A stretch of 55,163 bases of DNA. Source: a virus (taxonomy: Duplodnaviria; Caudoviricetes). The position numbers were made by a program, and so were the translations under genes. Below are positions 1 through 55,163 of the stretch, piece after piece; the stretch's first letter is position 1, and each line of letters begins with the position of its first letter. The notes under the pieces are model-generated. The model did no database searches. It had not been told where the DNA came from and saw only the letters and a program-made list of their open reading frames with translations. The stretch spans positions 1-55,163 of the IMG/VR virus record IMGVR_UViG_3300021976_000002; one strand, given 5' to 3'.

Positions 1-127
1 ACTTGTGTACGAAGATCATCGATCTGTTTAGCATGACGCTCTTCTAGATCTTTGACTTCCTTAGAATGGTCTTCCCGTTCCTTTGTGAGAGTGGCGCTGT
101 AATCCTTACGGTCTCCGCTACTCTGTC
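1..127. repeat. Terminal overlap identical to 55037-55163 (circular assembly junction)
   Basis: Exact 127-bp identity between the start and end of the window. An ORF reads cleanly across the join. Confidence 0.95.
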
Positions 128-215
128 CCATTACTCTTACCATAAGCCAGGCGAGGAGACCCACGGCACCCAGACCTCCTACGAGGTCCGGAATGTTGCT
201 AGGCAGGACTTCCAC
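1..215 (-). CDS. Membrane-anchored coiled-coil protein of the lysis cassette, 5' part (111 aa, spans the junction to 54916)
   Basis: GTG at 215 after a GGGGG SD-like tract. Translation MEVLPSNIPDLVGGLGAVGLLAWLMVRVMG...IDDLRTQVARLTDRVDELQQQVEAER...: one TM segment, then heptads. Missed by the ORF track. Confidence 0.8.
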   Translation of the reverse strand, partial: MEVLPSNIPDLVGGLGAVGLLAWLMVRVMGQSSGDRKDYSATLTKEREDHSKEVKDLEERHAKQIDDLRTQ

Positions 216-246
216 ACGATACCCCCACGGTATGTACTAGATGCTC

Positions 247-1320
247 TCAGGCATCTTTGACTTCGGGCTCTTCCTCGTTCGCCGAAGTCTTTCCGACTTC
301 AGTAGTGGCTGCTGCGACAGGCTTCATCTGGGGAGCAGGCTCGTCGACCATCCCGTTCAGGATCTCCTTGATGACGTCAAGCTCGGCTTGTAGTTCCAGA
401 CCAATAGTCTTGGCATCAGCCAGTTCCTGAATGGCAGCAATGTCCTTGCCACCACGCCTGACGAACTTAGTCCAGAACTTGTTGGCCAAGGAAGTGCTTC
501 GAAGATCCCTAAGGGACAACATAGCCCTGATGACATCATTGGGATGTGGCGGGTCGATAATCTCCAGGGCGCCCTTACCCTTAGTTAGCATGCCCATGGT
601 ACCTACGGAGATAACCTGAGCCTCCATACCACCAATCAGTACCCATTGGGTAGCTCCGTACCTGCTGACGTAAGGTTTTGCCATCTCGTCCTCCTCTGGA
701 AGTTCGGGCTCTGGTGTAGGTGTGTTGCCAAGCAGTCGATCGATAGCAGCATCGAGCTGCGAATAGCGGAGGCCTCCTGGGTCCCAGTGGTCGTTACCGG
801 ACACATGAACGTGACCCAGGATACCTCGGTAAGCATCGAAGCTAGGACCGGAAAGCCTAACGCCACTGACGTAGGTCTTCTGACCTTCCTTCCACCTTAC
901 TGTCGAGCCTAGTGGAAGGTCTTCCTCTCGATGTAGCTGGACGATCATAGCTGCGATGTCGTCGAAGTGTGACTTGGTCAGATCACCAATCCACAAACCC
1001 CCAACGCTTCGTGCCAACGCGTAGTCAGAGTAGGCTATGATCTCGAGCTGGAAGACCTTGTCTCGGTTCTCTCGCACCACTGTGGAGCTTGGATCACGAA
1101 GTGCTCGAGACGATCTGTTGTTGGAATGGTGCTGTCGGATCTGACGTAGCCTAGGATGATAGGTAGCATTGGGTGAAGATGCTCCACCACTATAGCCAGG
1201 CCAGCTCTCAGTCTCAGTAGTATGAATGACGAACTTTTCTAGCCAGGAAAACAATGCTCCTAGATAGTTGTCCTCATACCACTGGGCTGTGACGTTAGCA
1301 CCCTTAAGAGTCTTCGCCAT
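247..1320 (-). CDS. Endolysin, N-acetylmuramoyl-L-alanine amidase (Amidase_2-like)
   Basis: VIHTTE, FQLEII and ILGHVHVSGNDHWDPG zinc-amidase motifs, a Pro/Glu linker and a C-terminal domain. Start taken at MAKTLK. Confidence 0.8.
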   Translation of the reverse strand: MAKTLKGANVTAQWYEDNYLGALFSWLEKFVIHTTETESWPGYSGGASSPNATYHPRLRQIRQHHSNNRSSRALRDPSSTVVRENRDKVFQLEIIAYSDYALARSVGGLWIGDLTKSHFDDIAAMIVQLHREEDLPLGSTVRWKEGQKTYVSGVRLSGPSFDAYRGILGHVHVSGNDHWDPGGLRYSQLDAAIDRLLGNTPTPEPELPEEDEMAKPYVSRYGATQWVLIGGMEAQVISVGTMGMLTKGKGALEIIDPPHPNDVIRAMLSLRDLRSTSLANKFWTKFVRRGGKDIAAIQELADAKTIGLELQAELDVIKEILNGMVDEPAPQMKPVAAATTEVGKTSANEEEPEVKDA

Positions 1321-1495
1321 CCTCATCCTCCTCGCCTTCAGGAAGGACAGCGTGACCCTCTTCTTCGAGCTCAGTCGGATCAACTGGCTCTTGAGGTCCG
1401 TCCGTCGAAGCTGGCGGAGGCACCTTAGCATAAGGGTCCTCGTCTTCGACTCGCTGTACGTTCTCGTTCATCGATCCTTCTCCCTTCTCAGTCAA
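1304..1495 (-). CDS. Small acidic hypothetical protein
   Basis: Fills the gap between the tail gene and the endolysin. Very acidic; start uncertain. Confidence 0.5.
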   Translation of the reverse strand: MTEKGEGSMNENVQRVEDEDPYAKVPPPASTDGPQEPVDPTELEEEGHAVLPEGEEDEDGEDS

Positions 1496-3743
1496 CGGCT
1501 AGGACGCGGACTGAAAGCTCTTGTTCGAGTTGACCATCAGTACTGTGCAGAGAGATCCCTACAACAAGGCACCGACCGGACAGGCCAGAGATCTCCGGAT
1601 CCTCAACTCGAATATGGTCGCCCAATTGAATGCGAGGATCCGGAACAGCCAGAGGTAAGTTGGTAATGATGGGCCTAGGCGTTTCCAACTCGGCAGCTAG
1701 CCAGTCACCAAGTGTCTGAGCCTCAGCAAGTGTAGACCTCCAACGACTTCCCGGAACGTTTAGGAAGCGTTGACCTGTAGGAGGGTTATCATCAGTAATG
1801 GCTGTGTAGGTAGATTCTTCACCCCAGATGTTGACCTGCTTGGCCATCATGACAGGTCCAGGAGTTCCATTACCTCCGGCACCAGCCAAGGACACTTCTG
1901 CATCAGGATCGTAAGGCCACAGCATACCAGGACTGAAGACTGCATTGATCATGATCCTACTAGGTGTAAAGATCGTGACAGTGAGCGTCACACTACCTTC
2001 GGAGCCTAGGAGCTTGTCATAGCTATACCTAGGCACTCCAGGTGGTCGAGGACTACCACAGTCATTACGGAAGTCATCGTTACGATCCGCAGCACCAATC
2101 TCGACGTAGCTACCAATGCGCTGAGCACAGTTGAACCTTTGGATACCTGTGTCCAGTTCAATGGCATCGCCATCAAGATCAACGAACCAGGTCGCACCAC
2201 CAAGACTAGCCTGCATCTCCGCCATAGTGTAGACGTTACTATTGCTAGGCTTCTGCGCCAAGATGTACGCAGCAGATACAACAGTCCTTCTAATAGTCAC
2301 TGGCCAATAAGGAACAGAAACATGGGTATACTTCTGACTGATAGAATAGTCCCAGAAGATGTTCTTCAAGGAGTCTCTAGCAGTCACAGTAGTGGCAATG
2401 GGATTGCTTAGGCTAGTAAGAGTATTTCGGTTCTTGAAGCTAAGCCTTCCTGACTCATCAAGCCAGATAGCGCCCGCCTCAGTCTCAGCAATCTCCCCCA
2501 TAACCTCCCAGGCGACCTCATTGCTAATATATGGTGTAGCCTGCAGAGCATTCAGAGAAGGGTCGGCGAAGAATGTTGGCTCCCAGTTAACCAGATTCCC
2601 CTGCGAAGTTATCAGGAAGCTAGTGCTCGCGCGTGAGATACAGGCGCCAGTAACCTGCCCATTGACGGAGGCGTGTGTGGTTGTCCCGCTGCCGGTCCCA
2701 ACCCCGCTAGCAGTTCGCCCGTCGTGCGTCTCAAGGAAGACTGAGGTAGGCCCGCCGAAGCCATCGGGTATGAACATTACCCGCACAGGCCCGTTGATCG
2801 GAACTCCTCCGAGAGCAATGCTACATATCGTAGTAACCCCTCCACCCGAGTTCGTAGAGGTGACGGAGATGGTTGTGGAGCTAACCACAAGCCCGACGTT
2901 GGGGTTACCAGTTGTCGCGGTGTGTAGTCGGATGGCTGAGGTTGAGGCCTGACTCGCAGAGCTGAACACTCCCTGTATTACAACGCCCGTAAGCAACAGA
3001 GAGGACCAGAGCCAGTTTGTCTGAAGGTCGTAGCCCTGGTTCGAAGCTACGTCAGGCCAGACCCCATAACCCCAAGGAGCAGGCTCCCAACTAAGACCAG
3101 CAGCGGCTGCATTGCTTCTATGAAAGCCCGAACCAGGAAGAGGGTTCCTACCACCCTGCATCGGCACATGTAGATCGACGTCAACATATCCATTAATGGG
3201 GAACGTGTTGATCAGTGGGTTTGGAGTACTTTCGAACCCAGCCTTACGAGCACAAGCATCCAAGGCCCATAGTGCCGTTAGGTACATCGCATTGGTAATA
3301 GTACTGTCGCGAGTATACATACTAGTAGCAACCGGCAACAACGTTATTAGCTTACGGAGCAATGAAGCGTTATCCTGGATATCTACATTAGTAGCAGAGT
3401 CCAGAGACTCGCCCGCATTAGCATGAGCAGTACCAGTGAAGATAGGTACTTCAGCATCATCATATCCAGCACTAATAGTTACTGGCGTCTGCAGTTCAGG
3501 TGTATCCGGAATCGCCTGGAACGGACTCAGAGGCCTATCAACCTGAACATCATCCGGGACGAGATCAACTGAACCAGAAGCGATTGATAATCCTGCGACA
3601 CCTCGAACCTGTTCAGGAAGGAATCCACCAACCTGTCGAGCAACAGACCAGTCTCGAGCCTCACCAGCCCCATCGACCTCTACCGTCGAAGTGGGGCTGC
3701 TCTCATCAAACTGTGTAGGCCATCCAGCAGGAGTTGGTTGCAT
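1488..3743 (-). CDS. Minor tail / baseplate hub protein
   Basis: 751 aa, second gene after the tape measure. EAGAIWLDESGRLSFKNR and DPRIQLGDHIRV segments are typical of siphovirus hub proteins. Confidence 0.75.
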   Translation of the reverse strand: MQPTPAGWPTQFDESSPTSTVEVDGAGEARDWSVARQVGGFLPEQVRGVAGLSIASGSVDLVPDDVQVDRPLSPFQAIPDTPELQTPVTISAGYDDAEVPIFTGTAHANAGESLDSATNVDIQDNASLLRKLITLLPVATSMYTRDSTITNAMYLTALWALDACARKAGFESTPNPLINTFPINGYVDVDLHVPMQGGRNPLPGSGFHRSNAAAAGLSWEPAPWGYGVWPDVASNQGYDLQTNWLWSSLLLTGVVIQGVFSSASQASTSAIRLHTATTGNPNVGLVVSSTTISVTSTNSGGGVTTICSIALGGVPINGPVRVMFIPDGFGGPTSVFLETHDGRTASGVGTGSGTTTHASVNGQVTGACISRASTSFLITSQGNLVNWEPTFFADPSLNALQATPYISNEVAWEVMGEIAETEAGAIWLDESGRLSFKNRNTLTSLSNPIATTVTARDSLKNIFWDYSISQKYTHVSVPYWPVTIRRTVVSAAYILAQKPSNSNVYTMAEMQASLGGATWFVDLDGDAIELDTGIQRFNCAQRIGSYVEIGAADRNDDFRNDCGSPRPPGVPRYSYDKLLGSEGSVTLTVTIFTPSRIMINAVFSPGMLWPYDPDAEVSLAGAGGNGTPGPVMMAKQVNIWGEESTYTAITDDNPPTGQRFLNVPGSRWRSTLAEAQTLGDWLAAELETPRPIITNLPLAVPDPRIQLGDHIRVEDPEISGLSGRCLVVGISLHSTDGQLEQELSVRVLAVD

Positions 3744-3744
3744 C

Positions 3745-4596
3745 TCACACCTCCTGCAGCACAGCAGAGTAATCAGAACGAGTAACCCCGTACGATTCCA
3801 AGTACACCTCAGGCACGTCCAGGATCGATACCCGTGCGACGCCGTGCCCCGCCACCCACTGGGAAAGAACCACAGGGCTCTCGGCTAGACGAAAGTTGCC
3901 GAACCTCGAAAGCCCTGTAGCGCCGGATTGAATAATGACACGGGCATACGCTGCACCCACTGGAGCCACGGTAGCAGCTAGAGCGATGGGTCCCCAGCCT
4001 GTGGTTGACTTAGTACCAACAACCGCAGCACCAACTGTAGCATTCGTAACGTTGTAGAACTGCAACGAGATAGTCGAAGCCTCTGCCACACTAGGGTTGA
4101 CATAGCCAAGCAAGGCATAGGTGAGTCCTGGGATGACTGGAATCTGTTCTGACTGGGCAGTAGTGGCAGCAGCCATCGACAGAGACTGGTCAGCTAGTAT
4201 AACACCGGCAGCATCCTGAACATCGACCACAGACCTGGTGATCGCACCGCCTGCCGTGACGGTAAAGCCGGGTTCGTCCCCAACAGTGAAGGGAGCAGCC
4301 ACATCAGGCTTGAGCATGTTGCGCTTAACGCTAACCGGATCGTACCACCAGAAGGGACCTCTACCGTACACTCCATGGTGCAACGCCAAGAGGTTGTTAA
4401 TGTCGTTCGGAGTAGCTAGAGCCAGCGACCATTCGAAGGCTCGAGTACCCATTCGACCCTTCTGAACCTTTGCTCGACCGTAGATGGTATAGCTTACCGA
4501 TGTGGCAACGTAGCGGGCAGCAGGCAAGTCAGGAGCAGGACACTTAACGGGCAACAGGTTGCCCAACGGTCCAATGTATGTGACTCCGTTAGCCAT
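3745..4596 (-). CDS. Distal tail (Dit-like) protein with probable carbohydrate-binding insert
   Basis: Directly after the tape measure. PFWWYDP motif and a CBM-like segment (APVGAAYARVII). Confidence 0.65.
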   Translation of the reverse strand: MANGVTYIGPLGNLLPVKCPAPDLPAARYVATSVSYTIYGRAKVQKGRMGTRAFEWSLALATPNDINNLLALHHGVYGRGPFWWYDPVSVKRNMLKPDVAAPFTVGDEPGFTVTAGGAITRSVVDVQDAAGVILADQSLSMAAATTAQSEQIPVIPGLTYALLGYVNPSVAEASTISLQFYNVTNATVGAAVVGTKSTTGWGPIALAATVAPVGAAYARVIIQSGATGLSRFGNFRLAESPVVLSQWVAGHGVARVSILDVPEVYLESYGVTRSDYSAVLQEV

Positions 4597-7508
4597 TAGC
4601 GTCGACCTCCTCCCAAAGCCTTACCTGTTTGAATAACTCCGTCGATCAATTCGAATGCCACACGGCCGTCCTTAGTCACTAGCTGGACAGGTCGCCTATT
4701 CAACCCACGAGCCTCGTCGATCATGGTCCTCAGCATAGACTCGGACTGCGAGCTCAGTCCGATCGACTCAGGTCCGATCGTTCCTCCGTTAGCATAGCTT
4801 CCGGCAATCTGTCCTCGGTTGATAGCCTCGAGCAAAGACTTGTGACGCTTAGCCTGACTAGCTCGAACTACGTACTCGTCCCTAGACACCAGAGCCAAGA
4901 CATCGTCTGCTCGAGAGTGAGTACCATAGCGCACGCCTCCACCATAACGGAAGTCGTGTGCTACCATTCCACCGGCAGCATAGCCAGTGATCCATCCACC
5001 ACTAGCTCTCAGTCCTGGGTTGACGTACTGAGTACCATCCCAGATGCGGCCCGAGGTCCTGACGCTCACGGTAATAGTCGAGCTTCGGTTTCGTGCTGTA
5101 TTGTTCAGCTCACGCTCGGCAGCACCAATGCCAGTCACGTCGATGTTAGCATTGGCATTAACGTTGCGTCTGTCGAAGGCGGAGAGCTCTGTGTTGGCAG
5201 CTTCAACTTGAGCATCGGCAGCAACAGCACCAGGGGCAGACACAGTAGCTACATAGTCACCCGGAATGAGACCCAGAGTGTTAGCTAGAGTGTTAGCCTC
5301 TTCCTCGGAGTAGCCAGCAGCCACTGCGGCAGCTACGAATGATGCTCGGGCATTCTCCATAGCAACGGAAGCTTGATCAGCTGTGCCAGCATTCTCAAGA
5401 AGAGCTCCAGCAGTCTCAAGAGCCTGACTAGCCAAGTCGTTCAGGGCCTGTTCGTTCTCCCGACCCTTCTCGGTGTTGAATCCAATGGCTACACCAGTCT
5501 CATCGATCGCAGCTGTGGTGTCTGCCATCTGTGAAGCCAGGTCAAGTTGTGTCTGGCGAATGTCAATAGCCAGAAGACCAGCAGCCTGCATCTGGGCTAC
5601 AAGGTTAGCCAGCGCCTCAGCCTGTGTCTGGATGCCTTCAGTAGTAGCATCGAAGTCAGCACCGAGTTGAGCTTGCGCTGCGGCTGCTTCCTCTGTGGAG
5701 GTCGTAGTAATACCGAGCGCCCCGTTAGCAGCCTCAAGTGCGACTTGCTCTTCTTCGTACTTGCCCTTAGCCTCTTCGACGTGACCACTAAGCTCTGTGG
5801 TTCCACCGATGACTTCTTCAATGGCTGACAGCTTAGTACGAAGCGAAGCAGCGTGCTCGAGCTCGTCCTTACTAAGTGCACCAGGTCCTGCACCACCAGA
5901 GTACAACTCGTCCAGCTGTGCTTGGTACTCCTCCTGCTTGTCAACCAGCAACGCCATAGCATCCTGGTTACCAGCAGCAGCCTCAGTCACTGTGTCGAGA
6001 GCGACTCCAGCATCCTTGGCTTTGTCTGCCAACCCCTCTTGTGAGATCTGTGCCGCAAGAACTTGAGCAGCGTTCTCTCCGAAGGCACCAGAGTCAGCTT
6101 CAAGAGCAGCCGTGAAGTCTTCAACGATCTGTCGACCCTTAGCCTTCTCACTAAGGAAGGCGGACAGGATAATGCCAGCGCCAGCAATGGCTAGACCCAG
6201 TACACCACCAGCGATAGAGACAGCTCGCAACGACACACCCAAAGCCTGCGCTGCGATCCTAGCATCGTTGATGGCAACAGTAAGCCTACCCATTCCTGCA
6301 ACACCCAGTGCGACCAAGCCACCGCCACCGACTAGGGCCAGTGCGGCAGTTTGGATACCTGAGGGCAGGTCGTTAAAGCTATTTACTGCTTCTGTTACAT
6401 TCTGCACAACAGTCCGAAGGAAGTTGTTGCTACCCTCGGCCGAGTTGATGAACGCCGTCTCCAGGGCGCCGCCCAGAGCTTCGAGGTCACCCTTCAGGTT
6501 GTCCAGACGAAGAGCGGCCGTCTCAGCAGCGAAGCCTTGATCATCGACTGCGTTGGTCCACTTCTGGATACCACCCGTGCCCTGCTCCATGAGAATGTTA
6601 GCAGCACGAATAGCATCGCTACCGAAGATAGTAGCCAGCGCCTGGTCTCTCTGAGCCTGCGTAAGAGGTCCAAGCTTAGCCTGCAACTGACCAGCGAGGT
6701 CAGCCACACCGACAAAGCTACCCTCAGCATCGTACGCAGCAATGCCCAGGCGCTCCATTGTGTCTGCAGCTTCGCGGGACGGGTTCGCCATGCGTAGCAA
6801 CATCGTACGGAACGAAGTACCAGCATCGCTGCCCAACAGACCAGCAGCTGCGAACGCTGTCAGTGTGCCAACAGTCTCTTCAATGCTAATGCCGAACTGG
6901 TTCGACACCAGACCAGCCTGACGAAGAGCGAACGCCATGTCGGTCACATCACCCTGAGCCTTACCAGCACCAGCGGCTAGCAAGTCAGCAATGTGAGTAA
7001 CGTCCGAACCACTCAGACCGAACTGCGTCATAGCAGTCGCAGCGATCTCAGCAGCGTCGGCCACTTCCAAGTTACCAGCAGCAGCCAAGTCCAGCGAACC
7101 AGAAAGGCCACCGCCAAGGATGTCTGAAGTCGACACACCAGCCTTGGCTAGGTTCTCAATAGCTCCAGCTGCCTCAGTAGCAGAGAAGACAGTCGACTCG
7201 CCAGCATCGAGAGCGGCCTGGCGAAGCAAGCCCATCTCATCTGCAGAGGCATGCGTGGCTGCTTGAACAGCGGACATACCTTCATCGAAGTTGGCAAAGG
7301 CCCGAACAGCTAGACCAGCAGCACCAACCGCGGCGATACCAACAACGCCGAAGGCATTGCTGAGATCCCGAATGGATGCACTCGATCTACCTGACTGGGA
7401 CTCGACGTTCTGATTGAACGCGCCAACAGCGGAAGAGCCTTGACGGAGCCCTGCAGCTAGCCCGGAGACGTTAGCGACAAGCCGTACGGTTACGGTACGA
7501 TCCGCCAT
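4596..7508 (-). CDS. Tape measure protein
   Basis: 970 aa Ala/Gly-rich helical protein with a TP901-type TMP core (FSATEAA, GSDAGTSFRTML, IFGSDAIRAA). Lies after the tail chaperones. Confidence 0.95.
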   Translation of the reverse strand: MADRTVTVRLVANVSGLAAGLRQGSSAVGAFNQNVESQSGRSSASIRDLSNAFGVVGIAAVGAAGLAVRAFANFDEGMSAVQAATHASADEMGLLRQAALDAGESTVFSATEAAGAIENLAKAGVSTSDILGGGLSGSLDLAAAGNLEVADAAEIAATAMTQFGLSGSDVTHIADLLAAGAGKAQGDVTDMAFALRQAGLVSNQFGISIEETVGTLTAFAAAGLLGSDAGTSFRTMLLRMANPSREAADTMERLGIAAYDAEGSFVGVADLAGQLQAKLGPLTQAQRDQALATIFGSDAIRAANILMEQGTGGIQKWTNAVDDQGFAAETAALRLDNLKGDLEALGGALETAFINSAEGSNNFLRTVVQNVTEAVNSFNDLPSGIQTAALALVGGGGLVALGVAGMGRLTVAINDARIAAQALGVSLRAVSIAGGVLGLAIAGAGIILSAFLSEKAKGRQIVEDFTAALEADSGAFGENAAQVLAAQISQEGLADKAKDAGVALDTVTEAAAGNQDAMALLVDKQEEYQAQLDELYSGGAGPGALSKDELEHAASLRTKLSAIEEVIGGTTELSGHVEEAKGKYEEEQVALEAANGALGITTTSTEEAAAAQAQLGADFDATTEGIQTQAEALANLVAQMQAAGLLAIDIRQTQLDLASQMADTTAAIDETGVAIGFNTEKGRENEQALNDLASQALETAGALLENAGTADQASVAMENARASFVAAAVAAGYSEEEANTLANTLGLIPGDYVATVSAPGAVAADAQVEAANTELSAFDRRNVNANANIDVTGIGAAERELNNTARNRSSTITVSVRTSGRIWDGTQYVNPGLRASGGWITGYAAGGMVAHDFRYGGGVRYGTHSRADDVLALVSRDEYVVRASQAKRHKSLLEAINRGQIAGSYANGGTIGPESIGLSSQSESMLRTMIDEARGLNRRPVQLVTKDGRVAFELIDGVIQTGKALGGGRR

Positions 7509-7528
7509 GAAGCACCTCCTTAAACCCT

Positions 7529-7645
7529 AGCTCAGTTGAGCTCAGCGAGACTCGATATAGACTCAACGAGACTTCGGTTAGACTTGAGTTACCCCTAGCG
7601 CGTGTGGAGTTGTGAGGGCTCAAGTCTAACCGAAGTCTAACCGCG
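7529..7645. repeat. Intergenic element A: 20-bp perfect inverted repeat with phased AGACT/AGTCT repeats
   Basis: AGACTTCGGTTAGACTTGAG (7569-7588) and CTCAAGTCTAACCGAAGTCT (7619-7638). AGACT at 7548, 7559, 7569 and 7580. Confidence 0.85.
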
Positions 7646-8143
7646 TTGGTCTGGTTGCACGACCACAGGCTTTCGAGGTCTCGTTGGGCGTCTGCTTGGT
7701 ACCTTGGGCATCTTCCTGGATGTGAGGAAGTACTTGACCTTCTTGAAGCGTCGCTGTGTCTGTTCAAGCTTCTCGGCAGCCAGCCGTTCCGCTTCGCAGG
7801 CATGACAGACGATCGGGTTAGACACCTGGTAGTAGTACTTGGCATCTGGGTTGTTGGGGTCGGCATCTGGGTGACCTGACTCCGACAGAGGATGTCCGCA
7901 ATACGGATGCGTGTCGGCTTCGTCATCAAGGAGTGCGATGACAAAGTCTCGCTGGTCATCATCCCACTCGCTTTCTGTATCGGTCACCCACCGAAGTGGC
8001 CTTCCCTGATCATCCCATTCAACCACTGTGGTTACTTGCTTAGGCTCCCAGCCTGCGAACTTCTTCCGGCTGATTCCTAACTTAGTGGCTGCCTTGACCT
8101 CTGTCTTGATAACAGGGGCAGACCTTAGATCTGCCCCCGTGTA
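7637..8143 (-). CDS. Tail assembly chaperone, frameshift extension (G-T-like)
   Basis: Open in the -1 frame relative to 8125..8661 with no convincing own start. Contains WDDDQR and CGHP...CHAC motifs. Confidence 0.7.
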   Translation of the reverse strand, partial: YTGADLRSAPVIKTEVKAATKLGISRKKFAGWEPKQVTTVVEWDDQGRPLRWVTDTESEWDDDQRDFVIALLDDEADTHPYCGHPLSESGHPDADPNNPDAKYYYQVSNPIVCHACEAERLAAEKLEQTQRRFKKVKYFLTSRKMPKVPSRRPTRPRKPVVVQPDQRG

Positions 8144-8661
8144 GGGGTTAGGATCGTGTCCCTGTTCACTTGCTTGGTACCATTGCCCAGAAGATCGAAC
8201 TGGGCATCCGTGATGTTCTCGAGGAAGGTCTTCCACCGCTCAGGAGTGAACTCGACAGAGTCACCGGAGTAGGAAGTCACCTTCATCGTGCAACGCTTGA
8301 TGAGCATGGCGTAGAAGTTCTGAAGGTTGAATCCGACCGAGAGATCGATTCGGTTACCATCACGCGGCTTGCCCGACTGGCGCTGCAGGCTGTTGTATTC
8401 AGCCGAGGAGATGCCAGTCATGTGGATGGTCAGCGTATGCTGAATCATCTCTTCCTCGAGCTGGTCGAGTTCAGCTTGTGCCTGAACCAACTCAGGAATG
8501 TCTGGCTGACCAAAACGCTTGTCGTCCTTCTTGGTCTTCTCGCCCTCAGTCATGTAGGCCAGAAGTTCTTCGCGTCTGGTGTTCAGGTCCTGTCGCATGC
8601 AGATGTCGACAGTCGTCGTGGGGAACTTCGCCCCATTCAGAATTTCATCAACGCTAGGCAT
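8125..8661 (-). CDS. Tail assembly chaperone
   Basis: Lies between the major tail gene and the tape measure, with an AGGAAAGG RBS. Confidence 0.8.
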   Translation of the reverse strand: MPSVDEILNGAKFPTTTVDICMRQDLNTRREELLAYMTEGEKTKKDDKRFGQPDIPELVQAQAELDQLEEEMIQHTLTIHMTGISSAEYNSLQRQSGKPRDGNRIDLSVGFNLQNFYAMLIKRCTMKVTSYSGDSVEFTPERWKTFLENITDAQFDLLGNGTKQVNRDTILTPTRGQI

Positions 8662-8708
8662 GTTCGGTCCTTTCCTGATGCCTATCGGTATCGGTCCTGA
8701 GAGTATGA

Positions 8709-8751
8709 GGTCCGGGGTAATGCAGGACCGAAAGGGACATTACCCCGGACC
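8709..8751 (-). promoter_or_regulatory. 14-bp hairpin after the major tail gene (terminator or translational control)
   Basis: GGTCCGGGGTAATG / CATTACCCCGGACC perfect stem. Confidence 0.65.
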
Positions 8752-8759
8752 GGTTCATG

Positions 8760-9323
8760 TTAAGCAGCGACGACCGAAGCGTCCATCTGGGCAGGCCCGG
8801 AAATGAACGGCGTCTGACGGACAGTCAGCTTGGACGACGCACCGCCGCCTCCACCGCCACCCCCGCCGCCACCGCTGTCACCCGTAGCAGGTGCGTTCTT
8901 GATCTGCGCACCCATCGTCACGGGATAAACATCGACGATCTGGTCGGCTGCGAAAGCAGTCTCGAAGGGAAGACCCCAACGGATGATGATGAACCCATCG
9001 GTGTCAGGCGCCAGAGTTTCGTACGCCTCGTTCTCCGGGTCAGCACTTCCGTAGGCCTGGGGGTCGTAGACGTACACGAGCTCCTCGAGCGTGTACGTGA
9101 TCGACCCAGGAACACCGAACACCTGACGCGAGCACAGGCGACGGTCCTGACGAAGAGCCTGCTCGCCACCGGGAGTGAAGCCATCCCCAACGACGTAGCA
9201 AGTGATGTCAAGGCCTGCTGTGATCTCTGCCAGCGTGACCGAGGTGATGTCAGCAACAGCGGGGGAGAAGACGACGTTGACATTGCCCTCGCCCTCAACG
9301 CCTTCTGGGAACGTGACGCTCAC
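8760..9323 (-). CDS. Major tail (tube) protein
   Basis: DITCY, DRRLCSRQ and IIRWG...VDVYPV motifs typical of actinophage tail tube proteins; synteny. Confidence 0.85.
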   Translation of the reverse strand: MSVTFPEGVEGEGNVNVVFSPAVADITSVTLAEITAGLDITCYVVGDGFTPGGEQALRQDRRLCSRQVFGVPGSITYTLEELVYVYDPQAYGSADPENEAYETLAPDTDGFIIIRWGLPFETAFAADQIVDVYPVTMGAQIKNAPATGDSGGGGGGGGGGGASSKLTVRQTPFISGPAQMDASVVAA

Positions 9324-9556
9324 TTGGAGCCTCCCTTCGTGGTGGCCGCGGTGGTGGCTGCAGCCTTGTCATCGGTGTTCGAATCTTCGGTTTCAAGCTT
9401 CTTCAACGAGCGCGGCTTGAACTTCGCCTTGAGGGGCTTGCCATTCCGCCCTACGGCTGGCTTGTCAAGCACCGTGTGGTTTTCCGTGTCGACATGAGCA
9501 GTGGTGTACTCATGTCCCGTACGCTTGTCCTGTACGCGGACAAACTTCGTTGCCAT
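9320..9556 (-). CDS. Hypothetical virion-associated protein
   Basis: Good RBS (AAGGAGG); tightly packed in the operon. Confidence 0.7.
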   Translation of the reverse strand: MATKFVRVQDKRTGHEYTTAHVDTENHTVLDKPAVGRNGKPLKAKFKPRSLKKLETEDSNTDDKAAATTAATTKGGSK

Positions 9557-9568
9557 GGTGGTCCTCCT

Positions 9569-10018
9569 TCAGGCCAGTCGGCATGAGAACAACAACGGCA
9601 CCCAATGCCGTGTTGGCTTGACGGTTCGATCGAGACGTGCTGGACCTTGATCCCCTAGTACCGTTCGGATAGGCGTACTCGCCCTACCATCTGGAAGAGA
9701 CAGACGCCTACTGACCAATGCAGCGTACACCAGGTCAGCTGCTCGCAGTGCTCGCGTCTGATCACCTCCAGCAGCAGTGACTTGGAACGGCCAGGCTTTA
9801 GTGTCTGGAGTAGCACACAGTCGGTACCCAGTTGGATTCCCTGCACTTGCCCAGAGCACGGCGTAGATGTGAACGCCGCCGTCAGCATCTAGGAATGGAG
9901 CAGCAAGGTCTGGATCAGCTTCGTTGACATTGCCATCGAAGACGTTCAGAGTGGGAATAGCCCTAAGGAGCTCCAGCACAGCATCCTTGGCGGTGTAGGT
10001 GTCAACCATGGCAGTCAT
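9569..10018 (-). CDS. Tail terminator protein
   Basis: Synteny (after the HK97 gp10-like gene, before the major tail gene); VFDG and FQVTAAG motifs. Confidence 0.7.
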   Translation of the reverse strand: MTAMVDTYTAKDAVLELLRAIPTLNVFDGNVNEADPDLAAPFLDADGGVHIYAVLWASAGNPTGYRLCATPDTKAWPFQVTAAGGDQTRALRAADLVYAALVSRRLSLPDGRASTPIRTVLGDQGPARLDRTVKPTRHWVPLLFSCRLA

Positions 10019-10395
10019 ACTAGACCATCCATCCCTTCACCAAGGGCTGACACGATACCAGGAACGACAACATCAAACGCAGGACCCATGTAAGGCTGCG
10101 GACCCATAGTGCTCGTGCCATTCTCGACGAAGCCACCATACTCAGCAGTAGGACCGACTTCAATAGCGAAGCCAATTCCGACACTACCACCTGCACTACG
10201 TACTTGAGAGGTGATCGAGTTCTTCAAGAAACCAGTGTCGACTGGTGCTCGAGCTTGCCCGGCTGCTTGAATATCGTTCGCACCCTTCCTCATGATAGGA
10301 AGGACAACCCTTTCCACTTCTCCGGCAACATTAAGCCAGTGCGCAGCGAGTGCGCGAGCATCTTCGTCAACTGTAATATCGATCACTGCACTCAC
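10015..10395 (-). CDS. HK97 gp10-like tail completion protein
   Basis: APVDTGFLKNSI and YGGFVENGT...PQPYMGPAF motifs. Confidence 0.85.
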   Translation of the reverse strand: MSAVIDITVDEDARALAAHWLNVAGEVERVVLPIMRKGANDIQAAGQARAPVDTGFLKNSITSQVRSAGGSVGIGFAIEVGPTAEYGGFVENGTSTMGPQPYMGPAFDVVVPGIVSALGEGMDGLV

Positions 10396-10847
10396 TCCTC
10401 TCCGACAGGGTTACGCTCGACGAGTTCCTTGGAGCAGTACAGGTCTCGTTCCCATCGGAGCGAACTGAATAGTGCACCCTCAATGTGAAGATCCCATCCA
10501 GCAAGCTCCAGGTCATCCGGACAGGTATCGATGTGAACCCAGTCGCTGAACTCGCCAATGCGAACGGGATCAACGTCCCAACGAACCACGACCAGGTGAG
10601 TCGCATTCACGATGCCTTGATCCGCAGCGACCTGTTCTTGGCCTGGCTGAAGCTGCTGCACCCGGCACTTCCCCTGGAACACCACCACAGGGTCACCGAC
10701 TCGGGTAGTGGCATTAGTCTCAGGGTCGAAGGCCAGCTCTTGGGAAGGCCGGAGGATAGTGCAAGTGGCTGTGAGCGTTCCATCAACAGTGAAGTAGTGG
10801 TGCTCACTCCAGTTGTCGGGGATGACTCTCGTCGAAGGAAGAGGCAT
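10392..10847 (-). CDS. Head-to-tail stopper
   Basis: TCTILRP...VFQGKCRVQ motif; synteny. Confidence 0.7.
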   Translation of the reverse strand: MPLPSTRVIPDNWSEHHYFTVDGTLTATCTILRPSQELAFDPETNATTRVGDPVVVFQGKCRVQQLQPGQEQVAADQGIVNATHLVVVRWDVDPVRIGEFSDWVHIDTCPDDLELAGWDLHIEGALFSSLRWERDLYCSKELVERNPVGEE

Positions 10848-11251
10848 TAGGGCTGCCCCCATCCGCCTTGGCCGAAGCCTGTGATGCCCTCTACCAGCTC
10901 AGGATCCGACAGAGTACGGTTGAATGGGACAATGTCAAAGAAGGCACCCGAGCCGTCTTCATCATCATCCTCGTCGCCACGCTTACGGAGCGCTTCAGCT
11001 CTACGAAGGAGAGCGTCGGAAACCTTTGCACCGTCAGTGGAAAGGTCCTGCGTCCGAATGACTTTGGAGACCATGACTTCCGACCCAGCAATAGCTTCGA
11101 CAGCTAGTGCAGCAGCGCGGAAGATGTTCTCGTGTCGAGCCATACTAATGTAGGCTGCGATCTGGTTATCGTCGAAGATTTGAGTATCTTCGTCAACGTC
11201 GGGAATGAGAAGACGGACCTTGCCGATCTCAGTTTCGTAATCGTGGGCCAT
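10847..11251 (-). CDS. Head-to-tail adaptor
   Basis: IGKVRLLIPDVD...IFDDNQI motif; lies after the capsid gene. Confidence 0.75.
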   Translation of the reverse strand: MAHDYETEIGKVRLLIPDVDEDTQIFDDNQIAAYISMARHENIFRAAALAVEAIAGSEVMVSKVIRTQDLSTDGAKVSDALLRRAEALRKRGDEDDDEDGSGAFFDIVPFNRTLSDPELVEGITGFGQGGWGQP

Positions 11252-11256
11252 CGGTC

Positions 11257-11409
11257 TCAACTCCTCCCTGGACGTCTCGTCTTCGGTTGGGGAACTGGTT
11301 CTGAGATGCCTATCACAGGCGACTCGGAAGAGGGCTCCTTCGAGTTGAGCTTGCGTAGCTCATCCCGAATGTCCTTGAGGACCTGGAGCACCTCTTCCGA
11401 GTCACTCAT
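11257..11409 (-). CDS. Small hypothetical protein (50 aa)
   Basis: MSDSEEVLQVLKDIRDELRKLN... fills the gap between capsid and adaptor; below the ORF-track cutoff. Confidence 0.6.
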   Translation of the reverse strand: MSDSEEVLQVLKDIRDELRKLNSKEPSSESPVIGISEPVPQPKTRRPGRS

Positions 11410-11414
11410 GTCGA

Positions 11415-12542
11415 TCAGGCCTGCGGAGCGCCGAAGGACGCGTAGGTCGCGATCGGGTCGACCGTAGTCATACCCAGAACGTGACGCACGCGGTACTGGA
11501 CATCGTCGTTGTCGAAGCCGCCTTCCTCAGCAGGCACGGCACCCCCACCAGGACGCTCCGAGTCCGAAGAACGGAGGCGCAGGTCAGGAGTCTCGTTGCC
11601 GCGGAGGAAGCCCAATGCCACCGCAGGACGCGGAGCGTTGGGGTTGGGGAGAACGTACCACGTGGTCCCAGCGTCCTCACCCTGGTCAACAACGGTAAGC
11701 CAGGGGTTCACCGAAAGGGTGATCCTACTCGCCAACCAGTTGTTGGTGATCATGACGTTAGTACCCTGAGTGATCCGGATCTCAGTCGCACCGAGGATGT
11801 TGCGAGCAGCAACTTCGAGCGACGGCGGGACGACGAGAACGAACCCGTCGATCCAGATCGGAGCACCGTCTTCGTCCACGCGCGAGGTGATAGCCTCGAT
11901 CGCAGTCGACAGGTTGTCGATCGTGAGCGGGAGCTCAGTCGGTGCGTTGCCGTTGCCCACGTTGAAGAAGGCATCGTTCGGACCATCACCATCGGTGAGA
12001 GCGGTCGTCGCGAGACGGTCTTCGGTACGGCGGGCAGCCACAGCGAGGCGACCAGGAAGCCCCTGAAGGCCGCCCAGGTCATCGTTGATCTGCGACTCCC
12101 ACGAGATGGCGAACCGCGCACCGTGCTTGGCGACCGTCAGGGAGTACTCGGCCTCGCCCAGGTCTCGTGCCGGGTACTCAGTGAGTTCCGGAACGAGGCT
12201 GAGGACGTCCTGACCACCAAGGAGGTCGATCAGGTTGTGCGGCCGGAAGTCCCGGACGACAGTACGGCGAGCGAACTCCGCCCAGACCGACGGAGCTTCC
12301 TGATACTGGGGCAGAAGCTCCCGGCTCAGGATATCGCCGAACAGGAACGGGAAGTCGCTCGTGGAGAAAGCCTCCTTGAGCTTCAGGACCGCGTAGGGGT
12401 TACCCTTCATGGCCTTGCCGACAAGCTCAGCTGCTTCCTTCAGCTTCTGCTTGTAGTTCGGAATCCGCGGAGTCTTGACAGGGGTGAGCGCACCAACGCT
12501 TCCGCCGCCGACCGTCTCGTTGGAGAACGTGACCTGAGTCAT
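11415..12542 (-). CDS. Major capsid protein (HK97 fold, Mu gpT-like)
   Basis: 375 aa with STSDFP, VRDFRP, ISWESQINDDLG and LVVPPSLE motifs. Strong codon bias and an AGGAGG RBS. Confidence 0.9.
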   Translation of the reverse strand: MTQVTFSNETVGGGSVGALTPVKTPRIPNYKQKLKEAAELVGKAMKGNPYAVLKLKEAFSTSDFPFLFGDILSRELLPQYQEAPSVWAEFARRTVVRDFRPHNLIDLLGGQDVLSLVPELTEYPARDLGEAEYSLTVAKHGARFAISWESQINDDLGGLQGLPGRLAVAARRTEDRLATTALTDGDGPNDAFFNVGNGNAPTELPLTIDNLSTAIEAITSRVDEDGAPIWIDGFVLVVPPSLEVAARNILGATEIRITQGTNVMITNNWLASRITLSVNPWLTVVDQGEDAGTTWYVLPNPNAPRPAVALGFLRGNETPDLRLRSSDSERPGGGAVPAEEGGFDNDDVQYRVRHVLGMTTVDPIATYASFGAPQA

Positions 12543-12563
12543 TGCTTAATCCTCCTTCTCCAA

Positions 12564-12917
12564 TTAGGCGGCCGCGCCGTGGGCGTGACCAGCGAGTCGA
12601 ACAACGAGCGGAGCCGTGCCGGTACCCTTGGCTTCCAGGGCGTGACCGAAGAGACGGTTACCCGTCGCGGTCATGGTCAGCACACCAGCACCCGTAATGT
12701 GAACGGGAGCGCCGACCGTAGCAGCACCGGTGACGGGAAGTCGGAAGGCACCTTCCAGTGCCACCGAAGCCCAACCCTCCAGGTTGCCACCTTCGCCCTC
12801 AGCGGTCTGGGCAACTCCGACAAGCTCGCCCACAACCACAGGAGCGCTCGAAGCGGTGTCGGCGGGAACCGGAAGCGAGACCCACTGACCATACTTGAAG
12901 ACTTCATTCGTCGCCAT
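12564..12917 (-). CDS. Capsid decoration/cement protein (DUF2190-like)
   Basis: VVVGELVGVA, ALEGAF and FGHALEA motifs; lies between scaffold and capsid. Confidence 0.75.
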   Translation of the reverse strand: MATNEVFKYGQWVSLPVPADTASSAPVVVGELVGVAQTAEGEGGNLEGWASVALEGAFRLPVTGAATVGAPVHITGAGVLTMTATGNRLFGHALEAKGTGTAPLVVRLAGHAHGAAA

Positions 12918-12922
12918 CTTGG

Positions 12923-14248
12923 TCAGACTCCCTTCACCGAGCTACCGAAGGAACCGTGAATGAGGTTGTCGATGTCCTCGTCGGACACCTCAGCCGACTC
13001 CTCAGCGTTGGCGCCGAAGCCTCGGACGCCACCCTCGTCGACGTTGGTCGCGACCTCACCGAGAGCCTCGCGAACGGACTCACGGAGCTTCTTGTCGTCG
13101 ACCTCGGGGTTGTCACCCTCAGTCGTCGGCGGGTTGTAAGCCAGCGCCTCGGCTAGCTTCGAACCCTTGACGCCTGCGGTGCTCATCTCGTCGGCGACGA
13201 TCCGCCGAGCGGTCTCGTAGTGCGCCTTGCGAGTGGCCTTAGCCTCCGCGATGCGCGACTCCTTCGCCTCTGCCTTTGCAGCTTCCAGCTCATCCTTCAG
13301 TTCATCCGCCCGGCGAGCGGACTCCGTGAGCTGCTGCAGCTTGGCGTCGTCGATCTCAGCCATAGTGCTGCTCTCCTCTGTAGGAGTTGGTGTGCCCTCC
13401 GCCGGGTTGACGGGGACGTAAACAGTCTGGACGACCACCTCGATAGCGTCGCCCAGAAGTGTGACGGAGTTGTCGTCGTCAGCAACCGAGTAGCCTTCCT
13501 GCCACGTGACAGAAGACTCAGGCGTCTCGATCATGTACCAGACAAGGTTCCTGGTCTCATCGAAGTCACGAGTCCAGATCCAGGTGTCGTCATCGCCATA
13601 CGCTTCTCTGAGGACAGAGTCAAGCTGACGTCGACGAGTCGAGCTAGTCGCCTCCTGGACTGGCTGCTTCGTTTCGTTCGGGGGCTTGGTCACAACACTT
13701 TCAACCTCGGCAATCTCCTCAGGAGTCATCTTGCTCTTTGCCGACTCGATCAGCTGAACGATCTTCCCGCCAGCTCCTGCCCTGGTAACGAAGTCAACAG
13801 AAATGCCTTCGACCAAGGAAGTAATGATCATCCCGGAACGGCCGTCTCGCTCTCCAGGCTTGGAGGTAGCCAGCGCTCGGATCGACACACCAATGTCTTC
13901 GGCCACCTCTGAGATGACAGGAGCCATGTGAGAGTAGACGTTGACGTCTGCATAAAGGCCATCGCCTTCATAAGCAGGAGTGGAAGTGATCGTTGCTGCC
14001 AGATCCCTAATGGTACGCTCTGGCCGATCCCAGCTCTCCTCCTCTCCGGGATGATCCAGGTACATGTGAGTGCCGATAGGGAATGCAGTCGGTCCATCCC
14101 GCTCGAGGACTTCCCTCGGGTAATAGCCGGAGCTACCCCAACGGTTACCCTCGATGATTCGAATGCGCATCTTCTGCGCACTCACCTCGGCCACGTTGTT
14201 GATCAGTGGCCTAGGAGCCTCAATGATCCGTTCAGGTGCAATAGTCAT
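12923..14248 (-). CDS. Capsid maturation protease with C-terminal scaffold
   Basis: YYPREVL, MYLDHP, IGVSI and SVDFVTRAGAGG motifs; coiled-coil C-terminus. Confidence 0.85.
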   Translation of the reverse strand: MTIAPERIIEAPRPLINNVAEVSAQKMRIRIIEGNRWGSSGYYPREVLERDGPTAFPIGTHMYLDHPGEEESWDRPERTIRDLAATITSTPAYEGDGLYADVNVYSHMAPVISEVAEDIGVSIRALATSKPGERDGRSGMIITSLVEGISVDFVTRAGAGGKIVQLIESAKSKMTPEEIAEVESVVTKPPNETKQPVQEATSSTRRRQLDSVLREAYGDDDTWIWTRDFDETRNLVWYMIETPESSVTWQEGYSVADDDNSVTLLGDAIEVVVQTVYVPVNPAEGTPTPTEESSTMAEIDDAKLQQLTESARRADELKDELEAAKAEAKESRIAEAKATRKAHYETARRIVADEMSTAGVKGSKLAEALAYNPPTTEGDNPEVDDKKLRESVREALGEVATNVDEGGVRGFGANAEESAEVSDEDIDNLIHGSFGSSVKGV

Positions 14249-14257
14249 CTCTTCCTC

Positions 14258-15298
14258 CTAGACCAGATCCTTGACGGGAGTAGGTGCATAGCTGCCCCGC
14301 CAATCGTTGCTGGTCCGATAAGTACTAAGATCGTTCCATCCAGTACGTCCGGAGAGAAGCATGTCAAGTCTAGCCTGTCCCATGATCGCTACTTGATCAG
14401 CACGAGGCAGACTACGGAAGACATCCTCAGCGTCACGAACGGGGTTGGGAGGCTCGGGGATGTTGTAGCCCAGATCACGCCAGGTCCTAGTGACAGGAAC
14501 CCTAGCACAGCGACCTTGCTGGTGGTCGTTCGGACCCATCTCATCAACAGGGTGAATACTACCGTGCTGCGACCAACACGAAGGACAAGTACGACTGTCA
14601 AGCTCTGCGTGCCACATCCAGCCTCGCAGGACATCCTTGTTCAACTGGTCCTGGAGGTGACCTGCTCGGCGAAGAGCATCAAGCATCTCGGTGCGTGCAA
14701 TGACAAGCGCCCGTGTCAAACCGAAGTTGAAGGTATTCTCAATTCGCTGTAGCATCCTGGCAGCCACTGTAGCCGGGTTAATACCGAGCGCGATACCCTC
14801 AATGAGAAGATTGCGAATCATTGCTTCAACTCGAGGAGCGATCTTACCTGTCAGAGAGGTGATCTGCTCTCCACTGCGACGGACCATTTCATCGATCTGT
14901 CGCTGGTCGACTCGGTTGAATTGAACTGCAAGCCTGCTCTGGTCAGCCTGAGGAGGATAATTGGAAGCAATGAGGACAGCTTCCCATTGAGCGCCGCTCT
15001 TGACTAGTCCTGGAATGTCCCGAGAGATGCGGACGCCTGCTTCCCGATCAAGTCGGTTCAGAGACTCACGTGTAGAGGCCATCGCCTGCAATACACGGTT
15101 CATCCGCATAAGCTCGGTCTGACTGGGCCAGCTATCTCCAGCCATAGCCTGAGCGAGGGCCAACTCCCACTGACGTGACAGATTGTCCCACGCTCCGGCG
15201 TATGACCGAACGAGATCACGGGTGGCATCGTCGACAGTGTCGCTAATCCCAATGGTCATGCCGTTGAGTAGCTTCAACGTGTCTTCGGTAACTGCCAC
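14258..15298 (-). CDS. MuF-like minor head protein
   Basis: RALVIARTE, WHAELDSRTCPSC and DHQQGRC motifs. Confidence 0.85.
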   Translation of the reverse strand: MAVTEDTLKLLNGMTIGISDTVDDATRDLVRSYAGAWDNLSRQWELALAQAMAGDSWPSQTELMRMNRVLQAMASTRESLNRLDREAGVRISRDIPGLVKSGAQWEAVLIASNYPPQADQSRLAVQFNRVDQRQIDEMVRRSGEQITSLTGKIAPRVEAMIRNLLIEGIALGINPATVAARMLQRIENTFNFGLTRALVIARTEMLDALRRAGHLQDQLNKDVLRGWMWHAELDSRTCPSCWSQHGSIHPVDEMGPNDHQQGRCARVPVTRTWRDLGYNIPEPPNPVRDAEDVFRSLPRADQVAIMGQARLDMLLSGRTGWNDLSTYRTSNDWRGSYAPTPVKDLV

Positions 15299-15434
15299 CC
15301 GTGTCTCACCTCCCCGCCAACCAGTTCCCTAAGGACCACTCTCGATATAATGATAGAGGTTGTCTTTCTGGGACAACAAGAGGTGGGATATAACAGTAAC
15401 ACACGCTAGAGACTCATGACACAGAACCACAGGG

Positions 15435-15743
15435 TCAGGGATTCAGGTCTTCGCCAATGACAAGAGACAAGAAGCCCCGCTCTGGGAATGTCTGGATCAC
15501 ACTACCAACACGTGTCTCCAGTTCGAGAGACCAGAGTCCGACGTTCTCAGTCTCCTCAGCTGTGAAGGTAATAGTAGCTACCTTGCCAAGGACGGTATCG
15601 ACTGTCCTGTTAATGATAGGCGTGCCCTGCTTGCGTCCGATAACAATGTATGTGTCAGCAGCACTCGGCAGGTCGTCGGAGGCCATCCACTGCTTGGTAG
15701 GAGTGTCGCCCCTCTTGATGTATGTCTCTCGTGGGCTAGCCAT
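15435..15743 (-). CDS. Virion protein, BppU N-terminal-like
   Basis: IKRGDT...QTFP pattern; follows the GDPD protein. Confidence 0.55.
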   Translation of the reverse strand: MASPRETYIKRGDTPTKQWMASDDLPSAADTYIVIGRKQGTPIINRTVDTVLGKVATITFTAEETENVGLWSLELETRVGSVIQTFPERGFLSLVIGEDLNP

Positions 15744-17691
15744 TCGGTCCTCCGAAGTGAATTAGGTCGTCATCAGTATCCAAGACTGCTTCCAAGGTCG
15801 TAGCAGTCGAAATAGCCTCTAGTGACTTCGGTCCTGGAATCTCAGGTGTAGGATCAGAGCCTGAGATCGTGAAGGCAATGACAAGGTCGACTCCAGTAGT
15901 ACCAGATGGAATCGTAGGTGTTGGTGCCTCGCCCACTATGGAAGTGGACGTAACAGTCATCAGGCTAGTCTCACCCGTAGGAATGACTGCTGCAGGATCT
16001 TGTCCGGTGATAGAGAACGTGGTGACAGTATTGAGCTCGGCTGCACCCTGTGGTACTGATGGAGTAGGAGACTCGCCACTAACCTCGATGACTGTGACCG
16101 TATCGAGCTCTGCACTACCACTAGGAACGGTGGGCGTAGGAGATGCTCCCTCGACACTGATGCCGATAGTTGTTTCTGTCGCCACACTCCCAGTAGGAAC
16201 AGGAATGAGAGGGGCTTCCCCCTGAATGGAGAGGGCGGTAACAGTTTGCGTAATAGCTGAGCCAGAAGGAATGACCTGAGGGATGACACCGATGACCTTA
16301 CCAGTCATGATGCCATTGGCACCCTTACTGAAGGCCTCGGTGGCGTTGGCAGCGTTCAGGATCACATGTCCGAGAACAGGCTTACCATAGGCGAGCGTGT
16401 CGTCCCAGGCACCCTGAGTGGCGAGGTACTCCATACCAAGGTAGTCGTACGCTCCTTGGGTCTCAGCCATGTCAGGAAGGTTCTCTTCGTAGTAGTAGCC
16501 CCACGTGTGGTAGCCACGAGCCCGAACTAGGTCGGCTACTACGACAGTATCCCACCAATGCTTAGACACATACCGACTAGCACCAGCATAGGAGTCCATC
16601 AGGTCAAGCCACTCGTTGACGAACCAGTTGCCCCACTTGTTGTCCACGAAGATGATATGGGTATCACCATAGGCGTCGAGTAGATCAGTAAGCCTGACCA
16701 TCGGGTGATCGCCATCGGTCGTCCGCAGTGTCTCAAGGACTGCCCACGTCGTATCAGGGATGTTGTAGGTGTCTCCGAACATCCTCGTCGTAGTAGCATC
16801 GTGTGAGATCACCCAGACACCGTCAATGCTCCGATGGATCGAAGCTTCTAGTGCCTTAGCTCCATAGGCTACTGCAGCATCAAAGGCCGCCATCGTGTTC
16901 TCAACATAGTCAACCGAGCCACCACGGTGTGCCACATACACTGGCTCGTCCGCCATGAACACTTCGACCGGAGTAGGAGGGTGTTCCTCTTCAACAGTCA
17001 ATGCTAGGCTCAGAGCGAACTCAGCATTCTCTTCCGGAACAACTGAGCTAGCAGTCTTCAGAGCCAGGATCGCGGCAGAGGCCACCGTAGTCGAAGCAGA
17101 GGCTGTCGCGGTCATCGAGTGCGAGCCAGCTGTCACGTTACCAGCGTCTGCTCCCATGAGTGACACAGAGCCACCAGCTTGAATCTGACGACGAAGGTTG
17201 TGTGCTGTAGTGTAGGTAGATCCGTTACGGTCGGACCATCCTGCCACTAGCATACGAATGTCAGCTACAGAGATGCTCGCCGTAGTGCGAACGGTATTCC
17301 CTAGCGCACCAGAGTATGCTGCCTCTCCAGACACTACTGGCTCGGCTAGATCAACTCCGGAGTAGCAAGCAATGAAGGCTGCAGCATTGCCACCACTAGG
17401 GGCGGTGTAGTCCCAAACGAAGTCCGCCTCGTCACCTGTGTAGGGCTTACCGTAGACATTGATCCGCGTACTAGTTCCGGAGCCAGGGTCGTTACCGCCG
17501 ACATGAAGTACCCAACCATCGGGAGGAGTAACGACTGGGTCGTTGTTAGCACCTGCTGCCTGCACAGTGACAAAGGCCAGCATGTACTGACCAACAGCAG
17601 CCTCAACCGGTGGCAATGGATTGACTGAGGTAGCTGTATTGTTGGTCGGAGTGATAACAGCTACACCGGCTGCGACGAATGCAATGGCCAT
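15736..17691 (-). CDS. Virion protein with glycerophosphodiester phosphodiesterase (GDPD) domain and six 24-aa repeats
   Basis: VAHRGG...ENTMAAF...DGVWVISHD motif. C-terminal repeats of roughly P-x-G...T...I-x-G-x-x-P. Confidence 0.8.
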   Translation of the reverse strand: MAIAFVAAGVAVITPTNNTATSVNPLPPVEAAVGQYMLAFVTVQAAGANNDPVVTPPDGWVLHVGGNDPGSGTSTRINVYGKPYTGDEADFVWDYTAPSGGNAAAFIACYSGVDLAEPVVSGEAAYSGALGNTVRTTASISVADIRMLVAGWSDRNGSTYTTAHNLRRQIQAGGSVSLMGADAGNVTAGSHSMTATASASTTVASAAILALKTASSVVPEENAEFALSLALTVEEEHPPTPVEVFMADEPVYVAHRGGSVDYVENTMAAFDAAVAYGAKALEASIHRSIDGVWVISHDATTTRMFGDTYNIPDTTWAVLETLRTTDGDHPMVRLTDLLDAYGDTHIIFVDNKWGNWFVNEWLDLMDSYAGASRYVSKHWWDTVVVADLVRARGYHTWGYYYEENLPDMAETQGAYDYLGMEYLATQGAWDDTLAYGKPVLGHVILNAANATEAFSKGANGIMTGKVIGVIPQVIPSGSAITQTVTALSIQGEAPLIPVPTGSVATETTIGISVEGASPTPTVPSGSAELDTVTVIEVSGESPTPSVPQGAAELNTVTTFSITGQDPAAVIPTGETSLMTVTSTSIVGEAPTPTIPSGTTGVDLVIAFTISGSDPTPEIPGPKSLEAISTATTLEAVLDTDDDLIHFGGPNG

Positions 17692-17694
17692 GAC

Positions 17695-18045
17695 TCAGCT
17701 CGCCGTAATGGTAGGAGTGATCCTGGCCTGACCTTGTCCAGTCATGACGATCGGATTGAAAAGAGCCACGGAGCCAATGAAGTCTCCGCCGGTCACTAGA
17801 CTCCAGATACCAACGTGTGTGTAGGTACCAGCCGGAAGATCGAACTCGACCTGCGAGCCAGCCACTGCCCCGTCATCGCTACTCCCAGTCCAGACGGTCT
17901 GCTTCCTAGCGTATGCAGGCGAACCTCCAGTAGCCTCACTCGCTCCAGTGGTACCAGGGTCAGCCGTGTGCAGCGAGATGAAGTCGCCGCTCCCTGTTAC
18001 TTCGAGAGCGGCTGCCTCAAGGACTGCTGGAGTGAATCCTGCCAT
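17695..18045 (-). CDS. Minor virion protein
   Basis: ISLHTADPGTTGASEATGGSPAYARK is a common actinophage structural-protein motif. Confidence 0.7.
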   Translation of the reverse strand: MAGFTPAVLEAAALEVTGSGDFISLHTADPGTTGASEATGGSPAYARKQTVWTGSSDDGAVAGSQVEFDLPAGTYTHVGIWSLVTGGDFIGSVALFNPIVMTGQGQARITPTITAS

Positions 18046-18049
18046 GGGA

Positions 18050-18382
18050 TCAGACGATCGCGTTGGTGATAGCGGCCGAGGTCATGTCCCAGCGACCATC
18101 AGAGTTGAGGTTGTCAGGAGCATCCAGAGGCCGAATGAACCAGACACCAGCAGCACGGCGGAAGATAGCGTGCGTGATGGATTGGTTAGGAGGACCACTG
18201 AACTCCAACGGTGCACTGATATCAGACTCACCGTCAGTACCCGAAGCTGGATAGTCCGGGGCGATAGGCGCATAGCCACCACCAGTGATCTCGTTAGCCT
18301 CTAGTGACCCGCTAGCCAAGCCAATGGTAGTGATCTCACCAGTGATCCAGTCAACGACGTCATCTGCGAATGCCATGGTCAT
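18050..18382 (-). CDS. Minor virion protein, distantly similar to 17695..18045
   Basis: EITGGGYA and ITHAIF resemble EATGGSPAYA and YTHVGI in the neighbouring gene. Confidence 0.6.
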   Translation of the reverse strand: MTMAFADDVVDWITGEITTIGLASGSLEANEITGGGYAPIAPDYPASGTDGESDISAPLEFSGPPNQSITHAIFRRAAGVWFIRPLDAPDNLNSDGRWDMTSAAITNAIV

Positions 18383-18388
18383 TCTCCT

Positions 18389-19996
18389 CTACAGTACGCT
18401 TGCGGGGTCTTGTCCAGTTCGGAAAGCATCGATGGCAGCTTGTCCGGCGTTCATGAATGGGTCGAGCCAGTTGCCCTGATCGTCGGTGAGCTCATCCATC
18501 ACGTCATCGACGTTCTGAACACCGAGCGCCTGCAGAAGCAGTCGTGCGATAGTGGTCGGAGGAACCTTCCGGGTGCCGTCAGCAGCGACGATAGCATCGA
18601 CACGTTCCTTGACGTTCTCATCTTCCAGGTCAGGCCAGTCGACGTTGATCGTCAGGTCGGTGTCGCCAGCCAGGACTACCATGTTGCGTCGAGTGAATGG
18701 GTCCAGGATCGTACTACCCTGAAGCTTGCCCTGCGGAGCCACTACGGCCTGCTCGATAACGTACTGGCAGATAGCACGGTAAGCTTCGGACCAAAGCGAG
18801 CGTCGCTGCTTCATCCCCAATGCCATGGGCTTGTCGAGCGTCTCAGCAGTCGCCCTATTACCAGAGATGCCAGGGTCACCCAGAAGCACAGTGACAGGAA
18901 TACCCAGAGCAGCAGCGATCATGGAAGCCAGCGGACGACCCGACTCAGAATCGATCGTGGCACCCGACTTGGGAATAGCTTCGAAGTTCTGATCGTCGGT
19001 CATCACAACCGTACCACCAGAGTCGATCGACCTACCCGTGTTAGGGTCCACAGGGTTGTACGAACGAATCTTGTCTCGCTGAGCCTGCGCCTTGCTCTTC
19101 TTGTTCGAGGTAGCCTTCCAAGCAAAGCGACTGAGCGACTTGATCAGCGTAGCCCAGTCCTCCAGGAACTCCTTGTAGGCCCGAGCCCAAGCCAACGCAG
19201 CGAAGGCATCTCCGATACCGAACTGCCAACCATCCAGACGGTTGACCGACGTGTGGTAGATGGGAGCCGTCCACATCACAGTGTGTCCATCGATGGTTGC
19301 TTGCCGCGTGCGGGGCTGGTACCGCAAGTCTGGGTAGTAGGCCACATTGATCGTAGTCTGGGTCTTCAGGCCATCTGCGGTGAGTGAACGTTGCGTCCAC
19401 TGCCTCTTGTAGAACCAAGGCTCGTCACGGTCATCCGGGTTCGAGATGATCTCGGCAATCTCGGCAAACGGAATCGACCTGATCTGGACACGGCCAGTAC
19501 GAGGAGTAGTAAAGCAGGCGAGGAAGGTATTGCCATCTGTCCCGTGTGCTCGCTCTAGCTCTTCCTGTGCCTGGTCTCCTGACAGCGATGCACGGTTGCT
19601 TGGGTCGTTCCAGAACTCCTGGATGAGGGCATTGACATCCTGCTGACCATCCGTCTCACCATTGGCAGTAGCAGACACCTGCACACCGCCGCCGAAGATG
19701 TAAGCCTGACGGACGTTGAGACCTTGCTTGATGAGTGGGTTCGCTACTGCCATGATCCTGGCCAGAGCAGAAGCTCGACCCAGACCATTCCGACTGAACT
19801 GCTCGTTGCCAGTTCCAGTCAGTCGCTCCCAGCCCCTGTCCTCTAGAGCCAGTTCGAGGTCAGCCATACTCTCGGACATGACCTCACTGTTGTTGAGTAC
19901 CTGTCCAAGGCGTGCAGCCAACTCATTGTGCTTGGCGGCCACTTCAGTCACACGACTGAGGCCTACCCGATTCAGGACGGTGTCGACTACGCTCAC
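18389..19996 (-). CDS. Portal protein
   Basis: 535 aa after the terminase. NPLIK, DGNTF, ALGIPVTVLLGDPG and VDWP segments. Confidence 0.9.
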   Translation of the reverse strand: MSVVDTVLNRVGLSRVTEVAAKHNELAARLGQVLNNSEVMSESMADLELALEDRGWERLTGTGNEQFSRNGLGRASALARIMAVANPLIKQGLNVRQAYIFGGGVQVSATANGETDGQQDVNALIQEFWNDPSNRASLSGDQAQEELERAHGTDGNTFLACFTTPRTGRVQIRSIPFAEIAEIISNPDDRDEPWFYKRQWTQRSLTADGLKTQTTINVAYYPDLRYQPRTRQATIDGHTVMWTAPIYHTSVNRLDGWQFGIGDAFAALAWARAYKEFLEDWATLIKSLSRFAWKATSNKKSKAQAQRDKIRSYNPVDPNTGRSIDSGGTVVMTDDQNFEAIPKSGATIDSESGRPLASMIAAALGIPVTVLLGDPGISGNRATAETLDKPMALGMKQRRSLWSEAYRAICQYVIEQAVVAPQGKLQGSTILDPFTRRNMVVLAGDTDLTINVDWPDLEDENVKERVDAIVAADGTRKVPPTTIARLLLQALGVQNVDDVMDELTDDQGNWLDPFMNAGQAAIDAFRTGQDPASVL

Positions 19997-20006
19997 TCTC
20001 TACCCC

Positions 20007-20078
20007 TTAGAAGATGAAGATCAGTAGCGCAATGATGGCTAGTATAACCAGAACGGTTCCGAGGAATCCGTAATTCAT
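20007..20078 (-). CDS. 23-aa hydrophobic peptide
   Basis: MNYGFLGTVLVILAIIALLIFIF with a GGAGG RBS, in the terminase-portal gap. Confidence 0.6.
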   Translation of the reverse strand: MNYGFLGTVLVILAIIALLIFIF

Positions 20079-20102
20079 TTTGCCACCTCCCGTGTTGAAG
20101 TG

Positions 20103-21626
20103 TTAGTAGGGACTAATGCTATAGCCCCTCATATCCAGTTCCTCAAACTCCTCAGCTTGCCTCACTGCCGCTTGCTCATCCAACAGAGGCAGCAGGAGGA
20201 GTCGGTTGACAGCTTGGCTATCACAGTCCACCTGGTCGTCATTGGCACCATTAGGAAAGTCCTTGTGCTCCTGAACGAAGTCACCGACCCACGGTGCTAG
20301 CTCAGCAGTCGGGATGTGGACGTTCTTTGAATGCACCAACGGACTGATAGCACTTGCACGGGCATACTTCGATCCCTCAGGCTCGATCGGGATCATACCC
20401 ATCACCTTAGTATTGAGCATGTTCATGATAGCAGGACCGTTAGCCTTGTCCTCAATGAACTTCGCTACCGCCTGGGGCCACTTGGCACTTAGGTCCAAGA
20501 CAGCCTGCACCGTGGCATTGAAGTTCATCCTACCACGAACCTGATCCAGCAGGTAGACATGCACTCCGCGACGCAACCAGACTTGACCAACAACATAGTC
20601 AGACTGCTTGGTGTCCTTGAATGCCATGTCCCAAGACTGGACCATCTCTACGTCTTCATGGCCATACAGAACAACATGGGCGCCATCGGCTCGAACAATG
20701 TGCTGCGGGATATCGTACCGCGACCAGACCTCAGTTGGGAAGAGCCCGCCCTCGTCAGCAGTCGGCCTGCCCTGGTAGAGTGAGCTCCAGGTCCTTGGAC
20801 CCGAACGGACCTTGATGGCTTCCCACTGCTTGCCCGTCCGGAGTCGAGCGGAGCGCATGAACTCCCCTGGCTCACGATCGAGAGCATCGACCCTTCGGTC
20901 GGGATCTTCATGTTCAGGGTTATGATCAGCCTGCGCTGGGATGTTGATGACCTTCCACAGGTGACCATCCTCGGCGGCTTGCAACCGACCAGCCAGGTCA
21001 TCGTGGTGCCACCTTGTCAGGATCAACACCACAGGGGCTCCGGGAGAGAGGCGAGTCGATGCGGTCTCCGTCCAGAAGTCCCACGCATTGTCCCGAACTG
21101 TCTTGCTGTCTGCGGCTTGTCTGTTCTTGACGGGGTCATCGATGATCAGCATGTCACCAGGACGACCTGTGATGGCTCCATCCAAACCGGCTGCGATGAT
21201 GCCGCCCTCAGTAGCAGAGCCTGCCAACTCCCACTCATGCTGGGAGGACAGGTCGTGCCTGATGGCCATGTTGAGCCGGCCGCCATGCATCAGGATCATG
21301 TTGCGAACCCAGCGACTATGACGGCGAGCCATCCCCATCTCATAGGAGGTGACGATGACACGGAGGTTGTGATTCTGTTCCAGAGCCCAGAGAGGGAACC
21401 AACGACTCGCTCGCTGGCTCTTCCCCTCCTGAGGTGGCATGCTGATGATGACTCGGGCGTCGGGAGTATTGTACGCCTCTACCAACGCTTGGTCGATCAG
21501 GTCAAGAGCAGGAGTCTGGATCGTCTTGGGGTCGAGGTCCTTAGCCATGGCGCCAGGGGTAGCCCACTTGGATGTCGCACGCTTCTGGAAACGCTTGGCG
21601 GCGTGCTCTGCCCAGGCAATGGTCAC
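20103..21626 (-). CDS. terL: Terminase large subunit
   Basis: MPPQEGKS Walker A, LIIDDP Walker B, TRWHHDDL, SWDMAF, IEDKANG and DDQVD nuclease motifs. Confidence 0.95.
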   Translation of the reverse strand: MTIAWAEHAAKRFQKRATSKWATPGAMAKDLDPKTIQTPALDLIDQALVEAYNTPDARVIISMPPQEGKSQRASRWFPLWALEQNHNLRVIVTSYEMGMARRHSRWVRNMILMHGGRLNMAIRHDLSSQHEWELAGSATEGGIIAAGLDGAITGRPGDMLIIDDPVKNRQAADSKTVRDNAWDFWTETASTRLSPGAPVVLILTRWHHDDLAGRLQAAEDGHLWKVINIPAQADHNPEHEDPDRRVDALDREPGEFMRSARLRTGKQWEAIKVRSGPRTWSSLYQGRPTADEGGLFPTEVWSRYDIPQHIVRADGAHVVLYGHEDVEMVQSWDMAFKDTKQSDYVVGQVWLRRGVHVYLLDQVRGRMNFNATVQAVLDLSAKWPQAVAKFIEDKANGPAIMNMLNTKVMGMIPIEPEGSKYARASAISPLVHSKNVHIPTAELAPWVGDFVQEHKDFPNGANDDQVDCDSQAVNRLLLLPLLDEQAAVRQAEEFEELDMRGYSISPY

Positions 21627-21627
21627 C

Positions 21628-22089
21628 TCAGTCCTGCCCCTCTGATCCTTCTCCGATAGCCTTCTGCCCACTGGCAGCCAAGGACATCAGATGGCTAGCG
21701 GCGACCTCTCCTGCACGCTCCTGCTGCTCATCGGTCAGGTTGAGGTCAGCAAGGACCCCTTGAATGACTCCAGCGACCAGCTCGCCCTGACGTTCCGGAA
21801 GACGAGTCGCATGCTGGAAGGCAGCCAGGTCTCCGATGCGACCGAGCACTCGATCGACAACGTACTTGGCAGCTTCGAACTTGATTCGCTCAGTACTTCC
21901 GTGGACAGCCATCTGAATGATCGACAGCGCGGCGGTGTACACGTTCTCTTCGAAGAGTCGGTACGCCATTGCATCGTACGCTTCATCGCCATGAATGGTG
22001 CGCTCCATGATCAGAGCGTCGGTGTCTTCCTGCGGAGGGAAGCCATCGTCCTCTTCACCATCGTCCGAGCGGTAGACGTCGTCAGTCAT
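21628..22089 (-). CDS. Probable terminase small subunit
   Basis: Directly upstream of terL; GGAGG RBS; helical protein. Confidence 0.6.
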   Translation of the reverse strand: MTDDVYRSDDGEEDDGFPPQEDTDALIMERTIHGDEAYDAMAYRLFEENVYTAALSIIQMAVHGSTERIKFEAAKYVVDRVLGRIGDLAAFQHATRLPERQGELVAGVIQGVLADLNLTDEQQERAGEVAASHLMSLAASGQKAIGEGSEGQD

Positions 22090-22165
22090 AGTGGCACCTC
22101 CCTTACCTATATGATAACGGTTACACTTACTGGAAGACAAGATTGTTGATATCTCGAGAACACTA

Positions 22166-22174
22166 TGCTATACT
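22166..22174 (+). promoter_or_regulatory. Extended -10 promoter (TGcTATACT) for a leaderless gene
   Basis: ATG at 22181 lies 6 nt after the -10 hexamer, with no SD. Confidence 0.6.
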
Positions 22175-22180
22175 AGACGC

Positions 22181-22399
22181 ATGAAGGTGTGGAGCGTACT
22201 CGTAGGCTACACCACGCAGCGACCGATCATTCCGGATCAACACACAAGATGGGTCCGTGTAGCATCTGCCTCACCAGTGGAGGCAACACTCATCGCTGCC
22301 CAGATGGTCGGCACGCACTGTACGATGGTGACGTCGACAAAGATCTTGTGGCCTGCGGGTTGCCCTCTGCATGCAGTGTGTGATAAGATACATACATGA
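22181..22399 (+). CDS. Hypothetical protein
   Basis: Leaderless start; ORF track. Confidence 0.55.
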   Translation: MKVWSVLVGYTTQRPIIPDQHTRWVRVASASPVEATLIAAQMVGTHCTMVTSTKILWPAGCPLHAVCDKIHT

Positions 22400-22581
22400 G
22401 CGAGAGAGTGAAGCGGAGCGGCAACGGCTACAAGGCCGAGAGCCCGAAGGGGTTCGCCAGGTTCTTCTCGAGCGACGAGCTTGACAAGGCTGAGGCGTAC
22501 GCACGAGGCGAGAAGGTCAACTCCGCCAACGAGTTCACAGCCGCTACGTCCATCAGCAAGGGCAACCGGAAGGACTACTGA
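22396..22581 (+). CDS. Hypothetical protein
   Basis: Leaderless start after TGaTAAGAT; host-like codon bias. Confidence 0.65.
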   Translation: MSERVKRSGNGYKAESPKGFARFFSSDELDKAEAYARGEKVNSANEFTAATSISKGNRKDY

Positions 22582-22783
22582 TCATGTGTGAGCACGAGGG
22601 TCGCGAGTGCATCTACCGTTCATGCCGATGCGAGTGCATGACGTGTATGTTCGGCGAAGAGGATCTTGACGACAGCGACCTCGACACAGGCGACTGATCG
22701 TTCCGGCAAGACCAACAAGGGCTCCTACCCAAGCAATGAACCACAGGTGGAGCCTTTAGGTCTGCTTGCCGCTGCAGGCTAAG

Positions 22784-23008
22784 TCAGGCTTGGGCCTTGC
22801 GGAGCCGCTCTACCTTGCGGCGCTCGTACTCTTCCTTGGTGATAGGCTTGGGTCCCTTCAGACTCTTGCGGCACTTGGAACAGATCTTGTACTCCTTGAT
22901 CTTCTCCGTGTGGCGTGGTGAGTCGAAGAAGTCCTCCTTGTCCTGCCAGGTGTCGCAACGCTTGCACAGCCAGTAGTCTGGATGGAACATCTTAGGCACG
23001 TCGTTCAT
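22784..23008 (-). CDS. Small zinc-finger protein
   Basis: CKRC...CSKC; GGAG RBS. Confidence 0.65.
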   Translation of the reverse strand: MNDVPKMFHPDYWLCKRCDTWQDKEDFFDSPRHTEKIKEYKICSKCRKSLKGPKPITKEEYERRKVERLRKAQA

Positions 23009-23125
23009 ATGCGACTCTCCTTGTCACGCCCTTCAAGGATGACAGGAAGGAACTCTCTCGGAAGTCCTCCGCCATCTTCGAAGTGCTTGAGCAGCTTCTT
23101 CAGGTCAATGTACATGCTGAGCTTC

Positions 23126-23542
23126 TTAAACAGTACGATGCGTTGATCCATTGTTCTGCTCCTTGTTCGTCTCGGTTCGTGGCATGATCATAGCTTCCAT
23201 ATCCTCTTGACTAGGAAGTCCATCGTCAGCAATCATAGCACGCATCTCGGCTAGGGTTGTATTGGACTTCACAATGTCCTCGTCAAAGATCCTCAACAGA
23301 CCGATAACGTCAATATACTCGTTGAGAGGCACTGCGGCCCTTCTAATGAGCCCAGCCTCTGTCTTCGGGGCCCCTCGACGGTCGGCACTAGCTTGTCGGT
23401 TTGCCTCTTTAACACAAAGCTTACACCACGAATGCAGACCACTCTTGGTAGTCTTCAAAGGGTAGAAAGCGTGAGCGTCTAACCATAGCTGACACTTATT
23501 GCATTGATAGAGATCCCCATCTCTCTTCCTGTATCGAGCCAC
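23126..23542 (-). CDS. Zinc-finger protein
   Basis: CNKC...GLHSWCKLC, like the Zn ribbons found on phage endonucleases; GGAGG RBS. Confidence 0.65.
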   Translation of the reverse strand: MARYRKRDGDLYQCNKCQLWLDAHAFYPLKTTKSGLHSWCKLCVKEANRQASADRRGAPKTEAGLIRRAAVPLNEYIDVIGLLRIFDEDIVKSNTTLAEMRAMIADDGLPSQEDMEAMIMPRTETNKEQNNGSTHRTV

Positions 23543-23544
23543 AT

Positions 23545-23945
23545 GCCCTCCTTTATCGATGATTTGTAGCCTTATTAATATAATAGTGTGCTCGCTTGTG
23601 TCTTGGCAACGGGTACGAATGGCATTTGGTAATTTTTCATTCTGTTATCCCCCCAAGATCTTAATACTAATAGAGGTCTCACGTATAGTGAGATAACATG
23701 CTCGCCATCTACATAGAAGTCTTATATAGTGATTAATATAGATTAATAGAATTCCTAATTATCTATAGAACCTCAACCCCCTAACTGGCACGGTCCTTTT
23801 TATGGTCCGCAGGAGATTGATTAAGAGCAGGTGAGGTCACTGATGCTTTGTGGGTTGTAGTCATGATCTTCTAGAACATCTTCCCCGGACACCGTTGCCA
23901 TCTCATGAAGGCTGGAGTATGATAGACTTATAACAAATACGAGCT
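23545..23945. other. AT-rich non-coding divergence region (promoters; possible origin or genome end)
   Basis: No ORF, markedly AT-rich, lies between the divergent gene blocks. TTGCCA...TATGAT near 23895-23923. Confidence 0.55.
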
Positions 23946-24018
23946 CTCGATGAGCTACCTGAACGGCAACATCAACAGAGAAGTCAACACAACATCATCA
24001 CAAGAAGAGAGGTACGGC

Positions 24019-24387
24019 ATGAACGAGGTCAGCAACGAGACTCAGCACAAAGCTGACGGCACTAGCAACCCTGTAAAGGGGGTGTACATCGACCTGGAGG
24101 TTACCCTTGACTGGGCTGACCTAGGTGAGCTTGCTGCTGAACAGAACTCAGACAGCCAAGGACGCTTCCTTCTTGAGTTCGCCCACGCACTACGAAAGCT
24201 AGGCAATGACGATAGCGAACACGACACATCTGGCACCAGAGGGGGAATACAGATCGCCGCCATCGCACATGAGATCGAGTCCTTCGAGGAGGGAGACCGA
24301 AAGAAGGTCGAATGGCTATTGAGTAGTCTAATCGACCACATTACAGCAGTGCCATGGACCGAACTCAATGAGAAGGGTACGTTCTGA
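24019..24387 (+). CDS. Hypothetical early protein
   Basis: GAGG RBS before MNEVSN. Confidence 0.65.
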   Translation: MNEVSNETQHKADGTSNPVKGVYIDLEVTLDWADLGELAAEQNSDSQGRFLLEFAHALRKLGNDDSEHDTSGTRGGIQIAAIAHEIESFEEGDRKKVEWLLSSLIDHITAVPWTELNEKGTF

Positions 24388-24602
24388 TGAGCAAGATCAA
24401 AGTCATCCTCGCTGCGATAGCTGCCATGATGATCGTGAGCGCTGGCACCGCAGCTATCATCACCCTCACCTCCGAAGGGAAGGAATGCCCAGCACTACGC
24501 AACCAATACAACGAGCCGAACCATAACGTCATGTCGTGCGATGAGCTCCATCAGTACGACCAAGAGGTTGCCGACTTCATCGGTGAATTGGACTTGCCAT
24601 GA
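24387..24602 (+). CDS. Small secreted/membrane protein
   Basis: N-terminal hydrophobic segment and two Cys residues. Confidence 0.6.
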   Translation: MSKIKVILAAIAAMMIVSAGTAAIITLTSEGKECPALRNQYNEPNHNVMSCDELHQYDQEVADFIGELDLP

Positions 24603-24768
24603 GCACACCTGACACGACTAACACCCTACCCCGCAAGGCCTACCTCAGAGGTAAAGGCCGCGTTCGTATACTAGAGTACGGCCCGACTGGCAAGCCTAAC
24701 TACTTCCTCGTGCTCACGTGGCGAGACGAGCGTGTGATGGTCCACCGTGACAGGCTAAGGTTTATACT

Positions 24769-25041
24769 ATGAGCAAGCCAGAGACGGACTGGAAGAGCGT
24801 AGCCTGGGCATTGGGTGAGCGCATGGAGCACCATGCCTATTGCGAGTCCCACAATGAACAAGAAGCAGACCTCAAGGGCTGCCCGTTCTGCAAAGACCGA
24901 GCTGTGTATCGTATGTACCAGGAAGCCATGAGGTCTATTGGGTACACCTTCAAGGACCTCATTAAGACCAACAACAACGTGTCGCTGCGTGAGATCTTAC
25001 GGAACCCCGACAAGTACACTACGCCAGAGGTGTCAGAATGA
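24769..25041 (+). CDS. Hypothetical protein
   Basis: C-x-x-H...CPFC; coupled overlaps with neighbours. Confidence 0.6.
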   Translation: MSKPETDWKSVAWALGERMEHHAYCESHNEQEADLKGCPFCKDRAVYRMYQEAMRSIGYTFKDLIKTNNNVSLREILRNPDKYTTPEVSE

Positions 25042-25361
25042 GCGACAAGCTAGTCACCATTGAGACCATGCCTTGTCCTGACTGTGGCAAAGAGGGCAAG
25101 GTCGAGAACGTATCTGAGAATGGCTACAAGCGTTGGAGAGCTGGCGACTTCATTCAGAATGCCTTGCCAGAGCTTTCGCCCGAGAAGCGGGAACAGATGA
25201 TGACCGGCATGCACCCAGAGTGTTGGAATCGAATGTTCCCACCCGACCCCGACGAGTGCAACGGTATCTGCATGACCGGTTACGATGTAGGCATACCGGA
25301 CCCAGGCATCGCCTACCCTCACCCTGACTGCCCTGTGCATGGAGACCCGAAGGAGCACTAA
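25038..25361 (+). CDS. Cys-rich hypothetical protein
   Basis: CPDC, IQNALPELSPEKREQMMTGMHPECW and HPDCPVH motifs. Confidence 0.7.
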   Translation: MSDKLVTIETMPCPDCGKEGKVENVSENGYKRWRAGDFIQNALPELSPEKREQMMTGMHPECWNRMFPPDPDECNGICMTGYDVGIPDPGIAYPHPDCPVHGDPKEH

Positions 25362-25669
25362 TGACTGACACTCCAGACCTAGGAAAGCGACTCCGCGAAC
25401 TGCGTACCAAGACTGGCCTGTCACATGAGGATGCAGTCCGCCGACTAGAGCGTGAAGATACTATCGAGCGGGCGGCAAAGGTGATGCAGACCACCTATGA
25501 TAAAGTCGATTACGTGGACGACTCCGACCGTGCATTGGCCCTGGACAGAGCCGGTCTCCTCGCCCACACCGAACACGACCGCAAACTACTAGCGCGTGGA
25601 TGGGATGAGGGACTGCACGCCAGCTTCATCGACGCCAATGCGACCAACCCTTACGAAAAGAAGGACTAA
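25361..25669 (+). CDS. Hypothetical protein, XRE-HTH-like N-terminus
   Basis: LGKRLRELRTKTGLS resembles the start of an XRE HTH, but the rest is not conserved. Confidence 0.55.
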   Translation: MTDTPDLGKRLRELRTKTGLSHEDAVRRLEREDTIERAAKVMQTTYDKVDYVDDSDRALALDRAGLLAHTEHDRKLLARGWDEGLHASFIDANATNPYEKKD

Positions 25670-26204
25670 TGGGACCACCTGGACCTAGAGACGCGAACAA
25701 CACCTCGGACGCCTACAAGAAGGCTGCTGCCAACAGAGCCAAGCAGAACAAGATCGACGAAGCGAAGAAGACCAAGGCGAAACGAGCCGAGGCCAACAAG
25801 GACCCTATGAAGTGGTTTCGTGACAACAAGAAAGGGAAGTAATGGGTAAGTCCCGATTCGAAGAGCTCACACCTGGTGGAAAGAAGATCTGGAAGCACAT
25901 CAGGATGGCTGAGCCCAGCAACAGGCGAGACAAGGCAATCGACAACATTGTCAAGCCTGCCAAGGAGTACAAGTCCGCCGATCAGGCTAAGGCCGAGAAA
26001 GGAAAGTAACATGCCCACCGAACCTTCGCTAAAGCCCCTCACCATCGAGGAGGCCAGAGGGTACACAGGTGCTAGAGTACAATACAGTACGCACGACACA
26101 CCTGAGTTCGGTTTCATTGTCAGTACCAGTGCCTGGTTCATCTTCGTTCGCTTCGATGGCGACCTGCATGCTAAGGCCGTATCGCCCGACTGTCTGGAGT
26201 TACT

Positions 26205-26603
26205 GTGGCCCGTGGAATACGAAGCGTCGTGGCATGCTGCATTGGAGTCGCAGCCATCATTGCCGGAGCACCTTCAGCACACGGAGTAGTCACACTTAGC
26301 CAAGCTGCCACACAGACACCCTGTGAGCGTGCGGTCATTCACAGTCAGAGCGTTATCGATGCGACGGCACAACTACTAACGCTGGCTAACCAAAGCATAC
26401 AAAATAGCAATGCGTTGGCGAACGAACTAGCTAAGCCAGCACCCGACCAGGCTTCGCTGACAGCTATTAGGAACCACGCACAAGAGATCAACGACACACC
26501 GCGGCCAGACCTAGTAGCACTTGGTGATCTCTATGAAGGTGCCGTAACTGAATGCCTCTGGCCCGAGCGTAGCTTCTACAAGTCCAAACCTAGCCTACGC
26601 TGA
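26205..26603 (+). CDS. Secreted helical protein
   Basis: Signal-peptide-like N-terminus; two Cys residues bracket a helical region. Confidence 0.6.
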   Translation: MARGIRSVVACCIGVAAIIAGAPSAHGVVTLSQAATQTPCERAVIHSQSVIDATAQLLTLANQSIQNSNALANELAKPAPDQASLTAIRNHAQEINDTPRPDLVALGDLYEGAVTECLWPERSFYKSKPSLR

Positions 26604-27222
26604 CCCTGTGGTGCTTGCGTGCTGAGGGGCCGTCTTGTCGAAAGGGAAACGTACATGACTGAGCTTGAGGGAACCACAGGTCTGCAGAGGGTGCAAGAGT
26701 ACATAGTGGCGGCTAGAGGGCATGCACGACTCCTTCAGAAGCCTGAGCACAGCGTACAGAACAAGACCGACTACCAGCAGGGGATAATTGACGGTGTGCT
26801 GGGCCTGCTGGACGGGTTAGACTTGGTCATCGCAGGCAAGCAGAACGAAGACCTACCACCGAGGAGTCCATATGATCACACGTGACAACATTATTGCGGT
26901 GCTGGCATCGGCAGACGGGATAACATTCGACATTCACAACCCCGACACCGTGCGGAGCATTTACAGCAAGCAGGCAGATGCTCTGTACGAGCTCTTTGCC
27001 AACAGCCAAGGCAGGTGCCGCCATGCGGCTATCGAGCTTGATCCAGTTCCTGAACTTCGCCCGTGTCGAAGGTGTGAAGGTTCGGGAGGAAACCAAAGGG
27101 GACAAGACATCTGTTGGTCTGTACTCGTACGGACTGGCTGATGGAATAATCACTGGTATTGACCAAGTGTTCGCCTTCCTCGAAGGTAAGCCTGTAGGTC
27201 GAGCCGCAGTGAAGTTGGAAGA

Positions 27223-27576
27223 GTGATGACTGACTCCTGGGAACGATGGACGGCTCTGTCACCGATCACTCGTAGGTTCCTCATGGACAACCACTCAACT
27301 GAGATCCGACTAGTCGGTGAGCTAGCACACCTGTCAGGCTTCCCGATTGAGAACTGGATCGAGGTGTACAACGAGTACGGGCACCGAAGGGAGTTCGAGG
27401 ACCTAGCCCAGTGGTGCGTCGAGACAGGTGGGAGCCCTGGGATGTTAAAGAGCCTGTTCGTAGCGATCGAGCCTCCGCACACTAGGACTCGACCGACGCT
27501 GCTTCAGATGTTGTACGAGCTAGTCGGTGAGATGGTAGGTGCCCTGATGGATAGGTTGTCGTCTAGAAGATCTTGA
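27223..27576 (+). CDS. Hypothetical protein
   Basis: ORF track; operon packing. Confidence 0.55.
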   Translation: MMTDSWERWTALSPITRRFLMDNHSTEIRLVGELAHLSGFPIENWIEVYNEYGHRREFEDLAQWCVETGGSPGMLKSLFVAIEPPHTRTRPTLLQMLYELVGEMVGALMDRLSSRRS

Positions 27577-27665
27577 ATTGCCGGGTTGCCCTGGCGTTGC
27601 GACTGCTATATATTTGTATCAAGAGCAGGGGAGCGAGTCCCCAGCAAGGAGCAAAGGAGAAGGTC

Positions 27666-28037
27666 ATGCGCAACGCCAAGGGGCAGTTCGTCAAGAAGAC
27701 GGCCGAGACCACTCTCGACCACCTCGCCGACGAGCTCCTGAAGGACAAGACCGCCAAGCACCTCCAGATCGTGGCCCGCTACAACGAGCAGAAGGCCAAC
27801 GAGGTTGTCAACCCGATCGTCCTCGCCGCGCTGCTTGAGGTCCGGCCCCAGATGATCTACAACTACATCCGCAAGGGCCGCTTCACCGACCTGAGCGAAG
27901 ACGGACACGGTGCGGACTTCAACAACACCCAGAAGCGTGTCATCCGCTTCGACGAGGCGAACACCTTCGCCCAGCAGTACGTCGGGCGCCAGGAAGTCAA
28001 GGCGGCCAAGATTGAGGCCGAGCTCGCTGGGGCGTGA
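27666..28037 (+). CDS. HTH DNA-binding protein (paralog family, copy 1)
   Basis: VNPIVLAALLEVRPQMIYNYIRKG; AAGGAG RBS; strong codon bias. Confidence 0.75.
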   Translation: MRNAKGQFVKKTAETTLDHLADELLKDKTAKHLQIVARYNEQKANEVVNPIVLAALLEVRPQMIYNYIRKGRFTDLSEDGHGADFNNTQKRVIRFDEANTFAQQYVGRQEVKAAKIEAELAGA

Positions 28038-28056
28038 GAAGTACAAGTGTACCCAG

Positions 28057-28062
28057 TATAAT
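28057..28062 (+). promoter_or_regulatory. -10 box TATAAT upstream of the RNA locus
   Basis: Consensus hexamer 8 nt before the first tRNA-like element. Confidence 0.6.
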
Positions 28063-28070
28063 TGAATATA

Positions 28071-28153
28071 GGGTCCTGAGCGTGAGGCGACGCGTCCTTA
28101 AACGGCCATAACCAGGTCATTGGGAAGAGTAGGTTCAACTCCTACAGGATCCA
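28071..28153 (+). ncRNA. tRNA-like RNA 1 with elongated anticodon arm
   Basis: Acceptor GGGTCCT/AGGATCC plus A; D-stem GCGT/ACGC; T-arm GTAGG-TTCAACT-CCTAC; non-canonical long middle arm. Confidence 0.7.
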
Positions 28154-28195
28154 CGGCGACAGGAGAGGCCTGTTGCAAGGCAAAAGGAGAAAGAA

Positions 28196-28387
28196 ATGTT
28201 CAAGCGCACACTCGCCACGCTGGCGGCCACGGTCGTGCTCGGTGTTGCTGGCGGAGGGATCGCTCAGGCGACCTCGCCCGTCTACCAGCCCAAGCTCACC
28301 GTTGCCACCCCGCCCAAGAACTGCGACGACAACCAGCCGCTTCCCCCGTACTCGTCTTTCCGAGTCGGCGGAGCGACGCGTTCCTGA
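28196..28387 (+). CDS. Small secreted peptide precursor (63 aa)
   Basis: AAGGAG RBS; MFKRTLATLAATVVLGVAGGGIAQA signal peptide with an AxA cleavage site. Confidence 0.65.
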   Translation: MFKRTLATLAATVVLGVAGGGIAQATSPVYQPKLTVATPPKNCDDNQPLPPYSSFRVGGATRS

Positions 28388-28486
28388 AAGGGAACTCAAG
28401 ACCGCTAGCCCAGCTAGCGCGTGAGGAGGGGGAGGGGGAGAAGTCACCCAAGTGATCATCCCCCCTCCACCGATACAACTACACAT

Positions 28487-28646
28487 GGGCGCGTAGCACT
28501 TTGGTAGTGCAGCCTGAGCCTCGATGGTTGAACGGGTTGATCGCCGTTACCAGGTCGAAACTTATGTGCATGAAACCCTTACTAGTAGGGGAGTAATGCA
28601 TACTAAGGGCTTCAGGAAGAACGTGGTTCGATCCCACGCGTGTCCA
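28487..28646 (+). ncRNA. tRNA-like RNA 2 with an approximately 87-nt two-hairpin domain replacing the anticodon loop
   Basis: Acceptor GGGCGCG/CGTGTCC plus A; D-arm GCACT-TTGGT-AGTGC; CCTGAGCC/GGCTTCAGG stem; T-arm CGTGG-TTCGATC-CCACG. Confidence 0.75.
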
Positions 28647-28746
28647 CGGTTGAACTCGGACTCGTAATCCGGTGTGTCAACAAGTGGCTGGCAGGCTGCG
28701 TGCGCTGGTGCCTGAGACGGCTGCCACTGTCTCAGGGCCAGCGTAT

Positions 28747-28822
28747 GGACTGGTAGCTCAGAGGTCAGAGCAAGGGACTCTTAATCCCTGGGTCGTGGGT
28801 TCGACTCCCACTCAGTCCACCA
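28747..28822 (+). tRNA. tRNA-Lys(CUU)
   Basis: Canonical 76-nt cloverleaf: AGGGA-CTCTTAA-TCCCT anticodon arm, GTGGG-TTCGACT-CCCAC T-arm, encoded CCA. Confidence 0.95.
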
Positions 28823-28946
28823 GGGGATAGGATAGGCTGATTACCTATCTGAAGGGAGCTAATCACTCCTAGAGGTTACGGGCACTGGGTTCGTCGCTTC
28901 GTCCCCGTCTACGTTAACAGGATGCGACTAACAAAGGAGAGAGGCA

Positions 28947-29198
28947 ATGACCGATACAGAACAGCCAACCCTGGCACACATTGCAGCCGACGGACTGACC
29001 GAGACAGAGGGGCTTCCGGAAGACGCACTGCACCTGTTGCGCCTCCTCGGGACGATGGACTATGGCGTCGTCTACGAGTCAGCGTTGGTCGTCCAGTCCT
29101 TCCTGGAGCGTTCGCGAGGTTGGGATGGACCCATTGCCCTAGGTGTGCGAGCTGAGCTCCTACGTCAGCTTCGAAACTACGAGCAGGCCCCACGATGA
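28947..29198 (+). CDS. Hypothetical protein
   Basis: AAGGAG RBS. Confidence 0.6.
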   Translation: MTDTEQPTLAHIAADGLTETEGLPEDALHLLRLLGTMDYGVVYESALVVQSFLERSRGWDGPIALGVRAELLRQLRNYEQAPR

Positions 29199-29464
29199 GC
29201 GGGCCTCCAGGTGCACAGAACTTCCACGTCTGGCAACAGCAAACCACCAGCCTGGTGAACACTGCACAAAGCCGGGCGAAGAAGGCCGACAAGACCGCAG
29301 CCAAGTTCGAGAAGGACTACCGCCGAGCCGTCTCCCTAGGTGATCGCGCGCAGGCGATAAAGATCCAGAAGCAGATGGACAAGGCTACCAAGGAGTCCAT
29401 CAAGCACAGCAAGGAGGCCAAGCGCCTCGCGAAGCAGGGCAAGAAGAAGAGCTGGTGGAACTAG
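29195..29464 (+). CDS. Basic helical hypothetical protein
   Basis: ATGA overlap with the upstream gene; Lys-rich. Confidence 0.65.
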   Translation: MSGPPGAQNFHVWQQQTTSLVNTAQSRAKKADKTAAKFEKDYRRAVSLGDRAQAIKIQKQMDKATKESIKHSKEAKRLAKQGKKKSWWN

Positions 29465-29536
29465 GAGTTGCCCTAGCGCAGCACATGCGATACACTTCAA
29501 GAGACAGCAAGCGACCACAACCCGAAAGGACCGATC

Positions 29537-29911
29537 ATGAGCATCAACCCGAACGAGCCGCAGCCAGTAGGTGGCGTCAGCATCAACAGCACGAGCACAG
29601 GAGTGTGGGGCTTCGTTGCAGTCCTAGCTCTGGCTATCGGTGGAGCAGTTGGCTACGGCCTGGCCTCCGGTGGCAGCAGCACCGATGCGTCGGTGTGCCT
29701 CGAGTTCATCGACGCCTCCGAGAAGGCTTTGGACTACAGCGTGGAGGCTTTGGGCTATGCCTCCGATGGAATGATGGCAGGTGCCAACTTCGACATCCAG
29801 GCTATCGAGCGTTCGACCGACAAGCTCTACACGCTCTCGGATGAGATCGACGCACACGCCCCCACTTTCCAGTCCACGCGTGACGAGTGCCGCGCGGCCG
29901 TAGGAGAGTAG
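29537..29911 (+). CDS. Membrane-anchored helical protein
   Basis: One TM segment followed by a Cys-bracketed helical bundle. Confidence 0.7.
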   Translation: MSINPNEPQPVGGVSINSTSTGVWGFVAVLALAIGGAVGYGLASGGSSTDASVCLEFIDASEKALDYSVEALGYASDGMMAGANFDIQAIERSTDKLYTLSDEIDAHAPTFQSTRDECRAAVGE

Positions 29912-29961
29912 AACACCACAGGGTAATCGTCAGCCGCTTCAACCCAAGAGAGGACCGAGTC

Positions 29962-30300
29962 GTGGCTAACACCAAGGAGCGTGACCCGCTCGAGCAGTTG
30001 GAGGACTACCTCAAGGAAGAGATGGTCCGTGCTGCCAAGCTGTACAAGGCTATGGAGGAACTTAACAACCCTCCGCCTCCGAAGTACAGGTACATTCCCA
30101 TCCAGGAGCTCCGCCCTGGGGACAAGCTCATCGTCAAGTTCGGACGCAACAGCGAGATCCAGAAGACAGCTGTGGTGGCTTCCGTCGAAGAGGGTAGCAA
30201 GTTCGGTGGCTGCTCCAAGCGTGACTACCACGTCACCGTTCAGGGCTCGACCGTCACGCAGTGCTGGAGCCGAGTTGGAAGGGTACCGGTGAAGAACTGA
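29962..30300 (+). CDS. Hypothetical protein
   Basis: GAGGA RBS before GTG; IQELRPGD beta-domain. Confidence 0.6.
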   Translation: MANTKERDPLEQLEDYLKEEMVRAAKLYKAMEELNNPPPPKYRYIPIQELRPGDKLIVKFGRNSEIQKTAVVASVEEGSKFGGCSKRDYHVTVQGSTVTQCWSRVGRVPVKN

Positions 30301-30695
30301 TGGGCAAGAACTTCGAACAAGAAGGCAGCCGCGGAGGACGTTTCGTTCCCGAGCACAAGCCCGTCGAGCTCCTGGACACCATCGAAGGTTTTCTGGACGA
30401 GGACTTCCCCGAGACCAACGGAGAGGTCATCACGGGCGAGATCGTTAACGTCACCGATGTTGACCCTCTAGGACACGTTACCATTGACTCGCTGCGCCGC
30501 GACCTGGAGAGCACTCCCATCTACGCCGAGCTCGTCGAGGCGATGGGCAACCCGTGGGTCGAAGTGACCGCACACGAGGAGAAGGTCAACGACTGGCATA
30601 CCGAGGTCATGCGTGAGCAACTCGAGATGCGAAGGATCATCGACGAGGGACTCCCGACGCCTGCCGAACAGTTTAGGGCGCTGACCCAGGCATGA
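30300..30695 (+). CDS. Acidic hypothetical protein
   Basis: TGATG coupling with the upstream gene. Confidence 0.6.
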   Translation: MGKNFEQEGSRGGRFVPEHKPVELLDTIEGFLDEDFPETNGEVITGEIVNVTDVDPLGHVTIDSLRRDLESTPIYAELVEAMGNPWVEVTAHEEKVNDWHTEVMREQLEMRRIIDEGLPTPAEQFRALTQA

Positions 30696-31129
30696 TCAAC
30701 ATCACCCACCCCCAAGGAGAGACCGTACGGACCATACTCAGTTGGAACTTCACGGAGTGGGTCGACCAGGCCCTCGACATCGTCAAGGACAAACACCACG
30801 GGACCGAACCCTCAGGGAGGTAAGAACTGTGGAGCGTCTTCAGGCACTGAGCGTAGTGGACTGGTTCTTTCTGTTCATCCTGCTCGTCATAGTTGGTGGC
30901 GGATTCATGTACGGTGGGTACGTCGCCAAGCGTCCGTACGGCAACCTCAAGAACAACCTACCGCGGAACAAACACTAACGTTTCCTGTGACGACACGACA
31001 ATTAAATTCATCAAGTCACTAGCGTGACATTGCAGAGACAGTGTAGTAGAATATAGATACAAGCAAGGGGAGCTGAGGGGCTTCCCGATCAAGGGGCCGC
31101 CGCAGAGCGGCAGAGAGAAGGATTACATC

Positions 31130-31594
31130 ATGGCACGGAACCGCAACGCCGAGGTCGACGTTCCCGACTCGAGCGAGACCGACGCTCCGGAGTCGACCGA
31201 GGCGAAGGCCCCCAAGGGCCCGAAGCGTGGCGAGCTCCCCGAGGGCTTCGTCACCCCGATCGGCCTGGCCAAGGAACTCACCACGCGTGGGCTCCACACC
31301 AACCGCGATGGTGAGACCGTCGAGGTCAAGCCGCAGATGGTGTACTCGTACATCAAGAACGCTCCTGCGGACCACCCCTTCCCGCTTCAGTCGGTGGAGG
31401 ACAGCAACGGTACCGCGCGCCAGGTCGTGAGCCTGGAAGAGGGCCTTGCATGGTGGGTCGAGAAGACCGAGCGTGCGCAGGCTCGTCGGGCGAACGCCGC
31501 TGAGAAGCGGACCGCCAAGGAGCAGCGCGCCGCTGAGCGGACCGCCAAGGCTGAGGCTGAGGGCGACACCTCGGAGGTCACCGAGGCTGAGTGA
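31130..31594 (+). CDS. HTH DNA-binding protein (paralog family, copy 2)
   Basis: VTPIGLAKEL...VKPQMVYSYIKN. Has its own promoter and terminator; Ala/Lys/Glu-rich tail. Confidence 0.75.
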   Translation: MARNRNAEVDVPDSSETDAPESTEAKAPKGPKRGELPEGFVTPIGLAKELTTRGLHTNRDGETVEVKPQMVYSYIKNAPADHPFPLQSVEDSNGTARQVVSLEEGLAWWVEKTERAQARRANAAEKRTAKEQRAAERTAKAEAEGDTSEVTEAE

Positions 31595-31644
31595 TCGAAG
31601 ACGTCACATGCCGTAACGTCTTCCGGGGAAGTCACTCACAGGAG

Positions 31645-31683
31645 GCCCTCGTCACCCGCTAAGGGTGGCGGGGGCTTTCCCTT
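31645..31683 (+). terminator. Intrinsic terminator
   Basis: GCCCTCGTCACCC/GGGTGGCGGGGGC stem followed by TTTCCCTT. Confidence 0.7.
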
Positions 31684-31785
31684 GCTCTCACGTACTCTAA
31701 CGGTTCCAGTTACAGTACATAGAGATATATGGTCGTTAGGAAAAGCCCATTGAGTGGCTACTATAGGACACTATATAATAAAGAT

Positions 31786-32031
31786 ATGATGATGAGAACA
31801 AAGGGAAGGCATAAGCTTGTTAGCATAAAGCTGTCTCGCAAGCAATGCCAATATGTTCTGGACGCACTCGATGTCTATGAAGATGGACTTAGTGAGGCCA
31901 GAGTTGAGACAGCAGATGACAATGGCTTTGTTAGCATCCACGAACTCCTAGACGTAGCCTCCGGTTACTCTGAGGACCAGAAGGCCATCGAAGACATTCG
32001 ACGAAAGGTTCACTATGTCGTCCGCGACTGA
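31786..32031 (+). CDS. Hypothetical protein, probably leaderless
   Basis: TTGAGT-18-TATAAT-6-ATG. Confidence 0.55.
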   Translation: MMMRTKGRHKLVSIKLSRKQCQYVLDALDVYEDGLSEARVETADDNGFVSIHELLDVASGYSEDQKAIEDIRRKVHYVVRD

Positions 32032-32434
32032 GACTCCCGAAGAGGTAACTCTTCCGGCCCTCTACTACCACTGCATCGAAATCTACGAGGCGATGAGCGA
32101 CGTCGCCACCGAGGTCAAGATGGACACTGGTGCTACCTCTCTGGTGTACGAAGGCTTCCTTACCTCACTGGTGACGAAGCAGCAGAACCTGTCCGTGCCT
32201 TACTACACGGACGTGACTCGTGCTCTGCGTCGCATGGGGTGCATCAAGCAGCTTCGCCGAGGAGGAGGTACCGCACCCTCCCAATGGGAACTCTTTCATC
32301 CTCCCAACCAGCAACTGTTCGAAACGGCCAAGGCTCCCACTAGGTCGAAGCGTGCCTCCGACGTCGAGGGCATGCAGCAACAGATCCGAGACCTCAACGA
32401 GCGCGTGCTGCGCCTCGAGCAAGCCCGTAGCTAG
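32015..32434 (+). CDS. Putative winged-helix DNA-binding protein
   Basis: YYTDVTRALRRMGCIKQLRRGG pattern with a coiled-coil tail. Confidence 0.55.
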   Translation: MSSATETPEEVTLPALYYHCIEIYEAMSDVATEVKMDTGATSLVYEGFLTSLVTKQQNLSVPYYTDVTRALRRMGCIKQLRRGGGTAPSQWELFHPPNQQLFETAKAPTRSKRASDVEGMQQQIRDLNERVLRLEQARS

Positions 32435-32450
32435 GAAGCTCACAATCGCT

Positions 32451-32528
32451 GTCTAACGCAAGATCCCAAGCGCCTGCGAGTAAACGGTTAGGGTGTAAAT
32501 GATCTTGCGTTAGACTCGCATCTAGACA
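32451..32528. repeat. Intergenic element B: 15-bp perfect inverted repeat
   Basis: GTCTAACGCAAGATC (32451-32465) and GATCTTGCGTTAGAC (32501-32515). Confidence 0.8.
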
Positions 32529-33307
32529 GTCAGGAGAGGATCATGCTATTCTGGTACGCCGACCTTACCTACTACCGCCGGACTTGGTGCAGCAAGAAGA
32601 TCACCTGGTCGCACAGTCGTGGGGACTGCCGCTTCGAAAAGAACCACAGTGGTCCCTGCAAGCCTGGCGCGCGACGGGTGTGAGGAGAGGATCATGGTAT
32701 GTACTGAGTGTGAGACGGTGGAAGAAAGATCCCTGTGTCAAGAAGCTCCTGTACAGATCGTGACCAAGCCCTGTGCCAAGTGTGTAGTGATCTATAGACG
32801 GAAGGTAGGAGATGTTGTCATGGGACAATACATAGTGAGGCACCCAACACCTATTCCTATGCACGACTCCCCAGGCAAGCCTCCTGCGTCGCGTCTGAAT
32901 AGGACTGGCGAGTACCTTACTGATGCACAGGAGCGAAGGCTTCAAGACGTAACAGACAGAGCCAACGTCGAATTCAGATCGGCAATGGGAGCTATCGCCT
33001 CGACGGGCATTACAGTCGGCTGCCCACATCGCAATACAGACCCTGTAGTTAGTTTAGACATTGAGGTCGCTCGGCTATGCCTTGACTGTGGCAAGCAACT
33101 CGAGACAGCATACACCAGAGAGTTCGCCCAGCGACCTGACCCAGGAATCATTACTGACAATGGGCTTGATATACATGCACCGATCAAGATGGAAACAATC
33201 GGACCTGCAGAGGGCTGGGTCGTTTCTATCGTCGCATGTCTATTTGGTGTCGCACTGTTCTTCCTGATCTTCTGGCTACCACTGTGGCTATTCAACAATA
33301 GGTAGAT

Positions 33308-33414
33308 AGTCTATCTGATAGTCTAACATATCCCTATCCAACTACACGCAGCTAGGGGACTTCTCTTGTTAGACTCCAAGAGACTCGCAGAGACCTATAA
33401 GCAACGCTGAGCTC
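33308..33414. repeat. Intergenic element C: inverted and phased AGTCT/AGACT repeats
   Basis: AGTCT at 33308 and 33320; AGAC(T) at 33371, 33381 and 33391. Confidence 0.8.
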
Positions 33415-33502
33415 AATAGCTTAGAGAAGCAGCGTGTGAGGGGCCGAGGGTACGTGGTATGATAGCCAAGACAACGAACACATAGCCGCCAAGAGGAGAC
33501 CG

Positions 33503-33760
33503 ATGGACGGCAAGGAGAAAGTGACAGCGAGTACAGATGAGCTCGTCAAGCAGATGCAGCACGACGAACTCGATGGTGCGGAGAAGCTTAGCATTCGAGA
33601 CTATGCTAGGATGCGCAGCATGCAACCACAGCTTGTGCATTACTACATCAGTCAGGGAAGGCTCAAGCCAGAGACTTGCATCTGTGGTCGTAAGGTTCTC
33701 GACGTGAAGGATGCGGACGATTTCTTTGCGACCAAGAAGGATCGACGCACGCATGGATGA
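33503..33760 (+). CDS. HTH DNA-binding protein (paralog family, copy 3)
   Basis: LSIRDYARMRSMQPQLVHYYISQGRL; GAGGAG RBS. Confidence 0.75.
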   Translation: MDGKEKVTASTDELVKQMQHDELDGAEKLSIRDYARMRSMQPQLVHYYISQGRLKPETCICGRKVLDVKDADDFFATKKDRRTHG

Positions 33761-34022
33761 TCTGCATCGCGAACTGATCAAGAGCGGACGGAAGGTATAC
33801 CGAAGGCGCCGCAAGTTTCAAGGCGCGGACTGGACACCTCCGTCTGTCAGTTCGGTGAAGCAGGATGGTCTATGGTGTAGGGCATGCAGACAGCACCACG
33901 GATATATGTCCATGGGGATGTCGTATAATAAGAGCTCGAGCGGTTGGGAGCTACTCTGGCTCTGTAGGAAAACAGGAGACGTGCTCGACACCACTAGGCT
34001 AGGAGAGAGCCGTGGGACGTGA
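33753..34022 (+). CDS. Hypothetical protein
   Basis: WCRAC...WLC; overlap coupling. Confidence 0.55.
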   Translation: MDDLHRELIKSGRKVYRRRRKFQGADWTPPSVSSVKQDGLWCRACRQHHGYMSMGMSYNKSSSGWELLWLCRKTGDVLDTTRLGESRGT

Positions 34023-34320
34023 ACTGACCATCGAGGAGAAGGCTCTAGTCGAGTCCCAAATTGCCAACCTAGAGATCGCACTCGGTCGTGCATTGGAGAA
34101 GCTCGATAGCTACGTCGAAGGTCACGTGGCCGTCCCTGCCCTCTTTGCCCTCGTGGACAACCTACATGAGAACGGGATGATCAACATCATCGCCTCTGGA
34201 GACCTCACGACCGTCCTCAAGAAGATCAGTGCGGCAGCCTACCTGTGCGGCTTCGAGATGGGTCGGACCAACAACTTCCTGTATGAGTTCAATGACCTGT
34301 GTGACCACAACGAGGAGTAG
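34012..34320 (+). CDS. Hypothetical protein
   Basis: AGGAG RBS. Confidence 0.6.
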   Translation: MGRELTIEEKALVESQIANLEIALGRALEKLDSYVEGHVAVPALFALVDNLHENGMINIIASGDLTTVLKKISAAAYLCGFEMGRTNNFLYEFNDLCDHNEE

Positions 34321-34323
34321 TCC

Positions 34324-34755
34324 ATGATCATGGTGGGCTTTCCCATTGAACGGTTCCTAGCCAAGGCAGACAAGCAAGAAGATCATTGGCTATGGACTGG
34401 CGCTAAGGGAGGCAGCAGTAAGACCTATGGCGTCTTTACTTGGGTTGCTGGACCAGAAGAACAATACACCAAGATGGCTCATGTCTGGTCGTATTTATAT
34501 TTCGTCGGTCCCATTCCTCAAGACTATGAAGTGGATCATAGATGTAAGATTCGACTATGTGTACGACCCGAATGCCTAGAGGCTGTCACTAAAGAAGTCA
34601 ACAACATTCGTAAGCGAAAGACCCATTGTAAGAATGGTCACGAGCTTACACCTGAAAATGTCTATGTCCATCCTAGCACAGGCAGCATCCATGGATGCAA
34701 GAAGTGCCGAAGAGAAGCCTTTCTTAAATGGAAAGGTCGAGGAGGTGATGCCTAA
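34324..34755 (+). CDS. HNH homing endonuclease
   Basis: WLWTG, YGVF, AHVWSY, VDHRC..RLCVRP..LEAVT..N motifs, plus a THCKNGHE...CKKC zinc module. Confidence 0.9.
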   Translation: MIMVGFPIERFLAKADKQEDHWLWTGAKGGSSKTYGVFTWVAGPEEQYTKMAHVWSYLYFVGPIPQDYEVDHRCKIRLCVRPECLEAVTKEVNNIRKRKTHCKNGHELTPENVYVHPSTGSIHGCKKCRREAFLKWKGRGGDA

Positions 34756-36238
34756 TGTCTCTTAACCTTTACCCCTTCCAGAAGGAAGATATCGCCAAGC
34801 TCGAAGCACATGGCTCTGGCCTAATTGGTTCAGAGATGGGTTAGGTACCGGAAAAACTCACGAGGCGATTGCTCTCGACGAGGCATGGTACTCCAACAGG
34901 CCCACCCTAGTCATTGCCCCCTTGAACACATTCGACTCTTGGCAAGAGAAGTATGGCACACAGTCATCGCAGTCGGATGTCACGGTCATCGATAGGAAGA
35001 ACCGTACCAAGTTCCTCGATGCCATTCGCAAGCGACAGGGCGATGTCTTCTTGATGCACTGGGACGCACTGAGACTAATGCCTGAGCTTCGCAACATTCA
35101 ATTCGGTACCATCATTGGCGATGAGGTCCACCGCATTGCGAACCGAAAGGCCCAGAGCACTCTCGCAGCTAAGAAGTTGCAGGCACTCCACAAGCTAGGT
35201 CTGTCCGGCACAGCCACGGGCGATCAGCCAGCCAACCTGTGGTCTGTGCTCAGCTGGTTGTACCCGAAACAGTATTCCAGTTACTGGCGGTTCAGGAAGA
35301 GGTACTGTGTTGAGGAACTTGTCGGAGACCCAACTGGACGCACTCGCGGCTATACTAAGATCACCGGTGTCCAGAATGTGGCTCAGCTCCATGAAGAGCT
35401 CGAACCCTTCTTCGTGCGGCACCTCAAGCGAGAGCAGTGCTGCGACCATCACCCCGACGGAGTCATGGACTGGCTCCCCGACAAAACGTACGAGTCCATT
35501 TGGGTCCAGCTCACTCCTACCCAACGACGGTTCTACGAACAGATGCGAAAGGAAATGGTGGCCTGGGTTGGCGAGCATGAGAATAGCCCACTCATGGCCT
35601 CGGTCGTCGTCGCGCAGATGGTTCGTCTGAGCCAGATGGCCCTAGCCACTCCTGAGATCTACACCAAGATGGTTCGTCATCGTAAGCCTGATGGAACATT
35701 GAGTGACCCTGAACCTGTAGAGGCCGTCAAGCTCCTGGAGCCGTCCTCGAAGCTTGATGCTGTACAGGAGAGGCTACTGGACCATGGGAGCAAACAGTTC
35801 GTTGTAGCATCCTCGTCCAAGCAGATCTGTTACCTGGCTCAGGAGAAGTTCGCCAAGAAAGGTATCAGCTCGTTCGTCCTTAGCGGTGACACACCACAGG
35901 AGGAACGAGATGGAATGGTGCAGCGCTTTGTCAACGGAGACACACAGCTCTTCATTGGTGTCATCGAAGCTATGGCGGAGGGTATTGATGGACTGCAGCA
36001 TGCAACAGACACGATGATCTTCCTCGACAGGTCCTGGCGGACGGTAAAGAACAAGCAGTGCGAAGATCGTCTGCACCGAGATGGACAGAAGGACACTGTG
36101 CAGATCATTGACGTCATTGCACGTGACACTCTGGACATGGGCCGACTCCAGAGGCTCGAGACCAAGTGGTCATGGATCAAATCGATTCTCGGCGACCCAG
36201 CTAAGGCACAGGAACTCGTACTGAAAGGAATGATGTAA
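34755..36238 (+). CDS. SNF2-like DNA helicase interrupted by a 5-nt insert in Walker A
   Basis: A 29-aa ORF (LYPFQ...SEMG, stop at 34842-34844) is followed in another frame by TGKT, DEVH, LSGT, EGID and QCEDRLHRDGQ motifs. Confidence 0.85.
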
Positions 36239-36831
36239 TGGCTGACAACGGATATCTGGATAGAGATGCATCTGGATGGGAGGAGCAGAGACAAAAGCTA
36301 TTCTATATTCACACTAGCCTACCTGACTTGCCTCCTCCTAAGCTTCCACCCCTTCAGGATCTAAGTGGGTACTTCGAACCAACTGGATTCAAGGGTTGGC
36401 CCCAAGCTAGCTTCGACGAGGCCTCAAGGAAGATGGGTGAGGCCATGACTGACATCGTGGAGAAGGGCCGTAGAGCACAAGTAGAATTAGAAGAGATGCA
36501 GATCAAGGAGAGGATTAGAATGACCAGCACTGACAACATCAAGAAGCAAATCGCCTACCTGTATGGCGAACTCGAGAAGCGTGATAGGTGGGGCGACGAC
36601 ATCTACGAAGATAGTGAGATCATTGCCTTCACCAAGACCTTCACCAATAACCACCACGCTGGGGAATACTACTACGCAGCTATCAAGGCTGACGGTAAGT
36701 GGTACATCACCGGTAACTACGAGTCTGGTCACCCCAGGACTTGGGAAGAACTGATCGAGTGGTTCGATGCCAAGGGTAGTGTCAAGGACGTTCGCGTGGT
36801 AGTCAAGACCAAGAAGCTAGGTGCCTCATAG
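36238..36831 (+). CDS. Hypothetical protein
   Basis: YYYAAIKADGKWYITG...WEELIEW C-terminal domain. Confidence 0.65.
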   Translation: MADNGYLDRDASGWEEQRQKLFYIHTSLPDLPPPKLPPLQDLSGYFEPTGFKGWPQASFDEASRKMGEAMTDIVEKGRRAQVELEEMQIKERIRMTSTDNIKKQIAYLYGELEKRDRWGDDIYEDSEIIAFTKTFTNNHHAGEYYYAAIKADGKWYITGNYESGHPRTWEELIEWFDAKGSVKDVRVVVKTKKLGAS

Positions 36832-37055
36832 TGGATGTCACAGTCGAGGTGAAGAAGACCTTTACGTTCGTACTCTCCGAGACAGAGGTCTACGGTCTTC
36901 GAACGGCTCTCCTAGAACTTACTAGGGAGGTCTGGAGCAAGCTTCCTAATGGAGGTCCAGAGAAGGACTACTACGGGATGGTCAAAGAGCTTCTTGAACA
37001 GACAGAGCCTAGAGGCAATGGCTTCTACTTCCCTCCGGAGACAGACCTTGAGTAA
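36831..37055 (+). CDS. Hypothetical protein
   Basis: Operon packing. Confidence 0.5.
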   Translation: MDVTVEVKKTFTFVLSETEVYGLRTALLELTREVWSKLPNGGPEKDYYGMVKELLEQTEPRGNGFYFPPETDLE

Positions 37056-37563
37056 CATTACCGGACGACACCTGCTAGAGACTGTAGCAGAGCAGGCCGA
37101 AAGACTAGCTCGCCCGAGTGCTCTTGCTGTGATGCCTAGTCTCCGCATTCTCATTCCTGTGTGGCTTTCCTTGAAGACAACGTACCCTCTGGGAGATGCT
37201 GAGCGAGACGGTCGCGCACGACGTTGGACTAACACCAACAGTCTCATGCTTGTTCACATGGAAATCTTTGAACGTTCTACCGAAGATAACAGTCGGGATG
37301 CAAAGCTCAACAAGAAGATCCGGAAGGAGCTCGAGCGTGACTGAGATCAGAGGGAATTACGTCTTCGATGCCAAGCGTATCGACCTGGCTGTATGTAGGG
37401 AACAGGCACAGCGAAGGGCTAAGGGGGACATTCGGAACACACCTGAGCCAACAATGATTCACATTCATCACGCCGATCACTCCTGCCTGAACAAGATGCA
37501 CGAGCGTATCAACATCGATGGGACGATCGACATCTTCGCTGGAGAAGTAAGCAGGGTGACAGA

Positions 37564-37959
37564 ATGACCCAATACATCCTCATGCGGTTCGAGGACGACG
37601 AAGTTGCTCAGCAGATCGTCGACGCTCAGAAGATGGACGCCGATAGTAAGGGTGACTGGGACGGAGTAATCGTAGGACAGTATAAGATCCCTACCTTGTT
37701 CTGTGAATGCTCGACAGCCAAAGCTCAGGACCCCCATAACCGTGGTGCGAAGTATGGTTGGTTCCTTTGTCCTGACTGTGCTAAGCCTCGACGGTATCAC
37801 GGCCAGACTCCGATCAACATCCTGGATCCAGAAGTGGAAGCACAGGACCCTCACTACAAGGACCACGTGCTTCACATCTATCCCGAACAGAATGTAGGGA
37901 AGACCCGACGCAAGAAGGCCATTGCCTTGATCAATCAGAATGGTCAACGAGTAGACTGA
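37564..37959 (+). CDS. Zn-binding hypothetical protein
   Basis: PTLFCEC...GWFLCPDCAKP motif. Confidence 0.65.
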   Translation: MTQYILMRFEDDEVAQQIVDAQKMDADSKGDWDGVIVGQYKIPTLFCECSTAKAQDPHNRGAKYGWFLCPDCAKPRRYHGQTPINILDPEVEAQDPHYKDHVLHIYPEQNVGKTRRKKAIALINQNGQRVD

Positions 37960-38029
37960 ACATAAGGCCTCATGTTCTCTGGGAAAAGATAGTTGTGTTC
38001 CCAATGAGGCTTATAATAGAATAGATAGA

Positions 38030-38200
38030 AGAAGTACAGATGCGGAAGGCACGGCTGGATGGTTGGCCGGAAAGCGTAGTGTCACCGCATCGGCATTACG
38101 TGAGTAGGTGGGACCGCATCAGTACTTCTACCCCCACTCGGTCTAGTACTAGGTAAGAGATTTAGTCCTGGTAGAAGAGTACTAATGGGACGGTCCGCCG
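38030..38200 (+). ncRNA. Structured leader RNA of the recombination/replication operon
   Basis: Follows TATAAT at 38012-38017. Nested stems, a GAAA/GAGTA internal loop and alternative pairings. Confidence 0.55.
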
Positions 38201-38246
38201 GGTGGCCCTTAACTTTAAATGAACCACAGGTGCAGGAGAGAATAGA

Positions 38247-39515
38247 ATGACGCTTACGGTTGACGAGTGCATCAAGCTTAAGCTCGTGCATGAGGTGCAC
38301 ACATCGGAGCGTCGTTCATTCAGAGCTTGCCGCCGCCGTTGGGACTGGCACTTTCGCCACGCGTACTATCCGCTCGTGACTGCTAAGCCACTTGAGTTCG
38401 GAGTCGCGTACCACAATGCGATGGAGATGCTGTACGATCCCGATAGCTGGAAGTGGACTACCGAGGCCAAGCTTAAGAGGGCACTCACCGCCTTTGACCA
38501 GACCTGTGAGAAGCAGTTGGCGAAGGCGCTTGAAGTCCAGGACAGGATAACACTCGACACGGAGATCCAAGAGGACTACAACGAGCGTGTCGAACTTGGT
38601 CGAGGAATGATCAGGTACTACGCCACTGAGGTTAGTCCTAAGCTGGACATTGGCTGGAAGCCAGTGCGCGTCGAGATCGCCTTCATGGTTCCTGTTCCTC
38701 ATCCTGACACAGGCAAGACGATCACTTGTTACTGTGACAACTGCTATGCCAAGTGGCTCAAGTCCGACTATGCTAAGGCAGAGCTTGCAGCGTGCGCGGA
38801 CTACAATCACGACCATGATGAGATCGAGAACCGTCAAGGACACTTTCACGGACTCCCTGTGGTGTATGCTGGTCGCATTGACATGTTAGCCAAGGATGAC
38901 AACGGTGCCCTGTGGATCTTCGACTGGAAGACTGCAGCGAGCATTCCGGACAACCACGAGTTCCTATTCTTGGACGACCAGATCAGTTCCTATGTCTGGG
39001 CTCTTGTCGTCGGACTCGGGTTGAAGGTACGAGGCTTTGTCTACCACGAGCAGCGTAAGGGATTCCCCGGAGCACCCAAGGAGAACAAGCATCGCCGACT
39101 TGGTCGTCTGTTCTCGGTGGCAGCGAATCAAGATACGGACTACGACACCTATCTGTCTACGGTAAAGGAACACGACACCGAAGCCTATGACGAAGGTTTG
39201 TATGATGAGTTCCTCCACTTCCTTCGTGAAGAGGGCATCACCTATTACCACCGCGAGAAGGTATACAAGAGCTTTGAGGAGCTCCAGGAAGTCGGCTACA
39301 ACATTGGCCTTGAAGTACTGGACATGATCGATCCTCAGCTTCGCATTTACCCTTCCGCTGGACGTTTCGGTTGTAGCTTCTGTGCTTTCCAACAGCCATG
39401 CCGAGAGAAGAACTCTAAGGGCGACTATCAGTATGCTCTCGATACGATGTACGAGCAGAAAGAGCATTACTATGTTCGTACAGAAGCTTCGACAGAATCG
39501 AAGGGCGGAGAGTAG
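38247..39515 (+). CDS. PD-(D/E)XK exonuclease (Cas4/RecB-like)
   Basis: N-terminal CRRRW, GRIDML...DWKT, QISSY and C-terminal C..C.F...C motifs. Confidence 0.85.
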   Translation: MTLTVDECIKLKLVHEVHTSERRSFRACRRRWDWHFRHAYYPLVTAKPLEFGVAYHNAMEMLYDPDSWKWTTEAKLKRALTAFDQTCEKQLAKALEVQDRITLDTEIQEDYNERVELGRGMIRYYATEVSPKLDIGWKPVRVEIAFMVPVPHPDTGKTITCYCDNCYAKWLKSDYAKAELAACADYNHDHDEIENRQGHFHGLPVVYAGRIDMLAKDDNGALWIFDWKTAASIPDNHEFLFLDDQISSYVWALVVGLGLKVRGFVYHEQRKGFPGAPKENKHRRLGRLFSVAANQDTDYDTYLSTVKEHDTEAYDEGLYDEFLHFLREEGITYYHREKVYKSFEELQEVGYNIGLEVLDMIDPQLRIYPSAGRFGCSFCAFQQPCREKNSKGDYQYALDTMYEQKEHYYVRTEASTESKGGE

Positions 39516-39516
39516 C

Positions 39517-39756
39517 ATGGCTTGCTCTATCACCGGCACCGCTGTGATCCGTAACATTGAGGACCCCAAGACAGGCGAATGGATCATCGAGTGGAGGCAG
39601 ACCGATCCCGAGATCCATGTACACACAGAGTTGATCTCGAACGCCAAGGTCTTAGCCCACCTTGAGGAGCGGTACAAGGTCGGCGAACACTGCCCTCATG
39701 ATCCATTCACTCTACACGCGAGACTCTTAGAGCTTGAGCTAGAGGATAACACCTAG
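39517..39756 (+). CDS. Hypothetical protein
   Basis: GGAG RBS; packed after the nuclease. Confidence 0.5.
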   Translation: MACSITGTAVIRNIEDPKTGEWIIEWRQTDPEIHVHTELISNAKVLAHLEERYKVGEHCPHDPFTLHARLLELELEDNT

Positions 39757-39766
39757 CTCAGACAAG

Positions 39767-39865
39767 CTCTCTGCGAGTCTAACAGGAGAAGTCATCAGTG
39801 TGCGCGGAGCTGTTACCCGTTGAGGCACAAGCGCTGTAGACTCGCAGAGAGACCCACTACAGACA
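39767..39865. repeat. Intergenic element D: 15-bp perfect inverted repeat
   Basis: CTCTCTGCGAGTCTA (39767-39781) and TAGACTCGCAGAGAG (39837-39851). Confidence 0.8.
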
Positions 39866-39882
39866 TCTAGTACGGAGAGGAG

Positions 39883-40671
39883 GTGATTGCGATCGCGACA
39901 GCAACATTGGCCCCCAAGACGCTGGGAGGTCTTCCAGTGCAGGAGGTTCAGCAGCGGAGTGCCTACTTCAACATCTTGATCTATGGCGACTCTGGTACAG
40001 GCAAGACTACACTGGCAGGCTCAGCCGACGAAGTTCCGAACATGCGTCCAGTTCTCTTTGTGGACATCGAGGGAGGAACAGAGTCACTGCGTCACAGCTA
40101 TCCCAGTGTAGAGACTGTCCGTGTCACCAGCTGGAAGGAGATGCAGCAGGTGTACGACGTTCTTCATTCAGGCGACCATGAGTACAAGACTGTGGTGCTT
40201 GACTCGCTCTCTGAAATCCAGAAGTTCAACATGTACACTATCATGAACGACTTGACTCAGAAGCGACCTGACCTCGACCCAGATGTTCCGGGTATGAGGG
40301 AGTGGGGGAAGAACCTCGAACAGATGAGGAAGTTCGTCCGCGCGTTCCGAGACTTGGAGATGCACACTATCTTCACGGCTCTGAATATGACTGACAAGGA
40401 CCAGAAGACTGGCCTGACAACCATGAAGCCTATGCTGTCGGGAAAGCTGGCTAACGAAGTAGCAGCGTTCCTAGACATCGTGGCGTACTATTACGTCAAG
40501 CAGATTGGCTCAGGCGAGGACGCTGAGTTCAGACGTCTCCTGCTTACTCAGAAGACCGATGCGCAGGTGGCCAAAGATCGATCGGGACTACTCCCGATGA
40601 TCGTGGAAGACCCAACGATGAAATCCCTTCATCAGCTAATGACTACAGCAAAGGAAAAAGTAAATGGCTGA
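39883..40671 (+). CDS. AAA_24 / Sak4-like ATPase (ssDNA annealing)
   Basis: IYGDSGTGKTT, FVDIEGG, VVLDSL and AKDR motifs. Confidence 0.85.
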   Translation: MIAIATATLAPKTLGGLPVQEVQQRSAYFNILIYGDSGTGKTTLAGSADEVPNMRPVLFVDIEGGTESLRHSYPSVETVRVTSWKEMQQVYDVLHSGDHEYKTVVLDSLSEIQKFNMYTIMNDLTQKRPDLDPDVPGMREWGKNLEQMRKFVRAFRDLEMHTIFTALNMTDKDQKTGLTTMKPMLSGKLANEVAAFLDIVAYYYVKQIGSGEDAEFRRLLLTQKTDAQVAKDRSGLLPMIVEDPTMKSLHQLMTTAKEKVNG

Positions 40672-41152
40672 CAGCAAGCTCAAGCTTAACTTCAGCAGTG
40701 AAGAGGCCTCCTCGGAGGCGATGGACTTCGACCCGATTCCCACTGGGAAGTACTGGGTGAAGATCACTGAGGTCGAGGACCGTGAATGCGGACCTCAGTC
40801 CAAGAACCCTGGCAAGCCCTACTGGAACGTGGAGCTCACGGTTCAGGATGGCGACTACGAGCTTCGTAAGCTCTGGGCCAACGTCATGCTGTTCGAGGGT
40901 GCTCTGTACTCCCTCTCGCAGTTGGTGAAGGCTCTGGGATACGATGTCAACAACTCGAAGGGCTTCACCGTTCCTGACGGCGAGGAGCTCGTTGGCAAGG
41001 ACCTGATCGTCTCGGTCCGCAAGCAGCTCGACGTGTACAAGATGGAACAGGAAGCCAGCGAGGACAACATCTACAAGAACGAGGTGAAGGGCTTCAAGCC
41101 CTACAGCCCCGAAGCAGTGGGTGGCTCCAAGGACGGCTCGCTCCTTCCGTAA
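40664..41152 (+). CDS. ssDNA-binding protein (DUF669-like)
   Basis: DPIPTGKYWVKI...NEVKGF motif; follows the Sak4-like gene. Confidence 0.8.
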   Translation: MADSKLKLNFSSEEASSEAMDFDPIPTGKYWVKITEVEDRECGPQSKNPGKPYWNVELTVQDGDYELRKLWANVMLFEGALYSLSQLVKALGYDVNNSKGFTVPDGEELVGKDLIVSVRKQLDVYKMEQEASEDNIYKNEVKGFKPYSPEAVGGSKDGSLLP

Positions 41153-41165
41153 CATCCACTAGGCT

Positions 41166-41270
41166 GGGTAAGGCCCACCGAGGTTACTCGCAAGGCTGTG
41201 ATCCGTTTCCCGGGGCGGTTAGCCTGTAGCGGTGCTCTTAGTGAAGCGTGGGCCTTACCCTTCTATTTAT
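41166..41270 (+). promoter_or_regulatory. Multi-branch RNA structure closed by a 13-bp stem, with a U-rich tail
   Basis: GGGTAAGGCCCAC (41166-41178) and GTGGGCCTTACCC (41248-41260), followed by TTCTATTTAT. Confidence 0.6.
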
Positions 41271-41281
41271 GGGGAGAGACA

Positions 41282-43480
41282 TTGACAGGCATTGGTTCGC
41301 CGGAGGAGAACAAGAGGCTCCGTGGAGTCTTCTTCGACTCCATTTTCGGCAAGCACAATGGCTGGGTATGTCTTGCCTTTCTACCCGCAGCTGACCGTAA
41401 GAAGTTCCGAGAAGAGTATTACCGTTACCCCGAAGAGACGTCTCAGATGCTGGACGCTGTTGAGGCTAACCTCTCGGGCAACAATATCTATTTCTGTCCT
41501 CAGCTCCTGAGTGAGAAGCGTAGACAAAAGCAATACGTTTCATCCACTCCGAACCTCTGGTCGGACTTGGACTTCTGTGAACCAGCTAACCTCCTTGTCG
41601 AGCCGACAGTAACTATAGAGTCCTCCCCAGATAGGTACCAAGCGTACTGGGTGCTCGACAAGGTCGTTGATGTAGACGATGCGGAAGATCTTAGCAAGCG
41701 CATTGCCTACAAGCATGCTGATCAGGGTGCGGATAGAACAGGCTGGGACCTTACCCAGCTATTGCGAGTTCCACTTACGTACAACTACAAGTACAACAAG
41801 CTAGCCCCTCCGGTAGTGAAGACTATCAACTTCAACCGGACACGATATAGAATAAGCGACTTCGAAGAATACCCCAAGGTCGAAGGGTATGCCTACGTCG
41901 ATGTTGAGATGCCTGACATATCAGAGTATCCCAACGCAGATGAATTGCTCGACAGACGTAGGCTTCAACTCAACCCCAGGGTCTGGCATTCGTATAGTGA
42001 AGAGCCTGCAGAGGACTGGAGCGGTGTCCTTTGGAACCTCCACCTGATGCTACTCGAAGCTGGCTACGATCGCAATGAGACATTCATCATTGTACGAGAA
42101 GCCAAGTGCAACAAGTATGTTAGAGATGGCAAGTCTGAAAAGCTCCTGTGGAAAGAAGTTGTTAGAGCCGATACTAAGAATGAGTTGAACCTAAGACTCA
42201 TTGCTGGCATTGGTGACAACGAAGATTCACAACCACTTCTTTCCGACAAGGAAAGGTCTAAGCTCGAACGAGACCCAGACACCTTCATTGAACGGTTCCA
42301 ACAGTGGGCGCGGTCCCTAGGTGATGCAGCACCACAGTACCACCAGGCCGGAGCTTTCGTGGCACTGTCATCTCTACTCGCAGGTGCGGTACGATTGCCA
42401 ACATCATTCGGTACGATCATCCCCAACCTGTGGTTTATGATCCTGGCAGACACAACTCTTACCAGGAAGTCGACTGCGATGGACATTGCTATCGACATGG
42501 TGATGGAGATCGACCCGGACTCAATGTTGGCTACTGATGGATCTCTAGAGGGTTTGTTGACAGCATTGTCAATGAGGCCCGGCAAGCCATCTATCTTCCT
42601 GCGAGACGAGTTCTCTGGACTGCTTGAGATGATCACTAAGAAGGACTACTACTCAGGCATGCCGGAGCTACTCACTAAGCTGTACGATGGTAAGATGCAG
42701 AAGAGGATCTTGCGCAAGGAGACCATTGAAGTCCGAGAGCCCATCCTGATCTTCTTCGCAGGTGGTATCAAGGACAAGATCACTGGACTGCTAACGCATG
42801 AGCACGTCAGCTCTGGCTTCATGCCTAGGTTCGTATTCATCACAGCTGAATCGGACATCAACAGGCTGAAGCCGATCGGCCCCCCAACGGCAACCACCAC
42901 AGGGTCTGGGGATGCCATCCGCAATGAGTTGATGGACATCTTCTCGTACTACCGTAAGCCAATACACATGACAGTTCAGAAGACAGCAGCCGTGCTAGAC
43001 GAGCCTATGAAGTTCGAGGCAGAGCTAACTGGGGATGCTTGGGTCAGGTACAACATCCTGGAATCGGATATGCTGTCCGCTGGGCTCGCTATGGAGAAGC
43101 CCGACATGATGACTCCTACCTACGACAGGCTCAGCAAGTCCATTCTCAAGGCTGCCATTCTTCTTTCGGCAGCACGGCAGCGTAGTGAGAAGTTGGTCGT
43201 GGAAGAGATCGATATCATTCGGGCTATTAGCTACGGAGAGCAATGGCGCACGCATGCCAATGAGGTCATGATCAATGTTGGGAAGGGTACCTACGAGAGG
43301 CAACTGGATACTATTGTCCGAGCCATTGAGAGGACACCAGGTGTTACTCGTTCGAAAATCATGCAGTGGTACCATCTCAGCTCGCGCTCTGCATCCGAAA
43401 TGTTCGACACGCTAGAGCAGCGCGGTGCTATCAAACGCATTCGCGCTGGCAGAACCGAAACGTTCCACTCACTACGCTAG
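41282..43480 (+). CDS. Primase-helicase (RepB/AEP-like primase plus DUF3987-like P-loop domain)
   Basis: LWSDLD, ESSPDRYQAYW, LLRVP; TRKST, LRDEF, LTKLYDG and SGFMPRF. TTG start after GGGGAG. Confidence 0.85.
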   Translation: MTGIGSPEENKRLRGVFFDSIFGKHNGWVCLAFLPAADRKKFREEYYRYPEETSQMLDAVEANLSGNNIYFCPQLLSEKRRQKQYVSSTPNLWSDLDFCEPANLLVEPTVTIESSPDRYQAYWVLDKVVDVDDAEDLSKRIAYKHADQGADRTGWDLTQLLRVPLTYNYKYNKLAPPVVKTINFNRTRYRISDFEEYPKVEGYAYVDVEMPDISEYPNADELLDRRRLQLNPRVWHSYSEEPAEDWSGVLWNLHLMLLEAGYDRNETFIIVREAKCNKYVRDGKSEKLLWKEVVRADTKNELNLRLIAGIGDNEDSQPLLSDKERSKLERDPDTFIERFQQWARSLGDAAPQYHQAGAFVALSSLLAGAVRLPTSFGTIIPNLWFMILADTTLTRKSTAMDIAIDMVMEIDPDSMLATDGSLEGLLTALSMRPGKPSIFLRDEFSGLLEMITKKDYYSGMPELLTKLYDGKMQKRILRKETIEVREPILIFFAGGIKDKITGLLTHEHVSSGFMPRFVFITAESDINRLKPIGPPTATTTGSGDAIRNELMDIFSYYRKPIHMTVQKTAAVLDEPMKFEAELTGDAWVRYNILESDMLSAGLAMEKPDMMTPTYDRLSKSILKAAILLSAARQRSEKLVVEEIDIIRAISYGEQWRTHANEVMINVGKGTYERQLDTIVRAIERTPGVTRSKIMQWYHLSSRSASEMFDTLEQRGAIKRIRAGRTETFHSLR

Positions 43481-43491
43481 GAGTATTCCCC

Positions 43492-44256
43492 ATGACTGTA
43501 CCTCAGAAGCTTGTCGTCGTTCTCTCTGGAGGACTGGACAGTACTACTCTCCTGTACGATGCGGTGGCTCAAGGCGCCGATGTTGTTCGGGCCGTCAGCT
43601 TCAACTACGGACAGAGGCACAAGAAGGAATTGGACTACGCTAAGCAGTCCGCAGAGAAGCTCAGCATCAAGCACACCGTTATCGACCTGTGGTCGTCGGG
43701 TCTGACTGAGGCGTTTTCCAATTCGGAAAGCTCGCTGGTCACGGACACCGATGTGCCTGAGGGACACTACGGCGAGGAGTCGATGAAGGCTACTGTCGTT
43801 CCCAACCGCAACATGATCATGCTCAGCATCGCAGGTGGCATTGCCGTAGCTGATGGTGCCAATGCCGTCGCTACTGGTGTGCATGCTGGCGACCACTTCA
43901 TTTACCCTGACTGCCGACCTGCATTCATTAGCACAGCCGCCTCGGCCTTGGCTCTAGGCAACGATGGCTTCGGCTCTCTCGACGTGGCTCCCATCTTCAC
44001 GCCGTACATCTTCCGGAGCAAGAACGATATTGCCTTCCGGGCTATCGAGTTGGACGTTCCTCTTCACGAGACTTGGTCTTGCTACAACGGACGAGAGAAC
44101 CATTGCGGGCGATGCGGCACTTGTGTCGAGCGCTTGGAGTCCATTGACTGGGCGGTCAACAAGTTCCTGGACGAGTACAATGTTGAGGTCGAGGATCACA
44201 CCATGTACGAGGACGACGCGTACTGGCGAGAGGCTCTCAAGAGGGAGACGGTCTAA
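43492..44256 (+). CDS. queC: 7-cyano-7-deazaguanine synthase
   Basis: LSGGLDST, FNYGQRH, VPNRN, YPDCR and TWSCY...HCGRCGTC motifs. Confidence 0.95.
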   Translation: MTVPQKLVVVLSGGLDSTTLLYDAVAQGADVVRAVSFNYGQRHKKELDYAKQSAEKLSIKHTVIDLWSSGLTEAFSNSESSLVTDTDVPEGHYGEESMKATVVPNRNMIMLSIAGGIAVADGANAVATGVHAGDHFIYPDCRPAFISTAASALALGNDGFGSLDVAPIFTPYIFRSKNDIAFRAIELDVPLHETWSCYNGRENHCGRCGTCVERLESIDWAVNKFLDEYNVEVEDHTMYEDDAYWREALKRETV

Positions 44257-44769
44257 ATGATCGTAGCTGTCAAGCACAACTTCGAGACGGCACATCGTCT
44301 ACCTTTCCTCGAAGGCAAGTGCCAGAGCATCCACGGTCACTCGTGGTGGGTGGAGTGGCAATTCGAGAAGCCAGTTGACTCCAACGGTCTGACTGTTGAG
44401 TACGGAACGATGAAGCGTCACCTCCGGGATTGGGTTGACACCTATCTCGACCACGGAACAATGCTTGGCATTAACGATCCTTTGTGGCAAGCATTCAAGG
44501 ATGATATTGGCTGTAAGCTCTTCACCTTCGGAGCCTCTAGCAAAGAGTTCATGAGCACTGCTGACCATAAGTGGCCTACAGTAGAAGCTGTCGCTCAGCT
44601 TCTAGCAAATGTAGGCGAAGGGCTTATTGGAGAAGCTCAGATCGTCAGAGTCGAAGTTCAAGAGACGCATGTCAACAAAGCTATCTGGACACCAACTGAG
44701 AACGACATCGAGTATCAGAGGAGAGTTCGTGAACCCGCTCAAGACACTTTCGGGCAACGATCGAAGTGA
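44257..44769 (+). CDS. queD: 6-carboxy-5,6,7,8-tetrahydropterin synthase
   Basis: FETAHRL, CQSIHGHSW, LDH, PTVE and VQET motifs. Confidence 0.93.
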   Translation: MIVAVKHNFETAHRLPFLEGKCQSIHGHSWWVEWQFEKPVDSNGLTVEYGTMKRHLRDWVDTYLDHGTMLGINDPLWQAFKDDIGCKLFTFGASSKEFMSTADHKWPTVEAVAQLLANVGEGLIGEAQIVRVEVQETHVNKAIWTPTENDIEYQRRVREPAQDTFGQRSK

Positions 44770-44920
44770 AGAGCCTGACTCGTTGTACCAACTGTACACG
44801 ATGCATGGGCTAAGGGACGGCAAGCATGTCTATGCTGGAACGGTTACTCGTAGCGACCGTGACCGACGCCGCGCAAAGAATCGGGTGGCTAAGAAGTCCA
44901 GGAAGAGGAACCGTGGCTGA
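44729..44920 (+). CDS. Small basic protein
   Basis: GAGGAG RBS before GTG; HVYAGTV...RRRAKNRVAKKSRKRNR. Confidence 0.5.
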   Translation: MNPLKTLSGNDRSEEPDSLYQLYTMHGLRDGKHVYAGTVTRSDRDRRRAKNRVAKKSRKRNRG

Positions 44921-45290
44921 CCCATACCTCGAGGGTAAGGTCTCCGACTCTATCTCTGGAGGCCTCGGAGTGACTGACACCGAGTACACTCTCGATGCCA
45001 ATGATCCGTTCGAGTCGAAGCTGATCGAGATGGTCAAGCTCAATCGAATGAAGCGAGCTGACTACGCTGGCGACGAAGATCCTTGGCAGAACTTTGTTGA
45101 CAGTGCTATTCAAGTCAACGATACACCAGGCAAGTCTGTCGAGACGTTGATCGCTACCAAGCAGGCTCGACTTCGGCAGCTTCTGTTCACTGGTCGCGCA
45201 CCCAAGAATGAAGCCGTGCGCGACACAGTCCTCGACCGTGCAGTGTATTCTGTCATTGCCCTTTCGATCTACGACCGAGGAGACTACTGA
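44913..45290 (+). CDS. Nucleotide-modification-associated domain 1 (Nmad1/DUF1599-like) protein
   Basis: KRADYA...NF...KQARL...EAVRDTVLDRAVY pattern. Confidence 0.7.
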   Translation: MADPYLEGKVSDSISGGLGVTDTEYTLDANDPFESKLIEMVKLNRMKRADYAGDEDPWQNFVDSAIQVNDTPGKSVETLIATKQARLRQLLFTGRAPKNEAVRDTVLDRAVYSVIALSIYDRGDY

Positions 45291-45535
45291 TGAGTGAGCC
45301 CAACGAACCGCTTGACCCCGAAGAGGGTGTGACTCCAGAAGGGGTTATCACCGACAATGACTTCGCATTCGGATCTAACGGAATAACTCTAGCTCCTCTC
45401 ATTCCAGTCCGTATCGAGACTAAGCAGCAGGCCTATCGAGCCGGCATCTGGATCAAGCTTATGGGTGAGTTTCTTCCTGACGAGCCAGTCGCCTCGACCT
45501 GGGAAGAGATCCAGAACGCGATTGAGGGGACCTGA
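45290..45535 (+). CDS. Acidic hypothetical protein
   Basis: Translationally coupled on both sides. Confidence 0.6.
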   Translation: MSEPNEPLDPEEGVTPEGVITDNDFAFGSNGITLAPLIPVRIETKQQAYRAGIWIKLMGEFLPDEPVASTWEEIQNAIEGT

Positions 45536-46242
45536 TGGTTGTACGAGTGAGTGAGGTCTACCTGAGTGTGCAGGGTGAAGGGCCTCGAGCTGGTCAGCGT
45601 ACGGTGTTCGTCCGATTCGGTGGATGCAACCTTCGTTGCCCCGGATGGCCCTGTGACACTCAGCACGCGATTGATCCGGCTCTTTATCGTAACGAGTGGA
45701 TCAAGACTGAGCCTGCAGACCTCGTTGAACAGATCGACAAGGTAGCAGAGAAGACCCTGAGTACTGCGATCTGCTTCACGGGCGGTGAGCCATTCCTTCA
45801 GCACCACCCCGACCTGGCTGAGGTCATGGATGGCTTGATGGTTCGAGGCTACGGAACGTATGAGTGCTTCAGCAATGGGACTATCTTGTACCCTGAATGG
45901 GCTACTCGTGAGTTGTCCTTTATCATGGACTGGAAGCTCCCAGGCTCTGGAGAGAACCATCTCAACCCAGTACGCCTGAAGAACTTGTCGAACCTTAAGG
46001 TCAAGGATGCTGTCAAGTTCGTTATCAAGGATCGAAATGACTTCGAGGTAGCCAAGGAACTGTACCTTAGGTACATCGAACGGATCCCGAATGCGTGGCG
46101 CCCTCGTACCTACTACGGTGTGGTGTGGGGAGCTATGGAGAACTCCGAACTCATCGAATGGGTTCTGGACGCCAAGCTTCCATGGTGGATAAATGTGCAA
46201 GTGCATAATTATATTTGGTCCAGGGATCAGAGAGGCATTTGA
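45535..46242 (+). CDS. queE: 7-carboxy-7-deazaguanine synthase (radical SAM)
   Basis: SVQGEG, FVRFGGCNLRC.GWPCDT, TGGEPF, KLPGSG and QVH motifs. Confidence 0.95.
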   Translation: MVVRVSEVYLSVQGEGPRAGQRTVFVRFGGCNLRCPGWPCDTQHAIDPALYRNEWIKTEPADLVEQIDKVAEKTLSTAICFTGGEPFLQHHPDLAEVMDGLMVRGYGTYECFSNGTILYPEWATRELSFIMDWKLPGSGENHLNPVRLKNLSNLKVKDAVKFVIKDRNDFEVAKELYLRYIERIPNAWRPRTYYGVVWGAMENSELIEWVLDAKLPWWINVQVHNYIWSRDQRGI

Positions 46243-46243
46243 T

Positions 46244-46822
46244 ATGCTCGAGCAGGACGCTTTGTTCGGTACGTACACTCCTGAGGGGCATGCACTCGAA
46301 ATCTTTTCCTCTTTGGAAGCTTGGGAAAGAACGAACGAGAACCACAGGGAGGATACACCAGTACGTTTCATCAATGCCCTCCGCCAGCTGACTGAACGGG
46401 AGGAGTTCAACTTCACTACGTTCGACAACGATGGCATCGACGAGATGATCACGCTTGGGCCAATTCCCTTCTACACGTTGTGTGCCCATCATGTGGTTCC
46501 CTTCTACGGCAACGCCTGGGTTGGCTACGTGCCAGATGGACGCATCGCCGGCCTGAGCAAGTTCGCTCGCGCTGTCAAGTATGTGGCGAAGGGCTTCTGG
46601 GTTCAGGAGGAGCTCACTCGAGAGCTGGCCGACTTCCTCGAGCACAAGCTGGAGCCCAAGGGCGTAGCCATCGTGATGAAGGCTGAGCACATGTGCATGG
46701 CAATGCGAGGCGTGCAGCAGCCAGGTGTGATCACTACGACATCGACCATGCGGGGTGTGTTCGCAGACCACTCTCGCACAGCGAAGGCAGAGTTCCTTCA
46801 CAATGTGAATGGAGCACACTGA
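46244..46822 (+). CDS. folE: GTP cyclohydrolase I
   Basis: DTPVR, LCAHHVVPF, GLSKFAR, VQE and AEHMCMAMRGV motifs. Confidence 0.95.
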   Translation: MLEQDALFGTYTPEGHALEIFSSLEAWERTNENHREDTPVRFINALRQLTEREEFNFTTFDNDGIDEMITLGPIPFYTLCAHHVVPFYGNAWVGYVPDGRIAGLSKFARAVKYVAKGFWVQEELTRELADFLEHKLEPKGVAIVMKAEHMCMAMRGVQQPGVITTTSTMRGVFADHSRTAKAEFLHNVNGAH

Positions 46823-47229
46823 TGAGCTACGCAGCTGACAGCAATGGCGAACGTGTTTACTTCGAACGGGAACTAAGTGTAACAGACTCCCGCGAACAGC
46901 TTTATCACCTGGCCAAGCAGTGCCTCGAGGACAGTGAACGTTGGTTCGGAGACAGTGGTAAGGTGCATGACCTTCCTCATCATGGACTAGGCCTTGGAGG
47001 TGAGACAGGCGAAGTCCTAGAGATCATTAAGAAGATCGATCGCGGCTCTTTAGATCTCAGCGATCCGAACGTTGAAGAAGCATTGGCTTTGGAACTGACG
47101 GACGTTCTAATCTATGTTCTGAACCTCGCAGCCATTCTTAACATTGACCTGCAACAAACTTACAACCAGAAGCGTAGCATCAATGAAGACCGCTTCATGA
47201 GACAACGACGGGAACGGGAGAGTCGATGA
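46822..47229 (+). CDS. MazG-like nucleotide pyrophosphohydrolase
   Basis: GLGGETGEVLEIIKK...LELTDVLIY: paired ExxE/ExxD motifs. Confidence 0.85.
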   Translation: MSYAADSNGERVYFERELSVTDSREQLYHLAKQCLEDSERWFGDSGKVHDLPHHGLGLGGETGEVLEIIKKIDRGSLDLSDPNVEEALALELTDVLIYVLNLAAILNIDLQQTYNQKRSINEDRFMRQRRERESR

Positions 47230-47540
47230 CTGACGCTAAGGTTCGAATCAGTGGCTCCAAGGTCTGGTTCGATCAGAAGGAAGTTACCAAGGAAGACATC
47301 GACAGGTTCGGTGACGGCTTCGAGACTCTCCGGCACATCCGGTACGTTAAGGGTGCAGAGGAGTATGGCGACCTGACCTTCCTCGACAACGACATCATCC
47401 GAATGATGGCCGAGGAGCTTGCTGACACCGCCAACTACTGCAAGATGCAATTCATCAAGCTCATGCTCCTGAAGCGTGAACTCGACAAGCAGTACCCGAG
47501 CGACCAGGACTTCAACGGGACTAAGAGGGGATGGGAGTAG
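47226..47540 (+). CDS. All-alpha NTP-pyrophosphatase-like protein
   Basis: R..KG..EYG...EELADTANY pattern. Confidence 0.55.
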   Translation: MTDAKVRISGSKVWFDQKEVTKEDIDRFGDGFETLRHIRYVKGAEEYGDLTFLDNDIIRMMAEELADTANYCKMQFIKLMLLKRELDKQYPSDQDFNGTKRGWE

Positions 47541-47542
47541 AC

Positions 47543-48349
47543 ATGAAGCTGGCATTGATTCCACCAATCAGTCTTCGACATACTGCTGTGCAGAGCAGGT
47601 ACCATCTCGTCCTGCCTCAACTCCTCGAGGCGCGCGACGAGTACTTCGCCATGTACTACACCATTGCCAAAGAGATCCCAGGCAACTTCATTATCCTGGA
47701 CAATGGTGAGGCTGAGGGTGCTCAGGTTGACTTCGAGACTCTTATCTCCTACGCAGCCGAACTTGATGCTGACGAGGTTGTCCTCCCCGATGTGATGAAG
47801 GATGCACAGAGAACCATTCACCGCATTGAAGAGTTCCTACAGTGGTACGACAACTCTGAATGGGGAGGAGGACGCCGCCGCAACTTTATGTTCGTTGCCC
47901 AGGGGACAACCTACGAGGAAGTCCAGAGCATGATGGGTGAGGTGATGGAAGACAAGGAGATGTCCAAGAACATCTCTGCTGTTGGTATCCCCCGCCATCT
48001 GGTTGAGACATTAAATGACAACCAGGCTCGTGTTGAATTGGCCTACTACTTCCACGAGCGGTACAGTAACAGCGACTACGCACCTGTGGCGATCCACTTC
48101 CTCGGAGCCTCGCCTGTGTACGTTGAAGAGGTGGGCGACCTTCAATCCATTGGCATTGGCCGAGGCATGGACACGTCGCTCCCTTACAATGCAACATACC
48201 ACAGTGTGGAACTTGGAGGGCTTACGCCCGATGTTGTGAGTCGGCCGGATGGGTACTTCGACCTTGACCACCAGGCCTTCAATAGTCAACTGCTCGAGAA
48301 GAACATTCACACCATGATGGACTGGGCCCATGGTCGAACTAACTCCTAG
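47543..48349 (+). CDS. TGT/DpdA-like guanine transglycosylase (TIM barrel)
   Basis: Ordered motifs ILDNG, VLPDV, VAQG, VGIP, IHFLG and MDTS parallel the TGT catalytic core. Lies in the que cluster. Confidence 0.7.
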   Translation: MKLALIPPISLRHTAVQSRYHLVLPQLLEARDEYFAMYYTIAKEIPGNFIILDNGEAEGAQVDFETLISYAAELDADEVVLPDVMKDAQRTIHRIEEFLQWYDNSEWGGGRRRNFMFVAQGTTYEEVQSMMGEVMEDKEMSKNISAVGIPRHLVETLNDNQARVELAYYFHERYSNSDYAPVAIHFLGASPVYVEEVGDLQSIGIGRGMDTSLPYNATYHSVELGGLTPDVVSRPDGYFDLDHQAFNSQLLEKNIHTMMDWAHGRTNS

Positions 48350-50780
48350 GAATGTTACGCGCAAGCATCCGAAGGCGCGGTGCGAAGAGTGCCCCCTGTA
48401 CGAAGTTGGTAAGTTCGTACCGAGTGTTGGTCCTGCCAATGCTGAACTTGCCTTCGTCGGAGAAGCTCCAGGTGTCAAGGAGACTCGCCAGGGTATTCCC
48501 TTCACTGGTCCCTCTGGCAAGCTTCTCGACAAGGTCATGGAGCACCATGGCTTCAATAGAGAAGATGTCTTCCTGAGCAATGCTTGTCTCTGCCGACCAC
48601 CAGACAATGCGACACCAACCAAGTCAGCCATCTTCGCCTGCCGTGATAGGCTTGTCGCTGAACTAGAACAACACAACGTCAAGACTGTGGTGGCGTTGGG
48701 TAACTCGGCTGCTGAGTCGTTGCTCGGTCAGTCAGGTGTCACCAAGCTTCGAGTTGGTCCTGGCAAGCTATCGAAGTATGCCAAGGACGTTCTGGTCATC
48801 CCCACTCTACACCCTGCAGCCTGCCTTCGTCAGGGTGACATGTTCCCCTATCTCGTCACTGACGTTGGAAAGGTAAACGCTACCCATGAAGAGTGGACTG
48901 AGCCTGAGTACAGAGTCCTTGACACTACAAGGGACGCTCTCGATGCCTGTAAAGAATTGGCACGTGTACAGGGACCATTTGTTATCGACATTGAAGTTGA
49001 CATTGAAAAGGACACCGCTTACGATCATCCAAACCACTACGGTATGCTGTGCCTTGGAATCGCTTATGCCCCAAAGCGGGCAGTTGTTTTCTCTGAAGGT
49101 GTCATGGGCGAACGAGACGTTCGAGATGCGCTTGGAGGTCTTCTCCGCAACAAGAAACTTATTGCGCAGAACGGCAAGTTCGATCTAGCGGGACTCTACC
49201 CTGTCCTAGGTCCTCTCGAGCTTTGGTTCGACACCATGCTAGCTTCCTACGTCTTCGATGAACGCCCAGGCATTCATGCGCTGAAGCACATGGCTGTAGA
49301 ATACCTAGGCGCACCCCAGTACGATGACGAGGTGAAGAAGTATGTGGGACCCGGCGACGGTTACGGTGTCATTCCACGAGACGTCCTCTACAAGTACAAT
49401 GCGCTCGATGTTGCCTGTACGTATTCGCTGTACGAGATGTTCAGCAAGCGGCTCGATCTCGATCAAGCGGCGACGCCGGAAGGTCAACGATCGCTACGAG
49501 ATGTACACGACTTCCTCGTGGCAGCATCCAATCAACTCATGTACGTTGAGCTCAATGGCATTGGAGTTGACCGCGAGTATCTAGACACGCTCACGGATGA
49601 GTACCTTGATCGTCTGGATAACATCGAGCAGGACATCAACAAGATCATTGAGGGCCGTGACTACGACAAGCGTGGCGGCATCAACCCCCGATCGCCAATG
49701 CAGGTCAAGCAGTACTTGTCGGACAAGGGTATCATCACAGAGACTACTAACGAAGATGCTCTGAACATGATCAAGGATAGACTTGCAGGGATGATCCTCG
49801 ACCATGACTCAGGAACCAAGAAGCTTGGTGCCTCAGAAAACGTAGCCAGGGAGGTGTTGTCTTTTGTGCAGACGCTGCTCACGCATCGTCGCGAGGCTAA
49901 GCTCTACGGAACGTACGTCAAGGGTATCCGTAAGCGTATGTCCAGGGGAAGAGTGTTCCCCACCTTCTTGCTCCACGGTACTACGACCGGACGGCTTGCT
50001 TGCCGTAACCCTAACATGCAAAACATTCCACGTGAGTCGACTATTCGACGTCTCTTCGTACCATCAAAGCCTGATCACGTCTTCGTGGAGACCGACTATA
50101 GTCAGGCTGAGTTGCGGGTGCTCAGTTACCTTGCAGGCGACACTTACTTCCGTGACATCTTCAACGGAGGAGAGCGTGACCTCTTTGATGAGCTGACTCC
50201 CATTCTGTATCCGGAGTTGCAGAGTAAGGAAGCCTGCCCTCCCGAGCTGTGGAAAGAGATCCGGATTCGAGTCAAGGCTTACGTGTACGGTCTCTCCTAC
50301 GGACGCTCTGAGTTCTCTATTGCCGACGAGTACAAGATCAGTGTTAAGGAAGCCCGCAAGGGTATGTATGCCTTCTTCGATGTCATCCCAGAGATCGTTA
50401 CCTTCAGGAACGAGACGAAGAAGAAGGTGCTAGCCGGAGAGGACCTCATCACTCCTTGGGGTCGACACCGTCGCTACAGTCTCATCACGAAGGAGAACAA
50501 GGACTCCATTCTTCGAGAGGCTCTAGCCTTCCTCCCTCAGAGTACTTCCTCGGACATGTGCTTGCAGGCTATGGGATGGTCTCGTCGTGACCTCAAGGGC
50601 ATCGGATGGGTTCGTAACATCGTCCATGACTCTGTACTCGTTGAGTGTCACGAAGAGGATCAGGATGAAGTCAAGCAGATCGTAGAGACGCACATGATCG
50701 AATCTGCCAAGACGATCGTCGGTGACTACGTCAAGTTCGCCGTTGAGTCGAAGACTGGAAAGAGCTGGGCCAAGACATGA
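48330..50780 (+). CDS. Family A DNA polymerase with N-terminal family-4 uracil-DNA glycosylase domain
   Basis: UDG: CEECPL, VGEAPG, CRP, HPA. Exonuclease: DIE, NGKFD, YNALD. Polymerase: TTTGRL, DYSQAELR, K...YG..YG, VHD. Confidence 0.93.
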   Translation: MVELTPRNVTRKHPKARCEECPLYEVGKFVPSVGPANAELAFVGEAPGVKETRQGIPFTGPSGKLLDKVMEHHGFNREDVFLSNACLCRPPDNATPTKSAIFACRDRLVAELEQHNVKTVVALGNSAAESLLGQSGVTKLRVGPGKLSKYAKDVLVIPTLHPAACLRQGDMFPYLVTDVGKVNATHEEWTEPEYRVLDTTRDALDACKELARVQGPFVIDIEVDIEKDTAYDHPNHYGMLCLGIAYAPKRAVVFSEGVMGERDVRDALGGLLRNKKLIAQNGKFDLAGLYPVLGPLELWFDTMLASYVFDERPGIHALKHMAVEYLGAPQYDDEVKKYVGPGDGYGVIPRDVLYKYNALDVACTYSLYEMFSKRLDLDQAATPEGQRSLRDVHDFLVAASNQLMYVELNGIGVDREYLDTLTDEYLDRLDNIEQDINKIIEGRDYDKRGGINPRSPMQVKQYLSDKGIITETTNEDALNMIKDRLAGMILDHDSGTKKLGASENVAREVLSFVQTLLTHRREAKLYGTYVKGIRKRMSRGRVFPTFLLHGTTTGRLACRNPNMQNIPRESTIRRLFVPSKPDHVFVETDYSQAELRVLSYLAGDTYFRDIFNGGERDLFDELTPILYPELQSKEACPPELWKEIRIRVKAYVYGLSYGRSEFSIADEYKISVKEARKGMYAFFDVIPEIVTFRNETKKKVLAGEDLITPWGRHRRYSLITKENKDSILREALAFLPQSTSSDMCLQAMGWSRRDLKGIGWVRNIVHDSVLVECHEEDQDEVKQIVETHMIESAKTIVGDYVKFAVESKTGKSWAKT

Positions 50781-51109
50781 CCAAAGCATCCTTCATCGGA
50801 CACCACTTCATCGGGGATGGTTGTGCCACGCATGACATAGGTACCGTCGTCAGTAAGTATACTGGACTAGATCCAGTACCTGTTGTTCCTCCTATCGGTG
50901 TACCTGCCAAGCGTCTGGCTACTTCAGAAGACATCTGCACCTTTCTAGGTATGTCGATTAGTAATGTTAGTCGACTAAGTGAGCGCAAGGAAAGTACAGG
51001 CTTCCCAGACCATGTGAGCAAGAGGGGCAATGGCTACTTGTGGGACATGAGAGAGGTCGAAGCCTGGTTCGACTACTGGCGGCTCACTCGCCGAACGAAG
51101 TATGAGTAA
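50777..51109 (+). CDS. AlpA/excisionase-like HTH protein
   Basis: EDICTFLGMSISNVSRL...GFP...LWDMREVEAW. Confidence 0.65.
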   Translation: MTKASFIGHHFIGDGCATHDIGTVVSKYTGLDPVPVVPPIGVPAKRLATSEDICTFLGMSISNVSRLSERKESTGFPDHVSKRGNGYLWDMREVEAWFDYWRLTRRTKYE

Positions 51110-51461
51110 CCCCTCCTCACTTAACTGAGCGGGTGCGGACCTGTTGAGCCACACGCTAAGCTATAGGTGTCAGGTAATCAACAGCTCGAAGGGAGCTACC
51201 ATGTTCAACTGTGATGTGTGTGGCAAGGAACAAGAAGATGTAGGTAGTCTTCGAACGCTTCAGGTTCGTGACACTGAGCACAATGCTATCTGGACTTACG
51301 TTGCCTGCAATCAGGGTTGCGCAGACAAGGTTCGCAACCAAGAACAGCAAGCCATGTTGACAGATGAGCCAGCAAGCATGAACGACATCATCAGCAACTG
51401 GTAGCATCCATCAGGGTGGCCTCACTTGCCTGGGGCCACCTTGCCATGGTATAATAAGTAC

Positions 51462-51749
51462 ATGAGCGAACACGATGAAGAGCTTAAGCGGCTCGCAGAA
51501 GAGACTAACTTGGTCAAGGCTAAGAAGGTAGCCGAAGAAGTTGGATACGATCTTGATCGACTACTCGAGGCCAAGAAGCGACACGGGAGCGCACTCGACA
51601 ATCTAGAAGATGCCAGGTTCGATCTGTACGGACACATCCTAGAAGGACTAGATGCAGGCTTGACTGGTAACCAGCTAGCCAAGATAACTGGTTGGTCCAC
51701 TACTCAGATCTACAAGGTCCGTGACATGCTAAGGAGGAACGATGGCTAA
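51462..51749 (+). CDS. HTH protein, leaderless
   Basis: TTGCCT-18-TATAAT-6-ATG; LTGNQLAKITGWSTTQIYKV. Confidence 0.7.
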   Translation: MSEHDEELKRLAEETNLVKAKKVAEEVGYDLDRLLEAKKRHGSALDNLEDARFDLYGHILEGLDAGLTGNQLAKITGWSTTQIYKVRDMLRRNDG

Positions 51750-52056
51750 GGGACGCAAGGCCCAGATCGGCGACAAGAACGTTAGTGCGAATGGTTACCA
51801 CTACACGCGCACCGCTGATGGCTGGGTGTTCGACCACCACCTGATCGCCGAGGAGAAGCTCGGTCGGAAGGTGAGTGAGAACGAGCGCGTGCGATTCGTA
51901 GACGGTGACCGTAGCAACCTTCACCCCGACAACGTCGAGATCATCAAGAAGGGAAAGGCTAACCTCCGTCGTCGCAAGGCTCAGATCGAGGCACGCATCT
52001 CTGAGCTGCAGGGAGAGCTGAAGGCTCTTGAGGAGGAGATCGAAAGTGAAGCCTGA
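51742..52056 (+). CDS. Degenerate HNH-like protein with coiled-coil tail
   Basis: GY...HHLIAEEKLGR...E.VRFVDGDRSN..PDNV. Confidence 0.65.
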   Translation: MAKGRKAQIGDKNVSANGYHYTRTADGWVFDHHLIAEEKLGRKVSENERVRFVDGDRSNLHPDNVEIIKKGKANLRRRKAQIEARISELQGELKALEEEIESEA

Positions 52057-52484
52057 CGGACTTATCACGGTCAAGTTCAAGAACCAAGACAAACGAACCT
52101 TCCTCTTCAACACCTTTAGATTCTGGCGGCGCGACCCTGCAGGCCTAGTTGTCAGCAAAGAAGATGGGTACACAATCTTCCCTTGGCATGACATCCTCAG
52201 TATCGATGTCATTCGAAACTCCGACCGCTACATTGAGTGGTTACGGGATCAAAGCGGAGAAGGAGTTCAGGGTCCTATTATAGGTGGCGAGCGTAAGGCA
52301 GATGCGAGGTACCATTCCCGATGAAGCACACATGCGAGCGATGCGAGATCGTCTTCGACCACGAGCCTGTTCATGATCAAGGTGAACTGTTCTGGCTTGG
52401 CGAAGATGATGCTCGCACTTGGTGTACCCAGACCTGCTACGAGCTTGACGGCGAAGACAGCTACATGAGAAGGGTCAACCTCAC

Positions 52485-52703
52485 ATGAAGAAGAAGCTCC
52501 GGTACGACAATCGCCTCGCGACAGAATTCGACATCGACGACCCAGAGCTTCCGGAGACCATTAAGAAGAACAAGGTTGCCATCTTCGGTGCTGTGGTTCG
52601 AGGCGGCTCGGACTGCCTCGAGGCTCTTGGTCTGTCGCAGTTCTTCGATCTCACTCCGGAGCACATCGCTCAGCTAGATCTCAAGGTAGCTGAGCTAGCG
52701 TAA
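52485..52703 (+). CDS. Hypothetical protein
   Basis: ORF track; host-like codon bias. Confidence 0.55.
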   Translation: MKKKLRYDNRLATEFDIDDPELPETIKKNKVAIFGAVVRGGSDCLEALGLSQFFDLTPEHIAQLDLKVAELA

Positions 52704-52709
52704 CACCTA

Positions 52710-52826
52710 AGTCTAACAGAGTCTATCCTAAGTCTAACAAGCTCAACTATCATCTGTGAGCAACTCGTAAGGCGCAAGTCTAAACAAAGTCTAACCGCGA
52801 AATTCCAATTGAAGGGAACCACAGGG
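52710..52826. repeat. Intergenic element E: phased direct AGTCTA repeats
   Basis: AGTCT at 52710, 52720, 52731, 52777 and 52788. Confidence 0.8.
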
Positions 52827-52835
52827 TGAGACGAC

Positions 52836-53072
52836 ATGACTCAGCATAGGGGCCGCTGCGTGGGAGGACCGCTACATAACAAAGGAGCGATGGCAGCAGG
52901 TACCAAGTTCACCATCAGGCGAAAGGTCAAGGACGTATTCAACCTTGGCGACCTCAACATCAGAGAGACGGTCGAAGTGATCGACAAGCCTGTTGGTACG
53001 TACCAGTGGGATGATCGAAGTGCTACATGGGAATGGAGGGGCTGGGGCGATGACCCTAATCGTCAGTCTTGA
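52836..53072 (+). CDS. Hypothetical protein
   Basis: CVGGPLH...GTYQW motif. Confidence 0.6.
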   Translation: MTQHRGRCVGGPLHNKGAMAAGTKFTIRRKVKDVFNLGDLNIRETVEVIDKPVGTYQWDDRSATWEWRGWGDDPNRQS

Positions 53073-53514
53073 CCCAGGCGGCACAACCGGAATAGCCTAC
53101 GCAGTAGGACTCACAGGCGAAGGTTGGGACTACAAGGTACAGCAATTGGGTCCCGAAGCCCATCATCTAGTCCTACACAGAAGGCTAGAGAGACTGTACT
53201 GGGAATTCGAACACGATGACATGACTGTGGTGTATGAGTCCTTCGAGTACCGTAACAAAGAAAGACCAGGCTTGGTCCTAGACTCTGTAGAGTACATCGG
53301 AGTGACTAAGACCTTCTCCAAAGCTAACAACGTGCCTACTGTGAAGCAGACGGCAAGTATGGCCAAGGGCTTTGTGAAGGATAAGAACATTAAGCGGCTA
53401 GGCCTGTGGTCTCCGGGCCAGCCTCACGCGATGGATGCACTACGTCACTTGTTGTTCTATCAGACAACAGTACTGAAGGATAAAGCCGTACTAGAGAGAG
53501 GCTGGAAAGAATGA
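53050..53514 (+). CDS. RuvC-like Holliday junction resolvase
   Basis: SLDPGGTTGIA, VVYESF, EYIG and HAMDALRH motifs. Confidence 0.8.
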   Translation: MTLIVSLDPGGTTGIAYAVGLTGEGWDYKVQQLGPEAHHLVLHRRLERLYWEFEHDDMTVVYESFEYRNKERPGLVLDSVEYIGVTKTFSKANNVPTVKQTASMAKGFVKDKNIKRLGLWSPGQPHAMDALRHLLFYQTTVLKDKAVLERGWKE

Positions 53515-53731
53515 CTACAGTAAGACTTCCACCGGAGCTATGGCCAGATGAAGTAGCTGTGGCACTCAACGCATTGTGGGCTAAAGTAGAAACACATACG
53601 GACTGGGATGAGGTTCAAGTAACCCTGGTTAGATCTTCTGGACAGATTACTATCGATGCCTTCGTACAGGACATTTAACCAAACGAGCAAGATCCGTTAC
53701 AATGAATTCGTACATTGAACCAGAGCATAAC

Positions 53732-53786
53732 AAAAGCCCGCTACCTCGTCTGGGGGGAGTTACGAGGTAGCGGGCGGTCTTTGTTT
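53732..53786. terminator. Bidirectional terminator between the convergent genome arms
   Basis: 14-bp stem GCCCGCTACCTCGT/ACGAGGTAGCGGGC, flanked by AAAA and TCTTTGTTT. Confidence 0.85.
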
Positions 53787-53788
53787 AC

Positions 53789-54154
53789 CTAGACTGCTTG
53801 AGGTCCTCTGTGCGCAGCAGGAACAGCTCTAGGTGTAACACTGTCAGGGGTGAAGTACACTGCGATGACACCAATCACAGCTAGTGCAATGTTCACCCAC
53901 TCTGCGTTACTGATGTTGCCATTCGTAATGGCTGAGACCAGAACGTTGAGCCCAGCCAACACAGCTGCTGTGGCCGTCTTGGCCCAGATCAATTGAGGCA
54001 AGTTCGCCGTGAGCCAGACTCCAACGGCCGTGGCACCTGCAATGGAAATGTTGATCCACTCTTCGCCAGTGACGACATCATCTGTCAGAGCCGATGCCAG
54101 TGCAGTCAGTGCAGCGAAGATCAAATAGGCAATAGCCTTGGCTGCAGCCTTCAT
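53789..54154 (-). CDS. Holin-like protein (four TM segments, internal duplication)
   Basis: Two repeats of AK...A.L...D/N..VT/IS.xEW.NI; last gene of the lysis cassette. Confidence 0.75.
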   Translation of the reverse strand: MKAAAKAIAYLIFAALTALASALTDDVVTGEEWINISIAGATAVGVWLTANLPQLIWAKTATAAVLAGLNVLVSAITNGNISNAEWVNIALAVIGVIAVYFTPDSVTPRAVPAAHRGPQAV

Positions 54155-54172
54155 CTTCTTCCCTTCCTAAAC

Positions 54173-54919
54173 TTAGACACAGACAATTCCATTCACTGGG
54201 ATCCTCTGCTCGACAGGCGCTTCAGTGTAGGTAATGATTACCTCACATTGACGAATGTCACCTTCGATGACAATGTTGACGATCCCTCTCCCCGGATCTC
54301 CCTTGTCACCCTTCGGTCCTGCTTCGCCTTGAACCCCTTGCTTTCCTTCTGGGCCAGGAGACCCAGTAGGTCCTATCGGTCCAGGAGGACCCTGCGGCCC
54401 AGTATCCCCTGTTGCACCTGTCGCTCCGGTAGCCCCGACAGGACCTTGAGGTCCAATGTCTCCTGAAGTCCCCTGCTCTCCAGGTTCACCTTGGACGCCC
54501 TCAACCCCTTGTGGACCGGTCGCACCGCGGAGTCCAATGTCGCCTGGAATACCCTGAGGACCTTGCTCACCTGTTTCTCCAGGTAGCCCTCGAGGACCCA
54601 TCGGACCACGACTACCAGTGTCACCCTTGTCCCCCTGATCTCCCTTCTCCCCCGGAGGACCAGGAATCTGTTCTGCAGGAGCATCAGCGACAACCTCGGC
54701 TTGACGACACCACTCATCTGGTACGTCGTCAGATGTTTCCGGATTAGCACACAACGCCTTGACCTGCTCAGCAACAACGGTAGCATTAGCCTGGGATGTT
54801 TCATTTTCCCTTCTGGCAATGTACCTGTCAAATGCACCATAGGCAACGAGGCCAAGAACAACAACTAGCAGAGCGTTCGTTACCCATTGTCTGGAAGAAC
54901 GATCTCTTAACCGGCTCAT
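54173..54919 (-). CDS. Membrane-anchored collagen-like protein
   Basis: N-terminal TM segment, a Cys pair, a long uninterrupted Gly-X-Y tract and a C-terminal Cys pair. Confidence 0.85.
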   Translation of the reverse strand: MSRLRDRSSRQWVTNALLVVVLGLVAYGAFDRYIARRENETSQANATVVAEQVKALCANPETSDDVPDEWCRQAEVVADAPAEQIPGPPGEKGDQGDKGDTGSRGPMGPRGLPGETGEQGPQGIPGDIGLRGATGPQGVEGVQGEPGEQGTSGDIGPQGPVGATGATGATGDTGPQGPPGPIGPTGSPGPEGKQGVQGEAGPKGDKGDPGRGIVNIVIEGDIRQCEVIITYTEAPVEQRIPVNGIVCV

Positions 54920-55163
54920 TCCTGTACCCCCGCAATGCGTCTGTAATGCATTGCCATGTCCTCTGCTTCATGTCGCCTGGTGCGTTCGGCCTCAACCTGT
55001 TGCTGCAGTTCATCGACTCTGTCTGTCAGCCGTGCTACTTGTGTACGAAGATCATCGATCTGTTTAGCATGACGCTCTTCTAGATCTTTGACTTCCTTAG
55101 AATGGTCTTCCCGTTCCTTTGTGAGAGTGGCGCTGTAATCCTTACGGTCTCCGCTACTCTGTC
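54916..55163 (-). CDS. 3' part of the junction-spanning TM/coiled-coil protein
   Basis: Same frame continues to TGA at 54916-54918, which overlaps the ATG of the next gene (ATGA). Confidence 0.8.
   Translation of the reverse strand, partial: QSSGDRKDYSATLTKEREDHSKEVKDLEERHAKQIDDLRTQVARLTDRVDELQQQVEAERTRRHEAEDMAMHYRRIAGVQE
55037..55163. repeat. Terminal overlap identical to 1-127
   Basis: Exact duplicate of the first 127 bases. Confidence 0.95.

What the first reader, a model, noticed from the sequence alone, without database searches (positions are those of the whole stretch)
28071..28646. Two tRNA-like RNAs with alanine identity (G3·U70, A73) but replaced anticodon arms
Seen: both elements have a 7-bp acceptor stem, a D-arm and a canonical T-arm. 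Both show G1-C72, G2-C71, G3·U70 and discriminator A despite different sequences, and both share GGAAGA before the T-arm and end in TCCACGG. Element 1 has an elongated bulged middle arm. Element 2 has two long hairpins (28521-28607) in place of the anticodon loop, one with a GAAA/GAGTA loop-E-like internal loop and a palindromic ACTAGT loop. Established: AlaRS recognises G3·U70 and ignores the anticodon, as with tmRNA. However, tmRNA lacks a D-stem and has a longer tag-coding domain, and no tag ORF is evident here. Inference: these may be an unrecognised class of alanylatable, non-decoding RNAs. Possible roles are ribosome/EF-Tu/RelA decoys, non-ribosomal Ala donors, or RNase P/Z processing signals.
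Basis: partly seen in the sequence, partly recalled or inferred. Interest (0 to 1): 0.85.

Follow-up and report, generated by a model that had tools for sequence, protein, structure and literature searches.

The report
Two non-decoding tRNA look-alikes in phage
A soil phage carries, beside one real lysine tRNA, two RNA genes that keep the upper half of a tRNA but cannot read a codon; they most likely tell host tRNA-trimming enzymes where to cut the early transcript, and may also be loaded with alanine.

Summary
E1 (28071-28153) and E2 (28487-28646) each have a perfect 7-bp acceptor stem with G3.U70 and A73, a D arm and a canonical T arm. E1's anticodon arm is over-long. In E2 a 104-nt three-way junction replaces it. 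Such shapes are expected 0.12 times per shuffled window.

ARAGORN (default) and Rfam, including tRNA and tmRNA models, do not recognise either element. No look-alike was found in GenBank phages, IMG/VR, the metagenome or genome collections, or 151 sampled actinobacterial genomes.

The window is a complete 55-kb siphophage. Its relatives carry different unannotated tRNA-shaped modules at the same gene borders. Only the acceptor/T-arm half recurs, and 0 of 6 modules have G3.U70.

My best reading (0.45) is tRNA-derived shells cut by RNase P and a 3' tRNA nuclease. This would excise a small secreted-protein mRNA and tRNA-Lys and release stable tRNA mimics. Alanine charging is plausible but untested and not conserved.

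The kind is not unrecognised. Phage T4 species 1/2 RNAs, the TLD-only tmRNA of phage DS6A and plant mitochondrial t-elements are precedents. I rate it a new variant of a known kind. There are no expression data.

The parts
28034..28062 (+). Promoter-like site GTGAGA-17 nt-TATAAT. The -10 hexamer ends 8 nt before G1 of E1, so transcription could start at or next to the 5' end of E1.
   Evidence: 10 of 12 matches; 14 sites found in the 10-kb region against 3.9 expected; sequence
28071..28153 (+). E1, an 83-nt tRNA-shaped element. Acceptor 28071-77/28146-52 (G3.U70), D arm 28080-93, over-long bulged arm 28095-28125, T arm 28129-45, A73 at 28153, then CGG (no CCA encoded).
   Evidence: No default ARAGORN or Rfam gathering hit. 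Best Rfam hit is tRNA-Sec at 17.9 bits, E=1.5.
28156..28176 (+). 8-bp hairpin GCGACAGG-AGAGG-CCUGUUGC between E1 and the ribosome-binding site of the small ORF.
   Evidence: read from the sequence
28196..28387 (+). Small ORF of 63 aa. It has a strong AAAGGAG ribosome-binding site and an N-terminal signal-peptide-like stretch, and is bracketed by E1 and E2. No family match.
   Evidence: GC3 0.80; no PHROG or Pfam hit
28395..28471 (+). Two stable hairpins after the small ORF. No U tract follows them.
   Evidence: z = -5.31; 0 of 200 shuffles as stable
28487..28646 (+). E2, a 160-nt tRNA-shaped element. Acceptor 28487-93/28639-45 (G3.U70), D arm 28496-28510, three-way-junction insert 28513-28616 in place of the anticodon stem-loop, T arm 28622-38, A73 at 28646, then CGG.
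   Evidence: No default ARAGORN or Rfam hit, even at E<=10.
28700..28746 (+). Very stable hairpin that abuts the 5' end of tRNA-Lys.
   Evidence: the 28660-28746 fold has z = -3.48
28747..28822 (+). Genuine tRNA-Lys(CUU) with encoded CCA. It is the only canonical tRNA in the genome.
   Evidence: 70.1 bits
27573..28037 (+). Helix-turn-helix-like early gene (HTH1). In three related phages a tRNA or tRNA-shaped module follows this gene or its paralogue directly.

Best explanation
E1 and E2 are tRNA-derived, non-decoding 'tRNA shells' built into an early phage transcript.

Shown:
- Each keeps the parts that tRNA-maturation enzymes read: the stacked acceptor and T arms and a D arm with GG.
- Neither has a usable anticodon stem-loop.

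Inferred mechanism:
- Host RNase P cuts at G1.
- A 3' tRNA endonuclease such as RNase Z cuts after A73. Neither element encodes CCA, unlike the neighbouring tRNA-Lys.
- The CCA-adding enzyme then completes the 3' end.
- Cuts at E1, E2 and tRNA-Lys would divide the transcript into five pieces: E1; a hairpin-protected monocistronic mRNA for the 63-aa secreted-type protein; E2; tRNA-Lys; and the downstream mRNA.

The released E1 and E2 would be stable tRNA mimics. Because they carry G3.U70, A73 and G2-C71 they could be charged by AlaRS. In this reading charging is a by-product or a secondary role, not the conserved function.
For: (1) Both elements have an intact upper half and no decoding arm.

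(2) They are placed at gene borders on the coding strand. E1 starts 33 nt after the HTH1 stop and ends 42 nt before the small ORF. E2 starts 99 nt after that ORF and ends 100 nt before tRNA-Lys. Stable hairpins sit inside each predicted cut product.

(3) Relatives carry other tRNA-shaped modules at the same borders.
- G011 is a complete, colinear phage (helicase 65%, primase 62%, DNA polymerase 61% identity). It has a 93-nt unannotated tRNA-shaped element 18 nt after its HTH1 stop, and a T-arm module before HTH2.
- G001 has an ordinary tRNA after HTH1.
- L280 has three T-arm modules in about 900 nt of non-coding DNA after HTH2. One of them has a counterpart in L283 with the same T arm and compensatory acceptor changes.
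- Only the acceptor/T-arm half recurs. That half is what RNase P, RNase Z and the CCA-adding enzyme need.

(4) G3.U70 is absent from all 6 of these modules.

(5) There is precedent. Plant mitochondrial t-elements with the same GGTTCRANYCC T-arm motif direct RNase P/Z cuts at mRNA ends and give stable t-element RNAs (PMC1920247, abstract and passages).

(6) Between E1 and E2, 8 of 16 stem pairs differ on both sides and none is broken. The unpaired AAGA before the T arm and the ACGG tail are identical. This fits selection for shape plus a few single-stranded contacts.
Against: - There is no RNA evidence at all. No RNA run holds this DNA.
- A processing signal needs only a minihelix. E1 and E2 keep full D arms, and E2 carries an elaborate, very stable three-way junction with a loop-E-like internal loop. 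That hints at a job of its own.
- The promoter-like site places the transcript start at the 5' end of E1, so RNase P may not be needed there.
- Both elements carry the complete alanine set, which processing does not require.
- The modules in relatives are positional analogues only. They share no sequence with E1 or E2, so their lack of G3.U70 does not prove that it is unimportant here.
- The host and its RNase Z status are unknown.
Confidence: 0.45

Rival explanations
1. The main role is in trans. E1 and E2 are alanine-accepting, non-decoding tRNA mimics. Once matured and CCA-tailed, they would be charged by AlaRS and act as decoys or sinks for factors that read the acceptor end or tRNA elbow. 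Candidates are AlaRS, EF-Tu, SmpB, or tRNA-end-targeting defence toxins. Alternatively they would donate alanine outside translation.
For: - Both carry G3.U70, A73, G1-C72 and G2-C71 although their stems differ in sequence.
- That G3.U70 minihelices are charged by AlaRS is established knowledge, which I recall and did not check here.
- The E1 model's 15 best matches among fetched viral loci include 8 tRNA-Ala genes. tRNA-Ala makes up 25 of the 159 ARAGORN tRNAs in those loci, so E1 looks tRNA-Ala-derived. The caveat is that those loci were chosen by a 3' pattern that E1 shares.
- E2's structured insert (z = -3.76) suggests a binding platform.
- Precedent: the DS6A TLD-only tmRNA. PMC4131195 says a similar molecule strongly inhibits tmRNA, perhaps by titrating SmpB.
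Against: - G3.U70 is found in 0 of 6 tRNA-shaped modules of related phages.
- E1 and E2 may share it by common descent, which would make it one event rather than two.
- CCA is not encoded.
- E2's best model matches are not enriched for tRNA-Ala: 3 of 15.
- No partner enzyme gene lies nearby.
- Nothing shows expression or charging.
Confidence: 0.25
2. E1 and E2 are decaying tRNA genes: remnants of a tRNA cassette whose anticodon arms were disrupted. They would have no present function.
For: - They lie in a hypervariable segment. Nothing between 28.04 and 31.0 kb has a counterpart in the colinear relative G011.
- No homologue exists anywhere searched.
- tRNA-shaped modules in relatives are diverse and partly degenerate.
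Against: - All 16 core stem pairs are intact in both elements, and the T loops are canonical.
- Decay would not spare exactly the stems while remodelling only the middle.
- The E2 insert is itself highly ordered (28515-28615 has z = -2.97).
- A 55-kb phage has little room for 240 nt of junk.
Confidence: 0.15
3. They are tag-less tmRNA heads (TLD-only tmRNA, as in mycobacteriophage DS6A) that titrate SmpB and block trans-translation.
For: - G3.U70 and A73, a T arm and no decoding arm.
- E1 is 83 nt, the same length as the DS6A element.
- E1 has 14 nt between the acceptor and the next helix, ending in GGCGAC. DS6A has ...GGUCGAC in the same place.
Against: - The DS6A element hits Rfam tmRNA at 34.7 bits, E = 1.3e-12.
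- E1 and E2 give no tmRNA match at E<=10. E1's best match in the tRNA clan is tRNA-Sec at 17.9 bits.
- Both have a D stem, which the tmRNA tRNA-like domain lacks.
- Default ARAGORN finds no tmRNA.
Confidence: 0.07
4. E2, and perhaps E1, is a decoding tRNA gene interrupted by an intron that is removed to give an ordinary tRNA.
For: - ARAGORN in intron mode calls E2 as tRNA-Ser(ACU) with an 84-nt intron.
- At an 80% threshold it calls E1 as tRNA-Val(AAC) with an 8-nt intron.
- Other viral contigs hold tRNA genes with 63-82 nt in place of the anticodon loop.
Against: - The same intron-mode call appears in 146 of 300 E2 frames whose middle was shuffled, so it carries no weight.
- The modelled intron lies between loop positions 32 and 33, leaves G32 and A34, needs a shifted stem with no nucleotide 26, and leaves a 10-nt unpaired variable region.
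- With the stable stem CCUGA/UCAGG, no single excision gives U33 (sequence).
- No intron or ribozyme family matches at E<=10.
- From memory: 84 nt is too short for a group I intron, and bacteria lack the archaeal splicing endonuclease.
Confidence: 0.05

Closest known systems
Phage T4 stable RNAs species 1 and 2 (rnaC, rnaD) in the T4 tRNA region
   Same: - Small non-decoding RNAs encoded beside phage tRNA genes.
- rnaC (139 nt) ends in a canonical T arm (CCGGG-UUCGAAU-CCCGG) closed by an acceptor-like terminal stem, with two long hairpins in the middle. This resembles E2.
- Their roles are still unknown (PMC3014915, passage).
- No Rfam family covers them.
   Different: - No sequence similarity.
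- rnaC has no D arm, and its acceptor stem has mismatches and no G3.U70.
- Different phage type and host.
- RNase P processing and a CCA end of the T4 RNAs are recalled from memory, not checked here.
TLD-only (tag-less) tmRNA of mycobacteriophage DS6A
   Same: An actinobacteriophage-encoded, 83-nt, anticodon-less element with G3.U70, A73 and a T arm. It is proposed to act as a decoy for SmpB (PMC4131195, Table 2 and Results passage; PMC11915505, passage; fold).
   Different: DS6A matches the tmRNA profile at 34.7 bits and has no D stem. E1 and E2 do not match that profile and do have D stems. E2 is twice as long and has a three-way junction.
t-elements of plant mitochondria, and tRNA-like 3'-end marks such as mascRNA
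   Same: Non-canonical cloverleaves with a GGTTCRANYCC T arm at mRNA borders. RNase P and RNase Z cut them, which sets mRNA ends and releases a small stable tRNA-like RNA that can receive C/CCA (PMC1920247).
   Different: - Organellar or eukaryotic, not phage.
- No alanine identity has been reported for them.
- Processing of E1 and E2 is not shown.
- mascRNA is cited from memory and from the weak Rfam row only.
tRNA-Ala acceptor minihelices and tRNA-Ala itself
   Same: G3.U70, A73 and G1-C72/G2-C71 in a 7-bp acceptor stem stacked on a T arm. E1's model finds viral tRNA-Ala genes as 8 of its 15 best matches.
   Different: - No UGC/GGC/CGC anticodon arm.
- No encoded CCA.
- The D loops lack A14.
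- That AlaRS charges minihelices is recalled knowledge, not tested here.
Bacterial Y RNA YrlA
   Same: A tRNA-like module with T and D arms inside a non-coding RNA. Some occur in mycobacteriophages (PMC4201824, seen as a search listing only).
   Different: In YrlA the RNA ends form the Ro-binding stem and the acceptor-like stem is closed (recalled). In E1 and E2 the ends are the acceptor stem. There is no Rfam match, and no Ro-like gene among the ORFs scanned.

Membership tests
Canonical tRNA (Rfam RF00005 / ARAGORN) | 7-bp acceptor stem, D arm, and a 5-bp T stem with a T-loop of the form UUCRANN | tested here: met
Canonical tRNA (Rfam RF00005 / ARAGORN) | 5-bp anticodon stem with a 7-nt loop (U33, purine 37) at the standard distance | tested here: not met
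   E1 has a 31-nt bulged arm whose loop AUAACCA has C37. E2 has a 104-nt junction.
Canonical tRNA (Rfam RF00005 / ARAGORN) | Profile score at or above the gathering score (29 bits), or a default ARAGORN call | tested here: not met
   The neighbouring tRNA-Lys scores 70.1 bits.
Intron-containing tRNA | Removal of one insert leaves a canonical anticodon stem-loop | tested here: inconclusive
   ARAGORN -i gives a strained model for E2, but 146 of 300 shuffled-middle controls are also called.
Intron-containing tRNA | A recognisable splicing device (group I fold or bulge-helix-bulge) | tested here: not met
   No intron or ribozyme family matches at E<=10. The fold shows a continuous helix at the proposed junctions.
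tmRNA / TLD-only tmRNA | G3.U70, A73 and a T arm | tested here: met
tmRNA / TLD-only tmRNA | Match to the tmRNA tRNA-like-domain profile (D region without a stem, conserved flanks) | tested here: not met
   The DS6A control scores 34.7 bits. E1 and E2 give no tmRNA row at E<=10. Both have D stems.
tmRNA / TLD-only tmRNA | Tag reading frame (full tmRNA only) | tested here: not met
   Default ARAGORN finds no tmRNA. A permuted-tmRNA call appears only at the 80% threshold and spans unrelated sequence.
Y RNA / YrlA | Rfam match, RNA ends forming the Ro-binding stem, and a neighbouring rsr gene | tested here: not met
   No Rfam match. The ends form the acceptor stem. No Ro-like hit among the 52 and 35 ORFs scanned. 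Not every ORF was scanned.
Phage tRNA-region stable RNAs (T4 species 1/2 type; an informal group) | Encoded beside phage tRNA genes on the same strand, with a terminal acceptor-like stem, a T arm and a non-tRNA middle | tested here: met
   E2 ends 100 nt before tRNA-Lys.
Phage tRNA-region stable RNAs (T4 species 1/2 type; an informal group) | Made as discrete stable RNAs processed by tRNA enzymes | not testable with these tools
   No RNA run holds the stretch.
tRNA-like processing signals (t-elements) | A tRNA-like fold with a GGTTCRANYCC T arm at the borders of coding regions | tested here: met
   Positional analogues occur in relatives.
tRNA-like processing signals (t-elements) | Transcript ends coincide with the ends of the element | not testable with these tools
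   No RNA data.
AlaRS substrates | G3.U70 with A73 and G2-C71 in an acceptor helix stacked on a T arm | tested here: met
AlaRS substrates | A 3'-CCA end and actual charging | not testable with these tools
   CCA is not encoded (the tail is ACGG). It would have to be added after 3' trimming.

The most novel reading that the evidence does not exclude
E1 and E2 are the founding pair of a phage-encoded class of alanine-charged, non-decoding tRNA mimics. The acceptor end would be kept chargeable on purpose. The remodelled middle, E2's loop-E-type three-way junction, would dock a host or phage protein. The RNAs would then divert AlaRS, EF-Tu or SmpB, absorb defence enzymes that attack tRNA acceptor ends, or deliver alanine outside the ribosome. 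Their tRNA shape would also serve for excision from the transcript.
Probability: 0.2. Interest if true: 0.8.

Novelty: new variant of a known kind. Interest (0 to 1): 0.5.

Why it matters
Phages have been known for about fifty years to encode tRNA-like stable RNAs whose roles are still unknown. T4 species 1 and 2 are the classic case.

This locus adds a clean example in a complete genome. It has two full cloverleaf shells with alanine identity and remodelled anticodon arms, set around a small ORF and a real tRNA. A clade of related soil phages carries other unannotated tRNA-shaped modules at the same gene borders.

Standard annotation with ARAGORN and Rfam misses all of them. Phage genomes may therefore hold many such elements.

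The locus would also allow a direct test of two ideas that are usually confounded. One is tRNA-type punctuation of phage transcripts. The other is chargeable tRNA decoys.

Tried and rejected
- **RNA evidence.** The look-up of sequencing runs listed no RNA holder, only two DNA runs of one soil sample that may be the source of this DNA. Laying those contigs showed only the source contig over E1 and E2, with no variants. Nothing can be said on expression or population covariation.
- **BLASTN against GenBank phages.** The 1-kb region matched only through tRNA-Lys. E2 alone gave no match at E<=5. E1 alone gave only 19-24-nt T-arm matches at E about 3.
- **Pattern scans.**
  - GGAAGA..GGTTCRAYNCC..TCCACGG gave 0 hits in IMG/VR.
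  - A looser pattern gave 69 metagenome and 52 genome loci. All were coding repeats, ordinary tRNAs, tmRNA ends or chance.
Most were normal tRNAs; a few had swollen middles, and none was related to E1 or E2.
- **Single-sequence covariance models.** Models of E1 (R1) and E2 (R2) were searched over 100 sources totalling 450 kb, including all relatives. They hit only ordinary tRNAs at 38 bits or less. R1 does not find E2, and R2 does not find E1, at E<=1. In 151 sampled genomes of the class that holds Actinomyces there were 0 matches at E<=1e-6 for either model. That is a sample, so absence is not shown.
- **Relatives found through the DNA polymerase** (G002-G005) and through the portal protein were fragments without the region.
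- **Other family assignments.** tmRNA, YrlA and intron-tRNA were rejected as set out in Membership tests. The type II (long variable arm) tRNA reading of E1 was tried by hand and found no pairing.
- **Shared 8-mer.** ACCAGGTC occurs in both middles. It occurs 6 times in the window against 2.3 expected, and 3 of 100 shuffles reach 6. I regard this as suggestive only.
- **Literature.** Searches for a described class of phage tRNAs with a replaced anticodon arm found none. The library lacks most subscription journals.
- **Not reachable.** The contig that encodes the closest HTH1 homologue (P0002, 76% identity, 2155 bp) could not be fetched.
Full report
**What the window is.** The window is a whole IMG/VR virus record of 55,163 bp with direct terminal repeats.
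- The minus-strand half encodes a siphovirus structural module: terminase, portal, protease/capsid, tape measure and minor tail proteins.
- The plus-strand half encodes small early ORFs, a replication module, and a QueC/QueD/QueE/GTP-cyclohydrolase set.
- The portal is at most 48% identical to those of Brevibacterium, Arthrobacter and Glutamicibacter phages.
- The DNA polymerase is under 30% identical to anything in GenBank phages.
- This is therefore an orphan phage, probably of an actinobacterium. The only sequencing runs that hold it are two DNA runs of one soil sample.

**The observation.**
- E1 (28071-28153) and E2 (28487-28646) each have a perfect 7-bp acceptor stem with G1-C72, G2-C71, G3.U70 and A73.
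- Each has a D arm with GG in its loop and a T arm with a canonical UUCRANN loop.
- The middle of E1 is a 31-nt arm: 4 bp, a 5x3 internal loop, 4 bp and the loop AUAACCA.
- The middle of E2 is a 104-nt three-way junction. Its second hairpin has a GAAA/AGUA internal loop. The likeness of that loop to loop E or the sarcin-ricin motif is from memory.

This is more than chance.
- A descriptor for acceptor + D stem + T arm finds only E1, E2 and tRNA-Lys in the window. 50 shuffles gave a mean of 0.12 hits.
- The motif GGTTCRANYCC is exact only at these three sites.
- E2 is far more stable than shuffles (z = -3.76).
- Comparing E1 with E2, 8 of the 16 acceptor, D and T pairs differ on both sides and none is broken. 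The unpaired AAGA before the T arm and the tail ACGG are identical.

**What they are not.**
- Default ARAGORN and Rfam at gathering thresholds see only tRNA-Lys(CUU) at 28747-28822.
- At E<=10, E1's best match is tRNA-Sec at 17.9 bits. E2 has no tRNA-clan match.
- They are not tmRNA heads. The TLD-only tmRNA of mycobacteriophage DS6A, listed in PMC4131195, scores 34.7 bits (E = 1.3e-12) against Rfam tmRNA under the same kind of search. E1 and E2 score nothing, and both have D stems.
- They are not convincingly intron-bearing tRNAs. ARAGORN in intron mode models E2 as tRNA-Ser(ACU) with an 84-nt intron between loop positions 32 and 33. It makes such a call for 146 of 300 copies of the E2 frame with a shuffled middle.
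- No intron or ribozyme family matches. With the stable stem CCUGA/UCAGG, no single excision restores U33.
- E1 is not called at the default threshold.

**Search for relatives of the RNAs.**
- Nothing resembling E1 or E2 turned up by BLASTN in GenBank phages.
- Three pattern scans of IMG/VR, the metagenomes and the species genomes found nothing related.
- Single-sequence covariance models, run over 450 kb of fetched viral loci, hit only ordinary tRNAs at 38 bits or less.
- Neither model matched any of 151 sampled actinobacterial genomes at E<=1e-6.
- Neither model finds the other element at E<=1.
- 8 of the E1 model's 15 best matches are viral tRNA-Ala genes, against 25 tRNA-Ala among 159 tRNAs in those loci. 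For E2 the figure is 3 of 15. This hints that E1 descends from a tRNA-Ala gene. The caveat is that those loci were selected by a 3' pattern that E1 shares.
- Covariation in true orthologues could therefore not be tested.

**Context in related phages.** This was the most informative result. The gene upstream of E1 (27573-28037) is a helix-turn-helix-like protein with 26 homologues, one of which carries Pfam HTH_17. It has a paralogue at 31130-31594.
- Through this gene and the helicase I reached several related IMG/VR phages.
- G011 is complete (50,064 bp) and colinear with the window from the HTH gene to the polymerase. Identities are 54-73% in the main replication genes. Nothing between the two HTH paralogues is shared, so the 28.0-31.0 kb segment is hypervariable.
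- In G011 a 93-nt tRNA-shaped element starts 18 nt after the HTH stop. It has a 7-bp acceptor, a T arm, A73 then CGC, and A3-U70. ARAGORN and Rfam do not see it. A T-arm/minihelix module precedes its second HTH gene.
- In G001 the same position holds an ordinary tRNA.
- L280 has about 900 nt without ORFs after its HTH2 gene. That stretch holds three T-arm modules and gives no Rfam match at E<=5.
- One L280 module recurs in L283 with the identical T arm and compensatory acceptor changes. L282 has one more module.
- Canonical T arms in these loci occur almost only in this neighbourhood.
- Across the clade the acceptor/T-arm half recurs. The middles differ or are missing, and none of the 6 modules has G3.U70.

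**Reading.**
- The half that is conserved is the half that RNase P, RNase Z and the CCA-adding enzyme recognise. The positions at ORF borders match what is documented for t-elements of plant mitochondria, which share the same T-arm motif, are cut by RNase P/Z, and yield stable t-element RNAs with added C/CCA (PMC1920247).
- In the window, cuts at E1, E2 and tRNA-Lys would free a monocistronic mRNA for the 63-aa signal-peptide-bearing ORF. A hairpin would lie at each end of that mRNA (28156-28176 and 28395-28471). The same cuts would free tRNA-Lys.
- I therefore put tRNA-type punctuation that also yields stable tRNA mimics first, at 0.45.
- Against it: a promoter-like site ends 8 nt before E1. 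Full D arms and E2's elaborate junction exceed what processing needs. No RNA data exist.

**The alanine question.**
- Both elements carry the complete acceptor-stem identity set, so charging after CCA addition is a fair prediction from established AlaRS biology (recalled).
- However, CCA is not encoded, G3.U70 is not kept in positional analogues, and the two copies may share it by descent.
- The ACGG tail is ordinary. In an unrelated phage array nearly all tRNA genes end in N73+CG.
- I give the trans-acting alanine-decoy reading 0.25, decayed tRNA genes 0.15, a DS6A-like SmpB sponge 0.07 and an intron-bearing tRNA 0.05.

**Comparison with what is known.** The nearest described things are these.
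- The T4 species 1 and 2 RNAs. They are annotated in the T4 tRNA cluster. rnaC folds into a T arm, a terminal stem and two long hairpins, and their roles are unknown (PMC3014915).
- The DS6A TLD-only tmRNA.
- Plant mitochondrial t-elements.

E1 and E2 differ from all three. They keep a full cloverleaf frame with a D arm and alanine identity while the anticodon arm is remodelled. No Rfam family covers them.

Earlier notes of this scan list several other phage tRNA mimics with G3:U70. These are unchecked leads and may reflect what first readers tend to flag. I verified only the DS6A and T4 pointers.

**Verdict.** This is a real feature and a new variant of a known but poorly understood kind. Interest is moderate, because everything rests on one genome without RNA data.

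Noticed in passing
window 43366-47229: A gene set for 7-deazaguanine synthesis (QueC-like, QueD-like, QueE-like, GTP cyclohydrolase, MazG-like) lies beside the replication genes. This suggests modified DNA. G011 has the same set.
   Followed up: no
window 28196-28387: A 63-aa ORF with a signal-peptide-like N-terminus and a strong ribosome-binding site is bracketed exactly by the two tRNA-shaped elements. It has no family match.
   Followed up: partly
window 27573-28037 and 31130-31594: Two paralogous HTH-like genes share the motif PQM(I/V)Y(N/S)YI and flank a segment (28.04-31.0 kb) that shares no gene with the colinear relative G011. This is a hypervariable cassette zone, with tRNA-shaped modules at its edges in several phages.
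   Followed up: partly
window 28700-28746 and 28823-28930: A very stable hairpin abuts the 5' end of tRNA-Lys. A three-hairpin structure follows its 3' end, before the next ORF.
   Followed up: no
window 28111-28118 and 28549-28556: Both middles contain U(A/U)ACCAGGUC. The 8-mer occurs 6 times in the window against 2.3 expected.
   Followed up: partly
L280:6396-7320: About 900 nt without ORFs after the HTH2 gene of a related phage. The stretch holds three T-arm modules, at 6465, 6968 and 7078; the third has an encoded ACCA. There is no ARAGORN call and no Rfam match at E<=5. One module recurs in L283 (5992-6064) with compensatory acceptor changes.
   Followed up: partly
L203:76-205, 294-423, 531-657: Three tandem tRNA genes of a GC-rich viral contig each carry a similar 35-58-nt insert next to the anticodon loop, with a shared core ...GCCCG-loop-CGGGCCGCUGAGAGACGGUUA. 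This looks like a family of small tRNA inserts. Rfam tRNA matches them only through local ends.
   Followed up: partly
L170:271-422 (G006) and L268:5074-5260 (G007): Two unrelated large phages carry 152-nt and 187-nt tRNA-shaped genes inside tRNA arrays. They have a canonical D arm and share insert motifs (GGAUGCACC, GGGAAGCGCGUUU). One has G3.U70 and the other G3-C70. Default ARAGORN and Rfam miss both.
   Followed up: partly
L268 (G007:23000-29500): In a phage array with 42 Rfam tRNA matches, nearly every tRNA gene ends in discriminator + CG(C/G/T) rather than CCA. This may be a shared 3'-processing context.
   Followed up: no
window 15736-17691: A 651-aa protein in the structural module combines a tail-fibre-like part with a glycerophosphodiester phosphodiesterase domain (Pfam GDPD, 59 bits). 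It is possibly a teichoic-acid-degrading tail enzyme.
   Followed up: no

What the first reader, a model, noticed from the sequence alone, without database searches (positions are those of the whole stretch)
34324..34921. Candidate 5-nt ribosomal 'stop-hop' in the helicase Walker A, next to an HNH endonuclease
Seen: the helicase starts at ATG 34755 (GGAGG RBS, TAATG overlap with the HNH stop) and reads MSLNLYPFQ...GLIGSEMG, then stops. The DNA is GAG ATG GGT TAG GT ACC GGA AAA ACT. Take-off at GGT (34839-41), over TAG, and landing on a second GGT (34844-46) restores SEMG-TGKT and gives about 492 aa. The downstream frame has no start codon between its upstream stop (34763) and TGKT, so a complete enzyme needs recoding, and all later helicase motifs are intact. 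Established: T4 gene 60 bypassing uses matched Gly codons with UAG right after take-off, and its gap sits beside the MobA HNH endonuclease. Inference: this is a minimal independent analogue, in which the insert destroys the HNH target and is skipped in translation. A -1 slip (GGG TTA GGT, giving EMGLGTGKT through a rare TTA codon) is an alternative.
Basis: partly seen in the sequence, partly recalled or inferred. Interest (0 to 1): 0.9.

Follow-up and report, generated by a model that had tools for sequence, protein, structure and literature searches.

The report
Five-base gap skipped in phage helicase
A phage helicase gene is broken by five extra bases in its ATP-binding motif next to a homing-endonuclease gene, and dozens of related phages carry similar tiny stop-bearing inserts while the gene stays under selection, which points to ribosomes hopping over the gap.

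Summary
The SNF2 helicase reads MSLN...GSEMG, stops at TAG 34842-34844, and continues two bases on in another frame as TGKT... with no start codon of its own. Relatives read SEMG-TGKT without a break, so the window has five extra bases. Two independent re-assemblies of the reads reproduce them at about 35x depth.

It is not a one-off. In two sets of related viral contigs collected by protein similarity, 23 of 111 helicases carry 4-16 nt inserts in the same Gly/Met codons of the Walker A motif. These fall into 13 types. A stop codon directly follows the interrupted codon in 11 types, and AGG follows it in one. The last three inserted bases resemble the interrupted codon in 12 of 13.

An HNH gene lies directly upstream in 12 of 23 insert-bearing loci and in 0 of 95 insert-free ones. 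In one clade the HNH gene splits the helicase gene, as mobA splits T4 genes 39 and 60.

All 23 downstream frames are intact. Locus pairs in which HNH and helicase diverged together give helicase dN/dS of 0.05-0.17.

Best reading: a short translational hop (GGU over UAG to GGU, +5) keeps the helicase working, and the insert shields the phage from HNH cleavage. Translation itself and the HNH target site were not tested.

The parts
34324..34755 (+). Free-standing HNH endonuclease gene (143 aa). Its stop TAA overlaps the helicase ATG.
   Evidence: Pfam HNH_3 6.4e-13; PHROG 826 'HNH endonuclease' 9.9e-38. GC is 46.5% against 54.7% for the genome. No homologue in 7 of 7 related loci.
34740..34745 (+). 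AGGAGG ribosome-binding site, 9 nt before the helicase ATG
   Evidence: Read from the sequence.
34755..34841 (+). Helicase part 1: 29 codons (Q-motif YPFQ ... GSEMG), ending in the take-off codon
   Evidence: It aligns with the N-termini of homologues.
34839..34841 (+). Proposed take-off codon GGT (first Gly of M-G-x-G-K-T)
   Evidence: GGT is in this position in every 5-, 8- and 9-nt insert at this site except L276, which has GGC.
34842..34844 (+). In-frame TAG directly after the take-off codon
   Evidence: A stop follows the interrupted codon in 11 of 13 insert types.
34842..34846 (.). The five extra bases (TAGGT). Because of the repeated GGT, placements 34839-34843 (GGTTA), 34840-34844 (GTTAG) and 34841-34845 (TTAGG) are equivalent.
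   Evidence: Comparison with 7 of 7 relatives and 110 of 119 homologous proteins.
34844..34846 (+). Proposed landing codon GGT, 5 nt after the take-off codon
   Evidence: GGC, GGT or GGA, never GGG, stands here in the other 5-nt cases.
34847..36238 (+). Helicase part 2: TGKTHEAIALDE... to the stop, 463 codons, with SNF2 and Helicase_C domains
   Evidence: There is no start codon before TTG 34922.

Best explanation
The five bases are a short untranslated gap in a working SNF2 helicase gene. The ribosome reads 29 codons to GGU (34839-34841) and meets UAG in the A site. Before release, the peptidyl-tRNA-Gly lets go of GGU and re-pairs with the GGU five bases on (34844-34846). Decoding resumes at ACC and gives ...SEMG-TGKT..., the canonical Walker A, in a 492-aa protein. 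The gap sits in the most conserved DNA of the gene. Like the 50-nt gap of T4 gene 60 beside mobA, it most likely makes the phage's own copy resistant to the HNH endonuclease encoded just upstream, which would cut uninterrupted alleles in co-infecting relatives. Shown here: the insert is real, the same and similar inserts recur, they are associated with HNH genes, and there is purifying selection on both sides of the gap in two different frames. Inferred: the hop itself, its efficiency, and the HNH target.
For: (1) The insert is real. (2) It recurs. The same GGT TAG GY insert at the same codon occurs in at least four SNF2 clades: L144/L146 in the window's clade; L057, L087, L090, L091, L092 and L093; 12 'Group 2' loci; L236; L247. 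The metagenome scan gave 14 real cases out of 14 hits. Identical insert-bearing genes were assembled from different samples (L066=L067, L092=L093, L144=L146). (3) Sets collected by similarity: 15 of 79 and 8 of 32 helicases carry 4-16 nt inserts after the first Gly, second Gly or Met codon of M-G-x-G-K-T. (4) The inserts have the features of a bypass site. A stop follows the interrupted codon in 11 of 13 types (P=2e-13), AGG follows in one, and CCA follows in one. The last three inserted bases match the interrupted codon at 2 or more of 3 positions in 12 of 13 types (P=2e-9), and 5 types are GGY to GGY. (5) HNH lies directly upstream in 12 of 23 insert-bearing loci and 0 of 95 insert-free loci (Fisher 1.6e-10). 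The endonucleases are HNH_3 or PHROG HNH. (6) Selection. All 23 downstream frames are complete. In pairs where HNH and helicase diverged about equally, helicase dN/dS is low: L139/L141, HNH dS 0.13 and helicase dS 0.15, 33 synonymous against 6 non-synonymous changes, dN/dS 0.05; L066/L073 0.17; L141/L149 0.14. The window and L144 (67% identical overall) differ only by synonymous changes in the four varying codons among G-S-E-M-G before and T-G-K-T after the gap. (7) Only the hop gives the family's invariant loop length: 0 of 119 homologues have two extra residues. The 9-nt in-frame and 4-nt inserts cannot be mended by a -1 slip. (8) Stop-hops over matched codons, +5 included, are established with synthetic genes (Weiss et al. 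1987, as cited in PMC5009743; passages read).
Against: No protein, RNA or ribosome data exist for any of these loci, so the hop is inferred. The window itself has no close insert-bearing relative; the nearest is 67% identical, so selection since the insertion cannot be measured in its own lineage. The insert can spread by recombination. L087, L090 and L091 share a nearly identical 150-200 nt patch that insert-free L088 lacks, and HNH dS is 0.06 where helicase dS is 0.6 in L138/L143, so low dN/dS in such pairs proves little. Two pattern-found copies are cut short by an internal stop (L140 after 78 codons, L142 after 307; assembly coverage 3.7 and 2.7), so some copies may be dead. No significant RNA structure surrounds the site (z -1.18). 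In 3 of 14 metagenome cases the landing codon is GGA, which is only near-cognate for a tRNA-Gly(GCC). Types with landing triplets GAC or CGC fit a matched-codon hop poorly. The phage also encodes a DUF3987 primase-helicase, so the SNF2 enzyme may be dispensable.
Confidence: 0.6

Rival explanations
1. Minus-one slip instead of a hop. With UAG in the A site, peptidyl-tRNA-Gly slips from GGU back onto GGG (34838-34840). Decoding continues UUA GGU ACC and gives SEMG-LG-TGKT, a helicase with two extra residues before the P-loop.
For: The base before GGT is always G, from ATG, so GGG is always available. The -1 frame reads G-L-G-T-G-K-T, which is a common natural P-loop spelling: 48 of 49 viral pattern hits were ordinary in-frame G[LVI]GTGKT or chance. 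The third base of the 'landing' Gly codon varies (C, T, A), as expected if it is just a decoded codon.
Against: None of 119 homologues has the longer loop, nor does any of the 64+24 insert-free relatives. The next codon would be TTA, which accounts for 9 of 9142 codons in this phage. The sister insert types (9 nt in frame; 4, 6, 7, 8, 10 and 16 nt) cannot be repaired by a -1 slip but fit re-pairing further on. There is no X XXY YYZ heptamer and no significant downstream structure.
Confidence: 0.15
2. Dead or dispensable gene. The insert is a null mutation carried along, or driven, by the selfish HNH element. No full-length helicase is made in this phage, which relies on its DUF3987 primase-helicase.
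For: The insert-bearing patch and the HNH gene move horizontally, so a drive could spread even a harmful allele. L140 and L142 are truncated. The window has a second helicase. There is no within-lineage selection test for the window.
Against: All 23 similarity-collected insert-bearing genes are intact over 423-440 codons. Pairs that inherited HNH, insert and helicase together show dN/dS of 0.05-0.17. The codons right at the gap vary only synonymously, each side in its own frame. A random 5-nt insertion would rarely create both an immediate stop and a matching codion at +5; my arithmetic gives about 1 in 1000 for one site. The insert persists after loss of the HNH gene (L137, L240, L144, L087).
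Confidence: 0.15
3. Two polypeptides. Translation ends at TAG and restarts nearby, so a 29-aa peptide and a separate C-terminal protein are made.
For: In the Met-type inserts the triplet before the resume codon is CTG, ATC, ATA or ATT. All four can serve as weak start codons (my recollection, no call), so restart is possible there. In Group 2 the helicase already works as two gene products.
Against: In the window no ATG, GTG, TTG, CTG or ATH lies in the downstream frame before TTG 34922, which is beyond the P-loop. GGT is not a start codon. The TGKT codons upstream of any possible start are conserved with synonymous changes.
Confidence: 0.05
4. Sequencing or assembly artefact.
For: Only contigs, not raw reads, could be examined, and both runs come from one sample that may be the source.
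Against: Two independent Logan assemblies show 0 differences at depth about 35. The site is not a homopolymer. The same insert is present in many unrelated assemblies.
Confidence: 0.02

Closest known systems
Phage T4 gene 60 coding gap with the MobA homing endonuclease (Huang 1988; Bonocora 2011; Manning & Atkins 2022 preprint, passages read)
   Same: An HNH-family endonuclease gene lies directly upstream. The take-off codon is Gly, followed at once by UAG; relatives use UGA or the hungry codon AGG. The landing codon matches. The gap lies early in the downstream ORF. In Group 2 the host gene is split into N-fragment, HNH and C-fragment, like genes 39/mobA/60. There are signs of endonuclease loss with the scar retained ('hit and run').
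   Different: The host gene is an SNF2 helicase, not topoisomerase. The gap is 5 nt (4-16 in relatives) against 50 nt (20 at the shortest reported). There is no significant stem-loop. The nascent peptide is only 16-29 residues. At least three HNH lineages are involved, and none was compared with MobA here. In the window the HNH gene lies before the whole helicase gene and does not split it.
Synthetic 'stop-hops' in E. coli (Weiss, Dunn, Atkins, Gesteland 1987: +5 and +6; cited in PMC5009743, passages read)
   Same: Matched codons flank a stop codon. The peptidyl-tRNA re-pairs a few bases on, with no elaborate signals.
   Different: Those were engineered reporters with low yield (about 1%, from my recollection). 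The review states that no natural use of such short hops was known. Here the sites are natural, recurrent and under selection.
Mitochondrial byp elements of Magnusiomyces capitatus (Lang 2014; cited in PMC5009743)
   Same: Many short untranslated inserts in coding genes are corrected during translation, with a poorly decoded A-site codon.
   Different: The byps are 27-55 nt, GC-rich and mobile on their own (from my recollection). They are mitochondrial and are not linked to endonuclease genes.
Streptomyces phage Hau3 terminase bypass at UUA (PMC10732093, passages read)
   Same: A phage gene is decoded by bypassing, and a junction peptide was shown by mass spectrometry in E. coli.
   Different: The trigger is the rare codon UUA and the proposed role is regulatory. 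That paper does not mention a helicase or an HNH gene (0 occurrences of either word).
prfB-type +1 and P-site -1 frameshifts at stop codons
   Same: A stop codon in the A site gives time for the P-site tRNA to re-pair. Several relatives carry UGA C, which I recall is the context used in prfB.
   Different: A one-base shift would add or change residues inside G-K-T. Only re-pairing at a non-overlapping triplet restores the motif.

Membership tests
Programmed translational bypassing (hopping) | Two ORFs of one protein are separated by a non-coding gap, with no independent start for the second | tested here: met
Programmed translational bypassing (hopping) | The take-off codon is followed by a stop or slow codon | tested here: met
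   TAG at 34842. 11 of 13 related insert types have a stop, one has AGG and one has CCA.
Programmed translational bypassing (hopping) | The landing triplet is cognate to the take-off tRNA | tested here: met
   GGT to GGT in the window. 12 of 13 types match at 2 or more of 3 positions; B2 (GGT to GAC) does not.
Programmed translational bypassing (hopping) | A single polypeptide lacks residues for the gap | not testable with these tools
   This needs a reporter assay or mass spectrometry.
T4 gene 60 / MobA mobile cassette | Inserted in the topoisomerase II large-subunit gene; MobA-type endonuclease | tested here: not met
   The host gene is SNF2. The endonuclease was not compared with MobA. This is an analogue, not a member.
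T4 gene 60 / MobA mobile cassette | A 20-50 nt gap with a take-off stem-loop and an internal SD | tested here: not met
   The gap is 5 nt and the fold z-score is -1.18.
SNF2-family helicase | SNF2 N-domain plus Helicase_C, with Walker A M-G-x-G-K-T | tested here: met
   PF00176 1e-25 and PF00271 1e-10. The motif is restored only across the gap.
Free-standing HNH homing endonuclease | HNH catalytic domain | tested here: met
   PF13392 6e-13; phrog_826 1e-37.
Free-standing HNH homing endonuclease | Sporadic presence among related genomes, with foreign base composition | tested here: met
   Absent from 7 of 7 relatives. GC 46.5% against 54.7%. In Group 2, HNH dS is 0.06 where helicase dS is 0.6.
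Free-standing HNH homing endonuclease | Cuts the insert-free allele of the neighbouring gene | not testable with these tools
   This needs a cleavage assay.
Canonical -1 programmed frameshift | X XXY YYZ slippery heptamer with a downstream stimulator | tested here: not met
   G GGT TAG is not a tandem-slip site, and there is no significant structure.

The most novel reading that the evidence does not exclude
Phages use a whole family of minimal translational bypass sites. These are 4-16 nt gaps in the Walker A codons of SNF2 helicases, needing little more than a take-off codon, a stop or hungry codon and a near-cognate landing triplet. The gaps arose repeatedly as immunity patches against at least three lineages of HNH homing endonucleases, and they outlive the endonuclease gene. 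Gene 60 would then be the elaborate extreme of a common phage strategy rather than a singular curiosity. Gene callers would be routinely mis-annotating such genes as truncated.
Probability: 0.55. Interest if true: 0.92.

Novelty: new variant of a known kind. Interest (0 to 1): 0.88.

Why it matters
Outside T4 gene 60 and its homologues, one Streptomyces phage terminase and yeast mitochondria, natural translational bypassing is almost unknown. The 2016 review by Atkins and colleagues says that short natural counterparts were long expected but not found (passages read).

Here a single scan hit leads to dozens of natural 4-16 nt gaps in a different gene. They occur in phages of several kinds of sample, have the sequence features of bypass sites, are tied to homing endonucleases and are kept under selection.

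If confirmed at the bench, this would show three things. Ribosome hopping can work with minimal signals. Homing endonucleases repeatedly drive recoding. Many 'truncated' or 'split' phage helicase calls are whole genes.

It also offers a set of natural variants (gap length, stop codon identity, cognate and near-cognate landing sites) for testing how hopping works.

Tried and rejected
- Megablast of 34324-36238 against GenBank phages gave no match. tblastn there finds only relatives below 60% identity.
- No RNA holder was listed among sequencing runs, and only contigs could be laid.
- The first viral pattern scan gave 49 hits. 48 were ordinary in-frame G[LVI]GTGKT genes, mostly giant-virus helicases, or chance; only L056 was a real case.
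- The genome-contig scan gave 34 hits, of which 29 were chance and 5 were real, all in metagenome-assembled genomes.
- The RNA fold of 34790-34900 was not significant (z -1.18).
- The 80 relatives of the window's own HNH (30-45% identity) are not next to interrupted GK[ST] motifs on the same strand; the one odd hit in L154 is a chance match.
- No cultured phage with such an insert was found. The top 60 of 1649 and the top 25 of 1824 tblastn records were all single-piece matches. THSA-485A and FP_Epona, inspected closely, are uninterrupted. The unlisted records were not examined.
- Nine of 119 homologous protein calls lack the N-terminus (P0048, which equals L144/L146, and P0073, P0075, P0080, P0087, P0113, P0114, P0115, P0118).
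- Two HNH rows (L138/L145 and L143/L145) were dropped because my coordinates were out of frame, giving dN 1.8.
- One search counted 13 of 13 landing matches and 94 insert-free loci. One search corrects these to 12 of 13 and 95.
- Stop-codon reassignment was rejected as a general explanation. Sister phages use TGA and TAG at the same place (L066 against L073), and most inserts shift the frame.
- Tandem duplication as the general origin of the matched codon was rejected. The 9-nt inserts share 3 of 9 bases with the preceding sequence (my reading).
- Six literature searches found no report of short gaps in phage helicase P-loops. Subscription journals and supplements were not searchable.
Full report
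**1. The observation**

The HNH ORF runs 34324..34755, and its TAA overlaps the ATG of the next gene (TAATG). AGGAGG lies 9 nt before that ATG. The gene reads 29 codons, MSLNLYPFQKEDIAKLEAHGSGLIGSEMG, and meets TAG at 34842-34844. Two bases further on, in another frame, the reading continues TGKTHEAIALDE... for 463 codons to 36238. That frame is open from 34766, but its first ATG/GTG/TTG is TTG 34922, beyond the Walker A. My reading of the codons also finds no CTG or ATH start.

Pfam gives SNF2-rel_dom (1e-25) and Helicase_C (1e-10) for the downstream frame, and HNH_3 (6e-13) for the upstream gene. PHROGs calls the latter an HNH endonuclease (1e-37).

**2. The five bases are extra relative to the family, and they are in the reads**

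A protein search returned 576 relatives, of which the best 120 are listed. One of these is the window's own 438-aa call. Of the other 119, 110 read M[GA]-x-GK[TS] without a break, 79 of them SEMGTGKT. None has a longer loop. Nine calls lack the N-terminus.

All 7 related viral contigs (44-66% identity) read GAGATGGGnACnGGnAAGAC in one frame.

The window is the whole assembly. It has a 127-nt terminal repeat, so the genome is circular and about 55,036 bp long. Logan's independent contigs of two runs cover 34500-35200 with no difference at word depth about 35. The two contigs are circular permutations of each other. Both runs come from one soil sample that may be the source. An assembler artefact is therefore unlikely. 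A rare insert-free minority cannot be excluded from contigs.

**3. Genome context**

The genome is phage-like and otherwise orderly. It encodes terminase, portal, capsid and tape measure proteins. It also encodes a PD-(D/E)XK nuclease, an AAA_24 protein, a DUF3987 primase-helicase, a QueC/QueD/QueE/FolE set and a PolA fused to a UDG domain. I found no other broken gene among the 20 large ORFs scanned.

The HNH gene has 46.5% GC against 54.7% for the genome and 54.2% for the helicase. It has no homologue in the 7 relatives. It looks like a recent arrival.

**4. The same insert occurs elsewhere**

A degenerate pattern for M-G-stop...T-G-K-T in viral contigs gave 49 hits. Of these, 48 are ordinary G[LVI]GTGKT genes read in the other frame, or chance. 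One, L056, is a second case. It has an HNH_3 gene (2.8e-12), then MKFTPYKHQQAGISWIIERPACALLWGMG, then ATG GGT TAG GC ACC GGG AAA, then an intact SNF2 frame with no start of its own.

A tighter pattern (E-M-G-stop) in metagenome contigs gave 14 hits, and all 14 are real cases.
- Two of them, L144 and L146, are identical to each other, come from different records and belong to the window's own clade (67% identity). They have no HNH gene and 465 intact codons. They explain the truncated protein call P0048.
- The other twelve form 'Group 2' (section 7).

In species-representative genomes, 5 of 34 hits are real, all in metagenome-assembled genomes. They add two more clades: L236 (FEMG-stop-CGKT) and L247 (LEMG-stop-LGKT).

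**5. Sets collected without regard to the insert**

Set A came from searching viral contigs with the L056 helicase. There were 495 relatives, the best 80 were kept, and 79 were usable because L101 lacks the N-terminus. Set B came from the Group 2 helicase: 34 loci, of which 32 were usable because L292 and L297 lack the N-terminus.

In Set A, 15 of 79 carry an insert in the Walker A codons. In Set B, 8 of 32 do. There are 13 types.

| Position | Sequence (insert then resume codon) | Shift | Loci |
|---|---|---|---|
| After first Gly | GGT TAG GC | +5 | L057, L087, L090, L091, L092, L093 |
| After first Gly | GGT TGA CCA GGC | +9 | L066, L067 |
| After first Gly | GGT TAG CCC GGC | +9 | L073 |
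| After first Gly | GGT TGA AC GGC | +8 | L270 |
| After first Gly | GGC TGA CCC CGC | +9 | L276 |
| After second Gly | GGC AGGC | +4 | L058, L060 |
| After second Gly | GGT TGAC | +4 | L086, L130 |
| After second Gly | GGC TGA CGC | +6 | L081 |
| After second Gly | GGC TAA CGC CCGC | +10 | L079 |
| After Met | ATG TAG CTG | +6 | L269, L271 |
| After Met | ATG TAGC ATC | +7 | L273, L274 |
| After Met | ATG TAGCC ATA | +8 | L278 |
| After Met | 16-nt insert ending ATT | +16 | L281 |

**6. The sequence features of a bypass site**

- In 11 of 13 types a stop codon directly follows the interrupted codon (chance 3/64 each; P=2e-13). One type has AGG and one has CCA.
- The three bases before the codon where the protein resumes are identical to the interrupted codon at two or three positions in 12 of 13 types (chance 10/64 each; P=2e-9). 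The exception is GGT to GAC.
- Five types are GGY to GGY, read by one tRNA (P=3e-5).

The types are not fully independent, since several end in CGC, so these probabilities are rough.

Stop codons followed by C are frequent: TGA C in three types, TAG C, and TAA C. I recall, from no call, that these are weak termination contexts.

The gene 60 homologues surveyed by Manning and Atkins also show UAG, UGA or a hungry AGG after the take-off codon (passages read); TAA, seen here in one type, is not in that set.

**7. Association with HNH genes**

tblastn with nine HNH queries taken from these loci, together with inspection of ORFs, finds an HNH gene ending within about 80 nt of the helicase start in 9 of 15 insert-bearing loci of Set A and 3 of 8 in Set B. 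It finds none in the 64 + 24 insert-free loci or in the 7 relatives of the window. The totals are 12 of 23 against 0 of 95 (Fisher 1.6e-10). L097 and L296 have HNH-like hits only downstream of the helicase.

Duplicates inflate the count (L066=L067; L058 is close to L060). A cruder de-replicated table still gives 6e-7.

At least three HNH lineages are involved:
- the window's own;
- the L057/L138 type, which is HNH_3;
- the L079/L086 type, which has no Pfam hit but matches phrog_374 'HNH endonuclease' at 8e-63.

In Group 2 the HNH gene lies inside the helicase gene. The order is an N-fragment with the Q-motif (...APYKHQREAF...), the HNH gene, then a C-fragment that starts MNVSNGKGAALLMEMG, stops at TAG, and goes on as TGKT.... 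This is the layout of T4 gene 39, mobA and gene 60, with the gap after codon 16 instead of codon 46.

Stages of endonuclease decay are visible:
- a full HNH gene in 10 loci;
- a 50-residue remnant in L148;
- clean loss with the gap retained in L137, L240 and L140;
- a re-fused single N-terminal ORF with the gap retained in L269, L271, L273, L274 and L278.

**8. Is the interrupted gene alive?**

*Evidence for.*
- All 15 + 8 similarity-collected insert-bearing genes have complete downstream frames of 423-440 codons, like their insert-free relatives.
- Pairwise dN/dS between insert-bearing genes is 0.04-0.23.
- Pairs in which the HNH gene has diverged about as much as the helicase indicate joint vertical descent from an ancestor that already had the cassette, and they still show strong constraint on the helicase:

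| Pair | HNH dS | Helicase dS | Helicase dN/dS | Note |
|---|---|---|---|---|
| L139/L141 | 0.13 | 0.15 | 0.05 | 33 synonymous, 6 non-synonymous; P=8e-15 against neutrality |
| L066/L073 | 0.88 | 0.50 | 0.17 | |
| L141/L149 | 2.5 | 1.6 | 0.14 | |
| L147/L149 | 0.39 | 0.73 | 0.09 | 131 codons |

- The codons touching the gap vary only synonymously, each side in its own frame. Upstream, the window has GGT TCA GAG ATG GGT and L144 has GGC TCG GAG ATG GGT. Downstream, the window has ACC GGA AAA ACT and L144 has ACT GGT AAG ACT. L057, L087 and L092 show GGG/GGC, AAA/AAG and ACA/ACC/AGC.
- The P-loop lies upstream of any possible internal start. Its conservation therefore means that ribosomes read it in the shifted frame.

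*Evidence against.*
- The insert travels. L087, L090 and L091 share an almost identical 150-200 nt patch around the gap, although the rest of the gene is about 90% alike. Insert-free L088 is 98.8% identical to L087 in protein downstream of the gap but only 50-74% identical in DNA within the patch.
- In L138/L143 the HNH gene has dS 0.06 where the helicase has 0.6. Low dN/dS in such pairs could merely reflect recent conversion of healthy genes.
- Two pattern-found copies have an early stop: L140 after 78 codons, with the HNH gene and N-fragment deleted as well, and L142 after 307 codons. Both come from contigs of 3-4x coverage.
- Six further metagenome copies run off their contigs.
- For the window itself there is no close insert-bearing relative, so its own gene could have been hit recently.

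**9. Hop, slip or restart**

A +5 hop from GGU to GGU gives SEMG-TGKT, the family's invariant spacing.

A -1 slip onto GGG would give SEMG-LG-TGKT. No relative has that spacing (0 of 119; 0 of 88 insert-free loci). It would also need decoding of TTA, which is 0.1% of this phage's codons. In addition, a -1 slip cannot mend the in-frame 9-nt and 6-nt inserts or the 4-, 7-, 8-, 10- and 16-nt ones. Re-pairing at a later triplet accounts for 12 of 13 types.

Two points do not fit neatly. GGA serves as the landing codon in L139, L141 and L150. The triplets GAC and CGC after the second Gly are only near-cognate.

For the Met-type inserts, termination followed by restart at CTG, ATC, ATA or ATT would give the same residues as two chains, and I cannot exclude it there. 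In the window, no start-like codon is available.

The fold around the site is not significant (z -1.18). If the hop is real it therefore works without a gene 60-like stem-loop, as the synthetic stop-hops did (Weiss et al. 1987, cited in PMC5009743; passages read).

**10. Comparison with what is known, and novelty**

This works like T4 gene 60/mobA but is not a member of that cassette. The host gene is different, the gap is ten times shorter, and there is no stem-loop.

The 2016 review says that short natural counterparts of gene 60 were presumed but not known, and that no natural stop-hop was known. The 2022 preprint finds only topoisomerase cases, the shortest with a 20-nt gap. The 2023 Hau3 paper concerns a terminase and UUA.

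Six full-text searches found nothing on gaps in helicase P-loops. Subscription journals and supplementary files were outside my reach.

I rate the finding a new variant of a known kind.

**11. What remains inferred**

- The hop itself and its yield.
- Whether the HNH enzymes cut the uninterrupted ATGGGnACnGG region.
- How the inserts arise.
- Whether the window's own copy is expressed.

The bench tests are listed under decisive next steps.

Noticed in passing
window 43366-46822: QueC (8e-57), PTPS/QueD (8e-20), a radical-SAM QueE-like protein and GTP cyclohydrolase I (4e-47) lie in a row. From recollection, this set is linked to 7-deazaguanine modification of phage DNA. No transglycosylase was looked for.
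   Followed up: no
window 48330-50780: The family-A DNA polymerase carries an N-terminal uracil-DNA-glycosylase-superfamily domain (5e-31) ahead of the 3'-5' exonuclease domain.
   Followed up: no
window 1-127 and 55037-55163: There is an exact 127-nt terminal direct repeat. The Logan contigs are 55,066 nt and circularly permuted. The genome is therefore circular or terminally redundant, about 55,036 bp long.
   Followed up: partly
window 15736-17691 (-): A 650-aa protein in the structural module has a glycerophosphodiester phosphodiesterase domain (1e-15).
   Followed up: no
L086 1840-2500: The HNH ORF has no stop of its own. It runs in frame into the helicase N-terminus and ends at the TGA of the 4-nt insert.
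   Followed up: no
L079 around 816-845: The 10-nt insert forms a small hairpin, GGGC-TAAC-GCCC, with the stop codon in the loop. This recalls the gene 60 take-off stem-loop (my reading; it was not folded).
   Followed up: no
L138/L143 and L087/L088: There are signs of recent homing. The HNH genes are nearly identical (dS 0.06) in helicases that differ at dS 0.6. A 150-200 nt patch around the gap distinguishes insert-bearing genomes from an insert-free sibling.
   Followed up: partly
L232 (Faecalibacterium phage FP_Epona) 862-2214: This cultured phage's SNF2 helicase starts only 13 codons before GKT and has no Q-motif region (MGKGFGFLFEMGCGKT). It resembles a Group 2 C-fragment without a gap or an HNH gene. 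L236 is a relative with the 5-nt gap.
   Followed up: partly
viral contigs L008-L055: Many giant-virus contigs encode helicases whose Walker A is spelled H-G-L-G-T-G-K-T with a TTA Leu codon. This mimics the gap pattern when read in the other frame and is a trap for pattern scans.
   Followed up: yes
window 28747-28822: A single tRNA-Lys (CTT) gene is the only tRNA in the genome. There is no suppressor tRNA and no tRNA-Gly.
   Followed up: no

Follow-up and report, generated by a model that had tools for sequence, protein, structure and literature searches.

The genome analysed here (IMGVR_UViG_3300021976_000002; hereafter the window, the whole stretch of 55,163 bp) is a complete virus record with direct terminal repeats. 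Positions 43492-50780 hold a tightly packed block of genes, all on the plus strand, that includes QueC, QueD, QueE, FolE, a MazG-type pyrophosphatase, a 268-aa protein and a family A DNA polymerase; profile searches of Pfam, PHROG and NCBIfam bore out these genes and their positions, which a first-pass annotation had proposed. QueC (7-cyano-7-deazaguanine synthase; 43492..44256) is a single-domain protein of 254 aa that matches Pfam QueC (5.3e-57), PHROG 1550 (1.2e-67) and TIGR00364 (188.2 bits, cut-off 150.3), and is followed by QueD (6-carboxytetrahydropterin synthase; 44257..44769; Pfam PTPS 8.1e-20, PHROG 2389 1.1e-32). The radical SAM enzyme QueE (7-carboxy-7-deazaguanine synthase; 45535..46242) is recognised by PHROG 2076 (5e-34) and by Pfam Fer4_12 and Radical_SAM, its match to TIGR03963 (9.1e-37) lying under the cut-off, and FolE (GTP cyclohydrolase I; 46193..46822) by Pfam GTP_cyclohydroI (3.9e-47) and PHROG 2197 (3.4e-49). 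The Pfam match in the FolE ORF begins at residue 46, and the true start may be a Met codon at about 46244. Judged by sequence, FolE, QueD, QueE and QueC make up the four-enzyme route from GTP to preQ0.

Directly upstream lies a primase/helicase-like replication gene (41198..43480, plus strand; Pfam DUF3987 9.1e-14, RepB_primase 6e-5), and 52 of 82 related loci have a homologue of it ahead of their Que genes. Within the block, a putative 81-aa gene (45290..45535) matched nothing in Pfam, PHROG or NCBIfam and has a homologue in none of the 82 loci. What suggests the single operon proposed earlier is spacing and orientation, namely the common strand, the tight packing and the overlaps (4 nt each at FolE/MazG and MazG/p104), but promoter and terminator scans came out at chance level.

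A six-frame search of the 55,163-bp genome found no QueF, and a Pfam scan of 54 plus-strand ORFs (10 + 44) gave no match to QueF, ArcS (DUF5591), amidotransferase or nucleotide-kinase families; the second batch of 44 yielded only HNH_3 (two members) and HTH_31 (one). Because it is single-domain and 254 aa long, QueC is not Gat-QueC. Within the scope of these searches, then, QueF, ArcS and Gat-QueC are missing, as had been noted. Since no QueF, ArcS or amidotransferase family was detected, the phage DNA is expected to carry preQ0, or ADG should QueC stop early.

Three genes of the block had been taken for NTP pyrophosphatases, of which one is solid. The 136-aa MazG-type all-alpha nucleoside triphosphate pyrophosphohydrolase (46819..47229) matches Pfam MazG (6.6e-6; 26.8 bits, cut-off 22) and PHROG 229 (1.2e-12), has homologues in 66 of the 82 loci, and belongs to a family in which E62, G64, E65, K71, K72, E92 and D95 are invariant among 54 members. 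Its closest solved relatives are dCTP-type pyrophosphatases: the profile matches 2q73 at 2.5e-12 and dCTP pyrophosphatase 1 (DCTPP1) at 8.6e-12, and dGTP-specific MazZ only at 3.8e-3, so that the earlier argument for dGTP depletion loses its footing. The second candidate, a 154-aa Nmad1/DUF1599-like ORF (44826..45290) with homologues in 14 of the 82 loci, stays below threshold in Pfam (DUF1599, E 0.012; 16.4 bits, cut-off 25) and matches PHROG 1485, a family of no known function, at 8.1e-7; a language-model look-up (Atlas) returned DUF1599 on 27 of the 30 nearest clusters (score 0.95). The sequence stored in Atlas begins at residue 30, and the true start is likely near 44913. The third, p104 (47226..47540), is a conserved helical-hairpin protein of 104 aa that is translationally coupled to MazG and to the 268-aa protein. 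It recurs in 57 of the 82 loci with R39, G43, Y47, G48, E64, D67, N70 and Y71 near-invariant, and its AF2 model consists of two long helices (pLDDT 81); Pfam, PHROG, fold and Atlas searches gave no family or fold match, and its likeness to MazG (hhalign probability 7%, on an EELxDxxxY motif) is at the level of the motif. MazG and p104 are both absent, with FolE directly upstream of the homologue of the 268-aa protein, in some members of the clade (L065, L069, L070).

The 268-aa protein (47543..48349) had been described as a divergent TGT-like enzyme. Comparison by profile and by structure identifies it as a member of DpdA3, a subfamily already published. The family profile A1 matches the DpdA3 prototype CGPG_00065 of phiST/phi19:2 (E 2.5e-29) as well as the homologues in CP220 (8.5e-20) and MA9V-3 (5.9e-35), and profile A6, built including several of the DpdA3 homologues themselves, matches that of the Flavobacterium Immutovirus (13-6C) at 5.6e-49. 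The PF01702 HMM gives no match. The AF2 model (pLDDT 94.9) is nevertheless of the TIM-barrel fold common to tRNA-guanine transglycosylases and the bacterial DpdA of DpdA/DpdB systems (Z ~16): the top 49 matches listed by Foldseek against the PDB are all TGT-family chains, VIA gave a Z of 16.7 to ArcTGT 1iq8 over 235 aligned residues, and a BFVD match is phiST M4SLA5 (TM 0.79/0.82). As had been observed, the protein is short, contains no Cys at all and retains the Asp motifs. An alignment of 204 family members has D53, N54, D83, R163, H185, G188 and D210 invariant, lacks the CXCX2CX22H zinc site and has no conserved Cys column, none exceeding 37%; the model shows a minimal, bare TGT-type barrel without the zinc subdomain that TGT and DpdA conserve. 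Placed without superposition, the three invariant Asp residues are inferred to be equivalent to the TGT catalytic residues. Their order is that of bacterial DpdA (D95, D130, D256), with a spacing of 30 + 127 as against 35 + 126, and the Q/H-G motif after strand 5 is also common to DpdA3, TGT and bacterial DpdA. Alignment of the family with a gammaproteobacterial TGT profile (hhalign) was not significant.

The polymerase (48330..50780) is of family A (Pfam DNA_pol_A 2.6e-57), with a 3'-5' exonuclease (DNA_pol_A_exo1 6.3e-12) and an N-terminal family-4 UDG domain (Pfam UDG 5.4e-31; TIGR00758 131.9 bits, cut-off 125.3). Its start overlaps the end of DpdA3 by 20 nt (48330-48349), confirming the overlap seen earlier, and it follows DpdA3 in 79 of the 82 loci, the remaining three ending at DpdA3. 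This adjacency had been read as a sign of pool-level base substitution. However, the DpdA1 clusters of Queuovirinae/Iggyvirus, in the CAjan-like phage VogelGryff and Pseudomonas phage Iggy, encode the same preQ0 pathway in the same layout (helicase ... QueE, QueC, QueD, FolE, DpdA, a small ORF and polymerase genes), both with the order FolE-DpdA-hyp-clamp-polymerase. The modification of Iggy has been reported as partial and specific to a GA motif, with ~16.5% of G modified. Because these two DpdA1 phages, one of them partially modified, share the layout, polymerase adjacency is not diagnostic. Their DpdA1 proteins (306-312 aa by annotation) are longer than the window's DpdA3 and belong to the zinc-bearing DpdA group, and, in these two clusters and by annotation, no MazG, p104, other pyrophosphatase or kinase is present.

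The closest parallels are Cellulophaga phage phiST (Cbastvirus) and the Flavobacterium Immutovirus (Cui, Hutinet et al., NAR 2023; PMC10516641), which share with the window phage the minimal zinc-less barrel and the local order FolE, MazG-type pyrophosphatase, small ORF(s), DpdA3, ..., DNA polymerase. The polymerase of phiST is of the PolIII-alpha type, whereas that of the window phage is of family A. phiST lacks QueC and carries DpdL, yielding dDG and dCDG, and Immutovirus carries QueF and DpdN, yielding fdPreQ1; the window phage has QueC but lacks QueF, DpdL and DpdN, and dPreQ0 or dADG is therefore expected. In both relatives DpdA3 has a kinase-like P-loop gene as its neighbour, and Immutovirus also has a phosphoribosyltransferase gene; the window phage has neither and carries p104 and the Nmad1-like gene instead. 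In Campylobacter phage CP220 (Firehammervirus), in which dG is completely replaced by dADG, the DpdA3 homologue keeps the three invariant Asp residues. Unlike that of the window phage it is not close to a polymerase or to the Que genes; it lies between tail genes, with an HD + P-loop fusion and a gene resembling thymidylate kinase as its neighbours. The dZ phages (PurZ, MazZ, DatZ, DpoZ), to which the block had been likened, also combine genes for base synthesis with a pyrophosphatase of the MazG family and a family A polymerase. Membership in the dZ system was rejected: the polymerase scores 48.5 bits against the DpoZ model (cut-off 500), MazZ is no more than distantly related to the window's MazG, and the PurZ and DatZ families were not found among the proteins scanned.

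Across DpdA3 lineages, a small P-loop gene resembling nucleotide kinases abuts or lies near DpdA3 in five of six, and NTP-pyrophosphatase-like genes occur in four of six, the kinase and pyrophosphatase labels being family names or depositors' annotations. The kinase-like gene matches PHROG 761, 'thymidylate kinase', in BSP7 and Youna2 (9.5e-16 and 1.5e-9), is annotated as a putative thymidylate kinase in the BSTP10 record, and matches AAA_18 in phiST (1e-6) and MA9V-3 (1.5e-7). In CP220 the neighbour is CPT_0057 (AAA_28 1.7e-12; PHROG 2107 1.2e-51), to which the Immutovirus neighbour, annotated as thymidylate kinase, is homologous (7.9e-18). The DpdA3-kinase pairs of CP220 and Immutovirus are not mutually independent. 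The sister phage NCTC12673, whose DNA contains dI, has neither DpdA3 nor the CPT_0057 kinase but has kept the CPT_0055 homologue. The pyrophosphatase-like genes are of MazG type in the window phage and phiST, come from the depositor's annotation in Immutovirus, and in MA9V-3 and L180-L182 encode a dCTP-deaminase-like (DCD fold) protein counted in this class. The lineage of the window is the one without a kinase, as had been suspected: the sole AAA_18 match in its genome is the P-loop of an AAA_24 ATPase, kinase queries found no match in 80 IMG/VR loci of its clade, and an ORF with a Walker A motif precedes DpdA3 in three of 68 loci, two of them from Bacillus/Weizmannia phages and one a chance match inside FolE.

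In light of these neighbourhoods, the preferred reading, to which we give roughly even odds (about 0.5), is that a DpdA3-type 7-deazaguanine module in a replication operon brings about substitution at the nucleotide level, guanine being exchanged on free deoxyguanine nucleotides before replication and not on finished DNA. MazG would convert a dNTP, presumably dGTP, to the monophosphate and thereby lower the competing pool; DpdA3 would put preQ0 in the place of guanine, acting on dGMP or on dGTP itself, through TGT double-displacement chemistry; the product would be re-phosphorylated by a nucleotide kinase, phage-encoded in other DpdA3 lineages; and the co-transcribed family A polymerase would incorporate the analogue, resulting in near-complete G replacement and protection against restriction. 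Such substitution had been proposed in the first-pass annotation; the recurrent kinase-like and pyrophosphatase-like neighbours, with neither kind annotated in the two DpdA1 clusters, the joint absence of DpdA3 and kinase from NCTC12673 and the bare barrel speak for it. So do results in PMC10516641: modification was complete in the three DpdA3 phages tested, as against at most ~30% for the other DpdA subfamilies, DpdA3 could not be made active in an E. coli model, and the ADG nucleoside is cited as having been detected in the cytoplasm when CP220 infects cells. The apparent absence of a kinase from the window's own lineage is a real weakness. There, re-phosphorylation would be left to host guanylate and nucleoside-diphosphate kinases. 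The dZ phages depend on host kinases and are not known to have a dedicated kinase of their own. To our knowledge, the remaining well-characterised cases of complete base replacement in phages (hmC, hmU, dU, dZ) are pre-replicative.

A tenable alternative, to which we give somewhat less than an even chance, is that the polymerase makes normal G-DNA, and that DpdA3, perhaps acting close to the replisome, flips out each G and inserts preQ0. Every characterised enzyme of the TGT superfamily works on a polynucleotide, DpdA1 and bacterial DpdA being demonstrated DNA base exchangers, and DpdA3 keeps the three invariant Asp residues. A post-replicative mechanism was also proposed by the describers of DpdA3, who tie the subfamily to complete G replacement (PMC10516641). 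Complete replacement, however, would call for base exchange at each G in the DNA duplex, and the E. coli model in which DpdA3 was inactive is one in which DpdA1 and DpdA2 work (PMC10516641). DpdA3 also lacks the zinc subdomain and the insertions given as conserved in the bacterial DpdA paper, and the window's own protein is strongly acidic (pI 4.71; 41 D+E versus 20 K+R), which is weak evidence because the median pI of the TGT set is 6.2. As for the neighbours, bacterial DpdA requires the ATPase partner DpdB and ATP, and a P-loop neighbour could therefore be an ATPase cofactor instead of a kinase. The window phage, unlike the bacterial systems, lacks a DpdB (ParB-like) partner. MazG, p104 and the Nmad1-like protein would be ancillary, serving for example in pool sanitation or regulation, in keeping with the clade members that lack MazG and p104 beside DpdA3. 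The kinase-less lineage of the window and the gene order shared with DpdA1 phages, which modify after replication, fit this mechanism as well; the recurrence of AAA_18, AAA_28 and thymidylate-kinase PHROG genes and of NTP pyrophosphatases beside DpdA3 is left unexplained by it.

It is very improbable that the module leaves phage DNA unmodified and raises the preQ0/queuosine supply for host tRNA, with the TGT-fold protein acting on tRNA or in salvage: this was suggested for 48 phages then believed to lack DpdA (PMC6884629), but those Que phages were later shown to carry DpdA3 or DpdA4 and the three DpdA3 phages tested proved fully modified (PMC10516641), while DpdA3 is part of the replication operon in 79 of the 82 loci and lacks the tRNA-binding zinc and C-terminal parts of TGT.

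The window phage is thus an additional carrier of a known DpdA3-type module. If the exchange is pre-replicative, DpdA3 would act on free nucleotides, unlike the characterised members of the TGT superfamily.

For the route by which phages replace every guanine with 7-deazaguanine, the proposal made for the DpdA3 subfamily is that the base is inserted after replication, as argued from the presence of DpdA in all such phages (PMC10516641). In the available portion of that paper, DpdA3 expression tests in E. coli failed, activity is shown for no DpdA3, and complete G replacement is shown for CP220, phiST and immuto_2-6A only, whereas replacement by other DpdA subfamilies is at or below about 30%. 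A literature search returned this single paper on DpdA3 and no later paper on DpdA3 mechanism; the literature base comprises portions of PMC10516641, PMC6884629, PMC10164549, PMC13091555 and PMC10468668.

As a virus record the window is complete (55,163 bp, direct terminal repeats); its structural genes occupy the - strand of the first ~23 kb, and early and replication genes follow on the + strand, starting at ~24 kb. The first-pass annotation had described a deazaguanine gene block at 43492-50780. Pfam, PHROG and NCBIfam searches show the block to be real and its genes correctly placed, and the observation as a whole is largely confirmed. The block, entirely on the + strand, consists of a single-domain QueC (43492-44256), QueD (44257-44769), a 154-aa ORF (44826-45290), an 81-aa ORF (45290-45535), QueE (45535-46242), FolE (46193-46822), MazG (46819-47229), a 104-aa ORF, p104 (47226-47540), the 268-aa TGT-like DpdA3 (47543-48349) and a family A polymerase (48330-50780) with an N-terminal family-4 uracil-DNA-glycosylase (UDG) domain and a 3'-5' exonuclease. 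Genes for an SNF2 helicase, a PD-(D/E)XK nuclease, an AAA_24 ATPase, a DUF669 protein and a primase/DUF3987 protein lie 5' of it. The genes of the block abut or overlap (by 4 nt at FolE/MazG, 4 nt at MazG/p104 and 20 nt at DpdA3/PolA), and it is from this spacing that a single operon is read, since promoter and terminator scans gave counts at shuffle (chance) level. With the whole block as query, megablast found no match in the phage collection. The UDG domain of the polymerase (48330-48900) looks intact (TIGR00758, 131.9 bits against a cut-off of 125.3; Pfam UDG, 5.4e-31) and holds a CxxC and further Cys. Elsewhere, tRNA-Lys(CTT) at 28747-28822 is the sole tRNA gene noted, the early-region ORFs (24-34 kb) are mostly without family, and the 44 small + strand ORFs at 23.9-37.9 kb and 50.8-55.1 kb include two HNH_3 endonucleases and one HTH_31 protein (E <= 1e-3).

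The TGT-like protein has no Pfam, PHROG or NCBIfam match, and the TGT model PF01702 matched neither the protein by hmmscan (E <= 10) nor any of the six frames (E <= 10). The AF2 model built from a 42-sequence alignment is a (beta/alpha)8 barrel (pLDDT 94.9), for which the top 49 Foldseek matches listed from the PDB are all TGT-family chains (TGT, QTRT1/QTRT2; best E 2.9e-6). VIA-align aligns 235 residues with archaeosine TGT 1iq8 (Z 16.7, rmsd 3.9; bacterial TGT, Z about 16), and near-full-length matches among the BFVD viral models include M4SLA5 of Cellulophaga phage phiST (E 7.7e-15, TM 0.79/0.82). A profile of the family (A1, 42 relatives) matches positions 32558-33325 of phage phi19:2 (E 2.5e-29, model positions 2-251 of 255), an ORF that direct tblastn at E <= 10 did not retrieve. 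The phi19:2 ORF is 100% identical to phiST CGPG_00065, the protein that Cui, Hutinet and colleagues took to define DpdA3 and for which an HHpred probability of 98.8% is given (PMC10516641). Profile A1 also matches CPT_0056 of Campylobacter phage CP220 (8.5e-20) and Chryseobacterium phage MA9V-3 (5.9e-35), and a broader profile built with several of these homologues, A6, matches Flavobacterium Immutovirus 13-6C (5.6e-49), in whose record the gene is annotated DpdA. Because the family profile matches CGPG_00065, sequence comparison places the enzyme in the published DpdA3 subfamily and not in a new kind; what had been called a divergent TGT-like enzyme has a TGT fold but is not new. The preQ0 genes FolE, QueD, QueE and QueC are co-encoded with DpdA3 in the block. 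Relatives number 80 by word-indexed search and 1,636 cluster representatives by exhaustive search (E <= 1e-3).

Against PDB sequences profile A1 gave no TGT match but did give weak matches to DLG/PSD-95 guanylate-kinase-like domains (E 0.0035-0.6, positions 41-142), an odd likeness for a guanine-nucleotide-related protein that is probably chance, the folds being different. In the Bacillus BSTP records MW354677, MW354678 and MW354669 (hits H11-H14) the DpdA3 homologue is variously labelled 'polynucleotide kinase', 'NADR_SALTY trifunctional NAD biosynthesis/regulator protein' and 'putative integrase/recombinase', which are likely misannotations of a TGT-fold protein.

Across 204 family sequences D53, N54, D83, R163, H185, G188 and D210 are invariant. 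Further invariant Arg are R151, R207 and R234. D53, D83 and D210 are invariant throughout the six DpdA3 lineages (the window's clade, BSP7/Youna2, phiST, MA9V-3, CP220 and Immutovirus) and occupy, in the AF2 model, the C-terminal ends of strands 3, 4 and 8 or positions adjoining them, with D210 inside strand 8. They are spaced by 30 and 127 residues and occur in similar order to D95, D130 and D256 of the bacterial enzyme bDpdA (35 and 126), the general acid/base, base-recognition residue and nucleophile, respectively (PMC10164549). D53, D83 and D210 are accordingly candidates, by position, for the equivalents of the catalytic Asp of TGT and bDpdA. Profile alignment gave a probability of 0.1% for A1 against a single E. 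coli TGT, and 0.08%, not significant, when a DpdA3 profile of 204 sequences was set against a TGT profile of 81, the TGT set being narrow (relatives at >= 83% identity in a protein search and >= 64% in a genome-contig scan). The low-stringency alignment of these two profiles, which is not significant, pairs PD with FDEC, AQG with IQG and HFLGAS with YLMGVG.

Both DpdA and TGT conserve a CXCX2CX22H zinc site (PMC10164549), and C302, C304, C307 and H333 are invariant in 10 aligned E. coli-like TGTs. As had been claimed, the window protein contains 0 Cys and the CXCX2CX22H motif is missing; since no Cys column exceeds 37% in the 204 sequences, the zinc site is absent family-wide. At about 255-270 aa, DpdA3 is essentially a bare barrel. 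The window protein is acidic (pI 4.71; family median 5.4), which is weak evidence because the median of the TGT set is 6.2.

Conservation of the layout was followed in 82 loci, 80 of them IMG/VR loci retrieved by the family profile and the other two from Youna2 and BSP7. A homologue of the window's polymerase lies 3' of DpdA3 in 79, and the remaining three end at DpdA3. Many loci are truncated and the other counts are lower bounds: FolE was found in at least 73, MazG in 66, QueC in 58, p104 in 57, QueE and QueD in 55 each, and primase in 52. These are not independent events, because all the loci belong to one lineage of roughly 50-kb phages; narrower locus queries added only 4 and 5 loci. The first-pass annotation had counted the overlap of DpdA3 with the polymerase gene in a layout suggestive of replicative incorporation. 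The order FolE-DpdA-small ORF-clamp-polymerase, the same as that of the window, recurs in Iggy and the Seuratvirus VogelGryff, which carry DpdA1, and in Iggy DNA dPreQ0, placed at a GA motif, accounts for about 16.5% of G; the DpdA3 gene of CP220 is far from any polymerase gene. Since DpdA1 phages share the order and CP220 differs, the overlap reflects a shared replication-module architecture and is not informative as to replicative incorporation.

Of the three pyrophosphatase-like genes proposed in the block, MazG stands, with a PF03819 score of 26.8 bits against a gathering cut-off of 22 and with the EExxE/ExxD metal-binding residues E62, G64, E65, E92 and D95 invariant in 54 sequences. Its nearest solved relatives are named dCTP pyrophosphatases: the MazG profile matches 2q73 at 2.5e-12 and DCTPP1 at 8.6e-12, and the dGTP-specific MazZ only at 3.8e-3. 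With the dCTP type nearest, similarity lends no backing to the dGTP preference that a dGTP-depletion model requires. MazG gave no tblastn match in 50,697 phage records. The 154-aa ORF falls below threshold against DUF1599 (PF07659; 16.4 bits, cut-off 25, E 0.012), and its 30 nearest Atlas clusters include 27 with DUF1599, on 20-29% of members; found in 14 of the 82 loci, it is by similarity Nmad1-like and not a member of Nmad1/DUF1599. The third gene, p104, found in 57 of the 82 loci, has conserved residues R39, G43, Y47, G48, E64, D67, N70 and Y71, and could be assigned to no family or fold. Its AF2 model is a two-helix hairpin with 0 Foldseek matches in the PDB and, at best, a VIA-wide Z of 4.6, all to generic coiled coils; hhalign against the MazG profile gives a probability of 7% (E 0.0048, 27 columns), the best PDB profile match is AF_0060 (E 0.42), Pfam finds no shared family in 48 family members, and the Atlas yields only unnamed viral clusters. 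Complex prediction for DpdA3, MazG and p104, with p104 as partner, scored 0.00, which is no evidence either way. The 81-aa ORF, with a homologue in 0 of the 82 loci and no family match, may be lineage-specific or not a gene.

A six-frame search of the window found no QueF, and Pfam searches of the 10 larger and 44 smaller + strand ORFs found no QueF, ArcS (DUF5591), amidotransferase or nucleotide-kinase family, the AAA_24 ATPase giving, through its P-loop, the sole AAA_18 signal. Either dPreQ0 or dADG is expected as the base, and the replacement level is probably very high. A dZ-type pool substitution system can be dismissed except as an analogy: the polymerase scores 48.5 bits against the phage_DpoZ_1 model, far below the cut-off of 500, and no PurZ-like or DatZ-like family occurs among 64 ORFs scanned against Pfam.

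By family labels, five of the six lineages encode a small P-loop protein of the small-molecule-kinase type next to DpdA3 or close by. It is directly 5' of DpdA3 in BSP7 and Youna2 (PHROG 761 'thymidylate kinase', 9.5e-16 and 1.5e-9; the BSTP10 record annotates the same gene as a putative thymidylate kinase), in phiST (AAA_18, 1e-6) and in MA9V-3 (AAA_18, 1.5e-7; relatives in loci L179-L182), and directly 3' in CP220 (CPT_0057; AAA_28, 1.7e-12; PHROG 2107, 1.2e-51). In Immutovirus an annotated thymidylate kinase homologous to CPT_0057 (7.9e-18) lies 0.7 kb 3' of DpdA3. The P-loop genes map to 7342-7905 in locus L002, 7453-8004 in L001, 4002-4499 in L089, 6528-6998 in L090, 8494-9036 in L177 (CP220) and 5026-5550 in L193 (Immutovirus). 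The pair in CP220 has its closest relative in the Immutovirus pair, and vice versa, so that the two count as one transfer unit, not two events. This family-level recurrence may be unreported, since, in the available portion of PMC10516641, the phiST gene product CGPG_00066 is said to be without homologues in other phages with deazaguanine. The clade of the window departs from the pattern: kinase queries gave 0 matches in its 80 IMG/VR loci, and a Walker A ORF occurs 5' of DpdA3 in 3 of 68 loci, of which two belong to the Bacillus/Weizmannia phages and the third is a chance match within the FolE gene. The two DpdA1 controls, Iggy and VogelGryff (n=2, annotation only), have no annotated kinase or pyrophosphatase.

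Genes like those for NTP pyrophosphatases are found in four of the six lineages: MazG in the window and phiST, a dCTP-deaminase-like (DCD fold) protein in MA9V-3 and L180-L182, and, by the depositor's annotation only, a gene in Immutovirus. Two DpdA3 clusters carry a phosphoribosyltransferase beside FolE, in L180 (2032-2550; Pfam Pribosyltran, 7.6e-20) and in Immutovirus (1388-1783; by annotation); the two are related (E 2.5e-5), and such an enzyme could salvage guanine once it is released, or produce a deazaguanine ribonucleotide. In L179, a phiST-like IMG/VR contig, a flavodoxin gene between QueE and FolE (1317-1835; Pfam, 6.4e-20) is plausibly the source of reductant for the radical-SAM QueE.

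One further P-loop gene was rejected as a dGTPase-kinase. CPT_0055 (L177, 6543-7574), next to CP220 DpdA3, is an HD and AAA_33 P-loop fusion that matches polynucleotide-kinase families. The dI-containing sister phage NCTC12673 has neither DpdA3 nor the CPT_0057 kinase, yet keeps the CPT_0055 homologue (L190, 3339-4379; 53% identity, annotated 'putative poly A polymerase'), which adjoins the genes for ribonucleotide reductase, with an RNA ligase gene 1.3 kb away. Its retention there suggests that CPT_0055 is unrelated to deazaguanine; it presumably resembles an end-healing HD-kinase, and is more likely an end-healing enzyme than a part of G replacement.

The favoured reading, with a probability of about 0.5, is that guanine is exchanged on nucleotides before replication. 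It draws on four observations: replacement is complete, the barrel is bare and has no Zn site, kinase and pyrophosphatase genes surround DpdA3, and the ADG nucleoside is reported in the cytoplasm of infected cells (PMC10516641). DpdA3 would catalyse the reaction of dGMP or dGTP with preQ0 to give the 7-deaza analogue and guanine. An NTP pyrophosphatase and a nucleotide kinase, either dedicated or supplied by the host, would complete the pre-replicative pathway, from which the phage polymerase would build DNA with 7-deazaguanine at every G. Tentatively, then, DpdA3 may not be a DNA transglycosylase, and may be the first TGT-fold enzyme to exchange the base of a free deoxyguanine nucleotide. The idea is a revival and not a first proposal, because a modified-dGTP route for Campylobacter phages was mentioned in 2019 (PMC6884629).

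That DpdA3 instead exchanges the base in DNA, after replication, has a substantial chance of being right, if a little short of even. Every characterised relative of DpdA3 acts on polynucleotides, and bDpdA requires an ATPase partner (PMC10164549), which a P-loop neighbour could mimic. The window phage, moreover, has no kinase gene, and a few members of its clade are without MazG and p104 beside DpdA3. Having no phage kinase, the window phage would need, under exchange on nucleotides, host guanylate and nucleoside-diphosphate kinases, or a DpdA3 acting directly on dGTP. Nucleotide-level exchange, if true, would explain 100% replacement by DpdA3 against about 30% or less by the other subfamilies. 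The nucleotide-pool inference of the first-pass annotation thus emerges better motivated, by the kinase and pyrophosphatase neighbours and the Zn-less barrel, and neither shown nor excluded.

The window adds to DpdA3 a large uncultured clade of 1,636 cluster representatives (E <= 1e-3), with 80 syntenic IMG/VR loci, and its QueC without QueF is a combination new relative to the three chemically tested DpdA3 phages. The same module is present in cultured phages of Bacillus subtilis and Weizmannia (BSP7, BSTP5/8/10/12 and Youna2), so that the nucleotide-level hypothesis is cheaply and directly testable. A term search of the Youna2 paper found no mention of restriction, DNA modification or queuosine genes; the supplementary tables of PMC10516641 and PMC6884629, which list the carriers of DpdA3, may already cover the Bacillus phages or the kinase genes beside DpdA3. 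If exchange does take place on nucleotides, 7-deaza-dGTP analogues would become accessible by a new enzymatic route, and the TGT fold would gain a new activity.
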